From assembly GCA_036172245.1 (NCBI GenBank), contig JAYWIR010000142.1:1-64000 (forward strand): a DNA stretch of 64,000 nt, in the 5' to 3' direction. Below the pieces are notes generated by a model. It ran no database searches. It saw only the letters and a list, made by a program, of their open reading frames with translations, and had not been told where the DNA came from. Of the stretch, positions 1-64,000 are shown piece by piece (within the stretch, counting starts at the first letter, position 1; each line of letters starts with the position of its first letter). A program made the translations under genes and the position numbers. The stretch is from Raillietiella orientalis. Its lineage: Eukaryota.

Positions 1-1575
1 CCTCCGAGGAGGAGGATCCGCTTCCAGCCCCCAGATCGCACTAACCTGCGGGGGCCTTCTTCGTCGGAGCCGACCTGCGTACGCCCTTGCGCGACAGGGT
101 TTCGCGCTCGGCGAGCGTTGCTGCGAGCTCCTCCGCCGCTTTCTCGAAGGCCGCGTCTTCGCCAGCGGCGACCGTTGCCGCGGGCTGCTCCGCGACCTTA
201 TCGAGCGCGGAGTCATCGTTGACGGCGAACGTTGCCGCGGGCTCCTCCGCGACTTAATCGAGAGTGGCGTCATGGCTGTCGGCGCGCGAGTCTCGCGTCT
301 CACCCTCTAAACGTAGAATGGGCTCGTCCACGCGAGTATTCATCGCGTCCGCATCAGCTGTTCCGCGAACATTGCCGCGGGCGGGCTCGGCAGGAACGGC
401 TAAGCGTTCGAGTGCCACCGAGCATTCGCGGAGCTGCTTTTTTTTTGAAAGCGGCGCTACTTTTTTCTTGTTGCCGGCAGTTTTCTTCTCCGACTTTTCT
501 TCTGGCATTAATTTCTTTTTTTTTTCCTTTTTGGCCTGAACCAGCTGCCAACCCTCCTCCATTTCCGCGTTCACGGGAGCTCTTTTCTCCAACGTCAGTA
601 CGGGAGGAAGGGAGGCTGGCAGTTGGGAAAGGCCATTTTCGCGAGCTGGTCTTTCTACCAGCTTTCCACGTTTTCCCTCCGCCTTTTTTGCGGCAGGGGG
701 CACCGGGGTGGGGCGCTTGGGGCACACGCGCCTAACGTGACCCTTTTCGCCGCATAGGTGGCACACAATGTTCGGGCACCTTTTTCGTAGATGCCCTACT
801 GCATTGCAGTAGCCACAAAATTGGCGTTTCCCCACGTACCAGAGGTCCATTGCTTCTTGGCAGACCTACAGCTTGTGGGGAAGCGCACCACCCTCTTTTA
901 CTGTGATACGCGCCGCAGCTTGACCTCCGAAAAGGCTATTGTAGCCTTGGAAAATCGTGGACTTCGGCCACAACGCGTGCACTTCTCCGTGCTTTTGTAG
1001 CTGTTCTCGAAATGATGACCTAGTCATTCGACTGGAGATCCCAGTGAGATGGACCACCACCGAGCGGTCCATCGTTATCGGCAAGATCTTCCAACCATCA
1101 AAGATCAGCGGGTCGGTGATCAGGTGTCGGGCCAAGGTGATATCCTTGCATACCACCTAGACCCGCTGCCCGCCGCTGAGGACGCAGAGGCCGTCCAGAT
1201 CTTTGTCGAAAATATTGGCGTTCTGCAGCGCCTTCGTAAAGGCGCGTGCAGTTCTCCCATCGAAAAGGTTGCCTACCTTGTAGACTAGCAAGGGTTTATA
1301 TTCCGCTCTCTTGTAGGCTTCCATCTCGGCCATGGCTTCCACGCTAGGCGCGGCCACCATGGCGCTCCATGACCTCGACGTCGCCGGGGACGATTCCGGG
1401 GCGGAAGCCCCTGATCCAGTAGGCTGTGGGGACGAAGAAGCCTCCATCAAGCCTACTTCCATCGCGGTGTCCTCTGGCAACGCTGCCATCGAACTCCGAC
1501 GATGTGGACGCACAAATCACTCAAGAATCAAAAACACTCGCTTTGCCACGCAGGCGGAGCGAAGGAAAAACACGT
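1..1575 (-). mobile_element. L1/Tx1-like LINE family A: 5' UTR and disrupted ORF1 (gag-like, two CCHC zinc knuckles), running off the window start
   Basis: ORF pieces 1157-1513, 866-1156 and 254-850 are in one frame, split by stops. Starts MAALPEDTAMEVG (ATG at 1489). Knuckles CGYCNAVGHLRKRC and CHLCGEKGHVRRVC. Collinear with copies at 35724-37300 and 39767-40700. Confidence 0.9.
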
Positions 1576-1579
1576 TTGC

Positions 1580-4531
1580 TCTCCACAGCGGGGATTCGGC
1601 CAAGGGGCTCGCTACGACCGCGCGTATTTGCACGCGCGTCGTCACGAGAGGAACCCCAATGTTTGTCGCCTGGCCGAATACCGCGCCGGAGCCGAGCGAC
1701 AAGCCTGGCAATCCGGGTCAGCCAGCATGCTGGATGACATGGGCCGGGAACGTTCGTCCCCGTCTGCGGTACGGAATCTCGCGCGGTGTTTTTATTCCTC
1801 CCTTTACGCCGAAACACCACCCGAACAAGACGCCTCGCAGCGATTGCTCATGAATGCTTCCGTGGCGATAGGGTGGAGGAGAGAGAAAGCCTCGATGAGC
1901 CTTTCACGACCGGTGAAATTCTCGCCGGTATCAAAAGGCTCAAGAGGCGTAAGGCGCCAGGGAAGGACGGCTTGCCCGCGGAGTTCTTTCAGAGTTTCGC
2001 GGATGAGCTGGCCCCTTGGTGCTCGAGTTGACAAGGCGAATCCGGGACGAAGGCGATGTTCCCGCCTCGTTTCGGTCAGCCAGGGTTAGGCTCCTCCCGA
2101 GGGGAAAAGACCTCAGGGAACTTTGCAACTGGCGTCCGATCACGATTGTGAACACGGACGTCAAGTTGATTGCCGGGCTGTGGGCTTCGCGATTGGGGCA
2201 GGTGTTCAATTCCATAATTAGCCCGGAGCAGACTTACGCTGTTCCCGGGCGAAGTATGGAGGACAACCTCTTCTTCGCGAGCACATGGATGCACGCGCAG
2301 CGGAGTAATAAAGAAGGGAAAGGGAAAATTTGCAACCCTACTTTGGGGCCGCCCGTGAGACAGGGAAGGGACCCTCATGCGGGAAAGGGGGCCTTAGCGA
2401 TCGCAGTCGACCTCCATAAGGCATTCGACTGTGTTGACCAGGAACTCCTCTTGTAGCTCCTGGATCGCATGGGCTTCCCACCCTCCTTGATTACCTACCT
2501 GCGCTCTTGCTGGCGGAACGCGATAATCTCAATTACTTTCAGTGGACAAAAGGTGTATGGCGTGCCGGTGTGGCGGGGCATAAGGCAGGGCGACAGCCTC
2601 AGCCCCTTGCTTTTTAGCACCTACGCTGAATTGGTGCTGAAAGCGTACAGGGTGACTTTGGCCCCCTTGCCGAGCTCGTGCCCCGGCACGCCAGCCGTAG
2701 CGGCGTATGCCGACGATCTTCTGCTCCTCTTACCTATGTCCACCCCGGCGAACGCGGTCGGAGATTTCTTCGACCTGGTTAGCCGTGGGGCCGGATTACA
2801 GGTTAACAGGGCGAAGTCGTCAGTGTTGCCAGTTGGAGCGACGTGGGCAGGGCCGCAGGACTGGCTCCGTCTGGGGATCCCCACGGTGAGGTGCATCAAG
2901 TACCTCGGTGTGCCGTTTGGGGACTTCTCCCCTGCGGAAGCGTGGTCCAGCTGCCTCCAGAAAGTCGAGACGGCGATCGGCCCGTTCCTGGACGGCAGGT
3001 TCTACCTGCAGGAACGGGCCGCAACGTGGAACGCGTTTGCGGCCCCCCTTCTTCGCCCCTTGCTTTTTGTTTGCCCCGCCCCCGTGGAATCAAAAAAGCG
3101 GACGAAGGACCTCCTTTACATAGATCTTTTAGGCAAGGGGAGGCCCCGAGTCCCTTTGAAAGACTTGTGCGCTCCGCGTCGGTACGGCGGTCTTAGCATC
3201 CTGACGCTGGAGCGCGTGGAAATTTGGCTGCGATGACGGGCCCTCGCCATCGCAGCGAAGATGTGGAGGACCGCTTGGTGCATTCCGGCCCGCCTCCTGG
3301 CCAGGCGTGTGTCCCGCTGCGAAGGACTCGCGTCGTTTCTTCTGTGCCCTGGCCGGAAGATTCGAAGATGCGGTCTAATGCTCGGCCGCATGGCAACCCT
3401 GGTAAAGGAGAACGACTGGATGGTTTGTGGCCCTGCCAACTCCTCCGCTTGGCTGGAAGAGACTGCTGGAACCTGGGCTAAGCAGAACCAGAGGTGCGAA
3501 CACCGGATGAACTTCCTGTTAGTCGGCTTATACTTCCGCCGCAGTCTCCGTGAAATTCTTGAATTTCCACCGAGTTGCACGTGGGCGGAAGGCACACCCC
3601 TTGTTACGGCGATGCCCTTCCTCCTAAGGGCGCTTCACGGAAGCCGGAAGCCAAGGTGGCAAGTCTGCTGCCGTATCGCAGGCAGAGGGAAGATGATGAG
3701 CGGCTGGACCATGGGAGAGTTGACAGATGCAACGACCCCTAGTCTCCAGCCGCGTGGATTAAGAAGATGGAACGAGCTGCTCGGCATTCGATTGGATGAC
3801 CTGAAGTGGCCCCCGGTTCTACTTGGATCCAGGATTCTCCCCCTGTAGTGGCAAGAATCGGCGCTTCTGTGGCTGCATTGGGGTCTACCCTGCAACGCGC
3901 GATGCTTTCACTGGACGCGGGGAAGAGTAAATCCTGCGTGTGCCAGGTGTGGGGAGCGGGAGTCGCTCCCCCACCTCTTAGTTGAATGCCCTGCCGTCCA
4001 GATTCTTTGGGATCGTCTGACAACGGCCCTCCGGATACCGGATGGTGGCAATGTTGAATGTATCTCCAGTCTTGTCTTCGTGCGGGACGCCCTCATTCCA
4101 GCCGCAGCCCTGGCATCACTTTGCTGCATTCGTGGTATCGTGGCGGCCTGGAGTGATGCCGAAGATGAAGACTGCATCGTGAGGGACGTCATCGAGTATG
4201 CTTCTCGCTTCCTGCAGAGAGCTACCCGATGGCCCCATCTAGGAAAGCTGAAAATGGAACTAGAAGGCATCCTGCAAAGGATGGGCGCTCCCAGCAGTTT
4301 TCTGTGATCCCTTCCCGGCCCTCCAACCTTTTTTTTGTGGTTTGTTTTTCTCTTTTATTTTATTTTTGTTTTTTCCCCCATCCCCCTCCACTGCCGAGGA
4401 GAGCCACACCGGGCTGCGTCCCGGTGTCCCGGCAGTTCCGGCATTCCGTGGCCGTCAGTGGGGCCTTGTACCACGTTCTGTATTGACCGTTGAAATGTTT
4501 TTAATAAACGTCCCGGCGTATCCGGGTGGCA
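1580..4531 (+). mobile_element. LINE family A ORF2 pseudogene (post-endonuclease linker, reverse transcriptase, C-terminal CCHC) and 3' UTR
   Basis: KAPGKDGLPAEFF, NWRPITIVNTDVK, VDLHKAFDCV, GIRQGDSLSPLLF, AYADD, KYLGV and C-terminal CARCGERESLPHLLVEC; frameshifts and stops present; T-rich 3' UTR after stop near 4307. Confidence 0.95.
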
Positions 4532-5470
4532 TCGCTGAACGCACTGCGTTCTTCGAAGGCCTGCGTCGAGATTGGCTGGCCGAAATAGACGCTAGAAGGT
4601 CGCACCTGATTGCCGAGGACTTTATCGTCCGCCTACTGGCACGTGCACCCGGAGCACGAGCACAACTGTTCAAAGAGATGTGCGCAGCAATGCATGCGCG
4701 CAACTTGTTGGACGGTGACTCCTGGATGGAGATAAGGATTGACCACGTGTTCCTCGACCACCACCTGTGCACGCGGGTGGGAATTCGGGGTACATTGTTA
4801 TCCACGTTGTCCGGCCACTCTCGTCTTGTGGTCGAGATACACCCGCGAGAAAGAGGTCCAGCTCTTAAACGTGCCGTTTACCAGGGGACTGGTTGCGCCT
4901 CGCAGGAGCAGCTGACCACCTACGTGAATTCCTGCGAGGATTCCATCTTGAGACGCTCGCGGACTGGGACATAATGAAGAGTTCAGTCCGCGAGTTCTTC
5001 GACCAGTTTCCTTTGGACTGTCTTCCCTCAGGATTCGGAAAAAGATTCAGGCATTCAGGTCGCGTTCCCACACGCCCGTACTCACTCCAGGAATCCCGAC
5101 GTCTGACGCTTGGCGGAATATGAAGCTGGGGCTAAGAGACAGGCCTGGCAATCCGGCTCTGCGAGCTTGCTGGACGCTCAAGGCCATGAGTGCTCAGCCC
5201 TAGCACAGGTGAGCGAACAACAGAGCGCGCCTTTGCGCAGCAATTGCTGCCGCAGGGCGCCCCCGCGTTGAAGCAAAAGGATCAGGAACAAATACAGGAG
5301 CCTTTGTCGATGGCGGTGATCATCTCTGCCATCGGAAAACTGAAAAAACACAAGGCACCAGGGGAAGACGGCCTGACCGCGGAGGTTTACCAACTCTTCG
5401 CCGCGGAGCTGGTACCCCTGGTGCACAAACTATGCACGCCTATCAGTCACTCAAATAGCCTTCCCGCAAA
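4532..5470 (+). mobile_element. Degenerate LINE ORF2 fragment (C-terminal APE endonuclease and linker)
   Basis: SHLIAEDFIV (decayed GDFN), IDHVFLD, LSGHSRL (decayed SDH), LADWDIMKSSVREF and KAPGEDGLTAEVY align by eye with 28100-29049. Confidence 0.85.
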
Positions 5471-7265
5471 AAAGTGAGGAACTTCTAGTCAGAAGATGCA
5501 CAATCAAGGAAGAGAAGCAGCAATCTTGAATTCCATTCCCCAAAGGTGTGAGGCAATGGTTGATCCCAAAGGCGAATGATTGTAGCTGGCAGCAAGTCTT
5601 GAAACCTGAGCTGGACTTAACGATCCAAGCGGAGAACCCGACGGTGTTACTGATGGTTTGCGGCAGCGTCGGAGAGCGTGCAATGGCACTGGAAAAGCAC
5701 AGCATGGAATAGAGTGCAAACGCTCTATACTTTTTTTTCAGGGCAGTGTAGGCATAAATCTCAGAATCGATGTAGCTGCACAAGGGAATCAGCATTTCCC
5801 CAAAACACAGAATAGATGCCTGAAATCTTTTGGACGAAGGAAGAACGAAGCAGAAATGCATGGGGATGTGTTTTGAAATTTAGAATCTTCTGAACGCGGA
5901 TCAGAAACCTCGCCGTAGCTATTAGCGGGATGGAAGACGTAGTCAAAGTCTTCAAAAAGGACATGCGTCGCGGAGAAAGCATCTCCAGATACATCTGGCA
6001 GTTGCAGAACACATGTTTTAGACAAGGGTTTTGCACAGCAATAGGGATGCAGTAGTGAGTAAAGAATGTACCACACCACTCACTGGTTCAACACGCATGA
6101 ATGGTTATTTGCTGAACAAAAAATACTGAGATTTCCATCATGATTCCGATTGAAGCACGCATTGCTGCTCTTCCCCACTGAAGATTAGAAGAAGCTGCTT
6201 ATTGAAAAAAACCTCCATCATATTCTTTCCCGAATGTTTTTTTTTCATTTCAATTGACGAGCGCTCACCTAAGCGAGCTGTCTTAGACATTCAAAAGAGG
6301 TATTAACATACGAGATTTATGAGAGGCAATGAAGGTCCAACCGTCAGTAGGACAGTGGCCCTTTTTTCACAACCGGTATGAAAAATTCTCATGCTAACGC
6401 ACTCCTTGATTTTTGGAACTACCCTTGAAAATCGACGTTCAAATCATTCACTCAAGAGGGTTATCATCCTTCCACCAGTACCCTATTCGAAGCCTGTGGA
6501 CCAACAAGCATCGTCCCATCATATGGACTGGAAAGCCACTATGCATCCATTTCTCAAGGTCCATTCTGCACGTAAAAATTCGAACCTCAACGTTTGGCAT
6601 CAGAAGGCAGCTCGCAGCAACTCCCGGAATGATAGAAGACTTGCAAGTATCACCCACTCCACATTAACAGCGTTTTTCAAATCTTCTGGAGGCAAAAACT
6701 TACTAGTTTTTCCGATCGTTCATTTGTTCTGTTTCTGTCTCAAACAAAGTTTGCACTGCTTCTGGTCAGAATAGAAAGGGAAACGGCAGAAGCGACAGCT
6801 CTGGATGCAGTCTTCATCTTATTCAGGAGTTCTCAAAGGAAGTTAAGCTTTATTTTTGCGTTTGCAAAGCGGCATTCATTTATTTGTGAAACTGCAGAAG
6901 TGGAGCAGCGGTGGACTTGCTGGTTGAGCAACTGTCTTCACATGTCAAGCAGCATCGGTTCCTCGTGCTCTCAGCTCCCTGATGTCAATAATGATCTTCA
7001 CGATCAAACCCACAATGCCGGATGAGGACTCCTCGAAGAATTGGAGCAAAGACCTACTATCAATGTTGACTATAGTAGTCCAGTCTTGCTCGAGGTATGT
7101 CGTCACCTGCTTCATCTTGTCGACCAAACTGAAAGGAAGAAGATGTGCTCGCATTCGACCCCTTGCAGAGAGCTTGCATGAAATTTTTAGCTAACAAGGA
7201 CCCCTAGAAAACACGAAAGAAAGGATGAAAACGGGGAGAATGAGAAAGGTAGGACACGTGAAAAT

Positions 7266-7953
7266 TTAGGAAAAAAATGGAGAAACTCGTTGCGAAAGTA
7301 TTTGTGGCAGATTTTTCCTTGTCCCACAGCAAAGACCAACAAAGTCGCGCGTTCGCAAAGAAAGATTCAGTCGTCCTTCCTTGACGTGCTCTTTTATGGA
7401 AACCTCCCAAGCCACAGGATAACTGCGAAAGAACACGCTTCCCAGTGATGAGCTCCGGTCAACTACGTGCCCATACAGTGCATAGCAGTTTCCAAAAGTG
7501 TATTTGCAGAGTAAACCGAAGCGCTTTAGATAATGAACATAGACACAGCGATCAGACACCACTCTTCCACAGTTACTCACATATGTGAATTTCCAACGAT
7601 GTGGCTAGTGTCGAAGTTCTCAATGTCACGAACCAAATTGCTGATGTATTCTTTAATCAACCTTAAGTAAGCGACGTGAGGGCGGGATGCGTGTACTGGG
7701 TCACTTGCACCTGCGCAATTCGCAAACTCCTTCAGCAAATTCGTAACATTTTGGTAAATGTAATGCACCATAGACTGTTCAAGAGGAAGCCTGAAAAGTA
7801 ACCACTCGGGATAATCGTGTTGCATAGCTGGAAACGGGTACTCAGGAACATCACAATGAACAGCGCATTCTAATCATACACTGCATACTTACTTTCCTCG
7901 CGGTGCTCTCCGGCCGCCTTGCGTTTTTTTTCCATTCTGGCGCAAAGTGGCAC
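7266..7953 (-). CDS. Probable exons of an unidentified spliced host gene (7953-7893, 7827-7581, 7422-about 7290); partial model
   Basis: Donors GTAAGT (7892) and GTGAGT (7580); acceptors TTTCCAG (7828), TTTCGCAG (7423) and CTTCAG (7954). The 65-nt and 158-nt introns join in frame: MEKKRKAAGEHREETMQHDYPEWLLFRLPLEQ...NSHIYPVAWEVSIKEH. No family recognised; gene ends not resolved. Confidence 0.4.
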
Positions 7954-10900
7954 CTGAAGCATGTTGCAAGGAACCGGCTTCTCTGTCGTGTAGTTCGATG
8001 TTCCGCAGCGGCAGGGAAGCGAGGTCTGCCAACGAGGTTGGAGTGGCTACGTGAGCTGAGGAGAAAGATTGTAGCGCGCTATTACGGCGCGGTTTCCCTG
8101 ACGATCTGTTAGCCGACCGTGCAAGCAGGAATGCTTCCACTGAAACTCGTCCGCTGGACGCATCCGCTCGCATGGATTCTTCCAAATCCCGAAAAGCCAT
8201 TGCGCACAAGAAGTAGGTACCATTGCAAAGGAGCACTCTCAAGGACATTATTGCACAAACCTCGTCCATCCATTGCATTCTCCACGAATCATGCTTGAAA
8301 GGAACCACAGACCAGTTCTTTCAAGAATGCCCAGAATAGAATTCAAGACGGAAACCACCCAAGCACAATGAGATTATCAATCCACTGTTATCCAAAGGCG
8401 CCATGCAGAAAGAGATTTACCAGTTGCGGCTACAACCAAGACGATGCAGCACAGGTAGTTCATCCTGAGGACGAGTGCTTGCTGTCTATGGACCTCGGCT
8501 TAATCTCCGAAAACCAAATGGGGTTCTCGGTGCTTCCGCGCCTACAGATTCTGAAAGAACCAACGTGCAGCACGGCCTCGTGAGAAATCTTCAAAAAGTC
8601 AAAAAATTGGAGCATTCCGCTGTGTCGACTTGACTTTACGGCATCTTCCCCTTGGGACGCCCATTAGCAGCACGCAAGACCTGGTGCTGGCAAGGTGACA
8701 GTCACCTGCGCGCCCTGCCGTGTCCCAGCTGCTCGCATAGTTTTCCCTAGCGCATCCCTGCTTTGACGTAACAAGATTTCTTCAAAACTGGTGCAGTCCA
8801 CACTGCTCACAGGTTCCCATTCGTTTTGCCGGCAGCGTGATGGAAGTGGAAATTTGCATTTCAAAAAGAGCAATCGTACTTTTCATTGCGCAAGGTGAAA
8901 GAGGTTTTCCGTCTCCCGGATGGAAATTTCGGATGCGGGTGTAAGGAATGAACCGTGGGAGAGTTGTTCAAACAGATAAGCACATCCTCACTTGTCTGTG
9001 TCTATGACGTTCACTTTCCACACCAAGAGGAGTCAGATAATCTCGAACACCGGAAGCTAAACCAGATCGAGTGGTAAACCTGCTCCAGTCTGTTCTCGTT
9101 CAGAAAGCGGCATCTAAGATGTGCCCTTCGTACCCCATCACAAGTAAGCAAGCAAAACAGGATGTGGGTGTCATTAGAAGGGGCCACGGAATTCCAGCAA
9201 GATTGGATACCGTTTTTAGAAGTTTTGCTGCTCCTAAGAAGATACCTTCCTGTGGCATCCTCTCCTCTTACACTGCGCGTCCTATTTCTCTCTTGCGGAA
9301 GGATGTTAGCTGCTAGTAGTTCTGGAGTCTTGCTCTACCGTTATGAAAATCCAGGAGGGAGGGATCCTGGTTTACTAAGCACAAGAGGCATTCCACATTT
9401 TGTCTTGAATATTATCCTTAACGAAGCTGGAAGTTAGGCGTCGCTGCTGCTTCTGCAGCCCCCAGAACAAAGGAGTTCCTTGCTTTGCTACCAGCTTTCC
9501 TGGACATTGTATCTTAGCTGTTTGTTTGTAAACGACCTGAAGGATGAAACCCGACAGGCAGTCGGAGCCAAACGGGGAGAAAGAATTCTGAATGCCAAAT
9601 GCAGCTTACTCGAGTTTGCAGGAATGCAGAAACCGTCTTTTAAACTGCATCTATAGATTGAGGTCGCCTTCCTTGGGTCATCTATGCTCTTGCAAAAAAG
9701 CGTAAGCCTCTCCTAGCTGCACAGCTCTTCCCCGTGATTTTCTTTCAGTTCTATCTTACTCAGGCGGCCAAGATATACACTGCATTCAAAACCATTCTAG
9801 AGGCTCCTATGCCAGACCTTATCGCCAATCCGTCTCGCGGAGAAATGATCGATGTACTGAATGGCGTCACTTTGGAAACAATTTCCAAGTGGTGGGAGCG
9901 TTCTAGACTGTAGTTGCTTGAAACTCAGGGAAATCGACGCCGGATTGTATGAAAGTAGTCAGCTTCGGTGACTTAAGGGAATCCGATTCTGCTTCAGAGA
10001 GCTCAGTGCATGTTGCGTTTGTGTAGCAAATGGAGTCTTCATTGCACTTTTCCGCTTTCTTAAACGGTGCGGGTGCGCTGACAGTCATTTAAGCAGACTC
10101 GAGGTGCTCCTTTGGTTAACGGTGCCTCTATTCTGGGATCTCACTTAAGCCAGCATCTACTTTTCATGTCTTTCATCCATGTGCAATACACCCTTACAAA
10201 ATTCGCCCCTATCCGGTCACGACTCCTCACTGCCAAAAGTTTCCTTAGGAATTTCAAATCCTTCCCTCCTGTGGAACATAGAGTCGTTCTGCCTCCCTTG
10301 TCCGGTCGCTTTCGTTGTGCTTCCACGCTAGACGAGCGGTGTCGAGTGTGACCACTCAATTTCCTCTCCATGAACGCCAAGATTGCGTGGCAGTGCTGCC
10401 ACTCCTTCTTTCTAGATTGGTTGCTCTAAAGCCATCATTTTCCATTTTCTTTGCTTGCTTCCTCGGTCGGAAGCACCCACCGGACAATTGGGTCTTCACA
10501 GCAACAGAGAGACGGCTTTCACCGACGACGATTGAAGTGTTGCATCGAAAACTGCTCTTCCGGCAGCCGGCACGGCTAGTCGACAGGAGTTCACAGAGAG
10601 GCAGGCGAAAGACAGGAGGTGATCTTCAGAATGCAGAAAGTTTTTCGAGGCAGTACGCTGTGTAACGCAGAGCACGACTCACCACAACCCCGATACCTCT
10701 AGATGACATGAAATGCGTTCTCGTAGGTGAGTTCCGTTTTCCCAAAATCAACCGCGCAATTCTGGGATTCCTCTCTAGCGCCCGAGCGCTGAAAACGCTC
10801 GTATTCCGCCTGCTGCACATCTTGTTGCTTCTGCGGGATTACAGTGGACGCTGACTGTAAATGTGGATACTATGCAATGGACACAGTAGTGATGGTCAGA

Positions 10901-13900
10901 GCATTCAGGTCATGAGCAGCTGAAGCATCAGTGCTGCTGCATCAAGATCCTAGTGTAGCATCCGCAACTTCCTGAGGATCCCTATCGTGCTCTTTTTTGC
11001 TGCCGGTTGCAGAATTTTGGAGTCATCCTGCCCTGGGCCTGGAGACGAGTCCTTGATTCCAGTGATCCTCGCGTATTTCGTGAAAGCGGCCTATTGAAGG
11101 TTACAGAAGGTCACAGCCGGCATGCACGTAGTAAGAAAGAACCTTCGACATTTTTCTTCTCTCTGGTAGATATGCAGATGGTAGCGGACTCGACTTTTGC
11201 GTAAAAGCGCGCGTAGAGTGCACTGTTGCACGCATGTGCCGAGGGTGAGAGTAGGGGAGACCCCAGATGGCTTTTCCGCGTCTCCAAGGAGATGCCTGCC
11301 GTAGTGAGCTAACGGAGGTGCTTTCAAGAAGCCAAAGATTGCGTATATCAGCTGACGGAACAGAAAGACATCACGACGCAGCGGAGCAGCCAATTCAGTT
11401 CTGAAATAATGGACGCACATTCGACTTCCTGACCAGCGGTGAAGCAGCAAAATGTATTCATATTAAAATACATATGTGAACGCGGCATTCAAACAATGGA
11501 TGGCATTGCCGTTTTTTTGCCTTCACTGCTGGAAAATGGTGGCGCCTGCAAGGCTTTTTGGTCGTCTGCTGTACCTGTGCGTATCCTTTTTGCGGAACAG
11601 TATCTGGGTTTCCTGGTGGAAGCTGCCAAGGGACGATTTCTCTTCGTTACCATCCCTCAAGCACCGAGAAACACCGCGGCGAGTGCCGCAGCTTTTGTAG
11701 GCACGTTCCGCGCTATCACATAAGCGGTTTGATAGCCCTCCTTTGTCGCTGGATGAATCGTTGCAGAGGCAGTCATCAAGGTTGGCAGTCCATTGCGGAG
11801 ATGGGTGGGACGTGACCGGCTCCAGCGCTCTTCTCCGCGTCTCGAGAACAGGAAATCCATCTAAGGAGTTTCGACAAATAAGCGGAGAGCCAATCGGGCG
11901 CCATGGTACGCTGTCTCTTAAGAGCTGAGAGTTTCCGACGTCTGAACCATTCTGAGCACAAGTTCAGATAGACGCTCCGTGACAACACCGTTTGAGATGG
12001 ACTATTCAAACCCACAGAAAGCAGGAACACCTTTGCGGCAAAGACTGTTAAGGAAACAAATGAAGTTGCTTTTCAGTGTTCCTTGCTCTGCGGAAAACTG
12101 GTGCTGCGGTGTTCCTTGCGTTACTCGGAATGCCGGAAACTGCCGTCTTCGGAACCGCGGCATCCTCTCGGGAATGTTAGACAGTTCTTGAAAGCTTTCC
12201 AAGGTCACTTCAGAAAACCCAAATCGGAAAAGACAGTTCGGTCAAATAAGTATTGCTTTCGAGCTGTGTTGTCAGAGGAGAAGGTGAGTGCAATAAAAGA
12301 AATAGGGGTGTTGTCGGCTGCTGCGTCCTCTATGCTACTCTCGCTGCCGTTCCACGGAGGCAGGCGACACTCTGCACGCCCCCTCTCTTGGAATCCCTAC
12401 AGCCAGCTGAACGCGCCTTTTTCCAGCGTTCGTTCGTTCTTTGCTCAAAAACTCCGCCTGTCTCCAGGAGGCAACCTGATCCGCAAGTGTTTGGCAACGC
12501 CTTCGAATACCGCATGCGTCTACTTGGTGCAGCTCCAACGAATTCATAGTTGATGTCTCCACATCACAAAGAGTTTCGCCTCGCCACACTCACTAGAGTG
12601 TTGTCTTCCTGAGGTGGCCTTCCTGGCGACATAGCAAAAAAGGGCGGCCGCTGAAATCGAAAGAGGTGCCGACTCGTCGTCATCCATTTCCTTCCGTCCA
12701 GATAACTCTAAACTCTAATTGCGAAATAACGGAGTCTCTAGCAAACTACGAGCCATCTTGTGCTAACGGCAGCATTTGGTGTCACGTATAGGATTCAAAG
12801 AGTGGAGGAGAGCGTGAAAGCGTGGTAATTGTGTTGAGAGGAAGTGAGGCGAAAGCAGTGCTTTGGGAACGTGGAGTCATCTCGTCATACTGCCTGGTCT
12901 GTTGCTATCAGAGAACTCCCAAGCAAGGCAGATTACTCGCTGGCGAGTAAACGATCTAGTAAATGCATCGCATAGCTTGTGAAAGTCTGAAGCAAGGAAC
13001 ACGAAAAACACAGTCTTCGATTATGACCGTCTCATACGGCAAGAAATAAGACAGCCTTAATCTTAGCGCTGCCTTTTTGAAACTGCTGAAAAAGTGGCAA
13101 GTAGAACTTTTGTTGGATAACTCTGGAGGCAGCAGATGCTACTTCCAATGATAAGTTAGTCCAGTCTAATGTTGCCGTATAGTTGCTGCCACGGAGCCGG
13201 CCCATCATGCCACAATTCGGCTATCCGTTAAGACAACTGTCTTCACTTCCAAAAGTCAAGCGCTAGAATTCCTCCCTTTTTACTATATGCCTAACGGCAA
13301 GAGGCGGCGGCATACTGCGTTGCTTCATTTGAAGCGCGATTCAAAATCTTCTCTTGTGCTAACACTCCCATGCAACCACTTCGACGATGTCCTTCCGGAA
13401 AAACGAACTCGTCCAGAATAGCACCCTTCCCTTTTTCCTCAACTCAAAAACCTAGGAATTTCTTACCCGAAAGAGTTGCTTCTTCAAATCTATACCAAGT
13501 GATTACTTTGATCTGTGCCGCAGGCCATCTTAAACGCCCCGGCACCTCGATAGAACCACCAGAAACTTGTTGCGGGCGTTCCACGAGTGCAGAGGAAATT
13601 CGGCAGACAACGTGATGCAAACGCTACGCTGCATCATCGGCATTGTCAGAAACCGTTAATTGCGCAGCATTTCCGTCTTAGGGAAGGTGTTTCCAACTTG
13701 TTATTTTATATCTGTTTGGTGAATCCACTTGGAGCAGCCCAATGGAAACTTGCTGCCTTATGGTGAGAATCAAAGGAGGTACCACTGGGTGTGGAAGCAT
13801 GATTGCATGTGGCACTCCACAGCATCATTGAACGCGTAGAAAGAAGGATGGAAAGAGCGACCCTTCTATGGAAGTGTGAAGAGCCCACGCATTTTGCCTG

Positions 13901-16900
13901 TATTTCAAGAAGCTGGATGCTTCTAGAGATTCCGGTCTCCCTCCTCTGTCCTTAAGCCTGCGGGCTAGACACTGAGTGTGTCAAAATGTAGCTACCGGTC
14001 TCTGTTCATCACTGCAACGTGAGGGTCAAACGGCCCGTGAAGTTGCACAGTGCCCTTAAAAACTAACTCCTGCTTGCTATTTCAGATGTTACATCGGTTT
14101 AAATTTTAGTGGCGCTGCCTTGATTGTCCCCTGCAACCGCTGTGGAGCGTTGAAACGTCAACGGCTGGAATATGTGGACATTCGGGGCCCAATTTTCATG
14201 TCCTTCAAGTCAAAAAGACCATAGAATGAGTAAAAGTCACGATCTCAAACGCAGTCATCAGAACTAATGGAAGCTGATCACGCTGTGGATGCTGCGAATT
14301 CAAAGAATATTTGCTGAAATTTCAAACCAGGGTGCAGTGATGAACATACGGATGTCCTTCGGTAAACGGGAATAATGGACCTCCAACTAATGGCAGCTCA
14401 AACAAAGTTCTCTAAATTCCGTCGAAGGGAAATCGTTAGCTGCGACGTGCAACAGTTCACTGTCGTCTTTCCTTCTCAACTTGGTTGTTTTCTTCCTTCT
14501 TAAGGCGATTGCAAGTAAACTGATCGTTTCTTTTGCACCAGCAGCATTTGGACAGTCACATAAAAGCCGGAAGTCATTCTCACTGAAGAATTGTTTTAGC
14601 GATGAAACAGGATAACGGCATCTTTAATTAAAGACTTCATCTCACAGTGAATTCGGTGATCGTCTCTTAGTAGACGCAGTTTCTGCAGCGCACAGTAACG
14701 TTACAAGTTTAAATCCCATTCGAGGAAGTGCGAACCCACAGAATGGGTATGTCATGGGTTGGAACTTCTCAGAAGAATGACGCTAGGCTTGGGCGCTCTG
14801 GAGAACGGATACCACCCCGAGACTAGCCTAATTTGGGAAAGACACTTTGCAGAATTCTTTCAGGGATCCCTTTGACCCGATTTCCTTTGGAATTCCTTCG
14901 AGGTGTGCAAGAAGAACTATAAAAAAGATGCGATCAGTTCACTAAAAAAGAGACACTTTGTGCGATTCTCTTCCCCGCTCTCTGTGTGCTTTCTGCACTT
15001 TCTGGCCTTCCTTCTACTGTGTGATTCCCCACTGAAGGTTTCTACAGAAGATTTAATTTATTCACTCACGCGAAGTGAACTGCAGGAGGCGAAGAAATGC
15101 TCTGAAGATCTGCAGTTGTTGCAACTTTGAGACGGCACTTTGAACAGTCAAGGAGAGGTTCCCGCATTCCCAGGCAACCCAGCAAGTCGCCTTCTGCATC
15201 ATCAGACCAAGCGGCATTTCAAGGGACCCAACTGTTAGGCTTCTTAGAAGTTAATTGGAATGCTGTGTTTGCCATGATTCCGTACGAGGGCTGGCGATTG
15301 CGCGACTCTCAGGGCAACGGCGGTTGACACGTTGCCCTTCTGTCCTGAGATGAGATTGAACTGTTGATGAGCACCTTGAAAAGTGCTCTAATCGTTGCCC
15401 CGTCTTCGAAGTCTTACTGCTGCGAGTGTGTTTTCTGTCTTTCTGTATTCTTGTTCTTTGCTTTGCAACGTTTCTATAGTCCTTCTCTTCATTCTGCGGG
15501 ATCATCTGAGATGCTCGGTGGCATCTCCGCAAGATGGCTCGCAAGGTCTTTCACTGCTGCGCACTCCAGGATGAGCATAAAAGGTTGGGTGGGAATCTGC
15601 AAGGGCTGCCAGTCTTCCTATGTGTATTTGATTTCCATGGTGCGCGTGTGCGTTTTCGTTTTCTGGTTCTTCTGAAGCAGCGCTTGTCACCCTGGTAACA
15701 GTGGATTCCAGCATTTCCATTTTTATCGCAAACAGACTGACGCGAGCATTCTACAGTGCAATTTCTTTGCAACACTGTGAGGCTTCTTGCTTGGCCACTC
15801 ATTTCCTGCACTCAAGATATTTTGTCCTGGGGCCGTTTCTTGAGCGGCGACGACACCGTGCACAGTGGATTCTACTTCGATGGAGACTTGGAGGCTCTTC
15901 CATCGCAGGCAGCTCTATTGGTGCCAAGTCTACACACGAAGTGTCACTTTTCGTGATCTGGTGTTCCCTTCTTCTCTCTAGGATGCCATCTCAAGAGACG
16001 CAGGCAGCGCCATCCACGGACGCTGCCTTGTTGGGTTGTCTGCAGACTTAGATGCAGACCTAAAAGTTTGTAATTTCAATGTCACCGCCACGTTTTTCGG
16101 AGTACAATATCCTTTTGCAGGAGCATTTGCAGTTACGATGCATTCGATTTCGAACAAAGTTCTGACCTTGTTCGGTTCTCCGCGAATTAGGCACAGAAAA
16201 TCAAGCTGTCTCGCTAAGTTAGCTCATGAACTAATGACAGTGCAATTAGCCTTTCCATAAAGTTTCTATCGAATTTCATGAGGTCACAGGTCATGCTTTT
16301 CCTACCTGAAACTCACTAAGTAGTGCTACCTCGAGTAATAAAGCTGTAGTCCACGAAGAAGGCTTTCAATTATTCAACGGCGGATTTGGTGCACTTTTGC
16401 TCTGATGACCGCTTCTGTAGCTTTGCTACGGGGAAGCCCACCAGCATTTCTCGTTCTCTTTGCACTATATCGCATCGTTTTGAGCAACGGCTACTAATTC
16501 GCACTTGTCTTTTTTTCTGCTTTTTCCTTCTTCCGGACGTGACTCGAAAATCGTCCAGCCGGAGCGTCAACGGAAAGGAAACGAAGGCGACACACCACTG
16601 TTGCTCTTCCGCATGATGGCAACGGCTGCTGTTGGTGGAGATCTACTCTCGGCAGTTTCACACATCCGACGTCTAGTATACCAAAAGCTCCTGCAGCAGA
16701 AGAGAGGGTAAAGAGGCAAATGATCATTTATGTTGCGTTGCTATCTATCCCGGAAAAGGAATAGTGGACGAATTAAGGCAATACTCCAAAACTTGGTGAG
16801 CCTGCGATGGTAGGAGAACAAGTTCCAAGCGACCCATCCTCTTCCAAAAAGCGGCTTCATTGGTTGGCCAGGTAACGTACCAAATACAGATGTTGTTGTG

Positions 16901-19900
16901 TACTCCGCATAACAATCTCGGAAGCGCTCTTTGTTTTCTGTTTGTTCTCTTCCGTCTTTGTCATCAGCAGAATTTTCTAGATAGAATTCTTTTAATTTCG
17001 TTTGGCTTGATCTAAGATTTGTGCTTATAGGACATCCATCTTATCACTTCGGAGCTGTTCTAACTTATCTCCGCACTGTCTTTAAATAGTTTTAGGAGAA
17101 AACCCAAGCACATGAGTCTAGTGGATATCCCCAGGATGAATCAGTCCAACCTATGGTGCCTCACGTTCTCCGGATGCTTTCTAGGGATTTTTAAATCCCT
17201 TACCACGGCGTCTTCATAGCTAGATTCTAGTGGTCTGATGATGAAAACGTGTGCTTACATACGGATTTTGTTATCTGATTGCTGGCAGGCATCACCAACG
17301 ACGAAAGAACAAGTAAAATCTGGCCCTTCCTCTAGAAAGAGAATTTGCTTTCGCGAAGGGTCGAGTCGAGAGTACTACGATCCATTCCCCTAGAACACTG
17401 TTACTTGAGCTGCCAGTTTCAGACATCGCACCAAAGGTGAAGGCACGGTAACTGTGGACGCGCTGAGAAAATTCTTGTTTTCTCCTCAGAGGGATCACAA
17501 ATCTCTTTAGCGCTGTCCATGCCATTCGAAAATACCTCTAACTTTTCAGTTTGAAGGGCGACACGAGGCGACCGCTCTAAAAATAACGCAAGACTTCGAA
17601 AGAAAGAGACCGTCTTTATCACGTTTGTCAGACAATTCCGAAGGGAATTTTTTCCCTATATTCTCTGAAGGGACCTTCTGAAGGCAGTGACACTTCTTGC
17701 ATGTCTTTCGATGGCCAATATGAGGGAATTTATGAACGGTACCCTCCTGGCATTTTTTCTTCTAAAGAAAATTTCAAGGGAACCGCTCCTGCAATCTTTG
17801 AGAAAAGTCCCGCTTTCGAAATCTGATGGGAGCGGCGCTCTCCTTGAGAATTTGAGTCTCTCCACCCAAAAGGATACGAAAAATCCTCCAGTTCTATGGC
17901 TGCTAGATGGTCTTTATTTTCACAATCGGAAGGTAATGCCTTTCGAGTTCCTTGGTTCCTGAAAGCACACCGGAAAGTCTAGCTAGTATCCTGCCCAGTC
18001 ATCGAAGGCACGTGGCATGCTTCAGTGCCTCGCCCCAAGACTGTAGACCACCTAACCTGGCCATGCTGCGGGGGAAACTGGAAACCCGTGGCTCACTTAT
18101 TTCCCTGCGTTGATCTTTCCCCGGGTGAGAGACCGCACCTCTCACACTTTCCGCACTTGCGGCACGTCTCATGTACAGATCTGCAGTCTCCAATTTTACA
18201 ATAGTTCACAATCATCAATGGTTGCGTGTCTCCTGGGCAGATATGGATGCCGCCGTCATAGTGATGGTTGTTTGCACCTAACTGCCAAAGCAGGAATTGC
18301 ACGGCTCTGCTTCTCAGCGTTCAGTGCGCCGCGTCGCTTTCAGCGCCAGAGGTGCATCTTCATGGAAGACTTTATACGAATTGCTGTGTGTCTCATTAGG
18401 GGCAATCCGGAGGTCGTTTTTTTACTGTGGCTGGGAAGGTCCGCCTCCCAAGAAGTCGCCGCTGCGGCTTACCTCGTCTCTTCAAGAACTCAATGCAGCT
18501 GGTGAGAAATCATCAGTCTTGTTCTTCTCCACGGAAAGGAGCAAGATGGTTACACACTCCCTGCTCCAGGGAAAGATTGTTTCAGTGCAAAACGGGAGAA
18601 CCTCAAGAATGGTTCCATTGGCGAACTCCTAGAATCCAGGAGCATCAAATCGACGGTCCCACGTGGAGCGCATTCTTATCTTGTCAAGGCCCAGATAGAG
18701 ATGTGGTCACTGACTGCCTACAGGCTCCAGAACCTTTCGTCTCCAATGAAGACGAATTAAAGTTCTGCGGGTTTGCCAGCCGAATTCGAGATGACCTTTT
18801 GATGGAAGTTTGCCCCAGTGGTTACTATCAATTTGGCTGCGTTAAGACCTGGTTTCCAGACTCTAGGCTGCAGCTGGATCGGCGAAGCTATCCGTTCTTA
18901 CTCTCTCCAGGTGCCGCCTTGCGCGTCCTCACTCTGAGACGCTCCATTTGCTCCGCTCCCATTGCCTTGAGGCAGAGTGCAAGGACATTGGCACTAACTT
19001 GCTACTCCGATCGTGTGAAGTCGCATACAGGCGGCTCTCCAGATTTTTCCGTTCTAAACGGGGATTTTAGATCGGATAGACTTCGAAAAGTACACGCACC
19101 TTAAGGGGGATTTCGCTGTGGAAAAATCTCTAAATGCTCTCCGCGCCCAGGGGCACGAGAAAGATGAAAACAAGGATACCAGACATTAATTTCATCTTTT
19201 TTTGCAAACGAACGGGAATTTGTTCACACTCTTGACTTTTCGGATCAGCAAAATGATTTCGGTTTCTTTTAGGTTCGATTCGGAGAAGACGTTTCCAAAG
19301 TGGGCATGGCAACAGTGCTCACATTCTACGTGAGGCTGCTTTTGACTGGCGTCATGGGTGACTGAATCTGGTGTTCCAGTGTGTTGCAGGAGCTGGTCCT
19401 TGAAACGCCAGTTCGAGACGCGGTGGCCGCAAAGAATTGTCGTTTCCTGCTTGTCCTTTTTGATCACATAGAAATTTCCTCTTACCCTTCGGGTCGATTG
19501 TGACGCAACCTGCGTTTACCTGTCACTGTCACCTGTTTTGGACGCCTTATCCTATGAATCAGGGTTGCCACAGCTTTTTCTATTTATTTCCTAGATTCGC
19601 AAATCAGTATCAGGGTTCTCCGAACTCATCGTCTGTAGACCTCAGCTTGGCAAAGAAGGACAAGGCAACTTAGCTGGCATCATTCTTGCTATTGTAGTGG
19701 CATTTCCAGGAGCCGTTTACCGTCAACCTTCAGCCAGAGAACTCTTAGCGTTAATGGATCTTATGAACACGGACAAAGATATGCCCGTCCATCTTAAGCT
19801 CAGGATCTCATCGCGCAGGCGGAACGACGCGATGAAGCTGCGTCAGCGCAGCAAGCGCGAAGGGAACTCAACATCTGGCGCCTGAATCGCCCATCAAGGC

Positions 19901-20189
19901 TTATTCTTCCGTGCCTATTTTTAGAATTGGAAAAAAGATTTTGGCGCAGTACTTCGGCGTAGATTGCTGAAAGTGTCTTCGACAAAAGGGACAATGGGAT
20001 TACCTCTCATTTGTGCCATTCCCTTTCCTCAAAGAAAGACACTGCTATCTTTTGAGCAATCGTCAATTTCCCATCTTTGTCTCCAAGAGCAATCACTCTT
20101 AATACACTTTCACCTTTTGTTAGTTCAACTCTGAAAGATAATCTAGATTCTGTGGACCACTATGATGATTGTCGGTCATCTGGCATTCC

Positions 20190-21710
20190 GTTGGGGACTT
20201 GTGAGTTGCACAGCCCTTGGTCCGACCGTCTTCAAAAGGTGGAGTTGGCGATCGGCCCGTTCCGGAACGGCAAGTTTTACTTGCAGGAGCATGCCGCGGT
20301 GTGGAACGCGTTTGCGACCCCCCTCTCTCGCTCCTTACTATTGTTTGCCCCTTCCAACCTTCATAAAGAGACGGACCAAAGGCCTCCTAAGGACAACCGT
20401 TTGGTGCACAGAGAGCTCCTCCGTTCACGTGAAAGGCTTGTGCGCTCCACACAGGGACGGTGGTTTGGATCTTCTAATGATGGAGCGCATGAAACGACGA
20501 CTCGACTTTTGAAAGCTCACCCTTATGGCGAACTTATGGATGATGCCCTGTTGCGAACCTTCACGTGTTCTCGCCAGGAGAGCCCGGCTGCCAAGGCTTG
20601 GCATCGCAGCTCGCAGCTCCCGAACGCAGCGTCAACAACTGTGGCCGTGACCTGCGCCAAGTAATTGTCCTGGTAAGAAAGCTATCTGGATCTCCTGCTT
20701 TTCCGCGAACTGCACTGTCTATCGACGCGCAGTCTGCTGATGCGTGGGCAAGGACCAGCGGTTCGAACGAGGCGGACTTTCATCTGTTCGCGCCGTGGCG
20801 GTAACGCTCGTCAGTCGCTGCAGCAAATGATCAACACCCCGCGGGAGTTTGTGTTGTCTTCTTTCACTCTCGATGCCCTCGTGTTGCTTCCTCAAGAACA
20901 CTATGAACAGCAACAAACAAGCATTGCGGGAGGTGTCCTGCCTCATATGATGCAGGGGAAAACGTTCAATGCGTGGACGACTCATAAGCTAGCGGACACT
21001 GCGATCCCGAGCGTCCCGCCTCAAAGACTCGCGCGCTGGGGCGAGCTGCCCGTGCTACCTGCGGAGGAGGTGAAGTGGCTTCCAGCGTGTTGGGATAGCG
21101 GCGCCCTTTTGCTGAAGCTACAGGAGAGGACGATGCTCTTTTTGCATTGGAGACTTCTCATCAGAGAACGCATGTTTCACTGAACACTCGAGAATGTGGA
21201 TGCCTGTTGCATCGAGTGCAGGCGGAAGGAAAACATTCCAGCATCTTCTAACAGAGTGTGTCGCCCTGCTTGGACTCTGGAATCGACTTTCTTCTATCCT
21301 TCCAGTAGGCAACCCTAAGGTCATTTATCAATGTCTCTTTCTGCGTGACGGTCTACGCCCCGCTGTTTCTTTGGCACTCCTCTGCTGTGTTTGGAGCATC
21401 CTGGTGAGGTGGAACGCTAGAGGAAGAGGCCAAAGAACTGCTTCTTTGGAAAATGCCATCCACTGGACGACGGTCTTTTTGTAGACCGTGACAAAGAGGC
21501 GCCTACCACGCAGTATAAAAACAGAACTGCTTAGCATCCCGTGTAGGATCCTGAGGACCGATTTCAGCGTTTAGTGATTTCTTCTCTGGCCGCTCTTCTA
21601 CCAAAAACATATCCTCTCCCTGTTATCCTTCATTTTGTTCCTTTTTGTTCCGACTTCCCCTTACCCTGCGCCTCAAGAGAGGACATCGGCGGTCTAAGTA
21701 CCGCGTCATG
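20190..21710 (+). mobile_element. Highly degenerate 3' part of an L1/Tx1-like ORF2 with 3' UTR
   Basis: WSDRLQKVELAIGPFRNGKFYLQEHAAVWNAFA and LCAPHRDGGLDLLMMER match family A; KTFQHLLTEC is a zinc-finger remnant; T-rich UTR at 21600-21660. Confidence 0.85.
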
Positions 21711-21977
21711 ATAAGTTTTCAAGTGTTAGAACCAGCGTTTTACCACCACAGAAACCTTATTATGTAATTTTGTAGAAAATTATAATACAAAATGCTCTGG
21801 AAAATCCGGTAGCTAAACTCCGACTAATGCCGAGCATTCCTGGCCCTTTTCTTCCATCAGGTAAGTTGCTCTAATCTGCCAGACCTGGTGCTCGGCTCTC
21901 GCCTTATATTCCGCAGGACGCCGGACATCCGCGCGTCTTGAAGACGTGCGTGCCTGCAGAAAGAAATTTCTTTACAC

Positions 21978-22210
21978 GGTCACACCTGGGGCGTTTATTT
22001 GCATAAAATAGCTGGAAACAGTTGTCTCCAGCCTACGACTAAAGAAAATACAACGAAAACGCTCCAATGGCAAGCAGGTTAGGAAAACGGTAGGTCCGGA
22101 ACGGGCAGGAGTGGATGGGACTACAAACAAACAAGAACAGTCTAAATGGAAGAAAAAGGCCAGAAAACTTTAATGACGCTCCGCAATCACCAGAAAAGAA
22201 AAAAAAGTGA
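21978..22210 (-). mobile_element. Probable LINE 3' terminus / UTR remnant
   Basis: Minus strand reads AATAAACGCCCCAGGTGTGACC (21999-21978), the terminal motif of other copies, downstream of T-rich tracts. Confidence 0.45.
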
Positions 22211-23149
22211 AAGCACTGAAACACTACGGAGTGGATACAAGGTGATCGCGAATACAAGAATGCGATTAAAGGGGAGTGATCGCGGATCACAGGGATCGTC
22301 GTTCCAAACCGTAGATAATTCGACGGTGGATGCCGCTGAGATCCTCCGCTGCGCCTTCGAACAAGTGATTCCACCTAACAGCCATACTGATGAAGTCGAC
22401 TGTCTTCCTGGTGACACAACATCGCTGACCAATGTTCTCCAGCACGCCTCGGACGGAGACGATGGCGCGGATGCAGCCAACGGTCGAAATCATTGCAGCC
22501 GTCAAAAGTCCTTGCGGTTGGAAGAACCCTCGCAGCACTTCTCCAGAGGTGCCCACCGGTAGCAGGAGTGCTGCTGCAAACCTCTGTCAAACTTCGTGAA
22601 GAGTATTGCAGTTCAATAGAAGGTGCGCAAACAAATCTCTCGCCTGCAACGAGCAAAGTAGGGTCAAGCCACCTTGCGAGAAACTCGATGCCGCCGCTGA
22701 TTGTAAGGCAAACCCCAGTGCAAGAAGCAAAACGTCTTGGTTCCAGGGAAGGGGAAACCCCAAACCGTTCAAACAACAGAGAAGGACTATCAGTTCCTCC
22801 GGGGCAACACCAAGAACTTCGACCGACCGAAGAATTTCCGTTGCTGTATCACCAGGAGTGGTACTATCAACCTGATCGTTTGTATCCCATTCGCTGAGAA
22901 GCTTTCTTCTTCCCGCGGTGGTGCAGAAGAACTTTTACCTCTCCGGTTGGCTACTGTTCTTTCTAGCACCGAGGGCAGACAGCACATCGGTAATCATCTT
23001 GGCAAGCAAGTGGAAAACTACACCTCGTGCTGCATTACCTCTCGAAGTGGCGGAGGTAGAAATTAACGCAGAGGACCAAGATCTTCGGGGCCCATTCCCT
23101 GGAATACAGACCAGGACAAAACAGATTCCTGCCGCCAGGCATTGCAGTT

Positions 23150-24520
23150 TATTGGACGACAGGAAATCCACAACTGGGCGTAAGGAGAGCTGCTTCAAAT
23201 AATAGCTGCACCCCTGCTTTCTGTGGCGCCTTCCCGGCACTAACGGAAGATTTCTTTCGTTGCTGCCACACCTCCTTAGGAGGAGTCTCGCAGGCTCACC
23301 TAGCAGGGTAGTCCATAGCTTGCAACGCAGTGCCAGCATACGAAACTGCACTTGCAGTCTGATGCGTTCCATCGTCAGCATGTCCATGCCAGCATCTCGA
23401 TATGGAGCCATCACCTGTTTCAGACGGATCTTCTATCGCGTTGGACACCAGAGAGCGTTTCTTAGCAGGTGTTTAGCCCGCTCTTTGGCCGCTTCGAATG
23501 ATCCAAGACAAAAACCAGGGGTCGGAGGATTAGGACCACGAAGGTGTTTTAAATAACTGTCCGATCCTGCAATGGAAACTTGCCATTACTAAACGGACTA
23601 GTGGCCAATTCTGCCTTATAAAGGCAGTCCGACCACGCCTTTGCAGCTCCGGAGTCGTCCAAAGAAACCTCAAGGCACCTGAAGTACCCTGCCTTGAGGA
23701 TTATTGGGAAGATTCAGTCGAACTGCCCCTCCCACGACGCTCTCACACGAACAACCACGATCTTCTTCCTGTTCACGCTCACGCCCGTTCCCCGAAGAAT
23801 TAGTTCGAAGAAATCTTTTACACTGGACGCCGGGGTGGACATGGGGAGCAGAATAAGCAGGTCATCTGCATAGGCAGCCACGGCAGGCGTTCTCGGGCAA
23901 GAGCAAGGCAGGTACTCCAGCGTCAGCCTGTACGCCCTTAGCACCAACTCGAAGAAGATGCTGAAGAGCAACGGGCTTAAGCTGTCACCCTGTCTGATGC
24001 CCCTGCGCACGGGAATACCGTACACGTGGCAGCCGCTAATAAAAATGCAGGTTAGCGCGTGGCGCCAGCAAGCGCGCAAGTACTTCACGAGATGTGCCGG
24101 GAACTTCAAGAGAAGTTTCTCATTCACACAATTGAACGAGATCTGCTGATGGACTCCGACCGCCAAGGCAATTGGCGTACCATCCTGCCACTAGTTCCGA
24201 TGTCTTTTTTCTGCGATAGCAGCCTTTGCCGCTACCCAACTTTGCAGCGCTACGCTCTCCTGCAGCTGCATTCAGAAATGAGCGAACGGAAGCTCCTTGT
24301 TCATGGACCGCCCAGGAACACCGTACGACTGTTCCAAGCTTACTAAGGACTCCGCGATTCTCCCTAGCCGCGTAACCCACATCTTGGAGAACAACTTGAC
24401 GTCCGAGTTCACCAAGGTGACCGGACGCCAGTTGTTCAGATGGCGTGCGTCTTTACCTTCCGGCAGGAGACGCACCCTTGCTGAGCAGAAGGAATTGGGG
24501 ACGTCAGCAGTATCCCTCAG
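23150..24520 (-). mobile_element. LINE reverse-transcriptase pseudogene fragment
   Basis: RLLPEGKDARHLNNWRPVTLVNSDVKLF, RRGIRQGDSLSPLLFS, AYADDLL and APYRDAGMDMLTMER. Confidence 0.92.
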
Positions 24521-24649
24521 CAGTACCCGCGCCTGAGCGGGTTCGGCGCGAGTTTGGCCAGGAAATTCAATGAATTGTAGTCGGAAAATGCCAGCTGGAA
24601 TCCATCATGCTTGTGAGTGAGTCCGGCTTCTGGTAGATCTCTAGTAAGG

Positions 24650-25100
24650 ACGCTCATCTTACGCAGAGTCTGCTGCTCACGCCGCTGCACATTCGTGGGC
24701 AGGAAATGTTCCCCACCACAGCGGATTTGTCGTTCGTTGTCCGGCTGAGTGGAGTGAAGAAGGACCTTTCGGACAGCCAGGTCGTTGAGGTCCTTAAAAA
24801 ATTCGCCACCGACCACGCGCTTGGAAGGTTGTTAAACCCTGCTGAGGGTTTCGAAGACCACCACAGCGAGCTCGCGCAAGTGCGAGTAACGATGCCGGAT
24901 CGCGAGGCAATGCCTACGCGACTGCAGGGAGACTGAGTGACCGTCCGCCTCTGGTTTGCTGGGCAAAAGCGAGTGTGCGCGAAATGCGGGCGGGAGGGTC
25001 TCCGAATTACGAAGTGTCCCTCGGCCGCTTGCCGTTACTGCCACGAGCCCAGGCACACAAAAGAAAGGTGCCCGGAGCTCCTGTTAAAAAACTGAAACCG
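24650..25100 (+). mobile_element. LINE ORF1 fragment (family B-like), zinc knuckles
   Basis: VRVTMPDR, LWFAGQKRVCAKCG and CRYCHEPRHTKERC parallel 26454-26969 and 60493-61563. Confidence 0.8.
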
Positions 25101-25299
25101 AAAGAACTAAGCACGTAACGCAGCGCGAAACGCCGCGACTCGAGGAAAAAAAATGCGAATATTTCGAAGAGCGTTGCAAAAACTGCGAGCGCGAATGCGC
25201 GGAAAACTATTTCTCCCTCTCACAAAAAATGGGAGGAAAACATAAAAAGCGCATCGCGGCGTGACCTCAGGCTACAGAACCGACGTAAACTTGCGAAGA

Positions 25300-26075
25300 A
25301 TGCGACTCTTTTCCGAGAACTCGTGCAGAACGGACGTGCTTTTCCTTCGCTTTCGAGATAGTCGAAAGGAAGGCATTTTATCTCTGTGTTTGTCTGTGTG
25401 GAACATCGTTGGTTTCCGATGGCAACGCAGCCAGAAAACATTACAGTGGAGGTAAAAGTGGGAGAGGCTAGTCCTCCCCCACAGCCTACAGAGGCAAGGG
25501 AATCCGCCCCGTAGTCATCCCCGGCAACGCCCAGGACGTGAAGCGCCATGGTGGCTGAGCCTAGCGCGGCAGCCGGACATTGCACTGCCACTTTCCCAAA
25601 AATAGTATCCGGGCTCGCCAGTCGCCGTCGGATTCGCGTGGCCTGTTGGAATGTCAACGAGCTGCGCGACGACGGCAACAGGCGAGATACGGCCGACACC
25701 CTGCGTGAGCTCGACCTGGCCCTGCTGCAGGAGATCCACGTGGTCTCAGCGGCAGACGTCCAGGAGATCCAGTCGATCGTGATGAGTCGGCTGTACTAGT
25801 AATGCGGCTGCTACAACACCTGCGGGGTCGCGTTCTTAGTCAAGCCATCCATCGACGCTGCCGTGAAGGGCGCGCGCTTCGATGAAGACGGTCGGGTCGG
25901 TCAGCTGATTCTCAGCTGGTCCGACTCGATCGATCTGATCGTCACGATTGTGTACGTCCCCAGTGGCAAGAAGGGTTATCCCGACCGTACCAGGTTGCTG
26001 GAATCCTTGAAGCGCGGTTGGCTGGCGGACACAAACCTGCGAAAGGCTCACCTGACAGCGGGAGACTTCAATCGA
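25300..26075 (+). mobile_element. Internally deleted family A LINE: 5' UTR and ORF1 start joined to the APE N-terminus
   Basis: GGACGTG at 25332; ORF1 start ATQPENITVEVKVG...MVAEPSA jumps to RRRIRVACWNVNEL, LLQEIH, TIVYVPSG and AGDFN. Confidence 0.88.
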
Positions 26076-26079
26076 GTGC

Positions 26080-29000
26080 GGACATGTTTTTCTTCGCTCT
26101 CGTCTCCTGGCTTTCAACCGCTTCATCCTGGTGTCGTGCATTTTGACGACGATGTCGAGCCAACCCGAAGCTACTGAAGTTGGAGGAACAGCATCCGGAT
26201 CTGCAAATGCGGAACCGACGGCCGCCTCCACTTCGTCTTGCTTGCCAATGGCGAGAAGTTTTGCTGACGTTGCTGCCGCGGCAGCCGTCAAAGGGGTACC
26301 ATCAACGAGGCGGAGGTGCAGGCCTACGTAGCCCAGGGCTATAGACTTGCTCTCCGATACAAGGTGAGTGGCTTTCTTTCTGTTCGCGACGGTAATCAGT
26401 TCAACGATGAACTGACCCATGTTGGCGTGCGGTAGGAAGACCTTCTGGACATCATGCCCATCAAAAGCTTGGGATATTTCAAAGTGCGCTGCAAGGACGC
26501 GGCTGTTGTGCAACGCTTGCTGCGCACTCCTTTGTCCATCCGTGGTAAGAAGGTCTTCCCGTCTACCATGGATGAGTCGTTCGTGGCGGAGCTTTACGGC
26601 ATCGAACCGGAAACTTCCGACCACGAATTGCGGACTGTGTTAGCGAAATTCGCCACGGTCCATGCTCTGTGGAATGTTGGAAGTACCCTTAAGGACTTCC
26701 CATCCATCGTCAGCGGTAGTGCCGCGGTTCGACTAACCATGCCGAACCGCCGACTTCTACCCTCTAAGCAGCAGGTGAACGACACGGTCGTTCACCTGTG
26801 GCATGCAGGCAAGCCTCGAGTATGCGAGGGATGCGACGAAGAGGGGTATTATCCACAAAAGTGCCCTTCTGGTAAATGTCGCTATTGCAAGCAATCCGGG
26901 CACAACTTAAAGAATTGCCCGGACCTTGCTAGAAGAAAGGCTGCTGCAAAGCATCAGCATTTCTCCTAGCTGCCGCGAGGCGCGCGATTATTTTTTCGGA
27001 AACCGGAAAAAATAATCGCTTGCCTAGCGGCAGCACCTTGTCAGCGGAGAAACGCTTTCCGTGCGCACGATCGGAGAGCAAGCTCCCGACTGACAGGGAT
27101 GCGACCCCGACGGAGACGTCAACGCCGGTCGCGCATGCAGCGCCGCTGACGGCCGAGGAGTTAACCTCAGGAGTTTTCGCGGCGCAACAGGAGATCACCT
27201 CCGAATACGGCGAGAGCAAGTGGACGGTGGTGGAGAGGATCGGTAAGAAAAAAGCCCTAAAAAACGCTCCACAGCATCCGTCGAAAGCGCTCCAGAAGGC
27301 GAGGAACTCTCGAGTGATGAAAAAGACTCGCGCGAAAGTTCCTCGTGCAATATCGCGCTCTGATGCTGACATCGCGGGAGCTGTAAAAACAGCCTCCGAA
27401 AAAAGCGATGCCACATTACCAAAGGGCGCAAAAACGATCGCTGTAAAACGAAAAGACAGCCGTTGCTCTTCGCGTGCCGCGAAGAGCGAGTCACGCGAAC
27501 GCCATACGGACTCCGCATCGGAGAACGACCCGATTTCCGCACGTCGAGTAACTCGTTCGGAAACGCAGGCGCGTCGCGTAAAAGCCGGCAGGCGGGACAT
27601 TTCCGCCGCAAAGCAGCTTGAGTTCCCCCAGAAATCCGAGAAGGAGACACATGGGGTGGGCACCTCAACTGCATGCAGCACGACGGAGGACAGTGGCGAC
27701 CGTCCCTTCCAGCCGGTCGTGCTGCTCGCCGTCCGCTCCCCCAAAAAGCCGCCGCCTTCCCAACAGTAATGCGGGGAATCGCATCTTCTCGTCGTCTTTC
27801 CGTCGCGTGTTGGAACGTGAACGGACTGCAAACCGACGAGAAGAGGCGGTTAGTAGCCAACGCCCTGCGCCCCTACGACCTCGTGCTCCTGCAGGAGATT
27901 CACGTAATCTCCGACGAGCAGGCAGACGAAATCGAGGAGCACGCAGGCGGAACGCTACATTGGCGGTGTGGCGACGCCCACACGTGCGGCGTCGCGTTCC
28001 TCGTAAGAGGAAAAATGGCGAAAGCGGTGCGTGGTGTTTGTTTCGACGACGAAGGACGTATTGGCCAGCTTGTGATCAAGTGGTCCGAGTCCATCGATCT
28101 CGTCGTTACCAACGTCTACGCGCCGAGTGGCTCTCGCTACCTCGAAGAAAGAGTAGCTTTCTTTGGTGAGGTGCAGAGCCACTGGCTCAACAACTCAGGC
28201 CCCCAAGTAGCGCACCTCGTCGCGGGGGACTCCAACGTCCGTCTGCTCTCCGACGATTGGAGCCGCCCCAAGGAGCGCGCGCTGCCCATCGAGATGTGCG
28301 CGTCGGTGCACGCCGCCAACTTGATGGTCAGCGAACCTGGAATGGAGAGATCGCTCGATCACGTTTTCCTCGATGAAAACCTGCATTCGCGTGTGGGTAG
28401 GAGAGGAAGATTGTTGACTAGGCTTTCTGACCACCACAGGTTGGAGTTTGAGATCCTTCCGCCAGGCAGGGGGCCTCCGTTGCAAAACTGGAGGATGCAA
28501 ACGGATTGGCTTAGCCAACCGGAGGCTGCGGAGCTTCTACGTGGATACCTCCGAGGCTTTGCCATTCAAGAACTTGCGGACTGGGACGATCTCAAAAGAT
28601 CTATCCGCGAGTTCTGCTGCCAATTCCCCTTGCACCGGCTTCCACGCGGTTTCGGAGAGGGTGTGGCCAACAGTAGAGACTTTTTGCAGGCCCGCACGTT
28701 TTCGAGACGCGCCGATGTCGGGCGTCTCGCAGAGTACAAGGCGAGGGCCGAGCGCCAGGTCTGGCAGTCCGGAGCAGCATGCCTGTTGGACGACAAGGGC
28801 CAGGAATGTTCGGCCCCAGCCGAAGTACGCCGCATTGTGAGACGCTACTACTCCTCGCTGTACGCGGAATACCTGACGAAGGATATTCTCTCTAAGATAC
28901 TCCTGTTGCCGGATGCTCCTGTTGTCGGCAAGCAGGAACGCGAACGTGTCAACGAACCCTTCACGGCGGATGAATTCTCGTCCGCCATTTCTGGGCTGAA

Positions 29001-30260
29001 GAGACGAAAGGCTCCAGGCGAGGATGGACTCCCTGCAGAGTTCTATTAGTGCTTTGCAGTGGAGCTCATCCTCTTGATGATGAGACTCGCAACGCTGATG
29101 AGGGAATCCGGGAACGTCGTGCATTCATTCCGCTCAGCGTAGGTGCGTCTCCTGCCGAAAGGCGGAGACTCGCGCCAACTTCACAACTGGCGTCCGATCA
29201 TTTTGGTAAACTCGGACGTCAAGCTGTTTTCCAAGCTGTGGGTTGCGCGGTTAGGAAGTATCGCGGAATCTCTGGAGAGCCCGGAACAAACCTACGCTGT
29301 TCCCGGACGATCCATGGAGGCGAACATCTTTTTCGAGCGTACCTGGGTGCAGCTGGAGGAAGTCGTGGCTCATCAAAGCCTGGCTGAGGCGAAAGTCACA
29401 GCCGCAGGCAAGTAGAACAGGCGCCGAAGGGAGGGCGGAACGCCAGGTGCCTTGGCTGTCGCAGTCGACCTCCACATGGCGTTCGACTGTGTAAACTAGG
29501 GGCTCCTCTTAAAGCTTCTGGAACGCCTTGGATTTCTGGCGCATCTCCTGCTTTACTTGCGCGCTTGCTGGCGCCACGCGCTAACCTGTATTTCTTTCAG
29601 CGGCTGCCGCGTGTACGGTATTCTCGTGCGCAGAGGCATTCCGCAAGGTGATAGCTTAAGCCCGTTACCTTTAGCATCTTCTTTGAGCTGGTGCTTAGAG
29701 CATACAGGCTGACGCTGTCTCACTTGCCAAGTTTCTGCATGGGAACGCCTGCCGTGTCCGCCTACGCTGATGACCTGCTTCTTCTGCTCCCCATGTCCAC
29801 CCCGGCGTCCAGTGTCGAAGATTTCTTCGACCTGGTTCGTCGTGGAGAGGGCGTGAGCGTCAATAGGGAGAAGAGCGTGGTCGTACCGGTGGGTGCGTCG
29901 TAAGAGGGGCAGTCAGACTGGATCCGCCTAGGGATCCCCACGGGCGGGTACTTTAAGTACCTTGGCGTTCCGCTGGGCGCTCTCGGCGCAGCCAAAGCGT
30001 GGTCGGACTGCCTTCAGAAAGCAGAGTTGGCCGTCAGCCCGTTCATCAACGGCAAGTTTACCTTGCAGGAACGGGCGACTATTTGGAACACCTTTGTGGC
30101 CATCCTCCTCCGTCCCCTTTTTTTTGTTTTGAACCCCCCCTATGCGCTCAAACAGCGGGCTAAACGCCTGCTTAGGAACGCTCTCTGGGGTCCAACAAGA
30201 TCCAGGATTCGCCGTAAAGACTTGGCTGCTCCACGTCGGGATGTTGGTTTGGCGTCTGCC
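26080..30260 (+). mobile_element. Largest LINE copy (family B): ORF1 about 26150-27769, ORF2 from 27769 with APE and RT, 3' part missing
   Basis: ORF1 knuckle CRYCKQSGHNLKNC. APE motifs WNVNGL, LLQEIH, NVYAPSG, AGDSN, LDHVFL and SDH. RT motifs NWRPI, AYADD and KYLGV. Several stops and frameshifts. Confidence 0.95.
27769..29049 (+). pseudogene. APE endonuclease and linker portion of LINE ORF2, open for about 426 codons to a premature stop
   Basis: Uninterrupted frame with the APE motifs recognisable; ends at KAPGEDGLPAEFY* just before RT. Confidence 0.9.
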
Positions 30261-30309
30261 GGGGGACTGGACGCGACTCTAGGGTGCAATAGAACACCTT
30301 CGTCAATTC

Positions 30310-32725
30310 CTGAGAGGCGTCACCCTCCGGAATCTCGCTGACTGGGAACTTTTTGAGGCCTCGATCTGCGAGTTCTGCGAGGAGTTCCCCTTGCACCGCC
30401 TGCCCCCCGGATTTGGGGATGTGGTCCTTTGCGAACGGGCGTATTTGTATGCCCGCTGTTGCGCAAGGTCCCCCAGCATCCGTCGCCTGGCAAAGTACCG
30501 AGCCGGGGCCGAGCGCCAAGCCTCGCAATCCGGGTCAGCCAGCTTGCTGGACGACCAGGGCAGGGAGAACTCGGCCCCAGCCGGGAATCGCTACCTCGTG
30601 CGGAGATTCTATTACTTCCCAACGCCAGGGTCTCTTCGGAGCGAGACGCCTCCCGGCGCTTGCTTCCGGATGGTGCCTTGGCAATAAGGGAAGAGGACGA
30701 GGAAAGCTTCGACGAGCCTTTTACCACCGGCGAAATTCTGGCCGGTATCAAAAGGCTTAAGAGGCGGAAAGCACCATGGGACGACGGTCTGCTTGCAGAG
30801 TTTTTCCCATGCTTCCCGGCAGAGTTGACACCCCTGGTGCTTCAGTTGACAAGGCTTTTCCGAGACGAAGGCGATGTTCCCTCCTCGTTTCGGTCAGCCA
30901 GAGTGAGTCTCCTTCCCAAGAGAGGAGACCTCAGAGAACTCAACAACTGTCGTCCGATCACCATTGTGAATACGGACGTCAAGCTGATCGCCGGACTGTA
31001 GGCGTCGCGTCTAGGACAGGTGGCAGAATCCGTAATTAGCCCGGAACAGACTTACGCTGTTCCTGGGCAAAGTATGGACGCCAACCTGTTCTTCGCGAGC
31101 ACATGGTTTTGCTGGCAGAGTAGTAAACATGATCGAGAACGTGTGAATGGCTACTTCGCTTTTAAGGCGCCGGCCGGGCAAGGAAGGGACAACAGGGCTC
31201 ATAAAAGGCCCTAGCGATCGCGGTGGATCTGCATAAAGCGTTCAAATGCGTGGATCAGGAGCTTTTGTTGGAGCTCCTGGGTCGCATGGGCTTCCCACCC
31301 TCCCTACTAACCTACCTGCGCTCCTGCTGGCGCAACGCTATAATCAACGTCTCTTCCAGTATTCAACAGGTGTGCGGCGTTCCGGTGCGACGGGGTATAA
31401 GGTAGGGCGATCGCCTGAGTCCCCTGCTCTTCAGCACCTACTTTGAGTTGGTGCTGAGAGCATATAGGGTGACTTTGGCTGCCTTGTCGAGCTCGTGCCC
31501 CGGTACGCTCGCCGTAGCGGCTTACGCCGATGATCTTCTGCTCCTTTTGCCCTTGTCCACCCTGGCAGCCGCAGTCGAGGATTTCTTTGATCTGCTAAGC
31601 CGCGGAACTGGACTACGGGTAAATAAGTCGAAGTCATCGGTGGTAGCGGTTGGTGCGACGTGGGTCGGATGGCCTGACTGGATCCCCACAGCGAGGTGCT
31701 TGAAGTATCTTGGTGTGCCGTTGGGAGACTATTCCCCTTCGGAAGCGTGGTCGGGTCGTCTCCGGAAACTAGAGTTGGCGATCGGCCCATTCCTGGAAGA
31801 CAGGTTTCTCCTTCCGGAAAGGGTCGCGTTGTGGAACGCGTTCGCGGCTCCCATCCTCCGCCCCCTGCTTTTTGTTTGCCCCGTCCCCAGAGACATGAAG
31901 AAAAGGACGAAGGACCTCCTGAGGATTGCCCTTTGGGGAAGAGTGAGGCCCCGATTCCCCTTGATGGACTTGTGTGCTCCGCGTCGGGATGGCGTTCTCG
32001 GCCTCTTGACGCTGGAGCGAGTGGAGACTCAGCTGCGATGGCGTACCTTGGCCATCGCAGCGATGTTGTGGAGCACCCCTAGCTGCATTCCGGCCCGCCA
32101 CCTAGCCAGGCGTGTGTCCTGATGCAAAGGACCTGCGTCGTTTCTTCTGTGCCCTGGCCGGAAGATTCGTAGATGCGGCTTACTGCTCGGGCGCATGGCA
32201 ACATTGGTCAAGGAGAACGTCTGGATGGCATGCAGCCCCGCCAACTCCTCCGAATGGCTGGAGGAATCTGTTGGAACGTAAGCGAGGTTAAATGCCCAAG
32301 TAGAAGAAAACTACAACTGCCTGCGATTCTACAACCGTGCCCGCTGCAGCCTACGGACCTTCTTGCAATGTCCCGCCTGGTGCACATGAGCCGAGACCAC
32401 GCCCCTAGCTACGGCGATACCCTTCCTGAGGAGGGCGCTCTCCAGCAGCTGCACGCCTAAGTGGCAAGTCTACTGCCGAATCGCAGGCAGAGAAGTTAAG
32501 AGGCTGGACCACGGCGCAGCTGGCCGATGCCACTACCCGAAGTGTCCTCCCGCGTGGTCTAAAGAGATGGGTCGAGCTGCTCGGCATCCCGATGGATGAC
32601 CTTATGTGGCCCCCGGCTTTTATTGGATCGTGGATCCTTTCCCTGAAGAGGCAGGAGTCGGCGCTTCTGCTGTTGCATTGGGGTCTGCCCTGCAACGCAC
32701 GCCGCCACTACTGGACTAGGGGTCG
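30310..32725 (+). mobile_element. Family A ORF2 pseudogene, truncated at both ends
   Basis: KAPWDDGLLAEFF, RPITIVNTDVK, DLHKAFKCVD, AYADD and KYLGV; stops abruptly after LHWGLPCNARRHYWTRG. Confidence 0.93.
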
Positions 32726-32734
32726 TTTTCACCC

Positions 32735-35637
32735 TGTCACGCCGGGGCGTTTATTAAAAAACACTTTACATTTGCGGTACTAGGCCCCGCTACGGCCAAT
32801 ATTTCATGGGACCTCCCAGGAAGCCGGTTCTGAGGTTAGCTTGTCCTCCTCGGCAGCGGAGGGGGTAGGGGGTAGAACAAAAAGAAAAATAAATGAAATA
32901 ACAAAAAGAAACGATTTGGGGGGCCGGGAAGGGATCACAACCCGCTAGAGGAAGAGACTATTTTTTTCAGGATGCCCTCGAGGTCCCTCGTCATAGCTTC
33001 TAGATGAAACCAGCCGATCGCGATTTGCAGGTAGCGACCCGCATGTACGATGGGGTCCCTGTCGCTGCTTTCTCTGTTGGCTGCGTTCCAGGCGGCCACA
33101 ATCCCTCAAAGGCAGCAAAGTGCTGCCAGGGCTGAGGCTGGTGTCAGGGCGTGTCGCACGAAGAGGAGTCTCACAACGTCTCTGGGGGTACTGCCGACCG
33201 GCATAGGGAGGGTCGTAGCAAAACGTTCCCACGAGGGCCGGAGGGTAGCGCAGTCCACTAACAGATGGGGGAGGGAATTCTTCTCCCCGCACACTGCACA
33301 GTTCTGCCTTACGTTGCCCAACGTCCAGTGGTGGCGGCGCGTATTGCAGGGAAGACCCCAGTGCAACAACAACAGCGCCGTTTCCTGCCACTTGAGGGGA
33401 AGGGTGGATGCGTCTCTAAATAACGGGGGCCACTCTAGGTCATCCGCCGGGATGCCAAGCAGCTCGCCCTATCTCCGTATTCCATGCGGGTGAACGCTTG
33501 GGGTTGCGGCGTCTGCCAGTTCCCTCATTGTCCACCCGCTTAGATCCTTCTCCTTGCCCGCTATCCAGCAGGAGACTTGCCATCTCGGCTTCCGGCTGTT
33601 TTGAAGCGCCCTTCATAGGAAGGGCAGCGCCGTGGCAAGTAAGGTCGTCTCCGCCCAAATGCTTTTGGCGGGAGACACGATCATGTTCCGCAGCGTGCAG
33701 CGGGTGTAGATGCCGGTGCGCAGGCGGTTGCAGGATTCTCCACTGATGTGTTTCAACTTTGCCCACGTTCCAACTGTTTCTTCCAGCCATGCGCTGGAGT
33801 TGGCGGAGCTACAGGTTATCCACCCGTTCTCCTTTGCCAGGGTGGCCATGCGTCCCAGAAGAAGTCCGCATCTTCTTATTTTGCGGCCGGGGTACAGAAG
33901 AAAAGACGCGAGTCCTTTAGTCCCGGACACACGTCCGGCGAGAAGGCGGGCTGGAACGCACCAAGGGGTGTTCCACATTTTCGCTGCGATGGCGAGGGTT
34001 CTCCACCGCAGCTGTGTTTCCATTCGCTCCATCGTCAGGACGCTAAGACCTCCGTCCCGACGTGAAGCGCACAAATCCTTTAAAGGCATACGAGGCCTCC
34101 CGCCGCCCCACAGGGCGATGCGTAGGAGGTCCTTTGTTCTTTTTTTCAGTTCACGAGGTACGGGGCAAACAAAAAGCAGAGGGCGAAGGAGGGGGGCCGC
34201 GAACGCGTTCCACACCGCGGTACGTTCCGGCGAGTGAAGCTTGCCTCCCAGGAACGGGCCGATCGCTAACTCCACCTTTTGGAGACGACCTGACCAGGCT
34301 TCTGACTGGCAGAAGTCCCCCAACGGAACGCCGAGGTACTTCAAGTACCTCTTCGTGGGGATCCACAAGCGGATCCAGTCAGGCCGTCCGACCCACGTCG
34401 CACCAACCGCTACCACCGTTGAATTTGCCTTATTTACCCTTTGTCTAGTCCCGCGGCTTAGCAGAGCGAAGAAATCCTCGCCTGCGGCTTCCAAGGAGGA
34501 CGTGGGCAAAAGGAGCAGAAGATCATCGGCGTAAGCCGCTACGGCCGACGTACCTGGACACGAGCTTGGCAGGAAAGCCAATGTCACCCTGTATGCTCTC
34601 AGCACCAGTTTGAAATAGGTGCTAAAGGGCAGGGGACTCGGGCTGTCACCCTGCTGGATGCCGCGCCTCACCGGCACGCCGAACACGTGCTGTGCTCTGA
34701 AAAACAAGTTGATGATCGCATTGTGCCAGCAGGCGCGCAGGTAGACCGTTAAGGTGTACGGGAAGTCCATGCGATCCAGGAGCTCCAGAAGTAGTTCCTG
34801 GTCCACGCAATTAAACGCTTTGTGCAGATCGACTGCGATCGCTAGAGCCCCCTTCCCTTTCCGGTGGTCGCTTACTTGCTGCGCTGGCGCCCCCAAATCA
34901 AGTTTGTCGACATTCCATTCTCTTTCCAAATTTTTCTCGCGTTGCACATGGAACCATGTGCTGTCGAAGAACAGGTTCGCTTCCATGCTTCGCCCGAGAA
35001 CAGCGTACGTCTGTTCCGGGCTGACGAAGCTGTCAGCTACCTGCCCCAGTCGCGAAGCCGACAGTCCAGCCAGCAGCTTGGCGTCCGTGTTCACAATCGT
35101 GATCGGACGCCAGTTGCATAATTTTCTGAGGTCTCCTCCCTTAGGAAGGAGCCTCACCCTGGCTGACCGAAACGAGGCGGGAACATCGCCTTCGTTTCGG
35201 ATCAGCCGTGTCAATTGGAGCACAAGGGGGGTCAGCTCTGCAGCAAAGCACTAAAAGAACTCCGCCGGCAGGCCGTCCTTCCCTGGCGTCTTACGCCTCT
35301 TGAGCCTTTTAATAGCGGTGATGATTTCACCAGTCGTAAAAGGCTCGTCGAGGCTTTCTTTCTCCTCCTTCCCTATGGCCGGGGCTCCATCTGGGAGCAA
35401 GCGCCGCGAAACGTCCCACTCCGAGGGTACCCTGGCGTGAAGAGGGGAATAATAACGCCGCACGAGGTGCCGTATTCTAGCCGGAGCCGATTGTTCCCGG
35501 CCCTGGTCGTCCAGCAAGATGACCGACCCGGATTGTCAGGCTTGACGTTCGGCTCCGGCTTTGTACTCGGCCAAGCGACGGATGTCAGGGGTCCTCGCGA
35601 AACAACGGACGTGCAAATACGCCCTTCCGTTACGGAA
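32735..35637 (-). mobile_element. Family A ORF2 (linker, RT, CCHC) with 3' UTR and terminus
   Basis: The 536-aa open piece 33613-35223 has the full RT motif set. CAVCGEKNSLPHLLVDC at 33106-33372. Terminal AATAAACGCCCCGGCGTGACA at 32755-32735. Confidence 0.95.
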
Positions 35638-37637
35638 GGACGTGTTTTTCCGTTGCTCCGTCAACAAGAACCGGGAAGCGGTTTCTCCTTGGGAAGTGTG
35701 TTTCTTCACATGGTTGGTGTTCGATGGCATCGCTGCCAGAGGACACCACGATGGAGGTAGGCGTGGAGGAGGGTAGTCCCTCCCCACGGCCTACTGGATC
35801 AGGGGCATCCGCCCCGGAATCATCCCCGGCAACGCCGAGGACTTGGAGCGCCATGGTGGCCGCGCCGAGCGCGGAAACCTTGGCGGAGCAAGCGGCTTAC
35901 AGAGCCTCAGGATATAAACCATCTCTGGTTTACAAGGTAGGACCCCTGTTTGATGGTCGCACCGCTCGGGCCTTTAGTAAGGCACTACAGGACTTTCCTG
36001 TAAGAGAAGAGGATCTTGACGGCTTCTCCGTACTCAGCGGGGGGCAGCGCGTGGAGGTCGTCTGCAAAGACGAAGCCTTAGCACAGCGCCTGATAAACAT
36101 CCCGCTGAATGTGGATGGCCGGAAAATCCTACCGGTTAGCATGGACCGCTCCGTAGTGGTCCACTAACCGGAATCACAAATCGGATGACGCGCTCGGCAG
36201 TCAATTCCGAGTTGATGAAATACGGCGAGGTACACGCGTTGTGGCCAAAGCCCACCATCTTCGAAGGCTTTCATAGCCATTTCGGAGGCCAGGCTGCAGT
36301 GAGTGTCACTGTCAATGAGGGTGCTGGGTTGCCCCACAGACTGGAGGTCGCGAAGGAATCCGTCGACCTCTGGTACGTGGGGAAACCCCGCTATTGTGGC
36401 TACTGCAATGCAGTAGGGCAATTGCGCAAGCATTGCCCGAACATTGAGTGCCACTTGTGCGGGGTTAAGGGACACGTGCGTTGTGTGTGCCCTAAACGCC
36501 CCACCCCGGTGCCACCTGCTGCCAAAATAACGCAGGCCAAAAAAATGAACAAGGTCGAAAGACCTAAGCGAGAAAGTGGCCGGCCCCAGCCGCCATCTCC
36601 TCTTTTTCTTACCCAGGCGTTGGAGTATAGAACCGCGGAAGACGCGGAAGTGGAGGAGGAATGGCAAGTGGTAAAGGCCAGGAAGGAGAAACAAATGGTG
36701 AAAGAACCACTGAAGATAACAGAGAAAAAGAACAAGGCCGGCAAAAAGAATAAAGCCGCGCCGCTGTCAGAAAAACTCCGCGGTTGCTCGGTAGCACTGG
36801 ATCGCGTAAGCGTTCCTTAGGCTGCCACCCGGGGCGACGAGCCTCCCCTCGTCGTTTCCGCCGCACCTGAAGTTCGCGACGACGTACCCTCTGTTTACAC
36901 AGAGGGTGGGCCCCGCGACGCGTGCGCCGACGGAGGAGCTCGCGGTCACGCTGGCCGAGCGTCAGAATCCCTCACGCAAGGCCGTGCGCAGGCCGGCTCC
37001 GCCAAAGAAGGCCCCCGAAGGTGAGTTCGACCTGGGGGCCGAAAGTGCATCCTCGTCCTCGGAGGCACCCCCCGGAAGACGGGATGTAAGTCCCAAAAAT
37101 CGAGGAGGCGCCTTCCCTCCACGAGCGAGGAGAAGCCGGAAGCCGATGCTAGCGTGGGAAACCCGGAGGTGGAATTCCCACGCACGGAAGTCGTCGAGCA
37201 GGCCACCCCCATGGAGGAGGGTGAACAGGGGGGCGAAGTCCTCCCTGTAGTCGCCGAACCTGAACAGCCCGCCCCCATGGAGGAGGGCGAACAGGGAGGC
37301 GCGACCCCACCTTAGGGTGAACCGGCCGACGCGCCGTTACCCATGGAGGAGGGGGACCAGGTGCCTTCAGCACCTGACCCTCCCCCTCCACATAGCGTCC
37401 CGCCCCAACAGGTGGCAAACGCCGCAGAGCCAATTTCCCAGGAATAACACCTGGGCTCGCCTGTCGCCGTCGGATTCGCGCGGCCAGTTGGAACGTCAAC
37501 GGGCTGCGCGACGACGGCAACAGACGAGATACGGCCGACACCCTTCGTGACTTTGACCTGAACCTGCTGCAGGAGATCCACGTGATCACCGCGGCAGACG
37601 TCCAGGAGATCGAGACGATCGCAGGGGGTCGGCTATT
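35638..37637 (+). mobile_element. Family A 5' UTR, ORF1 and start of APE
   Basis: GGACGTGTTTTTCC at 35638; MASLPEDTTMEVG; CGYCNAVGQLRKHC and CHLCGVKGHVRCVC; SWNVNGL...LLQEIH at about 37480-37580. Confidence 0.93.
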
Positions 37638-38620
37638 TGTCACCCGGGTCCGTCGGGGCGTTTATTACAAACCATCCGGGAGCAGAGTTCCCGGACAAAG
37701 GGGAAAAACAATATACGGAGGTGGTGGGATCCCCGACACGCAGGTCGGTATGCCGAAAGTCCGGAACGGGAGAGAGAAGACCACAAATAGACTACCATAA
37801 AAAAAATAAAAATAAAAATATGGAGGGCAGGGGACAGGGGTCTTTGGTGAGTCTGTTCCTTCCTTTCAAAACCTGCGATGGATGCCGGCGATCTCTCTCC
37901 TTACGTCCTGTGGCAGATGGGCCCACTCGTCAGTCGACGGCATGCTCGCGCTGGCTAATCCGGTGGGCTTACGAAGGATGGCCAGCTTCTCCAACTCTCG
38001 GTGGGCCTTGTCGATGGCGCGGGTGCAACACACGGTTGCAACGACAGCACCCAAAGACAGGCCGCCTGGCGTGAAGAAGCGGCGCATCAAGTCCCCCGCG
38101 GTGTCCCCCTGTTGCAGGAGAGCTGAGGCCAGCCTCCGCGAAAGTCCTAGGAGGGCACCGCAGTCCAGGAAAAGGTGCGGGAGCGTTTCCACTTCCTCGC
38201 ACCGCTTACAGTTTGGGGAGACAACTCCTCCGGAAACACGATTCGTCCGCTGGTTGGAGTAAACACCTCAATGCACCAGCATGATGACGTCCTGCTTCCA
38301 TGAAAGGGGGAACACAGAAGTGTTCAAACAGGAGGGAGGGACCACGAGTTCTTCGGGGGCACACTCAAGTGTTCACTCCACCGGAGTCCCTTCGTGATGT
38401 GGCGATGCGTGACTGCGTCTGCTAGCTCGCAAGTCCTCCAGCAGTTAATAGGTCGTGTTGTTCCTGCGATGGTGCAGGCGACCTCTTATCTCGCCGGTTC
38501 GCAGCTTTTACCTCTTGCCCTGAGGGATGACAGCGCGTCGGCGAGGGGCGTGACGGCCAGGCGAGTCCACTTCTCCTGGCTATTGCACACCTCGTCCACC
38601 GTGCAGTACAGGGAGAGGTG
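37638..38620 (-). mobile_element. 3' end of a related LINE with a different 3' UTR, abutting the APE of the previous element
   Basis: CKRCEEVETLPHLFLDC zinc finger; T-rich UTR; terminus AATAAACGCCCCGACGGACCCGGGTGACA. Confidence 0.85.
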
Positions 38621-38629
38621 AGCGCGACA

Positions 38630-39385
38630 GAGTTCCAGGAGGGAAACATCCTGGTGCTTTGCCGCACCCCTGGAACACCCCATGGTGCGTTCCGGCTCGC
38701 CTCCTCGCCAGTCGTGTGTGTTCCGGTGCGAAGGACTCGCGTCTTTTCTTCTGTGACCAGGCCCGAAGATCCGAAGATGCGGCCTACTGCTCGGGCGCAT
38801 GGCAACCCTGGCGAAGAAGCACAGCTGGATGATTTGCTGCTTCGCTAACTCCTCTACCTGGATTTAGGAGACTGCTGGCACCTGTGCAAAGCTGAACCTG
38901 CGAAGTGAAGAATTTTTTAAGCGCCTGCGATTCAGCAATAACGCCCGCCGTACTCTGCGGGAAATACTGGAGTTTCTGAGGTGGCCGCGCCAAGCGCGGA
39001 AGCCATGGCCGAAATGGCCACCTACAAGGCAGCAGGGTATAAACCCTCGCAAATATACCAGGTAGGCAACCTTTTCGATAAGCGAAAAGGTTCTGTGGCC
39101 CCAACTGGGAAGCATGCAGAAGGACCTCCAGGGCTTTCTTCGAGGGATGGAACTTCCTCCCAGTGAACCGTGTTTCCTTCCCTGCCCTCCTACTTGTTTT
39201 TGTTTTTTTTATTTTTTCATTTTTCTTTTTTTTTTTCCTTCCATTCCCTTTCACTGCTGAGGAGAGCCACGCCTTTCTGCGTGCCGTTGTCCCGGCAGGT
39301 CCAGTGCCTATGGCCGTGGTGAGGCCTCGTACCACGGGTTGTAGAGTGTTTTTAAATAAACGCCTGGGGCGTACCCGGGTGATAA
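38630..39385 (+). mobile_element. Mosaic of family A pieces (post-RT region, short ORF1 piece at about 38982-39090, 3' UTR and terminus)
   Basis: GRKIRRCGLLLGRMATL-type sequence; APSAEAMAEMATYKAAGYKPS; T tract; terminus at 39355-39384. Confidence 0.85.
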
Positions 39386-39669
39386 CCCGAGACCTCGCAG
39401 TGAGTTTTGCTAAGCACGAGAGATTGTGCTGAAGGTCAAAAAGCCTCCTACTGTCAGCGTTGCGACCCAAAAGCCTCGCATTAAGGCCTCAGGAGGTGGC
39501 GAATGCGTTCGCTCGCCCGATACGGGAAAATTGCTCCCGCGGGCAAAGAACTCAGCACCGTCTGAACCTACCGCGGCCAATGTGCCCCAGGCGCCGACTG
39601 CAGCGATCAAACAGCCTGCAAACCCTCAACCCTCGCGCGCGGACATCTCCGCCAAAACTTGGTGTGGTT

Positions 39670-40790
39670 GGACGTGTTTTTTGGTGGCTCCGCCAGCGAG
39701 TGTCTGAAAAGCAACCTAAGCTTGTTCACTTTAGTGTAGTGTTTAGTGTGGATCGTCGGTGTCCAATGGAAGCCTTGCCAGAGGACATCGCGATGGAGGT
39801 AGGCATGTGGGAGGCGTGTCCTCCCCCACAACCTGCAGAATCAGGGGCAACTGCCTCGGGATCCTCTTCGCTGCCCGCGAGGAGCTGGAGCGTCGTGGTG
39901 TCCGCGCCAAGCGTGGAGGCCATGGCAGAGATGGCCGCATATAGGGCCTCCGGATACAAGCCATCGCTTGTATATAAGGTAGGCCCTTTATTCGACGGCC
40001 GGACGGCCCGCGCGTTTGCAAAGGCTCTAAAGGCCGCAAATGTGAAAGAAGAAGATCTTGACGGCCTCTTCATCCTCAGCGGATGTCAGGGCGTCGAGGT
40101 AGTCTGTAAAGACTTCACCTTGGCCCAGCGCTTAATTTATAACCCGCTGAACGCAGATGGCCGCAAGATCTTGCCGGTTACAATGGATCGCTCCGTGGTG
40201 GTCCATCTTACCGGCATCACTAACCGCATGACGCGCTCTGCTTTTAGTGAACAGTTGAATAAATATGGAGACGTGTATGCGCTGTGGGAGAAGCTCACGA
40301 TATTCGAGGGGTACAGCAGCCTCTTCGGAAGTCAAGCCGCCGCGCGTGTTACAGTGAAAGAGTATTGTGGGCTTCCCCACAAACTCGAGGTAGCCAACGA
40401 GGACGTCGACCACTGGTACGTGGGAAATCCACGTTATTGCAGGCACTGCAATATAGTAGGTCACCTCCTTAAGTGGTGCCCGAATATTGAGTGCTACTTG
40501 TGCGGGGAAAAGGGAGACGTTCGTCGCGTGTGTCCGAAACGCGCCACCTCGGTACCGCCTGCAGCCAAAAAGGCGCACGCAAAAAGGAAGAATAAGGTCG
40601 AAAAACCTTAAAGAGAAAGTGGCCAGCAGCAGCCGCCAATCCCCCTTTCCCCAACAAAAGTGTCTAATTAAACAGTTTCCGAAGACGTGGGAAACGAGGA
40701 GGGCTGGAAGTTGGTAAAGGCCAAAAAGCCATAACCGGCTGCGAAAGCCGAGAAAAAAACGGAGAAAGTGGCGACCGGCGCGATTCAAAA
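39670..40790 (+). mobile_element. Family A 5' UTR and ORF1, 3'-truncated
   Basis: GGACGTGTTTTT at 39670; MEALPEDIAMEVG; CRHCNIVGHLLKWC and CYLCGEKGDVRRVC. Confidence 0.92.
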
Positions 40791-40814
40791 AAAAAGCCGC
40801 GTCCCGAAACCCTC

Positions 40815-41480
40815 CGCACAGAAGCCCTGCGGGCCAAACCAGATCAAGGCCGCATCATGCACTGCGTGGCCCTCTAGCCGGTCTCTATATGTTTTCTCGA
40901 GAATCCATCCCTACTCCACTTCTGTGACTGGCGCTTCTAACACCGTGCCCGCCTGAAGCAGCTTTTCCTCAACGGGAATCGCAAGCGGCCGGGCTTCCCT
41001 GGAGCATGCCGTCGCTGCCCTCAATTGAAGGAAACACTTGCCCACGTGCTGTGTCAAGGTGCACAGGGCACCTAGTTACGAGAATTCCGGGAAGGCATAA
41101 CGCTGTGCGGCCAAAGTTCCTCGAATTGGCCATTGACCCCTCGATTGACAGTTCCCTCCGACCGGACATTGTGGTGACTGACGAGCATCGCATGCTCATC
41201 ATCGACGTGACCATCCTGTTCGAAAACAGGAAGGCGTCGATGGACGAGGCCCCGCCCGGAAGGATCGCCAGATACCGGCTGGTCCGGAGAGAATACGAGG
41301 CACAGGGTCGACAGGTCAAGGTGGACGCAGGATTCCTTGTCGGATCACTGGGTAGCTGGCACCCGAACAACGATGCGGTCCTGAGTTTCGTAGGCCTGAG
41401 CACACATTAAATAAAGGTGATTCGCCCTAGAATCATGTGCTCAGTGACCCGGGGGCAAGGGACATCTAGTTTGACCATAC
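40815..41480 (+). mobile_element. C-terminal fragment of a NeSL/Utopia-like non-LTR element (CCHC plus restriction-like endonuclease)
   Basis: LRAKPDQGR, FCDWRF*HRARL, CRRCPQLKETLAHVL, RHNAV, LRPDIVV...IIDVTILFENR, VGSLGSWHPNND and RDI*FDH are characteristic RLE-clade motifs. Confidence 0.9.
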
Positions 41481-41482
41481 CA

Positions 41483-41630
41483 ACAGTTGAAGGCAGAGGA
41501 AATCATGACGATTGGGCGCAGAATATTAGACGGCTGCGGTGCAAGCATGGGCAAAATCCATAACAAAGAACAGCATAGGAAAAACGGTAACATGGACAGA
41601 GGTCAAGTGATTGCCGAAAATACGAAGGAT
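41483..41630 (+). repeat. Second copy of the 5' end of the 43.2-45.7 kb ORF
   Basis: 41483-41516 is identical over 34 nt to 43274-43307. Similarity continues (EQHRKNGNMDRGQVIAE vs ERHSKNGNTGRGKVVAE) after an in-frame 39-nt indel. Confidence 0.9.
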
Positions 41631-43190
41631 GAGTCGACCGTCGGCGGACACCGAACCGACGGCCGAGATCCCCCTTACCACGGCAGCGTGTCCCTCCTGG
41701 TGTGGAGCGGCGTTTCAAAACTTGGTAGGCTTGTGTACAGACTGTGGTTCAAACATCGTACCGCTCGTCTGTGGTTGAATTTCCCCCTCGGGGCACTCTT
41801 TGTCCTACCCAAACGTGGCCAGAAATCAGTGTCCGCCGCCGCGAGCGCTCGTATCGTGGCGTCGCTGGGCGTTTTCAAGTCTCAAGGTCGCTTCTCGGCA
41901 ATATTTCCCCTCATTAAGTGCTTATCGCCTTGCAATTGCAAGGAATTTATACACTTTGTACCAAAATCTGTTATTCGAATCGAAAACAACAAATTCTTTT
42001 AAGCGTTTGTGTGGTGCAATTTCAGCAAGGTAAGGACTTGAAATTTAAATTTTGTTTTCTCCGTAAACGATTCGCCTGATAATCTGACGTTGAGTTTTCA
42101 AATTATCGGCCTTAGGAACTTGAAATCTTATCTCAACTTGCTTCCTAGTGATTTTGAATTCAAAATTTTGAAATGAAATTACGTTCGTGATCGCGTTACC
42201 GCGCAACGCGAAGTCCGATGCAAGAATAAGAAATTTTTATTTGCAATGTATTTGATAGAAAATTCAAGTCTAAATACTTCTTTAAATTGTGGAACATCTG
42301 TTAAGATAAATATCTGTGAAAGAAAATATTAATTCCATGAAACTATTATTTTGTGAAATGTAAATAAAGAAAATTAGTAGCGACATCTGCAGTACATAAT
42401 AAACACTAAAGAGTCATTACTATTAGTTGTTCGAACATTGGATTACGATAAGTTTTCAATTAATAACTTTGAATGCTGTGTTTATCTAAGCTACAAAAAG
42501 TAGCTTGATATAGTTTTCCACGCTTCCAATTAGATAAAATAGAGAAAAATCCAAAAAAAAAACCCTGCTGCTCTCTATTCGTCAATTCGATCACTAGAAT
42601 TTGTCGACCGTGCGAGTTTGTACGCCGAATGAGGTCATCATGCTGTGCGTTTGGTATTTCGGTTTATGCGTTCTTTACCTCACATTTTTGATTTTCGGCT
42701 TATCCAACTTTGCTCCCCACGCCTAATGCCAATGTTTCCTTTCTGAGAATTCTTTGGTTTATATTCGTTCCGTTGAGTTCGCAATTTTCAGTGGAGCCAT
42801 CTCTGGTCTCATCTTGGAACTAGGGTCGAATTTCCAATTCAATGTTTTCTTCTCCGATTTCTATCGGTAAGATTTATTCCACCTTTCGTTTGACATCAGT
42901 ATTCTTTTCGAATCCCGTCTCATCGTTTTGGCGGTGATTTTTCTGAAAATGACGCATTTCTTGTAAATTCTAGGTTCGCCATCTACACGAATTATCGTAA
43001 ACTAGTTTTGGATCGTCATTGAACTGTCTTTTCATTTTTCATCTTGAATCTTATTTTACAATTTTTGTTTGCATGATTTCCTGATGTATTCTTCGATTCC
43101 TTAGGCCTTCTCCTAGCTTCGGACATCCATAAATTTTATTTTATAAATTCCCGACAAGTTGACGGACGCATTCCAAGCCTGCGAAAGTTT

Positions 43191-45728
43191 TTGCAGCATC
43201 TTCCTCTCTTCAATTGCTCTAGCCCTTCCAAAGGCGAAGTCTGCAGTCCGTTCAAGGAGTTGCATCCGACAGGACAGTTGAAGGCAGAGGAAATCATGAC
43301 GATTGGGAGCAAAATATTAGAACGGCATAGTAAAAACGGTAACACTGGCAGAGGTAAAGTGGTTGCCGAAGAGAGGAGTAAATGCTTTGTCCATGGAGAG
43401 TTAACCTCGTATTGGCCAAACGACAACCAGGCTACATACCGTCGGGGATGTCTGGAAGCAGAAACATATTCTGTTGTAACGGAATACAGTCAGTGCCTCA
43501 GATTTGTTCACAACAGCCGTACTGTACATCAAAGGATAGATAGCATTGCCAATCCGCGCAAGAGTGACACACTCCGCGTAAACCGCGAGGACTTCCATGT
43601 GGCGGTAACGGAGCAACGGATACTGAAAGTCAATAAGGCAAGGGTGTCGCAGAAGAAAGTGCCCGTTAGCAGGGACGACCTGACAAACGCTCTCATCAAC
43701 GAAAATTATTGTGCAGCAGTCGAGGAGCGTGACCAGTTGGTCAACTATCATCGCACCTTTATCGAGACGATAACAACCTCAAAAGTTTGGAACAAATATC
43801 CATCACGAAACAACCACTGTCTGCAGAAACCTTCATGGGTAGCCGTCAGTCAAAATGAGGAAATAGAACACGGTGTCATACAACTAAAGTCCACCGCAAG
43901 ACCAGTACAAAGTGCCACGTTGTTAGGTGACATGCAGATTAACGATTCTCGGTGGTGTAATTCGAGGCTGGATAATGTGTGGTCGCCAATCTTTGATACG
44001 CCCATGGCAGCGTACGGAAAATCTGACAGGAGAAGTCTGCGGCTGAAACCCAGCTTGTATGACATCCAGGATGATAATACGTGGACCGAACCATCGGGAT
44101 CGGACTATATGTTCTCACCCAAGACGGAAAGAAGAACTGTCAAGACCAAGAGGATGAAACGTTCACCCTTCCGAGTAGTAGCAATAGCTCTTGCGCTGTG
44201 CATCATCTTCCATCTGCTATACCGACTTTATGATAATTACGGCATCTTCAACATGGTACAGAAGGGATGTCGTACAGCAGAGGACACAGAAGGCACACCC
44301 ACCGAGAGCGACGTGCTCCACCGTCGCACGGCATCGTTAGTAGACATATACAGTCCCGTGACCGATATAGTACTGCTCAGAACTGACCATACAGCGGAGG
44401 CAATTCATATCGCCAATATAGAAATACCTATACCAGGAAATGCATCTGATTTGAATGAAATACCGTCCGTTCAAGTGCTGGACGGAGGACCAATAATCGA
44501 CGCTTGTGCAACGGAGGTGATGCACTATGATGGCAAACTCACAAAGATTCTCGATGGACATTCGAGACCGACGATGGAGATAGAATTGAACTGGGGAGAG
44601 ATGGAACAGCTGGCGGGCATCTCGACAGTCCGTTTTACGCCTAGGGAGGAGATGGGTGTAGATAATAACAAAAATTACCTATACGCTACGGAACATGACG
44701 GAGAGGGCAAGAACATAGTGGAACTAAGGCGAGATCCCGACAAGCAGCTGAAGACCAGGCTCTATGACAACAACGGCCATGACGACTCTGTAAATATACT
44801 GGACCAGACCTTTACGAACCGAACAAAGGCCAGGAGTTATCCATGCCTAGTCATAGGTTCGTGGAATTCCGTCTCAGAACTGTTGATCATGTTCTGTATG
44901 GGGGACTACACGGTATTTAACAAAGAACCAAAGGAGACGGTTCGCAAATTTTTGGATGCATCAACACTAGACAAGATCTACAGAGAGAGAGTTAAACGTG
45001 CAGCGGTGGAGGAATGGAGAGAAAGCAGCGGCTTCGCTGACGACATAATGATGCAGCAAATCAACACCAATTATGCTTTTGACTGGGAGCTAATACTTTC
45101 CTCCCCGGGGAACGGAAGTATATCTTTGGAGCATCTTGCGAGGTATATGGTAGTCGGTGAGACGGTACACTGGCAATGGGATATTTGGTATCACCATGTG
45201 CAACAGCCTACATTGACGGGTATCAGGCTAGGCATCACACACAGTTGGGATGATATTACATCAGGAAACCTGTTGCCACTGATAGAGACGGAAGTGGGAC
45301 GATTTGTACATAAGTGGAATTATCTGTGCGTCAACAAACTGAAAATGCAAGACGAGAGGGGCTACGATGAGCTTCTCATGAAAATAGACACATATACAAG
45401 TAGGCATAATGTCACCATGCTAAACACACAGGATGGGACGGAAGACAAATCGTGGCCGACCGTGCTTGAAATGCAAGGGCGCAGCAAGCTGATGAAGGCC
45501 ACTGGGTACGAAGGTGGGCACTCCGAGGTCAGCGGAATTTGTCAATCATGGGTATGCGGTGTCAGAACATATGGAAGAGACTGTCACACAATGGCGTTGA
45601 CGACCGCTGTGCTTACTGCTAACTTGTCGGAGGACATCAAACATAAGGTCTGCAACGAGTACTATAGCTGGAGAGTCAATACAGCCATCAATGTAAACGC
45701 CGGTGTCTGGAGCCCATTGGGTTTTTAG
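43191..45728 (+). CDS. Intact intronless ORF of unknown family (845 codons from TTG; first ATG at 43296); candidate endogenous viral element
   Basis: Longest ORF in the window, with globular composition, an A-rich sense strand and no TE motifs recognised. Ends G GGT TTT TAG. Homologous fragments lie on both sides. The ORF is well supported; the product is not identified. Confidence 0.8.
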   Translation: MQHLPLFNCSSPSKGEVCSPFKELHPTGQLKAEEIMTIGSKILERHSKNGNTGRGKVVAEERSKCFVHGELTSYWPNDNQATYRRGCLEAETYSVVTEYSQCLRFVHNSRTVHQRIDSIANPRKSDTLRVNREDFHVAVTEQRILKVNKARVSQKKVPVSRDDLTNALINENYCAAVEERDQLVNYHRTFIETITTSKVWNKYPSRNNHCLQKPSWVAVSQNEEIEHGVIQLKSTARPVQSATLLGDMQINDSRWCNSRLDNVWSPIFDTPMAAYGKSDRRSLRLKPSLYDIQDDNTWTEPSGSDYMFSPKTERRTVKTKRMKRSPFRVVAIALALCIIFHLLYRLYDNYGIFNMVQKGCRTAEDTEGTPTESDVLHRRTASLVDIYSPVTDIVLLRTDHTAEAIHIANIEIPIPGNASDLNEIPSVQVLDGGPIIDACATEVMHYDGKLTKILDGHSRPTMEIELNWGEMEQLAGISTVRFTPREEMGVDNNKNYLYATEHDGEGKNIVELRRDPDKQLKTRLYDNNGHDDSVNILDQTFTNRTKARSYPCLVIGSWNSVSELLIMFCMGDYTVFNKEPKETVRKFLDASTLDKIYRERVKRAAVEEWRESSGFADDIMMQQINTNYAFDWELILSSPGNGSISLEHLARYMVVGETVHWQWDIWYHHVQQPTLTGIRLGITHSWDDITSGNLLPLIETEVGRFVHKWNYLCVNKLKMQDERGYDELLMKIDTYTSRHNVTMLNTQDGTEDKSWPTVLEMQGRSKLMKATGYEGGHSEVSGICQSWVCGVRTYGRDCHTMALTTAVLTANLSEDIKHKVCNEYYSWRVNTAINVNAGVWSPLGF
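45719..45728 (+). promoter_or_regulatory. Candidate -1 ribosomal frameshift heptamer G_GGT_TTT immediately before the stop codon
   Basis: X_XXY_YYZ pattern in the correct phase; the -1 frame stays open to TAA at 45944-45946. No stimulatory structure identified by eye. Confidence 0.5.
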
Positions 45729-45969
45729 CTACGACTCAAGAAAGCAGCGCGACTCATACATTAGACAACACGAAATTAAAGACGAATCATGGCGACCGCC
45801 CCTGTATAGAAAACGTGTCGGAGACTGGCAGCGGACGGACACCTGGGCTGAAACAACCAGAAGTGGTCCAGGAGAAAATCGGCTCGACTCCACAAGATGC
45901 CGATCGCAGCGCCGACCACAGAGAGACACAGGGAGTGACGCTGTAAATGACCAGGCAATAAACCCGACT

Positions 45970-46710
45970 GACGCGTTACCTCCCGGAACCTTCGGGCTAA
46001 AAAGAAAGGGGATACTGTTCGTGGCGAGTCGCTGTGGCTGTTGGTGCACCTGCGATACACCCTAGCTGAATGTATAGAGAGTTTCAGAATGTTGTGCGGT
46101 CATCAGACAGAACATCTAGATCTCTCCCTCCGCACAAGTGGACTCGTTGATTATTACAACGAGGTCACCAGGATCATCCTCGCAATCCCCTCGGCGAATC
46201 GGCGCTCTATCGAGTTAGCGAGAATCGCATTGGATGTTCCAACAACCATAGCATTGGACAACTGGATTCCGGCGACCAGCCTCGATCCCGAAGAGCAGCA
46301 TTAAGTTGCCCCTTGAATTTAAAGGGGGTCCTTGACCGCTTCCTTGCCTCAAGGGTGCCGGATGGCCTCAACTGGGCGGAGGTCAACATGCTGTTGACCT
46401 CACTGTTGACCTCACGTTTCCCCTTCCAGGTTGCGGCATACAAGAACAGACTCCTCGAGGTTTAGTGACATTGTATCAGGGAGCTCCGAAGGCAATTCTA
46501 GAGAACATGTACCTGACAGACTTCGGGGATGACTTTAAAGCGAGGTTGTACGGGCAAAATGGGACGGTCACCTGTTTCGATCAAGTCCCCATCTCGGAGG
46601 GCGACTCCCGGAGAGCTCCCATAATGAATTTGGGTCGTGGGTGCTGATAATTTATGCTGAAATCCTTGAAAGCAAATTTGTGATAAACCTGTGGTTTCAC
46701 TGGAATGGGG
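45970..46710 (+). pseudogene. Diverged, frameshifted homologue of the central part of the 845-codon ORF
   Basis: Collinear blocks: VHLRYTL/FHLLYRL, RTSGLVDYYNEVTRIIL/RTASLVDIYSPVTDIVL (10 of 17 identical), LNWAEV/LNWGEM, KARLYGQNG/KTRLYDNNG and GSW/GSW. Confidence 0.8.
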
Positions 46711-47078
46711 AGAGCCACCGCGGTGGCCTCAGAGATGGGTGGCTACACTGTGCAAACTCCGACTCTCAAGGTCCCTTCCCCCCCACCCATCGGCAACGTC
46801 ACGCAGCCAGCAGCGCTTGCGTCGCCCTGTCAGCTGCCAGATGGAAGCACAGGGAAGCCATCGAGCGGGAATCGGAGATCCGGGTGTCCATCCAGATTTT
46901 CTCTTCTCCAGGAGAGTTTCCTGCAGGAGGAGGGAGGGGGAGTTCGGCATTTGCACACGGCTCGGAAGGAGAAAATCCTCGGCGGAGGGCTAACCTCAGG
47001 AAGGGGCGATCAGGAAAGAGACTGACTAGGACTCCCTTCGTGGGAGGAGGCATCATCATCCTCTCTGTCTGCTAGAAG

Positions 47079-47243
47079 AGTTTCATCAAGCACAAGAGCC
47101 TTGATATTGTGAGTAATCAAAGTTTTACGTGCAATATGGTCTATAATACTACCAGGATTACCTATTACAATTCGCGGCTTTTTTCTTAAATGATTTAGCT
47201 GCTTGAAGATAGGCTCGCCACCAATTAGTAAGGCAATCTTCAA
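47079..47243 (-). pseudogene. Bacterial-type DEAD-box RNA helicase fragment (GG motif to motif II), Rickettsiales-like
   Basis: LKIALLIGGEPIFKQLNHLRKKPRIVIGNPGSIIDHIARKTLITHNIKALVLDET; sharply AT-rich against GC-rich flanks; TPGR decayed to NPGS. Confidence 0.8.
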
Positions 47244-50200
47244 CGGTGTGCTGGTCAGGGAGTAGGTGGGTGGGTATCCGGGAAGGTGTGGGCCGCTGGA
47301 CAAACATCGCTTCTTCGGGATGAGGGATGGCTCAGGGCAAATCCTGCAAGATCTACAAATCACAGTCCTGGCAGATGACTATGCGGGGTGGAGAGCCGAT
47401 TCCCAGAGGAAACGCGGGGGCGATCCACGGCACCCACCGCCTTCACTGAAGGGGGTCCCAGCGAGAGAGGGCATGGAAACCGTCCCGCTGCCGAGAGAGA
47501 CGGCTTGCCCGCGTTTTCAGCTGAGACGCCCCCCGCCTTTCCCCGGCAATCGTGGGTGAGAGAGCATGCCTTTTTTTTTTTTTTCTTTCAGTCCAGAATT
47601 GTCCGGAAAACCGAAAAAGAGAAGCAAAGTGAGAAGAGAGGAGGGAAAGAGGAAAAGGGCAGCTCGAAAGACGGGGAGCGGCGACTGCAGGCCGTCGAAA
47701 AGTCTTGATCCCACTGCCCTCATCACGCGTTCCTAACTTTCGTGAGCGCCTCTTTTCGTTATTGCGAGGGAAACCGGCCGAGGAAGGAGGCGAAACTCTC
47801 TGGATTAACCACCCGCATGCGGAAGAGGAAGAGAAGGGAGAGAAAGCTGCCAGCAACCTGGAATGAAAAAATTAGGAGCTCTGTTTCCCGGGCGATGCGT
47901 GCGGATCGCAGGAAGGAGGGCAGGTTCCGAGGCGGCGGCACCTTCGGCCGCCTTTGTCGGTCGGTATCGTGGGCAGCTGGCTCGCGGCTGGGCGCCTTCG
48001 CAATCAACCTGTGCAGGCAGTCACGCACACACCTAGTGTGTGAGGACAAGCATCGCTTAGAGGGAGAAGGGGGGGGAATTCCAGAGATTTCGAGCAGGAG
48101 CGAGCGGAAAGGAAGAAAGCCGACGCGCGACTCAGGAGGGACGGATGACAGTTGTCCTCGCTGCTTTCCCTGGTGAGAAGAGGGGACAGGAGGTAGAGGA
48201 GCAGAACCCGAGTTGCCGCTGCCATCTCCAGAATGGAATGCCCCGTATCAAACACCGCCTCGAGTCCCAGGACAAGGTAGCCCCTTTTTATCAAATCAAG
48301 AAGGGGGAAAAGAAAGGGCAAATCCAAGGGGAAGCAGACGATGGTTCCTCCCTCCCCTTCCGTGGTCGTATTCTCTCTCAAGAAAGGTTACGTCCGGCGT
48401 GCGATAGATCCCTGTCTCGGAACGACGATGACGACGACCCACGGCGCTAGAGAGAAGCAGCAGCAAAAAAAAAGAAACGCCCTGTTGCTGCGCGACGACT
48501 GATCGTGGTGGCGGCAAGAAGATTTGCTCTCGAATGCCCAAGATGATCGTAGAGTAGGTCCAGCAAATGAGTGATTTTGCCCTCACGGATACTGCCCGAA
48601 ATCCGAAGCTCTATTTACGTCCAAAATGACACAAATTTTCAGCATGGCGCCTATTTGCATGGATGTGTTGGTGATTCTTGAAACACCGTGTGCGCTCTTT
48701 ATAAGCAGTGGTATCCCTCCTTGTAGGAAGCGTAGTGAGAGGAACATTCTAATGAAAAAATAAGCATGCGCGCAATCTCATTTATCTATTCCTATACAAT
48801 GTCTTACGTGTACAGATAAACACATGTGCCCACAATTTGTGCATGTGAGTTCACTAAAGTCATCCGCTTCGTTGGCTGCAGTTTTCACAGGTGATCCGTC
48901 CAAAAGAATGTCATGGTAACAAATATCCCAAGAGTACCTTGTTAGCCACTCACAGAGAGTAATCCTATCTGTCACAGTACATTGGCTTGGCTACATCCAG
49001 ATGTGGCGGACACAAAACCGAAGAATTCCGATGAAATTCTACGCTTTCCATAGGCATCATTTTGAAATTCCGTGCGGGAAGCTCTTGGTGAAAGAAAAAA
49101 TGGTTCCTCCGGCAATCTGCTTGAAGTTCCCTGAACTTCCAGCAGCATTAACTCGAGCGCTTTCATTCCTGTTGTTCAGAAGAGGGAAGCAGCGGAGAGG
49201 AGTCGGCGAGCTTCACGCTTCGCGAGTGTCCACCAGCGTAGGTTCCACCCACTTCACCATGTGCTTGTCGAACCTGAGGTCTGTAGGTCAAGTGCAACAG
49301 AAAGGCGGAAGAAAGGGCTCTCGTCAGAGTTCAGACAAGCCTCTGATCTGTGGCATGAGCAAAAGATGCAGTCCTCGGAATGCTGGTCATCACAAATTCC
49401 AGAGGATGGTTTGAAGGCTGGTCAGCAAGTGTCATTGCGTGCAAAAAGAGTACCGAGCTCCTGAAAACTTGAAGTTTTGAGGGTACTGGAAACTCCGAAG
49501 CGATCCTTTTATTCATTCCAAGCAGCTGAAGACAACTGAGGCTCGCAATGTTGCGAGCAACAGACCTACAACCCATGATTGATTAATTAAACACTGCAGT
49601 TATCAAACTGTTGCACCATAGTTGCACGAATCCAGGCAAAGTCGCAATCTTTACGAAGCACCAGTTCACTCCAAGTGGAATCAGGACGCGTTGTCCTGGA
49701 TTGGAGATTAATCCTCCCGCTCGCGTTTCCAAAACAGAGTGGGAATCAAGGAATATTGCTGAAGCCCTTTTTCAATGCCTCGCGCGCTTCTTTCACTCGT
49801 TGGGTCTCCCATTGCGAAGATGATTTGTTCCGAGCTCTCTCCTATTGTGGATTCCACACGTTATGATCAGCCACCATTTTCGTCCGCTTCTGCTGCGCGT
49901 AAGATACGAGGAACATCCGTTTTCATGCTGGAAAAGGAAGCATCCTCGCCAAACTCGAACTGAGCAGTTCCGCCGATTTCCTGGAAAATTCCTGGTTTTT
50001 GAATTCTGCGTGTCCGCTGCACCTCCGGAATGGATCATCTTCGGATTGCTGTTATCCAAACAGACGCGGAATCATTCAATGTGCGAACTGAAATTTTCGA
50101 GATAACGTACCGTGTGCTCGACGACCTGTACAGATAGTCATTTCCCCTTTGAATAAAGGATGTGCGTTCTCGTCCAGTCTTCTATCAAAATGATTGATTA

Positions 50201-51979
50201 AACAATTCTGAATGTCTCATTAACATGAGCTCAAAACTATGAAATGGTAAGTGTGGGACATTGGTTGTCTGCTGGCTCCAAGTTACCATTTCTAAGATGT
50301 GAAAGTAAAAGCAAAATGAGACCACTTATTGTTTTCATTAATAATTTCTTCTTTTCTAAGGAATGGCGCTCTCATTTTCTTATAAATAGGGAAAGCCGCA
50401 TCGAGAACTGCTTAAAGTTGAAGGATGATCTCCTAGGTCTCCGAAGAAATGAGACTACTGTGAAGTGCTTTTACGAAACAAATTCGTGATAGCTGCAAGT
50501 AGAGACTGCAAGAGTGGAAAATCAAAGGGCTCCGCAGTAGAACCATAAGGTGGTATTTTATTGACATCACTGAAGGAATCATTGGAGGGACAGCGACCAA
50601 GGCGATGGTACTTGGTTATTGGTTCCACGATGTTTCCAGGTTCGAAGTAACTCAAGTTTTCAGAGGTGCTGCGCCTCCGTATGTGTGGTTTGGTCGCATT
50701 TAAAGAAAAGATAACACCTTGATCGGTTGAGGGGGAAGCGAGGAGGATCGAGAATTTACTTAGCAGGAACAGTCGTTTCAACTTTCAAAGAGACGCAAAA
50801 GATATCTGGAAACGTCTTGGAAGAAATCAGCTATTGTGATTTGCAAATTATCAGCAACAGCAGATGATAAACACTTGAATCCAGACAGACAGAATGTAGC
50901 ATTGGAGAAGATGCATTTGAAATCTGGGATGTGTTACATGATGAATGAATACGAAGATCCATTGTCCCAAAAGGCACTGGCAGGAAGTTTTCAAGTCAGT
51001 GATGACGCAAACTTAAATCTTGAGAAATCACGAAGACGAAGAGACTTCTTTCCCTCCCTATTTCTTGCCTGTTTCCTTCTGGGACGCTCCACCGTAAGCG
51101 CGCATCCTCTTGAAATGGGATGACGGTTTTTTCGATCGCTCTTCTCGTTTGGTACTCCTCAGTGAAAGTCGGCACGGTGTCCCTCAGTCCAAAGGTCAAA
51201 GTGCCAGAATCACAAGACCACTCACGGGGCGGATTCCCGTCGGTGCGACTCGCTACCCGGAAGGCCCCGAGGGATCGGCGTTCCCTGTCCCGGGACGTTG
51301 TCTACCCGGCGGCGGTGATGCTACCCCAGGACGAGGGACGGGGCGGGGAAGGGCTGTTTTGCGTTCCCCTGGACAAACTTCCCGGAAGGAAAACACTTGG
51401 CAGCGTCCTGGAGGACACCGGGAGGGAGTCGCTTCCACGGACGCGCCAAGGATGAGCTCACCCAGTCGGCATGCAGCAGGAGCCCTCGGGCACTTCTTGC
51501 CTCTAGTGCACCAGGCCGCACCCTAGGCCCTGAATCCGGGAAGAGGTAGCTGCGAACGATCGCCTGATGATGAGGTCTTGCAGACCGTCCATCCCAGAAA
51601 GGGCCCCACCGGAACAACCTCGAAGGGAGTGGTTGCCGACCACACATCCGGATCGAATCCCGCGCGCATTTGCCCGGACCTGGGTCAGATGGAAGTCAGG
51701 GGTCAAGGGTCAGGTGCTGCAGCTCGGCATGATCGCTTTTTTCCTTTGCGGCCCGGGGAGTCGAAGGGAGCAAGCCTTCACCTGCCCTCCTGTATCATTG
51801 ACAACAAGACTCTCTCGTTCCCGATTCCTGGTAACCAGCTGCCCCCTCGTGTGACGCGAGAAACGTGGTCAGAGCGACCGCACGCGTTTCTTTTTTTTTT
51901 GTGTTTTTTTCACCAACGTCATCAGGTCTGCCGTGAGGACTGCCATGCCCGCAGGCGGTTGGGTAGGATTTTCCGCTCC

Positions 51980-52185
51980 TTCCGGGATGCGCTTCCACAG
52001 GATGCTCCTGTGTCCTACGACGTTCCTCTGCCCCTTCTCCAGTGTGAAGAACAAGCGCTCCTTGTATGACCTCGACGCGGAGAATCTCGGTACGGAGCAG
52101 TTGTGCCCACGCATGTGTGGCGTGCCCTCGCATCGCGGCTGCTTTACTGAAGGTCTTCCCGCGTAACACCTCATTCGGAAACGCA
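51980..52185 (-). mobile_element. Possible degenerate C2H2 zinc-finger N-terminus of an RLE-type retroelement
   Basis: Across frameshifts reads RCYA-GKTFSKAAAMRGHATH and LFFTLEKGQRNVVGH, resembling tandem C2H2 fingers. Confidence 0.3.
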
Positions 52186-55100
52186 CTTAGTGCTTCCTAC
52201 CGTTCCTCTCAAATCGTTCCTCCCCTGAAATGGTGATTGTTTTGGCACTGATCTGCTTGTTTGTGGCCTACTTCGTCTCGAATGCATCGAACTAAAGTTC
52301 TTCATGGAAGGGAGAGGAGGGGGGGGGAGTGTTTTGTATTTTGTCGCACCTGATCACGCCGGGTGCGCTATGTTCACGAGAAAGAAACATGCATGTCGGG
52401 AACAGAGGAACCTGCGGGGTCCTCCGTGGAGGAGAATGCGCTGATGCGCCACGTGAGCTTTTGGTTTGCGTGCCTGAAGCCCCGATCCCAAACGAACTTC
52501 GACATTTTAAGTTTCATGCTTTGTTTTCTGCCCTGCAGGTTGCCGCCGGTTCTCGGAAGAAAAGCGGCTTCGCGCCTTCTGCACCAGAGACTTTATTTTG
52601 TCACTTTTGCTCTTTTGCTCCACGCGCATGCGTCACGTGAAGGAAGGGGATGGTTGTCTCTCTGCTCGCAATTCCAGGATTCTCAGTCCGTCATGATCGG
52701 GACGTGTTCGTTGTTTTCCAGTTCTTCGAGGCAGGATCGCTGACCAGTTCAACAACCCCTCTTCCGACCGGACGATCCTTGTCTCTGCCACCAAAGTCCA
52801 CTGTCAGACTTCTGCCGTTTCTCCCGTGCAGAGGATCGCGCGTTTTCGTTTCCCTTTGCACCGCTGCTCTCCAGAAGGCAGCATTCCCTCTAGAATTCAG
52901 CTGCCGCCGTCTATGCAACTGTGTCCTTTCGCTTGGGGTGCAAGGCGAAATCCGAACCCGAAGAGTTGGTGTTCGCTGGTACTTTGAGACTCGGCTACCC
53001 GGAGGCGCAATGTATGTTTCCGCAACTGCAGTGCGTTCGCCTGAAAAGGAGTGCTGTGTCCAGTGGTCAGGCCCACTGCATGCTGGAACTCTGTCGCATC
53101 GATCCATCTTCCTTGCCCTCCCAGTCTCCCGCATACCCGCACATCTGTCCCCTGCATTCCAAAGGTCACATCTACTCTTTCAGTGTACCTGCGAAGAAAC
53201 TCAGGTGTCATGCGCCCAGATTTATTATGCAGAGCTATTATAGGAAAAATAATTTTCTAGGAAATGCCTTTGTAGTTATTTTCAGAAAAAAGAAAGGAAA
53301 GCAGGAAAAGGACAGTTTTCCCCACCTCTCATTCCATTCACCTCCAAAAAAAAGCGTGAATTTGTGTGCTAAATCAAATGATAGTTTCCGGAAAGTGAGA
53401 GCGCTGTGTCGCAGATGGCGTGCTTCTACTCATGATGTACAGTTCCAGTAAATATCCACATTTTGACCAGAGGATGCCCCTGGCATTGCCTCCACGCCAC
53501 ATGCTATACTCGATGTTTGCCTTGTCTTCTGGGCTGCCCATTCACGATCAGAGCGCTCAGCCCGAAGTAGCATACGAAACAAGTAAAATGAGGTTCAGAG
53601 GTCGCAGAACCTTCCCAAGTTCGAACGGACCACTGCCCACTGGTAGCGCGACCAGGTATGGAGGGGATGCAGGGAGAATGGAGAAAGGGAACGATCGAAT
53701 GAATTAGCAGTGGGTGGGCTGGAGTGGCCTCGCAGCTGCTCCCGTGGAACCGTGTCCGTTCCTCTCTGCTGTAAACGCCTGGGGACCTTGCCTCTGCGGA
53801 GAGAGCTCCCACGTAGTGAAGAATTCACCGTCTCACGCGCCTCCTGAATGCGGAAGGTTGCATCGGGAACAGAAGCTCTCCGCACAGCCGCAGAACTCGC
53901 TCGAACAAGTAGACGACAGTCTTGCCTCCCGAACCATAGCCTGCTGGAACGGCGGACATGACGGCCTTCATCAGAGGCAGCTGTCCACGCTAGCCATCGC
54001 CCGTTCTCTCGGAGAGCAGATCCAGCCGGCCAGGTGAAGCACGACCGACCCCGTATGACCGCGTGCTCCCGTCCGCGCTCAGATCGCTCGCAAGTTGATC
54101 GCTCCTTCCGAGCTCTGCTGCCAGCGTTAACGCCAAATAACGTCAGGACGATTCTTCTCTATGAACGCACATAGGTGGCCACTGGTCAAATTCGGAAGTA
54201 CACTTGGTCGTACGACGGCCCACGAGCGAGAGAGCCGCCACGATGCCGGTTCGGGGAGCGGCGGGACTCAGCTCCGCAGCAGGGCGGAGAGGCGCACCAC
54301 GTTTTGTTGACAATTCCGAATTTATGAGTGAAGCTGAAACCCATTCATCATCCATTGCGGAAAAAACTATGGCCAGATGATGTAGGCAGGGAATGAAGAA
54401 CTGATTATCGGTTGGATGGCGATTAAGCAGGTGAGTTCGGTGAGGGAAGGACTAAATGACATGGCAACTGCGATGATGGGGTCGAAATCAAAAAAAAGGT
54501 ATCATGAAGAATCGTGTGATATGGAACGATGGCATCAAGGAGGCAACTAAGTGGAATGGATGTATTGGAATGGGTACCGTGATTAGGAAATCATCCTTTA
54601 TGATATGCTGGAGAGGGAATATTTTATCGGGAGTTGGAAGTCTGTCCTCTGGGATCCGTCATTTTCGATTAACAAGTTGAGTTTGAATAATGAAGGAGGA
54701 TTAGATGATTACGACCGACGAGGTGCATTGGTCCCGGAATCCGGAAGGAATAAAGTTTCCAGCTGTGGGTTGATTCTATCTCTGGAAACCTGTTGGCCGT
54801 CACTTCCTGAACAGAGGAAAAGGTTTCAAATTATGTGGAAGCAAATTGTGTAACCACCACTTCACGCGTTGGAACATTCACGGTGTTCATTTCCTATTTC
54901 CATGTCAAAATGAGAGGAGGAATTCGTGACTCCATTCATGAATTCTTCAGAAGCTCATGCTGTGGCAGCTGTGGATATCGAATGCGAATGTCGAAAGAGT
55001 GGTAAAGAGAAAAAAATAGTATAAACATCCATGTCGAAAGCGATAAAAGGAATGGTGACGAATGACAGTTGAAGGGAGAGTGGAGAGCGTGCGATGGTTT

Positions 55101-56945
55101 TAAGACGAAACGCACATTGAAAGGAGAACGAGAGGCTCTAACGAAATTATAACATGGTATGCTCTAATCAGTATGAGCATTCAAAAGGAGGATATAAGAA
55201 ATTTTATTTCCTTTAAGAAGGAATGTGCCGACCAGCTGAGAAGAAGCTGCAAAGGGAGGACGATGGACAACAGAAATCCGAGCGAAACGGCGTAAGGGAA
55301 AGGAAGTGTTCCCGAACTCTGGAAGAAATCACTCTTCCAGGAATTCCCCGTCGTGCGCAGCGGTGATGATGGCGCAGCCTCGTGCTGCCGTGGTGTGGAC
55401 GGAAGAACTCCTTTCGAGGCGCCTCCGTGCACTCCATTAGGGTACAAACTTCAGTCATCCAGGTTTTCCTGAAATGCTCAACCCGTTGCAAGCCGCTCCA
55501 GGAGTGCATCTCCACCTAGTTTGTGAGCCGCTGTCACCTTTTCCGGAGTTCACTGGGGAAATTTAAATCATACTCTTAGTCCCATACAACTTTGTGGATC
55601 GATAAACTTTATACATATTTGGTCCTCGAAGTTCTTCAAAGCAATACTTTATTAATCACTGTGTTTCTGTATAAGCATGAAGTAACTATGATGTACGAAA
55701 TCCCAAGCAGTTCGGATAAGTTCGTTTCGACCGACTTTCTGGGGAGACTCAATCCAAGAGCGAATGATAATCAGTTGAATGTTGCAAATGTGAACCATCA
55801 AGAAAAAAACAGAACAGCAGTGGAGGCAGTAGTATTACCAACCAACTGTTCATCAGATCACAGAAGTATTCATGTATCTCTGTCCATAGAGACAACTCAT
55901 CTGAGTGTCACAATATTTAATTTTCATCGAGGATTCCTGACGTAATTCACATGGAGTTGTTTTGCCGAATTCAGCTTTTCTTTTGAATTAAGCTACTCCG
56001 CAGAAACGAGATGCAAGATAGTAATGTACAGTTTGCATGCATAGAATACATACAATCTCATACATTTATCCAGTTGTATAGAAGTGAAATGTTTTCTGGA
56101 TATAATGTATTGCGCACATTTGTTCCAAGGTTTCTTGAGTTCCCGCGTTGGCAACTGCAAGAGCGGCAAATGCTTCACTTTGACTCATGTTGTGCTGTCC
56201 TCATCCTCCATGAGGTGAAGTTTCATTTAACAAAACAGCTGGGACTGCATATCGGTATGATCAGCACCCATCTTTTGCTGGGATTCACAGCACGGGGACA
56301 CGTAATGCACTCCCTACAGCAACGGATGTGGAACTTGACAGCCAAGATGAACGCTGCTGAAGAATGGCAGCACCCCAGGAAGCAATCTGGCATCTCACAA
56401 GCTGTTTTGGATTATACGGATTTTTGTACATGCTAAGCAGGTACAAATCCATGTTATCTGAGTGAGGGTGGGCAAGGGCAAGATAAGTTTTTTGGTATTG
56501 AATCAGAACAACTTTATGAAAAGATCAAACATGTCAAGAACATGGAGTGTGTGGGAGAGTAATGAAAAGGAAAGCTACTTATGATGTTGCTGAAAAGGCC
56601 TTGCCTTGCCTTAAAACGTTTTTCCCATGTTGACCAGGAAAATTTCCAATCGAAATGTTTGATTCTCTTAACAACGCCATGGCTGTATTCTGCTATTATG
56701 CACATTTGTAACATATCAACAAACACCTTACCGGTATTGTACATCCGGAAATACATAGAACTTCATATTGAAAAATTACTTTATCTGATGTTCATGAACA
56801 CATCCTATTCACTGAGAGCCTTGAAAATGCAAATGAGGAAACACATGATCTATGCTTCATGGTAATAGAAGAAACCAATGGGTTCCTATCAAACCTATGC
56901 CATAAATGCATGTCATGAAAATTAGCCTGACGAAGAGATGGAGAT

Positions 56946-56989
56946 GTTCGAGGAGATAGAGGATCAATTGAGCCTCCATCTCCTCGAAC
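56946..56989. repeat. 44-bp imperfect palindrome (20 of 22 pairs)
   Basis: GTTCGAGGAGATAGAGGATCAA|TTGAGCCTCCATCTCCTCGAAC. Confidence 0.9.
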
Positions 56990-57398
56990 TCATTTCGATA
57001 GATACAGATTTGCTGCTTTCATCGATTACAAGGTACTCTGTACACAATGGGAGCTTTGTATTTTCATTATACATAGGAATATGTGACGAGCCTACTTGAA
57101 AATTCATCCAGCGACCTGATAGCATTGCAACCAACCAATTTTATTTGCTTCCCCACATCTGGAATCCGAATGAACCTCGGTGGGCCACATACACATACAC
57201 AGTTCCTTTGCCCGTTCGGCTGTTTCTCTGAAAGGTACTCGTGTTCGGTCGAGCAAGTCCTTTCGGTGTCAGGGCTAAGCGACTTCTGAAACTCGTAAAT
57301 AAAAGGCCAAGATTCGCTGTAAATTTTAGAACCGTGAACTTCCTTGATTTTTTTCTTTTTGTTCTGTTTTCCTCGAAACACTTATCCCGCCTTTGAAT

Positions 57399-57435
57399 CA
57401 TCGACCCCTTGCACTTAAAGTGCAAGGGGTCGATG
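57399..57435. repeat. Perfect 18-bp inverted repeat with a 1-nt spacer
   Basis: CATCGACCCCTTGCACTT-A-AAGTGCAAGGGGTCGATG. Confidence 0.95.
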
Positions 57436-59289
57436 TGGGCTTCTTGCTTTCGCATCGCACGATCGCTGTGCATACTTTGTGAAAATGTAGCCAAGCTGCA
57501 ACATGTTCGTTCTTCGTGCCTTTTCTGATCACGCCAACAAGGCTTTCTTTCGCACCTGGAACACATGCATGCACTTAGAGCATTGCAAATTGGCCAGAAC
57601 AGGCTTCAGATAACATAAGGATTTAATCAAGCTCACTCCACGGCGCGTGTGTTCCTCTAGAGAATTCCTCCACTCCTCAAAACGCTTCCGTTTCTCCATT
57701 CTCTTGGAGACGCTCTCTCCCGCAGGATGGCTTCCAGGCTGAACAGAGTTCGCACTGTAGATGGAAGAGGGCCCCACGTGCTCCTCACGGGAGGAGCATC
57801 TTGACCGTAGCGCCCGAACACGCAAATCGCACGAGGAAGATGCTCTTCCCGTGGCGACCGCCAATCCGTGACCTCAGGGTCGACAGCCAACGTGCGATAG
57901 CCGAAATGGGCATCGGTTGACCTGCCTCAACGTGCGCACGAGAAGGTAGTAGCCTGCAGTCTGTGCGCAGGAGAAGACTCACTTTGCGCGCGCACGCACG
58001 GTTCGGGAGGCCCGCGAACTCTTGTTTGTCATCGACGGACGATTGCCCGTCGCCTGCGCTTTCCCTGCCCGCTGTTCGAAGAGAACTCACTCGCATCTTC
58101 CCTTCCCGCACAGGTCGTTGCGGACCGCACCCCACAGGGACGAAGAGAATGCGGAAAGCGCCCTTGCGCACCTTGGCGGCCAGCGAACTTGCAGGCGCCC
58201 ACCGTCCTTGCCAAGTGGGAAGGGACATGTAAAGCACCGTCGCGAACAGAAGTGGTTCCGTCCGCATGGACACGCGCAGGCGGGAAACCATGGTTAACGA
58301 GAGATTGGCAAAGTAACAATCGAAAAATTCCCCATGCGAGGGTGGAGCAAACTAATAATTCGGCATCCATGGAAACGGACTATCCGGTAATTCTTTGCTC
58401 GCATTTCCACCAAGATTTTTGAAAGGGACGGACCCTCTTTTCGATGCGCGGGAGGCCCACCCCATCTTGTCTGGGGTCGGTGTTTGGAGGAAAGACATCG
58501 GCGATTGCAGGCATCTCGCGACAGGCCACCACCGCCAGCACGAGGGCGGCTGGAGACGCGAAATAGAAATCCGCCGCGAAGCTGCTGCTGCTGAGCATGG
58601 ACCAGGGAGAGGAGGGAGCTGCGCCAACGTCAGAGGGAACGCACGGGAGTCCAGCGTCATGCTCGCTACGCGCACAAAAGCAGTGAGCGACTGCAAGGTC
58701 AGTCTCGCGAAATTGCGCTCGATGCAATCCGGACGGTCTGTGGCATGAATCCTTACGGCAAGTGTTGACTCTTCGGCAGCCTTCCTCCTCTTCCGATACG
58801 TAATTCAGCAGCTACACTTCCCTTCTTTCTTCTTTCCCTCTCCTCACGCTTAATGAGAAATCGCCGCCTTGCATCAGCGTTCTCTCTCGAGGAAACACGG
58901 AAAGTTCGAGGAGCGGCACCGACCTCCTTTCTGTTTCAGGTCATTCCTTCGTCTCCGGGTCGTTTGCGTGTAAACGCGCCGTTGGTTTTGGAGAAGGGAA
59001 AGATCAGATGAAATGTTGTGGATGTTGGATTGGCAGCGGTTGAGCTGCATACAGCTCCTGTCCCAAGGGGGTAGTAGGGAAGGAGCAACAGGGGCAACCG
59101 TTACGTCAGCTGCTCAGCGGCAACTCCCGCAGATTTTGCGACAAAAATTGACCATCGGCAACGCAAAAGTATCAGCAGTGTGTCGCAACATTTCCAAGTC
59201 GTCTGCCCAGGTGCATGAGCATCTTGCAGTGGACAGGTTTCAGCCACCTACCTCCATGAAAGGTTAAACTCTGGAAGCATCCCGTCTCA

Positions 59290-59480
59290 CGGGATCCCGC
59301 CCCAGGGTACGACCTGCGTCTCTCTTTCACTCACGTTGGTCCAAGAGGGTATCCACGAGGGTGGATACCATCGCTGCCTGGTAGCGAGACCGCAGGCGCA
59401 GGCGCAGTCGTCGTCGCGCCGTCGATCGAGAGTACTGGAGACCCGGGGACGGGTGGATGCCGACCGCACTTCACCCATCT
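59290..59480 (-). mobile_element. Possible small NeSL/Utopia-like fragment (post-RT region)
   Basis: RLRLRSRYQAAMVSTLVDTLLDQRE*KRDAGRT resembles the L..KPDQGR motif seen at about 40830. Confidence 0.35.
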
Positions 59481-60488
59481 CCCCCGCAAAAGTGTGGCCT
59501 GCATCGGGGCTTTGTGGTTAAGGCTTCCACGTGTGGCACTATGCGTCGCGGGTTCGAATATTTCGGCAGAAACTGACGATACTACGTCGTTGGGTTCCGA
59601 GTTTCTCCTGCAATGGCGCTGGTTAGCCGAAACATTCGGGCGTGGCACCAGTTGGTCGTTTAAGCCGGAGGCCACCGGAGTATTCGGAAACTGACCTTCA
59701 AATCTTCCCAGGAGTAAAGGAGTGGGGAGTTCCCCCTTCGGTCGTAGAGCGGAGAGCCGACCTCCCTCTGAGGGGGACTTTTCCGGTTGGTTTCAACATA
59801 AAGCAGGAGCCCTCACGGGCACCTCTCCAGCTGTTCAATGTAGCGGACCCCTCTGTTGCGGGGGGACCCTCCTAGTCTTCGCACTCTTCACAAAGTGCAA
59901 GGAAGCAAGCGAGAGCGATTCCCTTGTGGGAAGCTGCAGCTCTCCTTCAGAGTTTTGGAAGCGTCCCTTAGGGGTTCTCTTCAGAGTGAACAGGAGCGGT
60001 TCTGTTGTGGTTTCCTTCCGGAGAAGATGATATGGAGAGGACCACCCCCTTCCGGGGTGGTGCCACCGGAGAGAATGAGAAAGGAGATTCCCTTAGGGGT
60101 TCCCCTTCGGAGACAACCAGAGTGGAAGATGCGATCTCCCCCTTCCGGTGGGACTCCTCCCCACGTGTTAGAGGAACGAAAACCGAGCCCTTCGTGAATT
60201 TATAGGGCGGACCTCCATCCCGGGGTGCCCCTATCCTGAAGAATTGCACTGAAGAATTACCCCCCCCTGCGGTATTTTCGCGAGGTTGGGAGGGGCGTGG
60301 AAACAAAACAGTGTGTATAAGGAGCCACGTGCGCCGCGAGGCACGCAACCGGCTCTTGAGGTACTTAGCGAACCAAAAAAAAAAAAAAAAGTGTCGACTT
60401 TGAGAAAGGCGCTCGCGAGTCATCTGAGAAGTTCCTGCGGGATAAGGCGAACACACGCAGGATTTTAACGTTCGCTTTCCTGGGAGAC

Positions 60489-61563
60489 GGACGTGAATTC
60501 GTGTCGCTCCGTTGATCCGCTGTTTGGTTGTGTTTGTGCGTTTCACTGCCTATTCCTGAGGATGAGCAGTGAACAACGCAACGTGGAAGTACTCGAGCCT
60601 GTGGTTCAGGAACTTCCCGCAGCTGGAGCGATGCCGACACCCCGTGCGAGCCCCGCGCCACCAACCAGGAGCTTTGCGGACGTGGCTGCATCTGCAGCCG
60701 TACAAGGATGCCTCCCCGACCAGGCGGAGATGCAGGCATATGTAGCCCAGGGCTACAAGCCTGCTCTCCGCTACAATGTAAGTGGAATAGGCAAGGCTGA
60801 AGAGGAGTTCGCAGACGAACTCTTCCGTGTGGGAGTGCAAGAAGAGGACCTCATAGCACTCATGCCTGTTCCAGCATCAGGCTATGTCAAGGTCCGATGC
60901 AAGCAGGCTGAGCTTGTGCAGCGGCTCCTCCGCACTCCTTTGACCATTTGCGGAAAAAAAGTTTTTCCCTCCGCGATGGACGAGTCTTTTGACGTTGTTC
61001 TCTTGGACGTAGAGCCGGAGATTAACGACAAAGTGTTGATGGACGCGTTGGTGAATTTCGCCAAAGTTCATGCGGTATGGGGGAAGGGGAGTTTTTACAA
61101 GAAGTTCCCCTCCATCCACACAGGATTTGCTGCGGTTAGGGTAATCGTTCCTAACCGCCGCACGCTGCCTTCCACGCTACAGATCAACGGCACGGTCGTT
61201 CACCTGTGGTTCGCAGGCAAAACTCTCGCGCGCGAGCAATGCGGCAAAGGGCATCGGGGTAAAGAATGCCCTTCCCCGAAGTGCCGCTATTGCAAGGAGT
61301 CCGGGCACGAAATCAGGAAGTGCCCCGACATAAAGAAAAACAAGGAGGCTGCTAGACTTCGGTGCGTTAAAGAGAGCGCTGAGGAGAAAGCAGCAGCCTC
61401 AAAAAAACGAGGAGACGAGGGAATGCCTGCCAAAAAACGGACAGGAACGTGGCGTTCCAAGAGGTTTTCTCTGCCGCAAAGCCCCAAAAGGGAAATCGGT
61501 CGACAGGGATGGCTATTAAAAAAGGGCGCGAGGGCTGCGCGCGTGCCTTCACTGATCTCATAG
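60489..61563 (+). mobile_element. Family B 5' UTR and ORF1, 3'-truncated
   Basis: GGACGTG at 60489; RSFADVAASAAV, YVAQGYKPALRY, CEQC-like/GHRGKEC and CRYCKESGHEIRKC; collinear with 26150-26970. Confidence 0.9.
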
Positions 61564-61799
61564 CGGAATGCGGAGTTACCGCCCTGAAAATGGGGTCAGT
61601 GAAGCCAGTTACACCGGGCGGCATCGCGGTGGGACTGGGGACACGCGGATCACACTTTTGCGACAACCGTCTTCTTGAGAGCCTTGTCCATTTGGGAGGC
61701 TTCAACAGGAACCCTTCCAAAAAGGTGGCTGGAATTCCGGCGAGAAAAGCCGGGGAAAATGGCGGCGAGTTGTTTGAAAACCCGCCGCTACCAGCCGCA

Positions 61800-64000
61800 T
61801 CCTCCCCAACGAGGCAGTTTTCCCCGATTCCCACAAGGGGTGGGGTAATTTCTTGTTCATTCATACTACATTTACATTCACGCAAGCGAAACTTTTGTTC
61901 CGCTTTCTTCACTTCACTTCACTTTCACTTGGAGAGTCACTTAGGGAAGTTTACCGTGGGTATGCACTTGGGAGGACTACGTTTGGGTTCTTCCCTGGAA
62001 GATACTTTCTATCCTACGTAGGATATACTTGTATGTCCAGGCTAGCACTCTACCGCAGTTTCTTATTTCAATTTCCTTCTGGACGAGTCCTTTAAGGATG
62101 TCCATGGGGGGTGCGACCGCTCTGGAATTCTTCATCTTCCACCATCGTATCAGGATGGCGGTGATGAAGAGGGCAATGGCTGTCCTAGCCATCGGGTTGT
62201 ACAGAGGTACCTTGCTGTCTCCATGAAACATCCGTGCTAGTACTTCCGTCGGGCAGTCCTATGACCCTTTTCAGGGTCTGCCAGTCCTGGAGGATGGTGG
62301 ACAGGTTAGGACGTGGAGTCTTATTTCCCGGTCACCACACGCCTTGCATTTTTCGTCTTCCACTTCCCTGTGAAGTGTTGGATCCTTGAACCACTCTGGG
62401 TTCCTCCATGGAAGGACATCAGGAGGTCATCCTGAGTGTTCGGCGGTAGGTCACTCCTCCATAGCCAACAAGTTGATACTGTGGCTTCCGTGGCGATCGG
62501 CAGCTACTTGGAGGGCACTGATGTCTAGGTTGTCCTCTTTAATGATTTTGCGGAGGTATTTCCTATCTATCCTGAACCACGCGAAGTTGTTGTGGTTCTT
62601 CCACAACTCGTGGGTGCTGTGGGTGTATTTTCCCAACACCATCTTGATGTACCGGAGTATACGAGAATGGTGAAGTATCCTTCCCTTCTACATTCCTGGA
62701 TTCTTTTTAGAGTAACTCTGGGCCGCTGGTAGATCCAGGATCTTGTGTAGGGAGGCACACGAAGCATCCAGGGGATCACCAGGATAGATTCCTCCTTCCA
62801 GAGTTCCCTGCTTCGTGGTACGATTTTCAATTGGTGTTTTCGTACCAGCTGTTGTCTTCTTTTCCGGGTGGGATCGATGCTGTTCCACTCCCCCACTCGG
62901 CCTAGCAGCACAGTCATCGTGCCCTTCGAACTGTTCAATAACAATGAATAGGCCCTAGGCGCCGCGTACGGTCAGTCATCCCAGTGGGCGGCGATCTCCA
63001 GGATTTGTCGCGTATCCATGATTTCCACGGAATGTGCAGGAGACTTCATCCCGGTCCCACCTTCCTCCTTGGGACGACATAGGGGTTTTAGTCTTACTCT
63101 TGGACGATAGCTACTCCATAGTATTTTCCATTGCAACTTTCCTACTTCTCTGCAGGTGTTCTTATCCATTCTGCTGAAGGACGCCCCAAAGAGTATCTTC
63201 GGAAGGATTACTCCATTCCACAGGTTAGCCCTCCGCTTCATGTTGAAATCCGTCCTTGTGTGCTTCGTTGCTTCTTCTGCTGCCTTCCCCAGGATTCCGG
63301 TCCATAGCAGCTTTGACGCTGAGTTGTCGCCGATGTGGACTCCCAGGTACTTGGCGCAGTCCACCATTCGGAATCCTTGCTTCGTTAGTGAGGAGAGGTC
63401 CAGGATTCCGACGGGCAAAAGTTCACTCTTCTGGGCGTTGATTTGCAGTCCCAGTCCTTTCTCCTTCAACTCCACCACATCCAGGAACGCATACTGATCT
63501 CGTTCTTCCTTGATGAAGAAGAGGAGATCGTCCGCTTAAAACAGGTGGGTGAGTTTCTGATCGTCGACCTTGATCCTCGAAGGCGTCTGCTTCTTTCAAT
63601 GAACGATGAAAGAGCCTCCATGTAGATAGCAAACAGCATCGGACTTAGCGACTCTCCCTGGCGGACTCCTCGTTCCATCCTGATAGCTGCACTTTCTTCT
63701 CCATTGATCTTGATACGAAAGTGTTGATCGGCTAGCATCATTCTCACGAAGTTGCTGAAGTGCTCCGGGAGGCCCAGTTTTCCCAGAATCTTCAGCAACA
63801 TCGCATGGTCTATGGTATGGAATGCCTTCTCCATGTCGGTGAACACCAGCACCAGGTTCTCGCCGACGTATCGCCTGAGTCCCACGGTAGCCTGGGCACA
63901 CTTGACATTCTCCGACATGTGGCGTCCGGGCACCGCGCATGTCTGGACTGGAGAGATTAGCTTCGGCATGACCTTGCCTAAGCGGTTGGCCCAGATATTT
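61800..64000 (-). mobile_element. Third L1/Tx1-like family: 3' part of ORF2 (RT, CCHC) and 3' UTR, 5' part off-window
   Basis: SPVQTCAVPGR, DMEKAFHTIDH, GVRQGESLSPMLF, KYLGVHIG, RPKEEGGTG and CKACGDRE..HVL; protein clearly diverged from families A and B. Confidence 0.92.

Follow-up and report, generated by a model that had tools for sequence, protein, structure and literature searches.

A long open reading frame in Raillietiella orientalis DNA as a probable endogenous copy of a toti-like virus capsid gene

A long open reading frame (ORF) in Raillietiella orientalis DNA very probably derives from an unsampled arthropod-type toti-like dsRNA virus, as a DNA copy covering the 3′ two-thirds of its ORF1, embedded in retrotransposon-rich eukaryotic DNA; we use "arthropod-type" solely because the related viruses have such hosts. 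The ORF, P0001, occupies positions 43296–45728 of the 64,000-nt stretch of contig JAYWIR010000142.1 that we analysed (hereafter, the window). It opens with the ATG at 43296, runs intact over 810 codons to the TAG at 45726–45728, and encodes a near-complete toti-like major capsid protein (MCP); this ORF and all other features located below are on the + strand. Its extent agrees with the stop-free frame of about 810 codons described in the initial annotation. Measured from stop to stop, the frame covers 43077–45725 (883 codons) and is the longest open frame in the window, ahead of runners-up of 545, 475, 392, and 364 codons; given the local base composition, the probability of 883 open codons is about 2e-22. 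The viral copy reaches from about 16 residues before the cleavage site that releases the MCP to the stop codon of viral ORF1. Translation in the host frame finishes at the TAG (45726–45728), leaving the final ~73 codons of the viral tail in the −1 frame. Genomes are well known to harbour viral fossils, although few are as long and unbroken as this one.

Sequence homology to toti-like virus ORF1 proteins

The initial annotation treated the ORF as an orphan, and this description holds for Pfam and the ESM Atlas, for a sequence search of the PDB, and for a word-index search of proteins, all of which returned no match; it fails against the exhaustive HMMER scan. As that annotation had suggested, we searched P0001 with phmmer, here against 1.84 billion representatives, and recovered 59 relatives at E ≤ 1e-3, 17 of them at E ≤ 1e-10 and the best at 2.5e-26, including named toti-like ORF1 and coat proteins. 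In these alignments, residues ~295–780 of P0001 correspond to residues ~730–1400 of proteins of 1,000–1,700 aa, encoded on contigs of ~7 kb. Toti-like virus names were attached to 10 of the 30 clusters looked up, with the proteins described as ORF1 or coat/capsid proteins: Linepithema humile toti-like virus 1, Fushun totivirus 3, Bactrocera minax totivirus, Totiviridae sp. 2 coat protein, Corcyphos virus 2, Solenopsis midden virus capsid, Nilaparvata lugens toti-like virus 1 coat protein, Totiviridae sp. capsid, Zeugodacus toti-like viruses, and Hubei toti-like virus 18. Two further clusters among the 30 are annotated within bee or wasp genomes. AXA52554.1, WQM60685.1, WGU15420.1, and QBL75906.1 are examples of the nearest viral proteins. 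Reciprocally, tblastn of viral ORF1 proteins on the window covered 43800–45626. No Pfam family was detected in any of 24 viral homologues (0 in 24/24), and proteins P0061 and P0008, used as queries, found no relative in the viral_contigs and metagenome_contigs collections.

Homology to the arthropod toti-like ORF1/MCP proteins, such as that of Nilaparvata lugens toti-like virus 1, is significant over ~600 residues, at an identity of only 17–29% and with none closer than ~30%. The order of elements is the same in both, namely a cleavage motif, a shell domain, a variable tail, and a C-terminal motif followed by the stop, and the predicted fold is also the same. The two also differ: P0001 lacks the 400–900 upstream residues of the viral proteins, its tail is out of frame, there is no accompanying ORF2/RdRp, and the gene lies between retrotransposon fragments. 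Relative to its viral relatives, it also lacks ~48 residues of the shell domain between the QPTG and WILSHL motifs, a gap that the donor virus may already have carried.

In a FastTree phylogeny, P0001 had a terminal branch of 2.68, longer than any other (median 0.98), with an unresolved placement. The tree left out proteins shorter than 600 aa, near-identical cluster members (P0061–64 and P0068–71), the unrelated reverse transcriptase P0067, and P0007, in whose place the longer cluster mate P0066 was used. Across the 64 family-conserved columns, P0001 matched 46 (72%), the lowest value in a set whose 28 other members matched 75–100%, so that its conservation score falls just below those of the most divergent exogenous viruses. 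This agreement at conserved columns is nevertheless far higher than the overall identity of ~20%.

Capsid fold and conserved motifs

The AlphaFold model of P0001 (pLDDT 74.3, pTM 0.82) returned nine PDB matches at E ≤ 1e-3 in a structure search, all nine being capsids of Omono River virus (OmRV) or Giardiavirus (GLV), with the next match at E 0.41. The correspondence involves the whole shell fold of the OmRV MCP (7d0k, 7d0l, 6s2c, and 9thi) and the Giardiavirus capsid (8r0f and 8r0g). VIA-align gave Z scores of 14.1, 13.5, and 12.8 against OmRV, with 568–583 residues aligned and model residues 14–788 placed on chain residues 798–1597, and of 12.5 and 12.3 against GLV. Over both viruses, 568–639 residues were aligned (model residues 10/14 to 788/790), while L-A scored 7.5 and two L-BC entries 6.5 and 6.3. 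The comparison of a predicted structure with viral capsids, as proposed in the initial annotation, thus yielded matches to OmRV and GLV at Z 12.3–14.1. The search of BFVD produced 42 matches at E ≤ 1e-3, the best of them toti-like capsids, down to 2.2e-40. Because the model was built on an alignment of the same family, the agreement within BFVD is not independent of the sequence homology; the match to OmRV and GLV is more independent, since the capsid regions of these viruses are undetectable by sequence. Their identity to P0001 is 7–8%, and only the cleavage motif is recognizable at the sequence level. As modelled, P0001 encodes the whole MCP shell fold.

Near its N-terminus, P0001 retains HSKNGN (43326–43343, residues 11–16), a remnant of the viral HNxExHxxNGN cleavage motif (alignment A1) from which ~13 codons are absent relative to the duplicate copy at 41505, described below. 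The A1 profile matches both copies of the motif in OmRV ORF1 (PDB 9thi). The MCP N-terminus of Omono River virus follows an NGN cleavage motif, as does that of P0001; in OmRV and IMNV, cleavage after an NKxMHxxNGN-type motif makes the MCP N-terminus (PMC7968656). Since P0001 begins at the remnant of this maturation motif, it encodes a near-complete MCP.

The initial annotation also raised a membrane or envelope-like protein as an alternative, with a hydrophobic anchor and an RVKR cleavage site. It pointed to a single 16-residue hydrophobic stretch after basic residues, VVAIALALCIIFHLLY (44175–44222, residues 294–309), and to the tetrapeptide RVKR (44988–44999, residues 565–568). Both features, however, align with conserved capsid motifs of non-enveloped viruses. 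The hydrophobic stretch corresponds to the viral core motif WILSHLxYPL, with L307 at an invariant column, and its region is modelled as strand and helix within the folded shell domain. RVKR falls in the most conserved capsid helix (residues 557–578 in the model), in which D559, R563, R568, and E572 are nearly invariant; R568, the last arginine of the tetrapeptide, is thus a family-invariant position of a capsid helix rather than part of a furin-type site. With residues 14–788 superposing, in addition, on solved icosahedral capsid subunits, we reject the envelope reading, which retains next to no probability. Sequence homology, fold, and motif positions agree on the other proposal of the initial annotation, an ORF1 or capsid gene of a toti-like RNA virus within a host genome.

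The C-terminal tail and the frame break

The final sense codons of P0001, ..TTG GGT TTT TAG, place a G_GGT_TTT heptamer at 45719–45725 in X_XXY_YYZ phase directly before the stop (heptamer and TAG together, 45719–45728); the initial annotation had therefore read its −1 frameshift phase correctly. This is the only in-phase heptamer of the X_XXY_YYZ type in P0001, against about 2.2 expected from composition. The per-site chance of an in-phase heptamer lying exactly at the stop is ~0.003, and such a coincidence deserves to be taken seriously.

From 45668, the −1 frame stays open up to a TAA at 45944–45946, which is the end coordinate given in the initial annotation and lies 73 codons beyond the heptamer; its part behind the heptamer (45729–45946) encodes what remains of the C-terminal tail of viral ORF1. 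The frame must consequently break somewhere within 45668–45728, a 61-nt interval in which both frames are open, in which the viral ORF1 passes from frame 0 to frame −1, and which contains the G3T5 run of the heptamer. The conserved end motif KIGST..ADHR.., corresponding to KxGTT..NPDHR in the viral proteins, occupies 45875–45931, and the terminal residues before the viral stop, ..KIGSTPQDADRSADHRETQGVTL, resemble the ends of viral ORF1 proteins, for example ..AIGTTEQEAARSADHRAPTDPA of P0021. With a motif HMM built from 10 viral tails, the −1 tail peptide ranked first among 2303 six-frame peptides of the window (E 1.3e-4, the next at 0.18). Viral ORF1 proteins extend 110–230 residues past the point at which P0001 ends, and the viral relatives read tail and capsid domain in a single frame.

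These observations bear on the interpretation of the heptamer in the initial annotation as the junction between capsid and RdRp, in which G GGT TTT TAG would be the relic of a viral frameshift site and the −1 frame the beginning of a polymerase gene. Toti-like viruses do commonly carry a slippery heptamer only a few nucleotides upstream of the stop of ORF1 (PMC8229945 and PMC3542737). The −1 frame behind the heptamer nonetheless ends after 73 codons in an ORF1-type C-terminal motif and stop rather than in a polymerase, viral ORF1s run well beyond the end of P0001, and no RdRp family was detected in the 220 neighbouring ORFs of the window, including 92 ORFs of 45–119 aa between 45.5 and 52.6 kb. 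Furthermore, the 100 nt downstream (45726–45825) fold less well than shuffled sequences, which average −14.35 kcal/mol in minimum free energy where the native sequence reaches −9.4 kcal/mol (z +1.66); of 200 shuffles, 193 folded at least as well, pseudoknots being outside the tool's model. A relic of the polymerase junction is accordingly extremely improbable.

Alternatively, a gene expressed by the host could use the same heptamer for functional −1 ribosomal frameshifting: most ribosomes would stop there and some would add the C-terminal arm, giving two isoforms. Its correct phase directly before the stop, the low per-site chance of that position, and the fact that a −1 shift there enters exactly the frame holding the remaining viral tail and its conserved end are all in keeping with such a role. 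The lack of a stimulatory structure in the fold just described speaks against it, and because the relatives carry the tail in frame with the capsid domain, a frameshift arrangement would have to be new; we regard this reading as very unlikely. We give the same low standing to its evolutionary extension, a domesticated capsid gene kept open by selection, in which minority −1 slippage restores the C-terminal arm up to the ancestral viral stop. If this were true, one mRNA would yield two capsid-derived isoforms in the host, one short and one long, and the locus would be a cellular −1 frameshift gene that arose from a non-retroviral RNA virus, in principle resembling PEG10, which derives from a retrotransposon.

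A less remote alternative retains the same endogenous viral element (EVE) and attributes the break to an assembly or sequencing error in G3T5, so that the real gene would be continuous from 43296 to 45944–45946. The break is confined to a 61-nt interval that holds the homopolymer run, the −1 frame is open exactly to the conserved ORF1 end motif and stop, and homopolymer length errors are the commonest error type of long-read assemblies. A run of five T is, however, short for such errors, and we consider this explanation unlikely. In the reading we prefer, the G3T5 run would be the site of an indel, or lie close to one, rather than a working frameshift signal. More generally, a "slippery" heptamer that stands in phase ahead of a stop may be no more than the mark of a homopolymer indel, which calls for caution.

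Genomic context and origin of the element

Among the 220 other ORFs scanned in the window, six carry RVT_1 fragments, one an Exo_endo_phos domain, and one a zinc knuckle; these transposon pieces bear out the broken surrounding elements described in the initial annotation. ORFs with these three domains lie on both sides of P0001, their contiguity with it holding as far as the assembly is trusted. A contaminating exogenous virus was considered and rejected because P0001 sits in a DNA context with transposons on both sides. A single DNA sequencing run, and no RNA run, matched the sequence at the word level (9% of the words); it yielded two 151-nt contigs identical to 43884–44160, with the heptamer outside the covered part. 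Rfam gave no match on the window, ARAGORN predicted no tRNA in it, and its 545-aa reverse-transcriptase ORF had a single match, at 62% identity.

Upstream of P0001, the 5′ end of the element recurs as a small duplicate (41483–41625) that contains the full cleavage motif ..HNKEQHRKNGN.. at 41505 and then passes into unrelated sequence; tblastn with P0019, P0014, and P0064 matched it at 41526–41600. The 5′ edge of the viral-derived stretch is marked by the 22 nt preceding the ATG (43274–43295), which recur in the duplicate at 41483–41504, as seen in the direct repeats D3/D2, by blastn, and in a global alignment. Between the duplicate and the 5′ end of the ORF, we counted about 6–8 differences over ~100 nt plus a 39-nt in-frame gap.

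Downstream, a second, broken toti-like capsid fragment (46023–46640) matches in position the region of residues ~300–523 of P0001. It is scattered across three frames and ends in stops, and tblastn with viral ORF1 proteins resolved it into pieces at 46023–46280, 46292–46447, and 46471–46638. P0001 itself found no match in 46023–46640 at E ≤ 1, so the fragment probably derives from a different viral lineage. The window gives no sign of a full toti-like genome: the 220 ORFs contain no recognizable RdRp family of an ORF2, and the second capsid fragment begins at 46023 instead.

A neighbouring retroelement may have reverse-transcribed viral mRNA and so brought about the integration. The viral element would be unable to make virus, as it is without an RdRp and the upstream parts of ORF1, has a gap of ~48 residues in the shell, and has lost the C-terminal arm. 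In OmRV, a C-terminal arm fastens capsid decamers (PMC7968656); its counterpart in the present element would be the out-of-frame part.

Selection or youth

Whether the ORF has been kept open by selection or is open through youth is closely balanced, and on balance we lean slightly toward selection. The competing explanation, that the frame is open only through recent integration and that the locus is a neutral fossil, either unexpressed or a source of piRNA only and in any case without protein function, is somewhat less probable and still a serious contender. P0001 has kept 72% of the conserved residues at ~20% overall identity, which indicates that most of its divergence accrued under capsid-like constraint, as a virus, and recent integration of a very divergent unsampled virus would explain the open frame equally well. 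Youth is also consistent with the position of the ORF amid broken repeats and further EVE pieces, the usual setting in EVE clusters, and with a tail that is already frame-broken. Several events, on the other hand, postdate integration, namely the frame break, the 39-nt gap, and the divergence of the duplicate by ~7%, an estimate drawn from only about 100 nt and assuming equal rates in both copies. In 2000 trials of random substitution, moreover, the ORF stayed stop-free in 5% at a neutral substitution level of 3% and in 0.65% at 5%, before any indels are taken into account.

Comparison with other captured capsid genes

Toti-like EVEs are a common feature of arthropod genomes, and co-option has been demonstrated for at least one of them: the planthopper ToEVEs include the co-opted NlToEVE14 (PMC10636211). 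Ants likewise carry toti-like coat-protein EVEs (PMC6540820). These elements and P0001 are alike capsid-derived, non-retroviral integrations from the same virus group, and the N. lugens virus is among the matches of P0001. The planthopper and ant EVEs are also distributed as multiple fragments within a locus or genome, and some of them have intact ORFs, which is likewise the situation here. P0001 differs in being known from DNA sequence alone and in presenting essentially the whole MCP within one 810-codon frame.

What sets the locus apart is this single open frame, from the maturation cleavage motif to the end of the shell domain, together with a lineage whose identity to sampled viruses nowhere exceeds ~30% and relatives without any Pfam family; in combination, these properties let P0001 serve as a useful marker for a viral lineage not yet sampled. 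The locus is also a plausible candidate for a host gene co-opted from a capsid, with an antiviral or other role. If expressed, the truncated capsid protein would most plausibly be antiviral, co-assembling with the capsid protein of related viruses; alternatively, the locus could serve as a piRNA template. Yeasts have reportedly captured totivirus capsid genes, as a preprint on STORM arrays is also said to describe, and a "counterfeit" capsid protein is said to confer immunity. A cellular copy that may interfere with a related virus is the functional model we propose here, whereas the yeast cases concern fungal hosts and true totiviruses with a function that was tested. A candidate polyadenylation hexamer, AATAAA, lies at 45957–45962, 11 nt past the viral stop.

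A toti-like ORF1 gene in a transposon-rich setting

The longest open frame in the whole window spans 883 codons from stop to stop (43077-45725; the runners-up reach 545, 475, 392 and 364 codons), a length expected by chance at only ~2e-22 under the local base composition. Within it, an ORF of 810 codons runs on the forward strand from the ATG at 43296 to the TAG at 45726-45728, confirming the long intact ORF of the initial annotation; we refer to its 810-residue product as P0001. The broken elements described around it were also recovered, with six RVT_1 pieces, one Exo_endo_phos domain and one zinc knuckle detected by Pfam among 220 further ORFs. These retroelement fragments mark the window as a transposon-rich part of a eukaryotic genome. 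Searches for RNA families and tRNA genes found none in the window.

P0001 itself had no match in Pfam, the PDB sequences, a word-index homologue search or the ESM Atlas. Scanning 1.84 billion representatives exhaustively with HMMER, a check proposed in the initial annotation, recovered 59 relatives at E<=1e-3, 17 of them at E<=1e-10 (best 2.5e-26), sharing 22-37% identity with P0001. These relatives are mostly 1,000-1,700 residues long, with P0001 matching their second half, and derive from contigs of ~7 kb. Among the 30 relative clusters looked up, 10 bore toti-like virus names: Linepithema humile toti-like virus 1, Fushun totivirus 3, Bactrocera minax totivirus, Totiviridae sp. 2 ('coat protein'), Corcyphos virus 2, Solenopsis midden virus ('putative capsid protein'), Nilaparvata lugens toti-like virus 1 ('coat protein'), Totiviridae sp. 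('capsid protein'), Zeugodacus toti-like viruses and Hubei toti-like virus 18. Two carried hymenopteran genome annotation (Ceratina calcarata and Mischocyttarus mexicanus), three were JGI 'hypothetical proteins', and 15 had no name. The ORF looked orphan because its long ORF1 relatives carry no Pfam family (0/24).

Capsid fold of P0001

An AlphaFold2 model of P0001, built from a 62-row family alignment, reached a mean pLDDT of 74.3 and a pTM of 0.82. In the structure search likewise proposed earlier, Foldseek against the PDB returned nine matches at E<=1e-3 (the tenth at E 0.41), all of them capsid subunits of Omono River virus (OmRV; 7d0k, 7d0l, 6s2c) or Giardiavirus (8r0f, 8r0g). VIA-align placed model residues 14-788 on OmRV chain residues 798-1597 (7d0l, 6s2c and 7d0k; Z 14.1, 13.5 and 12.8; 568-583 residues; rmsd ~5 Å) and residues 10-790 on Giardiavirus 74-895 (8r0g and 8r0f; Z 12.5 and 12.3; 624-639 residues; rmsd 5.3-5.7 Å). 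Matches to yeast L-A (Z 7.5; 409 residues; rmsd 5.8 Å; model 28-787) and L-BC (7zuf and 7qwx; Z 6.5 and 6.3; 401-415 residues; rmsd 6.1-6.2 Å; model 27-781/787) scored lower. Toti-like capsids, down to 2.2e-40, also head the 42 matches at E<=1e-3 among the predicted viral structures of BFVD, an agreement not independent of the alignment behind the model. The OmRV and Giardiavirus matches are more independent, because in OmRV ORF1 (PDB 9thi) the family profile finds only a short cleavage motif, matched twice, and leaves the capsid region undetected.

The sequence relatives, capsid fold and transposon context together bear out the initial annotation in its central claim: the ORF is a toti-like ORF1/capsid gene within the host genome. 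Its env-like or membrane-protein alternative is rejected, since both features behind it map to conserved capsid motifs. Residues 294-309, which form the hydrophobic stretch, align with the motif WILSHLxYPL, L307 occupying an invariant column. RVKR (565-568) belongs to the helix with the strongest conservation in the family, in which D559, R563, R568 and E572 hardly vary. About 48 residues present in every viral row between QPTGxxWA and WILSHL are missing from P0001. The clade of its relatives (P0002-P0060) represents a gap in current family libraries, though the fold is clearly that of a totivirus capsid.

The 5' end and its duplicate

In the alignment of P0001 with viral ORF1 proteins (A1), residues 9-17 (ERHSKNGN) align with the viral cleavage motif HNxExHxxNGN. 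The OmRV capsid protein starts at Pro789, immediately after this motif, according to PMC7968656, and OmRV residue 798 lies opposite P0001 residue 14 in the structural alignment. The motif position and structural alignment therefore show that the ORF encodes ~16 leader residues followed by an essentially complete mature capsid protein.

The 5' end of the element occurs a second time at 41483-41625, as a 143-nt duplicate. This copy shares with the ORF an identical 22 nt before the same ATG and retains the complete motif HNKEQHRKNGN, where P0001 lacks 39 nt (13 codons); the two copies show ~6-8 differences in ~100 aligned bases. The duplicate opens a 165-codon ORF (41505-42002, +) that runs on into unrelated sequence; behind it come 1.2 kb of AT-rich DNA (42000-43270; GC ~40% vs 50-59% elsewhere). 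Splice-site-like sequences near 42029 (AAG|GTAAGG) and 42973 (a pyrimidine run, then TAG|G) might conceivably delimit exons of a host transcript that runs into the capsid ORF.

The 3' end, frame break and heptamer

The ORF closes with the codons TTG GGT TTT TAG, and G_GGT_TTT (45719-45725) does sit in the -1 frameshift phase, as annotated. It is the single in-phase heptamer of its type in the ORF, against ~2.2 expected for such a length (per-site chance ~0.003). According to PMC8229945 and PMC3542737, a slippery heptamer a few bases ahead of the ORF1 stop is frequent in toti-like viruses.

Conserved capsid homology stops near residue 777 (nt 45626), and frame 0 terminates 33 codons later; viral ORF1s run 110-230 poorly conserved residues past this point. 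By reading a list of C-termini, we found a shared end motif, K(L/P/I)G(T/A)... and (N/S)(P/A)DHR followed by 6-7 residues and the stop, in 10 of 25 distinct long relatives. The -1 frame, open over 45668-45943, ends ..KIGSTPQDADRSADHRETQGVTL before a TAA at 45944-46, with motif and spacing as in the viral relative P0021 (..AIGTTEQEAARSADHRAPTDPA, then stop). When an HMM built from the 26 C-terminal residues of 10 viral ORF1s was scanned against 2303 six-frame peptides of the window, this -1-frame peptide ranked first (E 1.3e-4; next 0.18), its match immediately before the stop, as in viral ORF1s. Motif, spacing and rank show that the -1 frame carries what remains of ORF1, through to the viral stop codon. 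Somewhere in 45668-45728, an interval that includes the G3T5 run, the fossil switches frame.

The most plausible reading of the heptamer is therefore a homopolymer indel at or near this spot, or possibly an assembly error in the homopolymer; we reject the capsid/polymerase junction initially envisaged. Consistent with this, the -1 frame extends the ORF by just 73 codons, Pfam detected no RdRp family in the 220 window ORFs, and the 100 nt past the heptamer fold weakly (MFE -9.4 kcal/mol, z +1.66), a stability equalled or surpassed by 193 of 200 shuffled sequences. A relic of the true junction, if surviving, should lie near 45875-45946. That a host gene restores the ancestral tail by -1 slippage at the heptamer has a low probability.

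Retention or recent integration

Whether the frame stays open through selection or through youth is finely balanced, and we lean towards selective retention. The ~7% divergence of the 5' duplicate over ~100 nt, the in-frame 39-nt gap and the 3' frame break suggest an ORF older than brand-new. Under simulated random substitution, with indels left out and 2000 trials per rate, 37%, 12%, 5.3% and 0.65% of trials acquired no new stop at 1, 2, 3 and 5% substitution; the last two values, like the three features just named, count against a young integration. Youth nevertheless retains a respectable, if lesser, claim, given that the divergence estimate is based on very few sites. P0001 has the longest terminal branch (2.68 vs a median of 0.98) in a 30-row FastTree phylogeny in which its placement is unresolved, and the lowest match to family-conserved columns (46/64, 72%; 75-100% in the other 28 rows), two further hints that the ORF is not newly integrated. 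Set against ~20% overall identity, however, this 72% shows that most divergence arose under capsid-type constraint, and scores almost this low are also seen in the most divergent exogenous viruses; both points favour youth.

Possible origin and roles

A retroelement reverse transcriptase may have copied a toti-like viral mRNA, the copy then integrating and later being duplicated in part. Such a copy would be unable to yield virus and, if translated, would supply a capsid subunit without the C-terminal arm, which in OmRV fastens capsid decamers (PMC7968656). An arm-less subunit might poison the assembly of related viruses, an idea that appears to have some support from yeast totivirus-derived genes (PMC6166632); alternatively, the locus may feed the piRNA pathway. 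Toti-like endogenous viral elements (EVEs) are already known, and the present copy is distinctive in its completeness and the divergence of its donor lineage.

Other viral and transposon pieces

Searching with viral ORF1s by tblastn, we located a second capsid fragment at 46023-46640, covering the WILSHL to IGxW region (P0001 residues ~300-523), split over three frames and ending in stops. P0001 does not match it at E<=1, which makes another viral lineage or a separate integration its probable source. Counting the ORF and the 41483 duplicate, the locus holds three toti-like pieces, resembling the clustered EVEs reported for ants (PMC6540820) and planthoppers (PMC10636211). Elsewhere, family members P0039 and P0072 lie on contigs whose length exceeds that of a toti-like virus (ENA; 8.8 and 28.8 kb), and P0066 (C. 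calcarata LOC108628409) and P0016 (M. mexicanus, 50.6-kb contig) are annotated in insects, so that other genomes probably harbour further long-ORF EVEs of this capsid family.

The largest transposon ORFs of the window are a 475-aa Exo_endo_phos (LINE endonuclease) frame (27622-29046, +) and a 545-aa RVT_1 frame (33616-35250, -), the latter with one relative only (62% identical) in a database of 5.8 billion clusters. A ~725-nt repeat occurs in three copies at 71-72% identity (40000-40723, 35958-36680 and, on the minus strand, 527-1252), presumably a single transposon family; its ORFs have no Pfam match. Finally, a 122-codon open frame (47013-47378, -) encodes ~55 residues of a DEAD-box helicase (Pfam DEAD, E 1.3e-7). 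The top PDB sequence matches of this fragment are bacterial CshA/DeaD-type proteins (E 8.4e-11), not eukaryotic eIF4A/DDX, and it may derive either from a pseudogene or from bacterial DNA.

Follow-up and report, generated by a model that had tools for sequence, protein, structure and literature searches.

What is the broken coding sequence that lies directly downstream of a large open reading frame (the big ORF) in this DNA, and how did the two come to lie end to end on one strand? The window, i.e., the whole 64,000-nt stretch that was analysed, belongs to contig C142 in a eukaryotic assembly of 210 Mb and is dense with non-LTR retrotransposon debris in both orientations. An earlier note had described the downstream sequence as a second, deeply diverged member of the same unknown family. 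Our analyses showed that this second copy (Table 1) is a dead endogenous viral element: about 630 nt from the mid-part of a capsid gene, the source being a leboti-like dsRNA virus (Ghabrivirales, toti-like). It is almost certainly the capsid relic of a second virus. Its arrival beside the big ORF can be reconstructed with less assurance and is considered below together with the evidence that bears on it.

Table 1. Features of the locus, with positions counted from the first letter of the window.
Feature	Position	Strand	Remarks
3′ end of a multi-copy non-LTR retroelement	40836..41746	+	Interrupted by the capsid scrap
Lineage-A capsid scrap, ~140 nt	41481..41623	+	Inside the retroelement end, 1.5 kb upstream of the big ORF
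Lineage-A capsid relic (big ORF)	43147..45728	+	Stop-to-stop frame 43077-45728, 883 codons
Low-complexity tail of lineage-A ORF1	45729..45946	+	Frame differs from that of the big ORF; natural stop 45944-45946
Spacer between A and B	45947..46007	+	61 nt or less
Lineage-B capsid piece (second copy)	46008..46640	+	Decayed mid-gene part, matching residues ~366-596 of the big frame
Tandem duplication of 12 bp within the lineage-B relic	46391..46415	+	Mark of decay
Right flank, host repeat common to contig C21	46700..47079		74-75% DNA identity, not viral

The similarity between the two copies exists at the protein level only, as had been claimed, and blastn found no DNA-level match between them. In the frameshift-aware alignment with shuffled controls that the earlier note had proposed, the big ORF scored 102 against positions 45729-47100. 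The same alignment gave 38.6 ± 5.3 (maximum 58) for 60 codon-shuffled copies, a maximum of 52 among 82 real stretches of the window and 33 for the reverse strand. Sixty of the 201 residues aligned between the big ORF and the second copy were identical. The three motif pairs on which the proposal had been built do occur at 46131/44325, 46367/44586 and 46537/44751, in order and each in a different frame, while the GSW said to follow the third motif is read in a frame other than that motif's. Homology was detectable from 46008 (45969 by the profile envelope) to about 46640. The extent of 45970..46710 proposed before thus covers true homology and over-calls its 3′ end by about 70 nt, the host repeat being present from 46700. 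The second copy also aligned with a relic on contig C12 (P0064), with 99 of 200 residues identical and a score of 441 (maximum of 100 shuffles, 49), and free-virus proteins scored directly on the second copy reached up to 163.

The best path through the second copy changes frame near 46300, 46451 and 46476, with a fourth change near 46628, and contains no stop. Of the stops and frameshifts that had been attributed to this copy, only the latter therefore hold, as the stops are confined to off frames. With these three to four frame changes and the 12-bp duplication, the second copy displays the decay after insertion that is characteristic of toti-like endogenous viral elements (ToEVEs). Its longest frames (103-112 codons) are interrupted by the frame changes, so that it does not possess the intact reading frame of a co-opted ToEVE. 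The second copy codes for no protein, and its only plausible activity, a predicted and possible one, is that of a small RNA template. The signature of a uni-strand small-RNA cluster was looked for in the window and no sign of it was seen, the LINE pieces pointing both ways.

The earlier note was right to place the big ORF in a real protein family, but the family is a known one, i.e., that of toti-like virus capsids. Searching 1.84 billion representatives with phmmer yielded 58 hits to the big ORF, many of them 1300-1700 residues long. The named matches include Solenopsis midden virus, Nilaparvata lugens toti-like virus 1 and Zeugodacus toti-like viruses; two named matches are classed in Lebotivirus. 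Most of the unnamed matches sit on contigs of about 7 kb. An AlphaFold model of the big frame was obtained from 48 sequences (pLDDT 70, pTM 0.76). At E ≤ 1e-3, all nine PDB chains that matched this model were Giardiavirus or Omono River virus-type capsids, and its matches in BFVD included the LbTV coat protein (E 3.5e-34) and the Solenopsis midden virus capsid (E 1.3e-38). When the family profile was compared with PDB sequences, the Omono River virus polyprotein was the one match at E ≤ 1e-3 (E 6e-8), at the motif that precedes the mature capsid; 12 further rows with E values of 0.13-4.5 were taken as noise. Homology to a toti-like virus capsid, which defines ToEVEs, was found for both pieces, and it extends to the capsids of lebotiviruses as candidate source viruses. 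Both the big ORF and the second copy are endogenized remnants of ORF1, the capsid gene, of toti-like dsRNA viruses close to Lebotiviridae. We call the pieces leboti-like because no RdRp is attached to them and both fall outside the branch of the two classified lebotiviruses.

No Pfam family reached a meaningful score with the big ORF, with any of 25 relatives or with the four frames taken from the second copy, and ESM Atlas gave no usable match. Related-locus scans returned no virus contig, and no credible Rfam match was present over 38000-52000. Word-based protein searches also found no match, a result of little weight. We noticed that a protein of the bee Ceratina calcarata, listed as uncharacterized (1289 aa, partial; P0007/P0068), belongs to the toti-like capsid family; it is probably an unrecognised EVE or virus contig.

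Phylogenetic analyses separated the two copies. The main tree used 47 of 68 rows and 221 columns, with a bootstrap not fully settled; 21 rows, among them those of the C5 and C86 relics, were dropped because they covered fewer than 110 residues of the region. In this tree, the second copy grouped with the relics on contigs C12, C40, C48 and C93 (98/93; lineage B) and the big ORF with those on C6 and C13 (100/100; lineage A). Both groups were recovered in a mixture-model tree of 31 rows, from which 16 more long or short rows had been left out. Identity of the second copy to the big ORF is about 25%, compared to 48-50% for relics on other contigs (48-49% for those on C12 and C40). A clade consisting solely of the second copy and the big ORF was rejected (AU p = 1e-4), and so was the joining of the second copy to all of lineage A (p = 0.018). 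Given the rejected sisterhood, the second copy derives from a second virus, and these sequence comparisons support the view of the earlier note that the two copies stem from two different viruses. The same two tests rule out a local duplication from the big ORF.

The divergence between copies was further proposed to have arisen under coding constraint, and this is borne out for the divergence of the second copy from its lineage-B relatives. Between the second copy and the C12 relic, mismatches by codon position amount to 73/63/125 of 200, and the fourfold sites agree at 15 of 47. Such a skew over codon positions, together with so few identical fourfold sites, indicates that the copies diverged as coding viral genes and not as decaying duplicates. 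At the DNA level, the closest relative lies on contig C18 (104/133 nt).

A single clade uniting lineages A and B was not rejected (p = 0.48), and the two lineages may share a host-specific virus ancestor. The branch of LhTLV1 and Solenopsis midden virus (98/96; 96 in the mixture model) excludes both lineages, with the fork itself not resolved by the 221 columns. Neither lineage contains a free virus, the closest sampled ones being 25-31% identical. The absence of free viruses and the tolerated A + B clade would also suit an ancient captured capsid gene that was duplicated and diverged under host selection, the second copy being a dead tandem paralogue. Such a host gene family is very unlikely, however, since the copies are intron-free fragments with differing ends, and a LINE-type frame lies within about 1.1 kb in 5 of 12 of them, several flanks being short. 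Moreover, fourfold sites within the lineages are saturated (15/47 and 18/108) and yet the copies are broken, and the first copy retains a viral tail and stop while the second begins mid-gene.

Searches with four proteins located toti-like capsid pieces with differing ends at about 15 genomic places, which is a minimum. This count omits four P0066 matches (C23, C44, C74 and C26:1.10 Mb), which cover only the non-viral first 35 residues. On C18 (4200-5850 of L052), two lineage-B pieces lie 1 kb apart and are alike at 142 of 231 nt; the second of them is split by an inversion, which we take to be the pattern left by twin-primed retrotransposition. The best-kept lineage-B relics, those on C40 and C12, represent one insertion within a 9-kb duplication of 98.5% identity. 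A near full-length lineage-A ORF1 relic of about 4.3 kb lies between LINE fragments on C6 (L013:498-4992) and has 2 stops and 2 frame changes in its aligned part. The sole genome match to Pfam RdRP_4 is on C26:905008-905232, and none was found at the A/B locus. One such match against about 15 capsid places points to a strong capsid bias, in a search that scores few candidates.

The lineage-A relic of the window is itself damaged near its ends: its frame changes near 43229, a gap of 39 nt follows at 43319 and a premature stop occupies 45726-45728. The C-terminal motif of its tail is common to the ORF1 ends of free viruses, and an ORF1-tail profile ranked the frame of 45729..45946 as the best of 5735 frames (E 3e-4). 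It should be noted that this value is somewhat flattered, since the profile was made from 10 tails hand-picked among 24 free-virus ends after the motif had been noticed. From 43229 to 45725 the capsid core is unbroken, and the breaks are crowded at both ends (largest-gap p = 0.005, post hoc). For the 809 codons that follow the first ATG of the big ORF, 5.7 stops are expected at 5.8% neutral change, and the probability of having none is 0.003 at 5.8% change and 0.14 at 2%. The unbroken core does carry the 39-nt gap in a conserved motif. We regard 43229-45725 as a candidate domesticated toti-like capsid. The sequence directly upstream of the big ORF (42000-43146) is single-copy, with 36% GC and a CpG o/e of 1.38, and is a possible promoter or leader, splice-site-like motifs being visible by eye.

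The lineage-B piece begins mid-capsid and on the same strand, at most 61 nt past the natural ORF1 stop of lineage A, with no recognisable host DNA between the two pieces. Like composite nrEVEs, the locus therefore consists of non-consecutive viral pieces that are adjacent, the end of one ORF1 being followed by the mid-capsid of the other lineage. The spacer showed no significant match to either neighbour and could be sequence of the first virus beyond its ORF1 stop or eroded lineage-B sequence. Its comparison with the DNA upstream of the C12 relic was not significant (550 of 1000 shuffles as high), and the open frame across it had no other match in the genome. Under uniform insertion, the expectation for a lineage-B piece within 100 bp of a lineage-A place is 5e-5 (10 × 5 places), and the adjacency of A and B thus needs a cause.

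One such cause would be a chimeric cDNA made from two co-infecting viruses and inserted once. In a germ-line cell, a reverse transcriptase from a retrotransposon would have copied about 630 nt of virus B, jumped to the RNA of virus A just beyond its ORF1 stop and copied 2.8 kb of it. This would account for the common strand, the narrow gap free of host DNA and an adjacency so improbable by chance. In the roughly 370 nt of A outside its core there are 2 frame changes and one stop, making breaks about as dense there as in B (post hoc), and composite nrEVEs joined before integration have been proposed for single viruses in the available part of PMC8048955. We consider a single insertion of this kind possible but doubtful. 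No target-site duplication surrounds the second copy or the A + B pair (best match 7 nt), and homology at the junction was not significant, as 98 of 1000 shuffles and 22 of 640 real stretches scored as high. The uneven decay of the two pieces (p = 0.01-0.04) would in addition require selection on the core of A, and the upstream scrap shows that separate insertions happen at this locus. The more elaborate scenario appears improbable to us; in it, a single reverse-transcription event jumped between two diverged dsRNA viruses, the host kept the virus-A capsid core (~830 unbroken codons, where the decay that separates A from the upstream scrap would predict 5.7 stops), and the virus-B piece is decaying in the 3′ end of that gene as a possible source of small RNA against the second lineage. 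The locus would then be a chimera of two viruses that includes a domesticated toti-like capsid.

The order of the pieces on one strand, with the ORF1 stop followed by a second capsid, would also be produced by a single virus with tandem capsid paralogues that was captured in full or with part of its interior deleted. That origin is exceedingly unlikely, given that the second copy begins mid-capsid with no space for its front, that the two lineages occur together at none of the other capsid-bearing places examined in this genome, and that related genomes, as far as described in the available part of bioRxiv 10.64898/2026.08.27.747284, are about 7 kb long with a capsid followed by an RdRp. The A/B join is taken from the assembly, and a repeat-rich region such as this one could harbour an artefact that links two unlinked relics. 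Both pieces are, however, single-copy at the DNA level and so give little cause for mis-joining, and we hold an artefact to be highly improbable.

The flanks bear on how the pieces arrived. Retroelement and host repeats flank the locus on both sides in the assembly, i.e., it is embedded in host DNA as ToEVEs are. The interrupted retroelement upstream is, to judge from its translated motifs, presumably of the RLE type. Compared with the start of the big ORF, the scrap inside it is identical at 92 of 104 nt, and its 12 differences are spread 4/5/3 over the codon positions, which indicates decay after insertion. In six of the eight retroelement copies tested (nine were fetched), the element runs on across the scrap site, i.e., these are empty sites, and the ends of the scrap show a possible 4-nt duplication or microhomology. 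Several copies of the retroelement that ends at 41136-41487 are clustered on a few small contigs (C72, C33, C81 and C83), which suggests site preference or arrays.

As dsRNA viruses have no integrase, their RNA must be copied by a reverse transcriptase of the host. At this locus, viral RNA would have been reverse-transcribed by the enzyme of a host retrotransposon, most plausibly a non-LTR one given the abundance of non-LTR elements in the window, and the cDNA would have been patched into the chromosome. The locus may have captured viral cDNA more than once, with B coming to abut the 3′ end of A either via insertion at that spot or via later loss of intervening DNA. Repeated uptake is favoured by the third piece, i.e., the scrap, by the clustering of two unlike pieces on C18 and by the more broken state of the second copy. 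Three of five frame changes lie in the 610 lineage-B nt of 3410 nt (p = 0.043), or four of six when the fourth change is counted (p = 0.011), and this higher number per kb than in the lineage-A relic fits an older insertion. Against successive capture, the gap is much narrower than would be expected of a hotspot operating on a kilobase scale and is better fitted by one joined cDNA. The difference in break density would also vanish if the core of the big ORF were under selection, and both the missing target-site duplication and the dependence of the join on the assembly count here as well. Taken as a whole, successive capture, i.e., a second-virus relic together with repeated uptake of viral cDNA at this locus, is in our judgement the probable history, by a modest measure.

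In the available part of PMC10636211, 5686 ToEVEs are reported from 593 of 1188 arthropod genomes, most of them frameshifted and one shown to be co-opted. Like the pieces described here, the ToEVEs of planthoppers and other arthropods are capsid-derived, frameshifted and present several times per genome, and adjacent ToEVEs are reported (PMC10636211). The coat protein of NlToLV1, the source of most planthopper ToEVEs (PMC10636211), is among the family matches of the big ORF (P0024). As far as that source describes them, those ToEVEs differ from the present locus, where the source viruses are 25-31% identical to any sampled virus and two lineages lie within 61 nt. The co-opted NlToEVE14 has an intact frame (PMC10636211), in contrast to the lineage-B copy.

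The members of Lebotiviridae have a dsRNA genome of 6.7-8.1 kb in which the capsid ORF slightly overlaps the RdRp ORF, according to the available part of 10.64898/2026.08.27.747284, and the family is also treated in a preprint seen in part (10.1101/2024.08.27.609913). Lineages A and B resemble lebotiviruses in the sequence of the capsid core, in the fold and in the style of the ORF1 tail. They differ in lying outside the branch of the named lebotiviruses, and they are known here without an RdRp, so that their family rank is not fixed. The capsid TotiEVEs of the black soldier fly are 29-39% similar to LbTV or LhTLV1 and result from several independent integrations per genome (PMC9231314); unlike here, no abutment of two viruses is described in the available part of that report. 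In Aedes aegypti, non-consecutive viral pieces lie side by side, and some loci gather the EVEs of several viruses (PMC8048955; bioRxiv 10.1101/127498, both in their available parts). Each Aedes composite derives from a single virus and is associated with LTR elements within uni-strand clusters, whereas two viruses, non-LTR surroundings and mixed orientation are found here. In the literature partially covered, we found no report of two abutting toti-like capsid relics; the supplementary tables of PMC10636211 may list these loci.

Toti-like viral fossils are well known, and what sets this locus apart is only the near-seamless join of two viruses. With these relics, the host's fossil record gains two leboti-like virus lineages that had not been sampled, and what had been an unknown family receives a name. 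Lying beside the unbroken big ORF, the dead relic provides an internal control for testing capsid domestication. If a single insertion proved true, the locus would provide direct evidence that reverse transcriptases of the host can splice the RNAs of different viruses into one cDNA.
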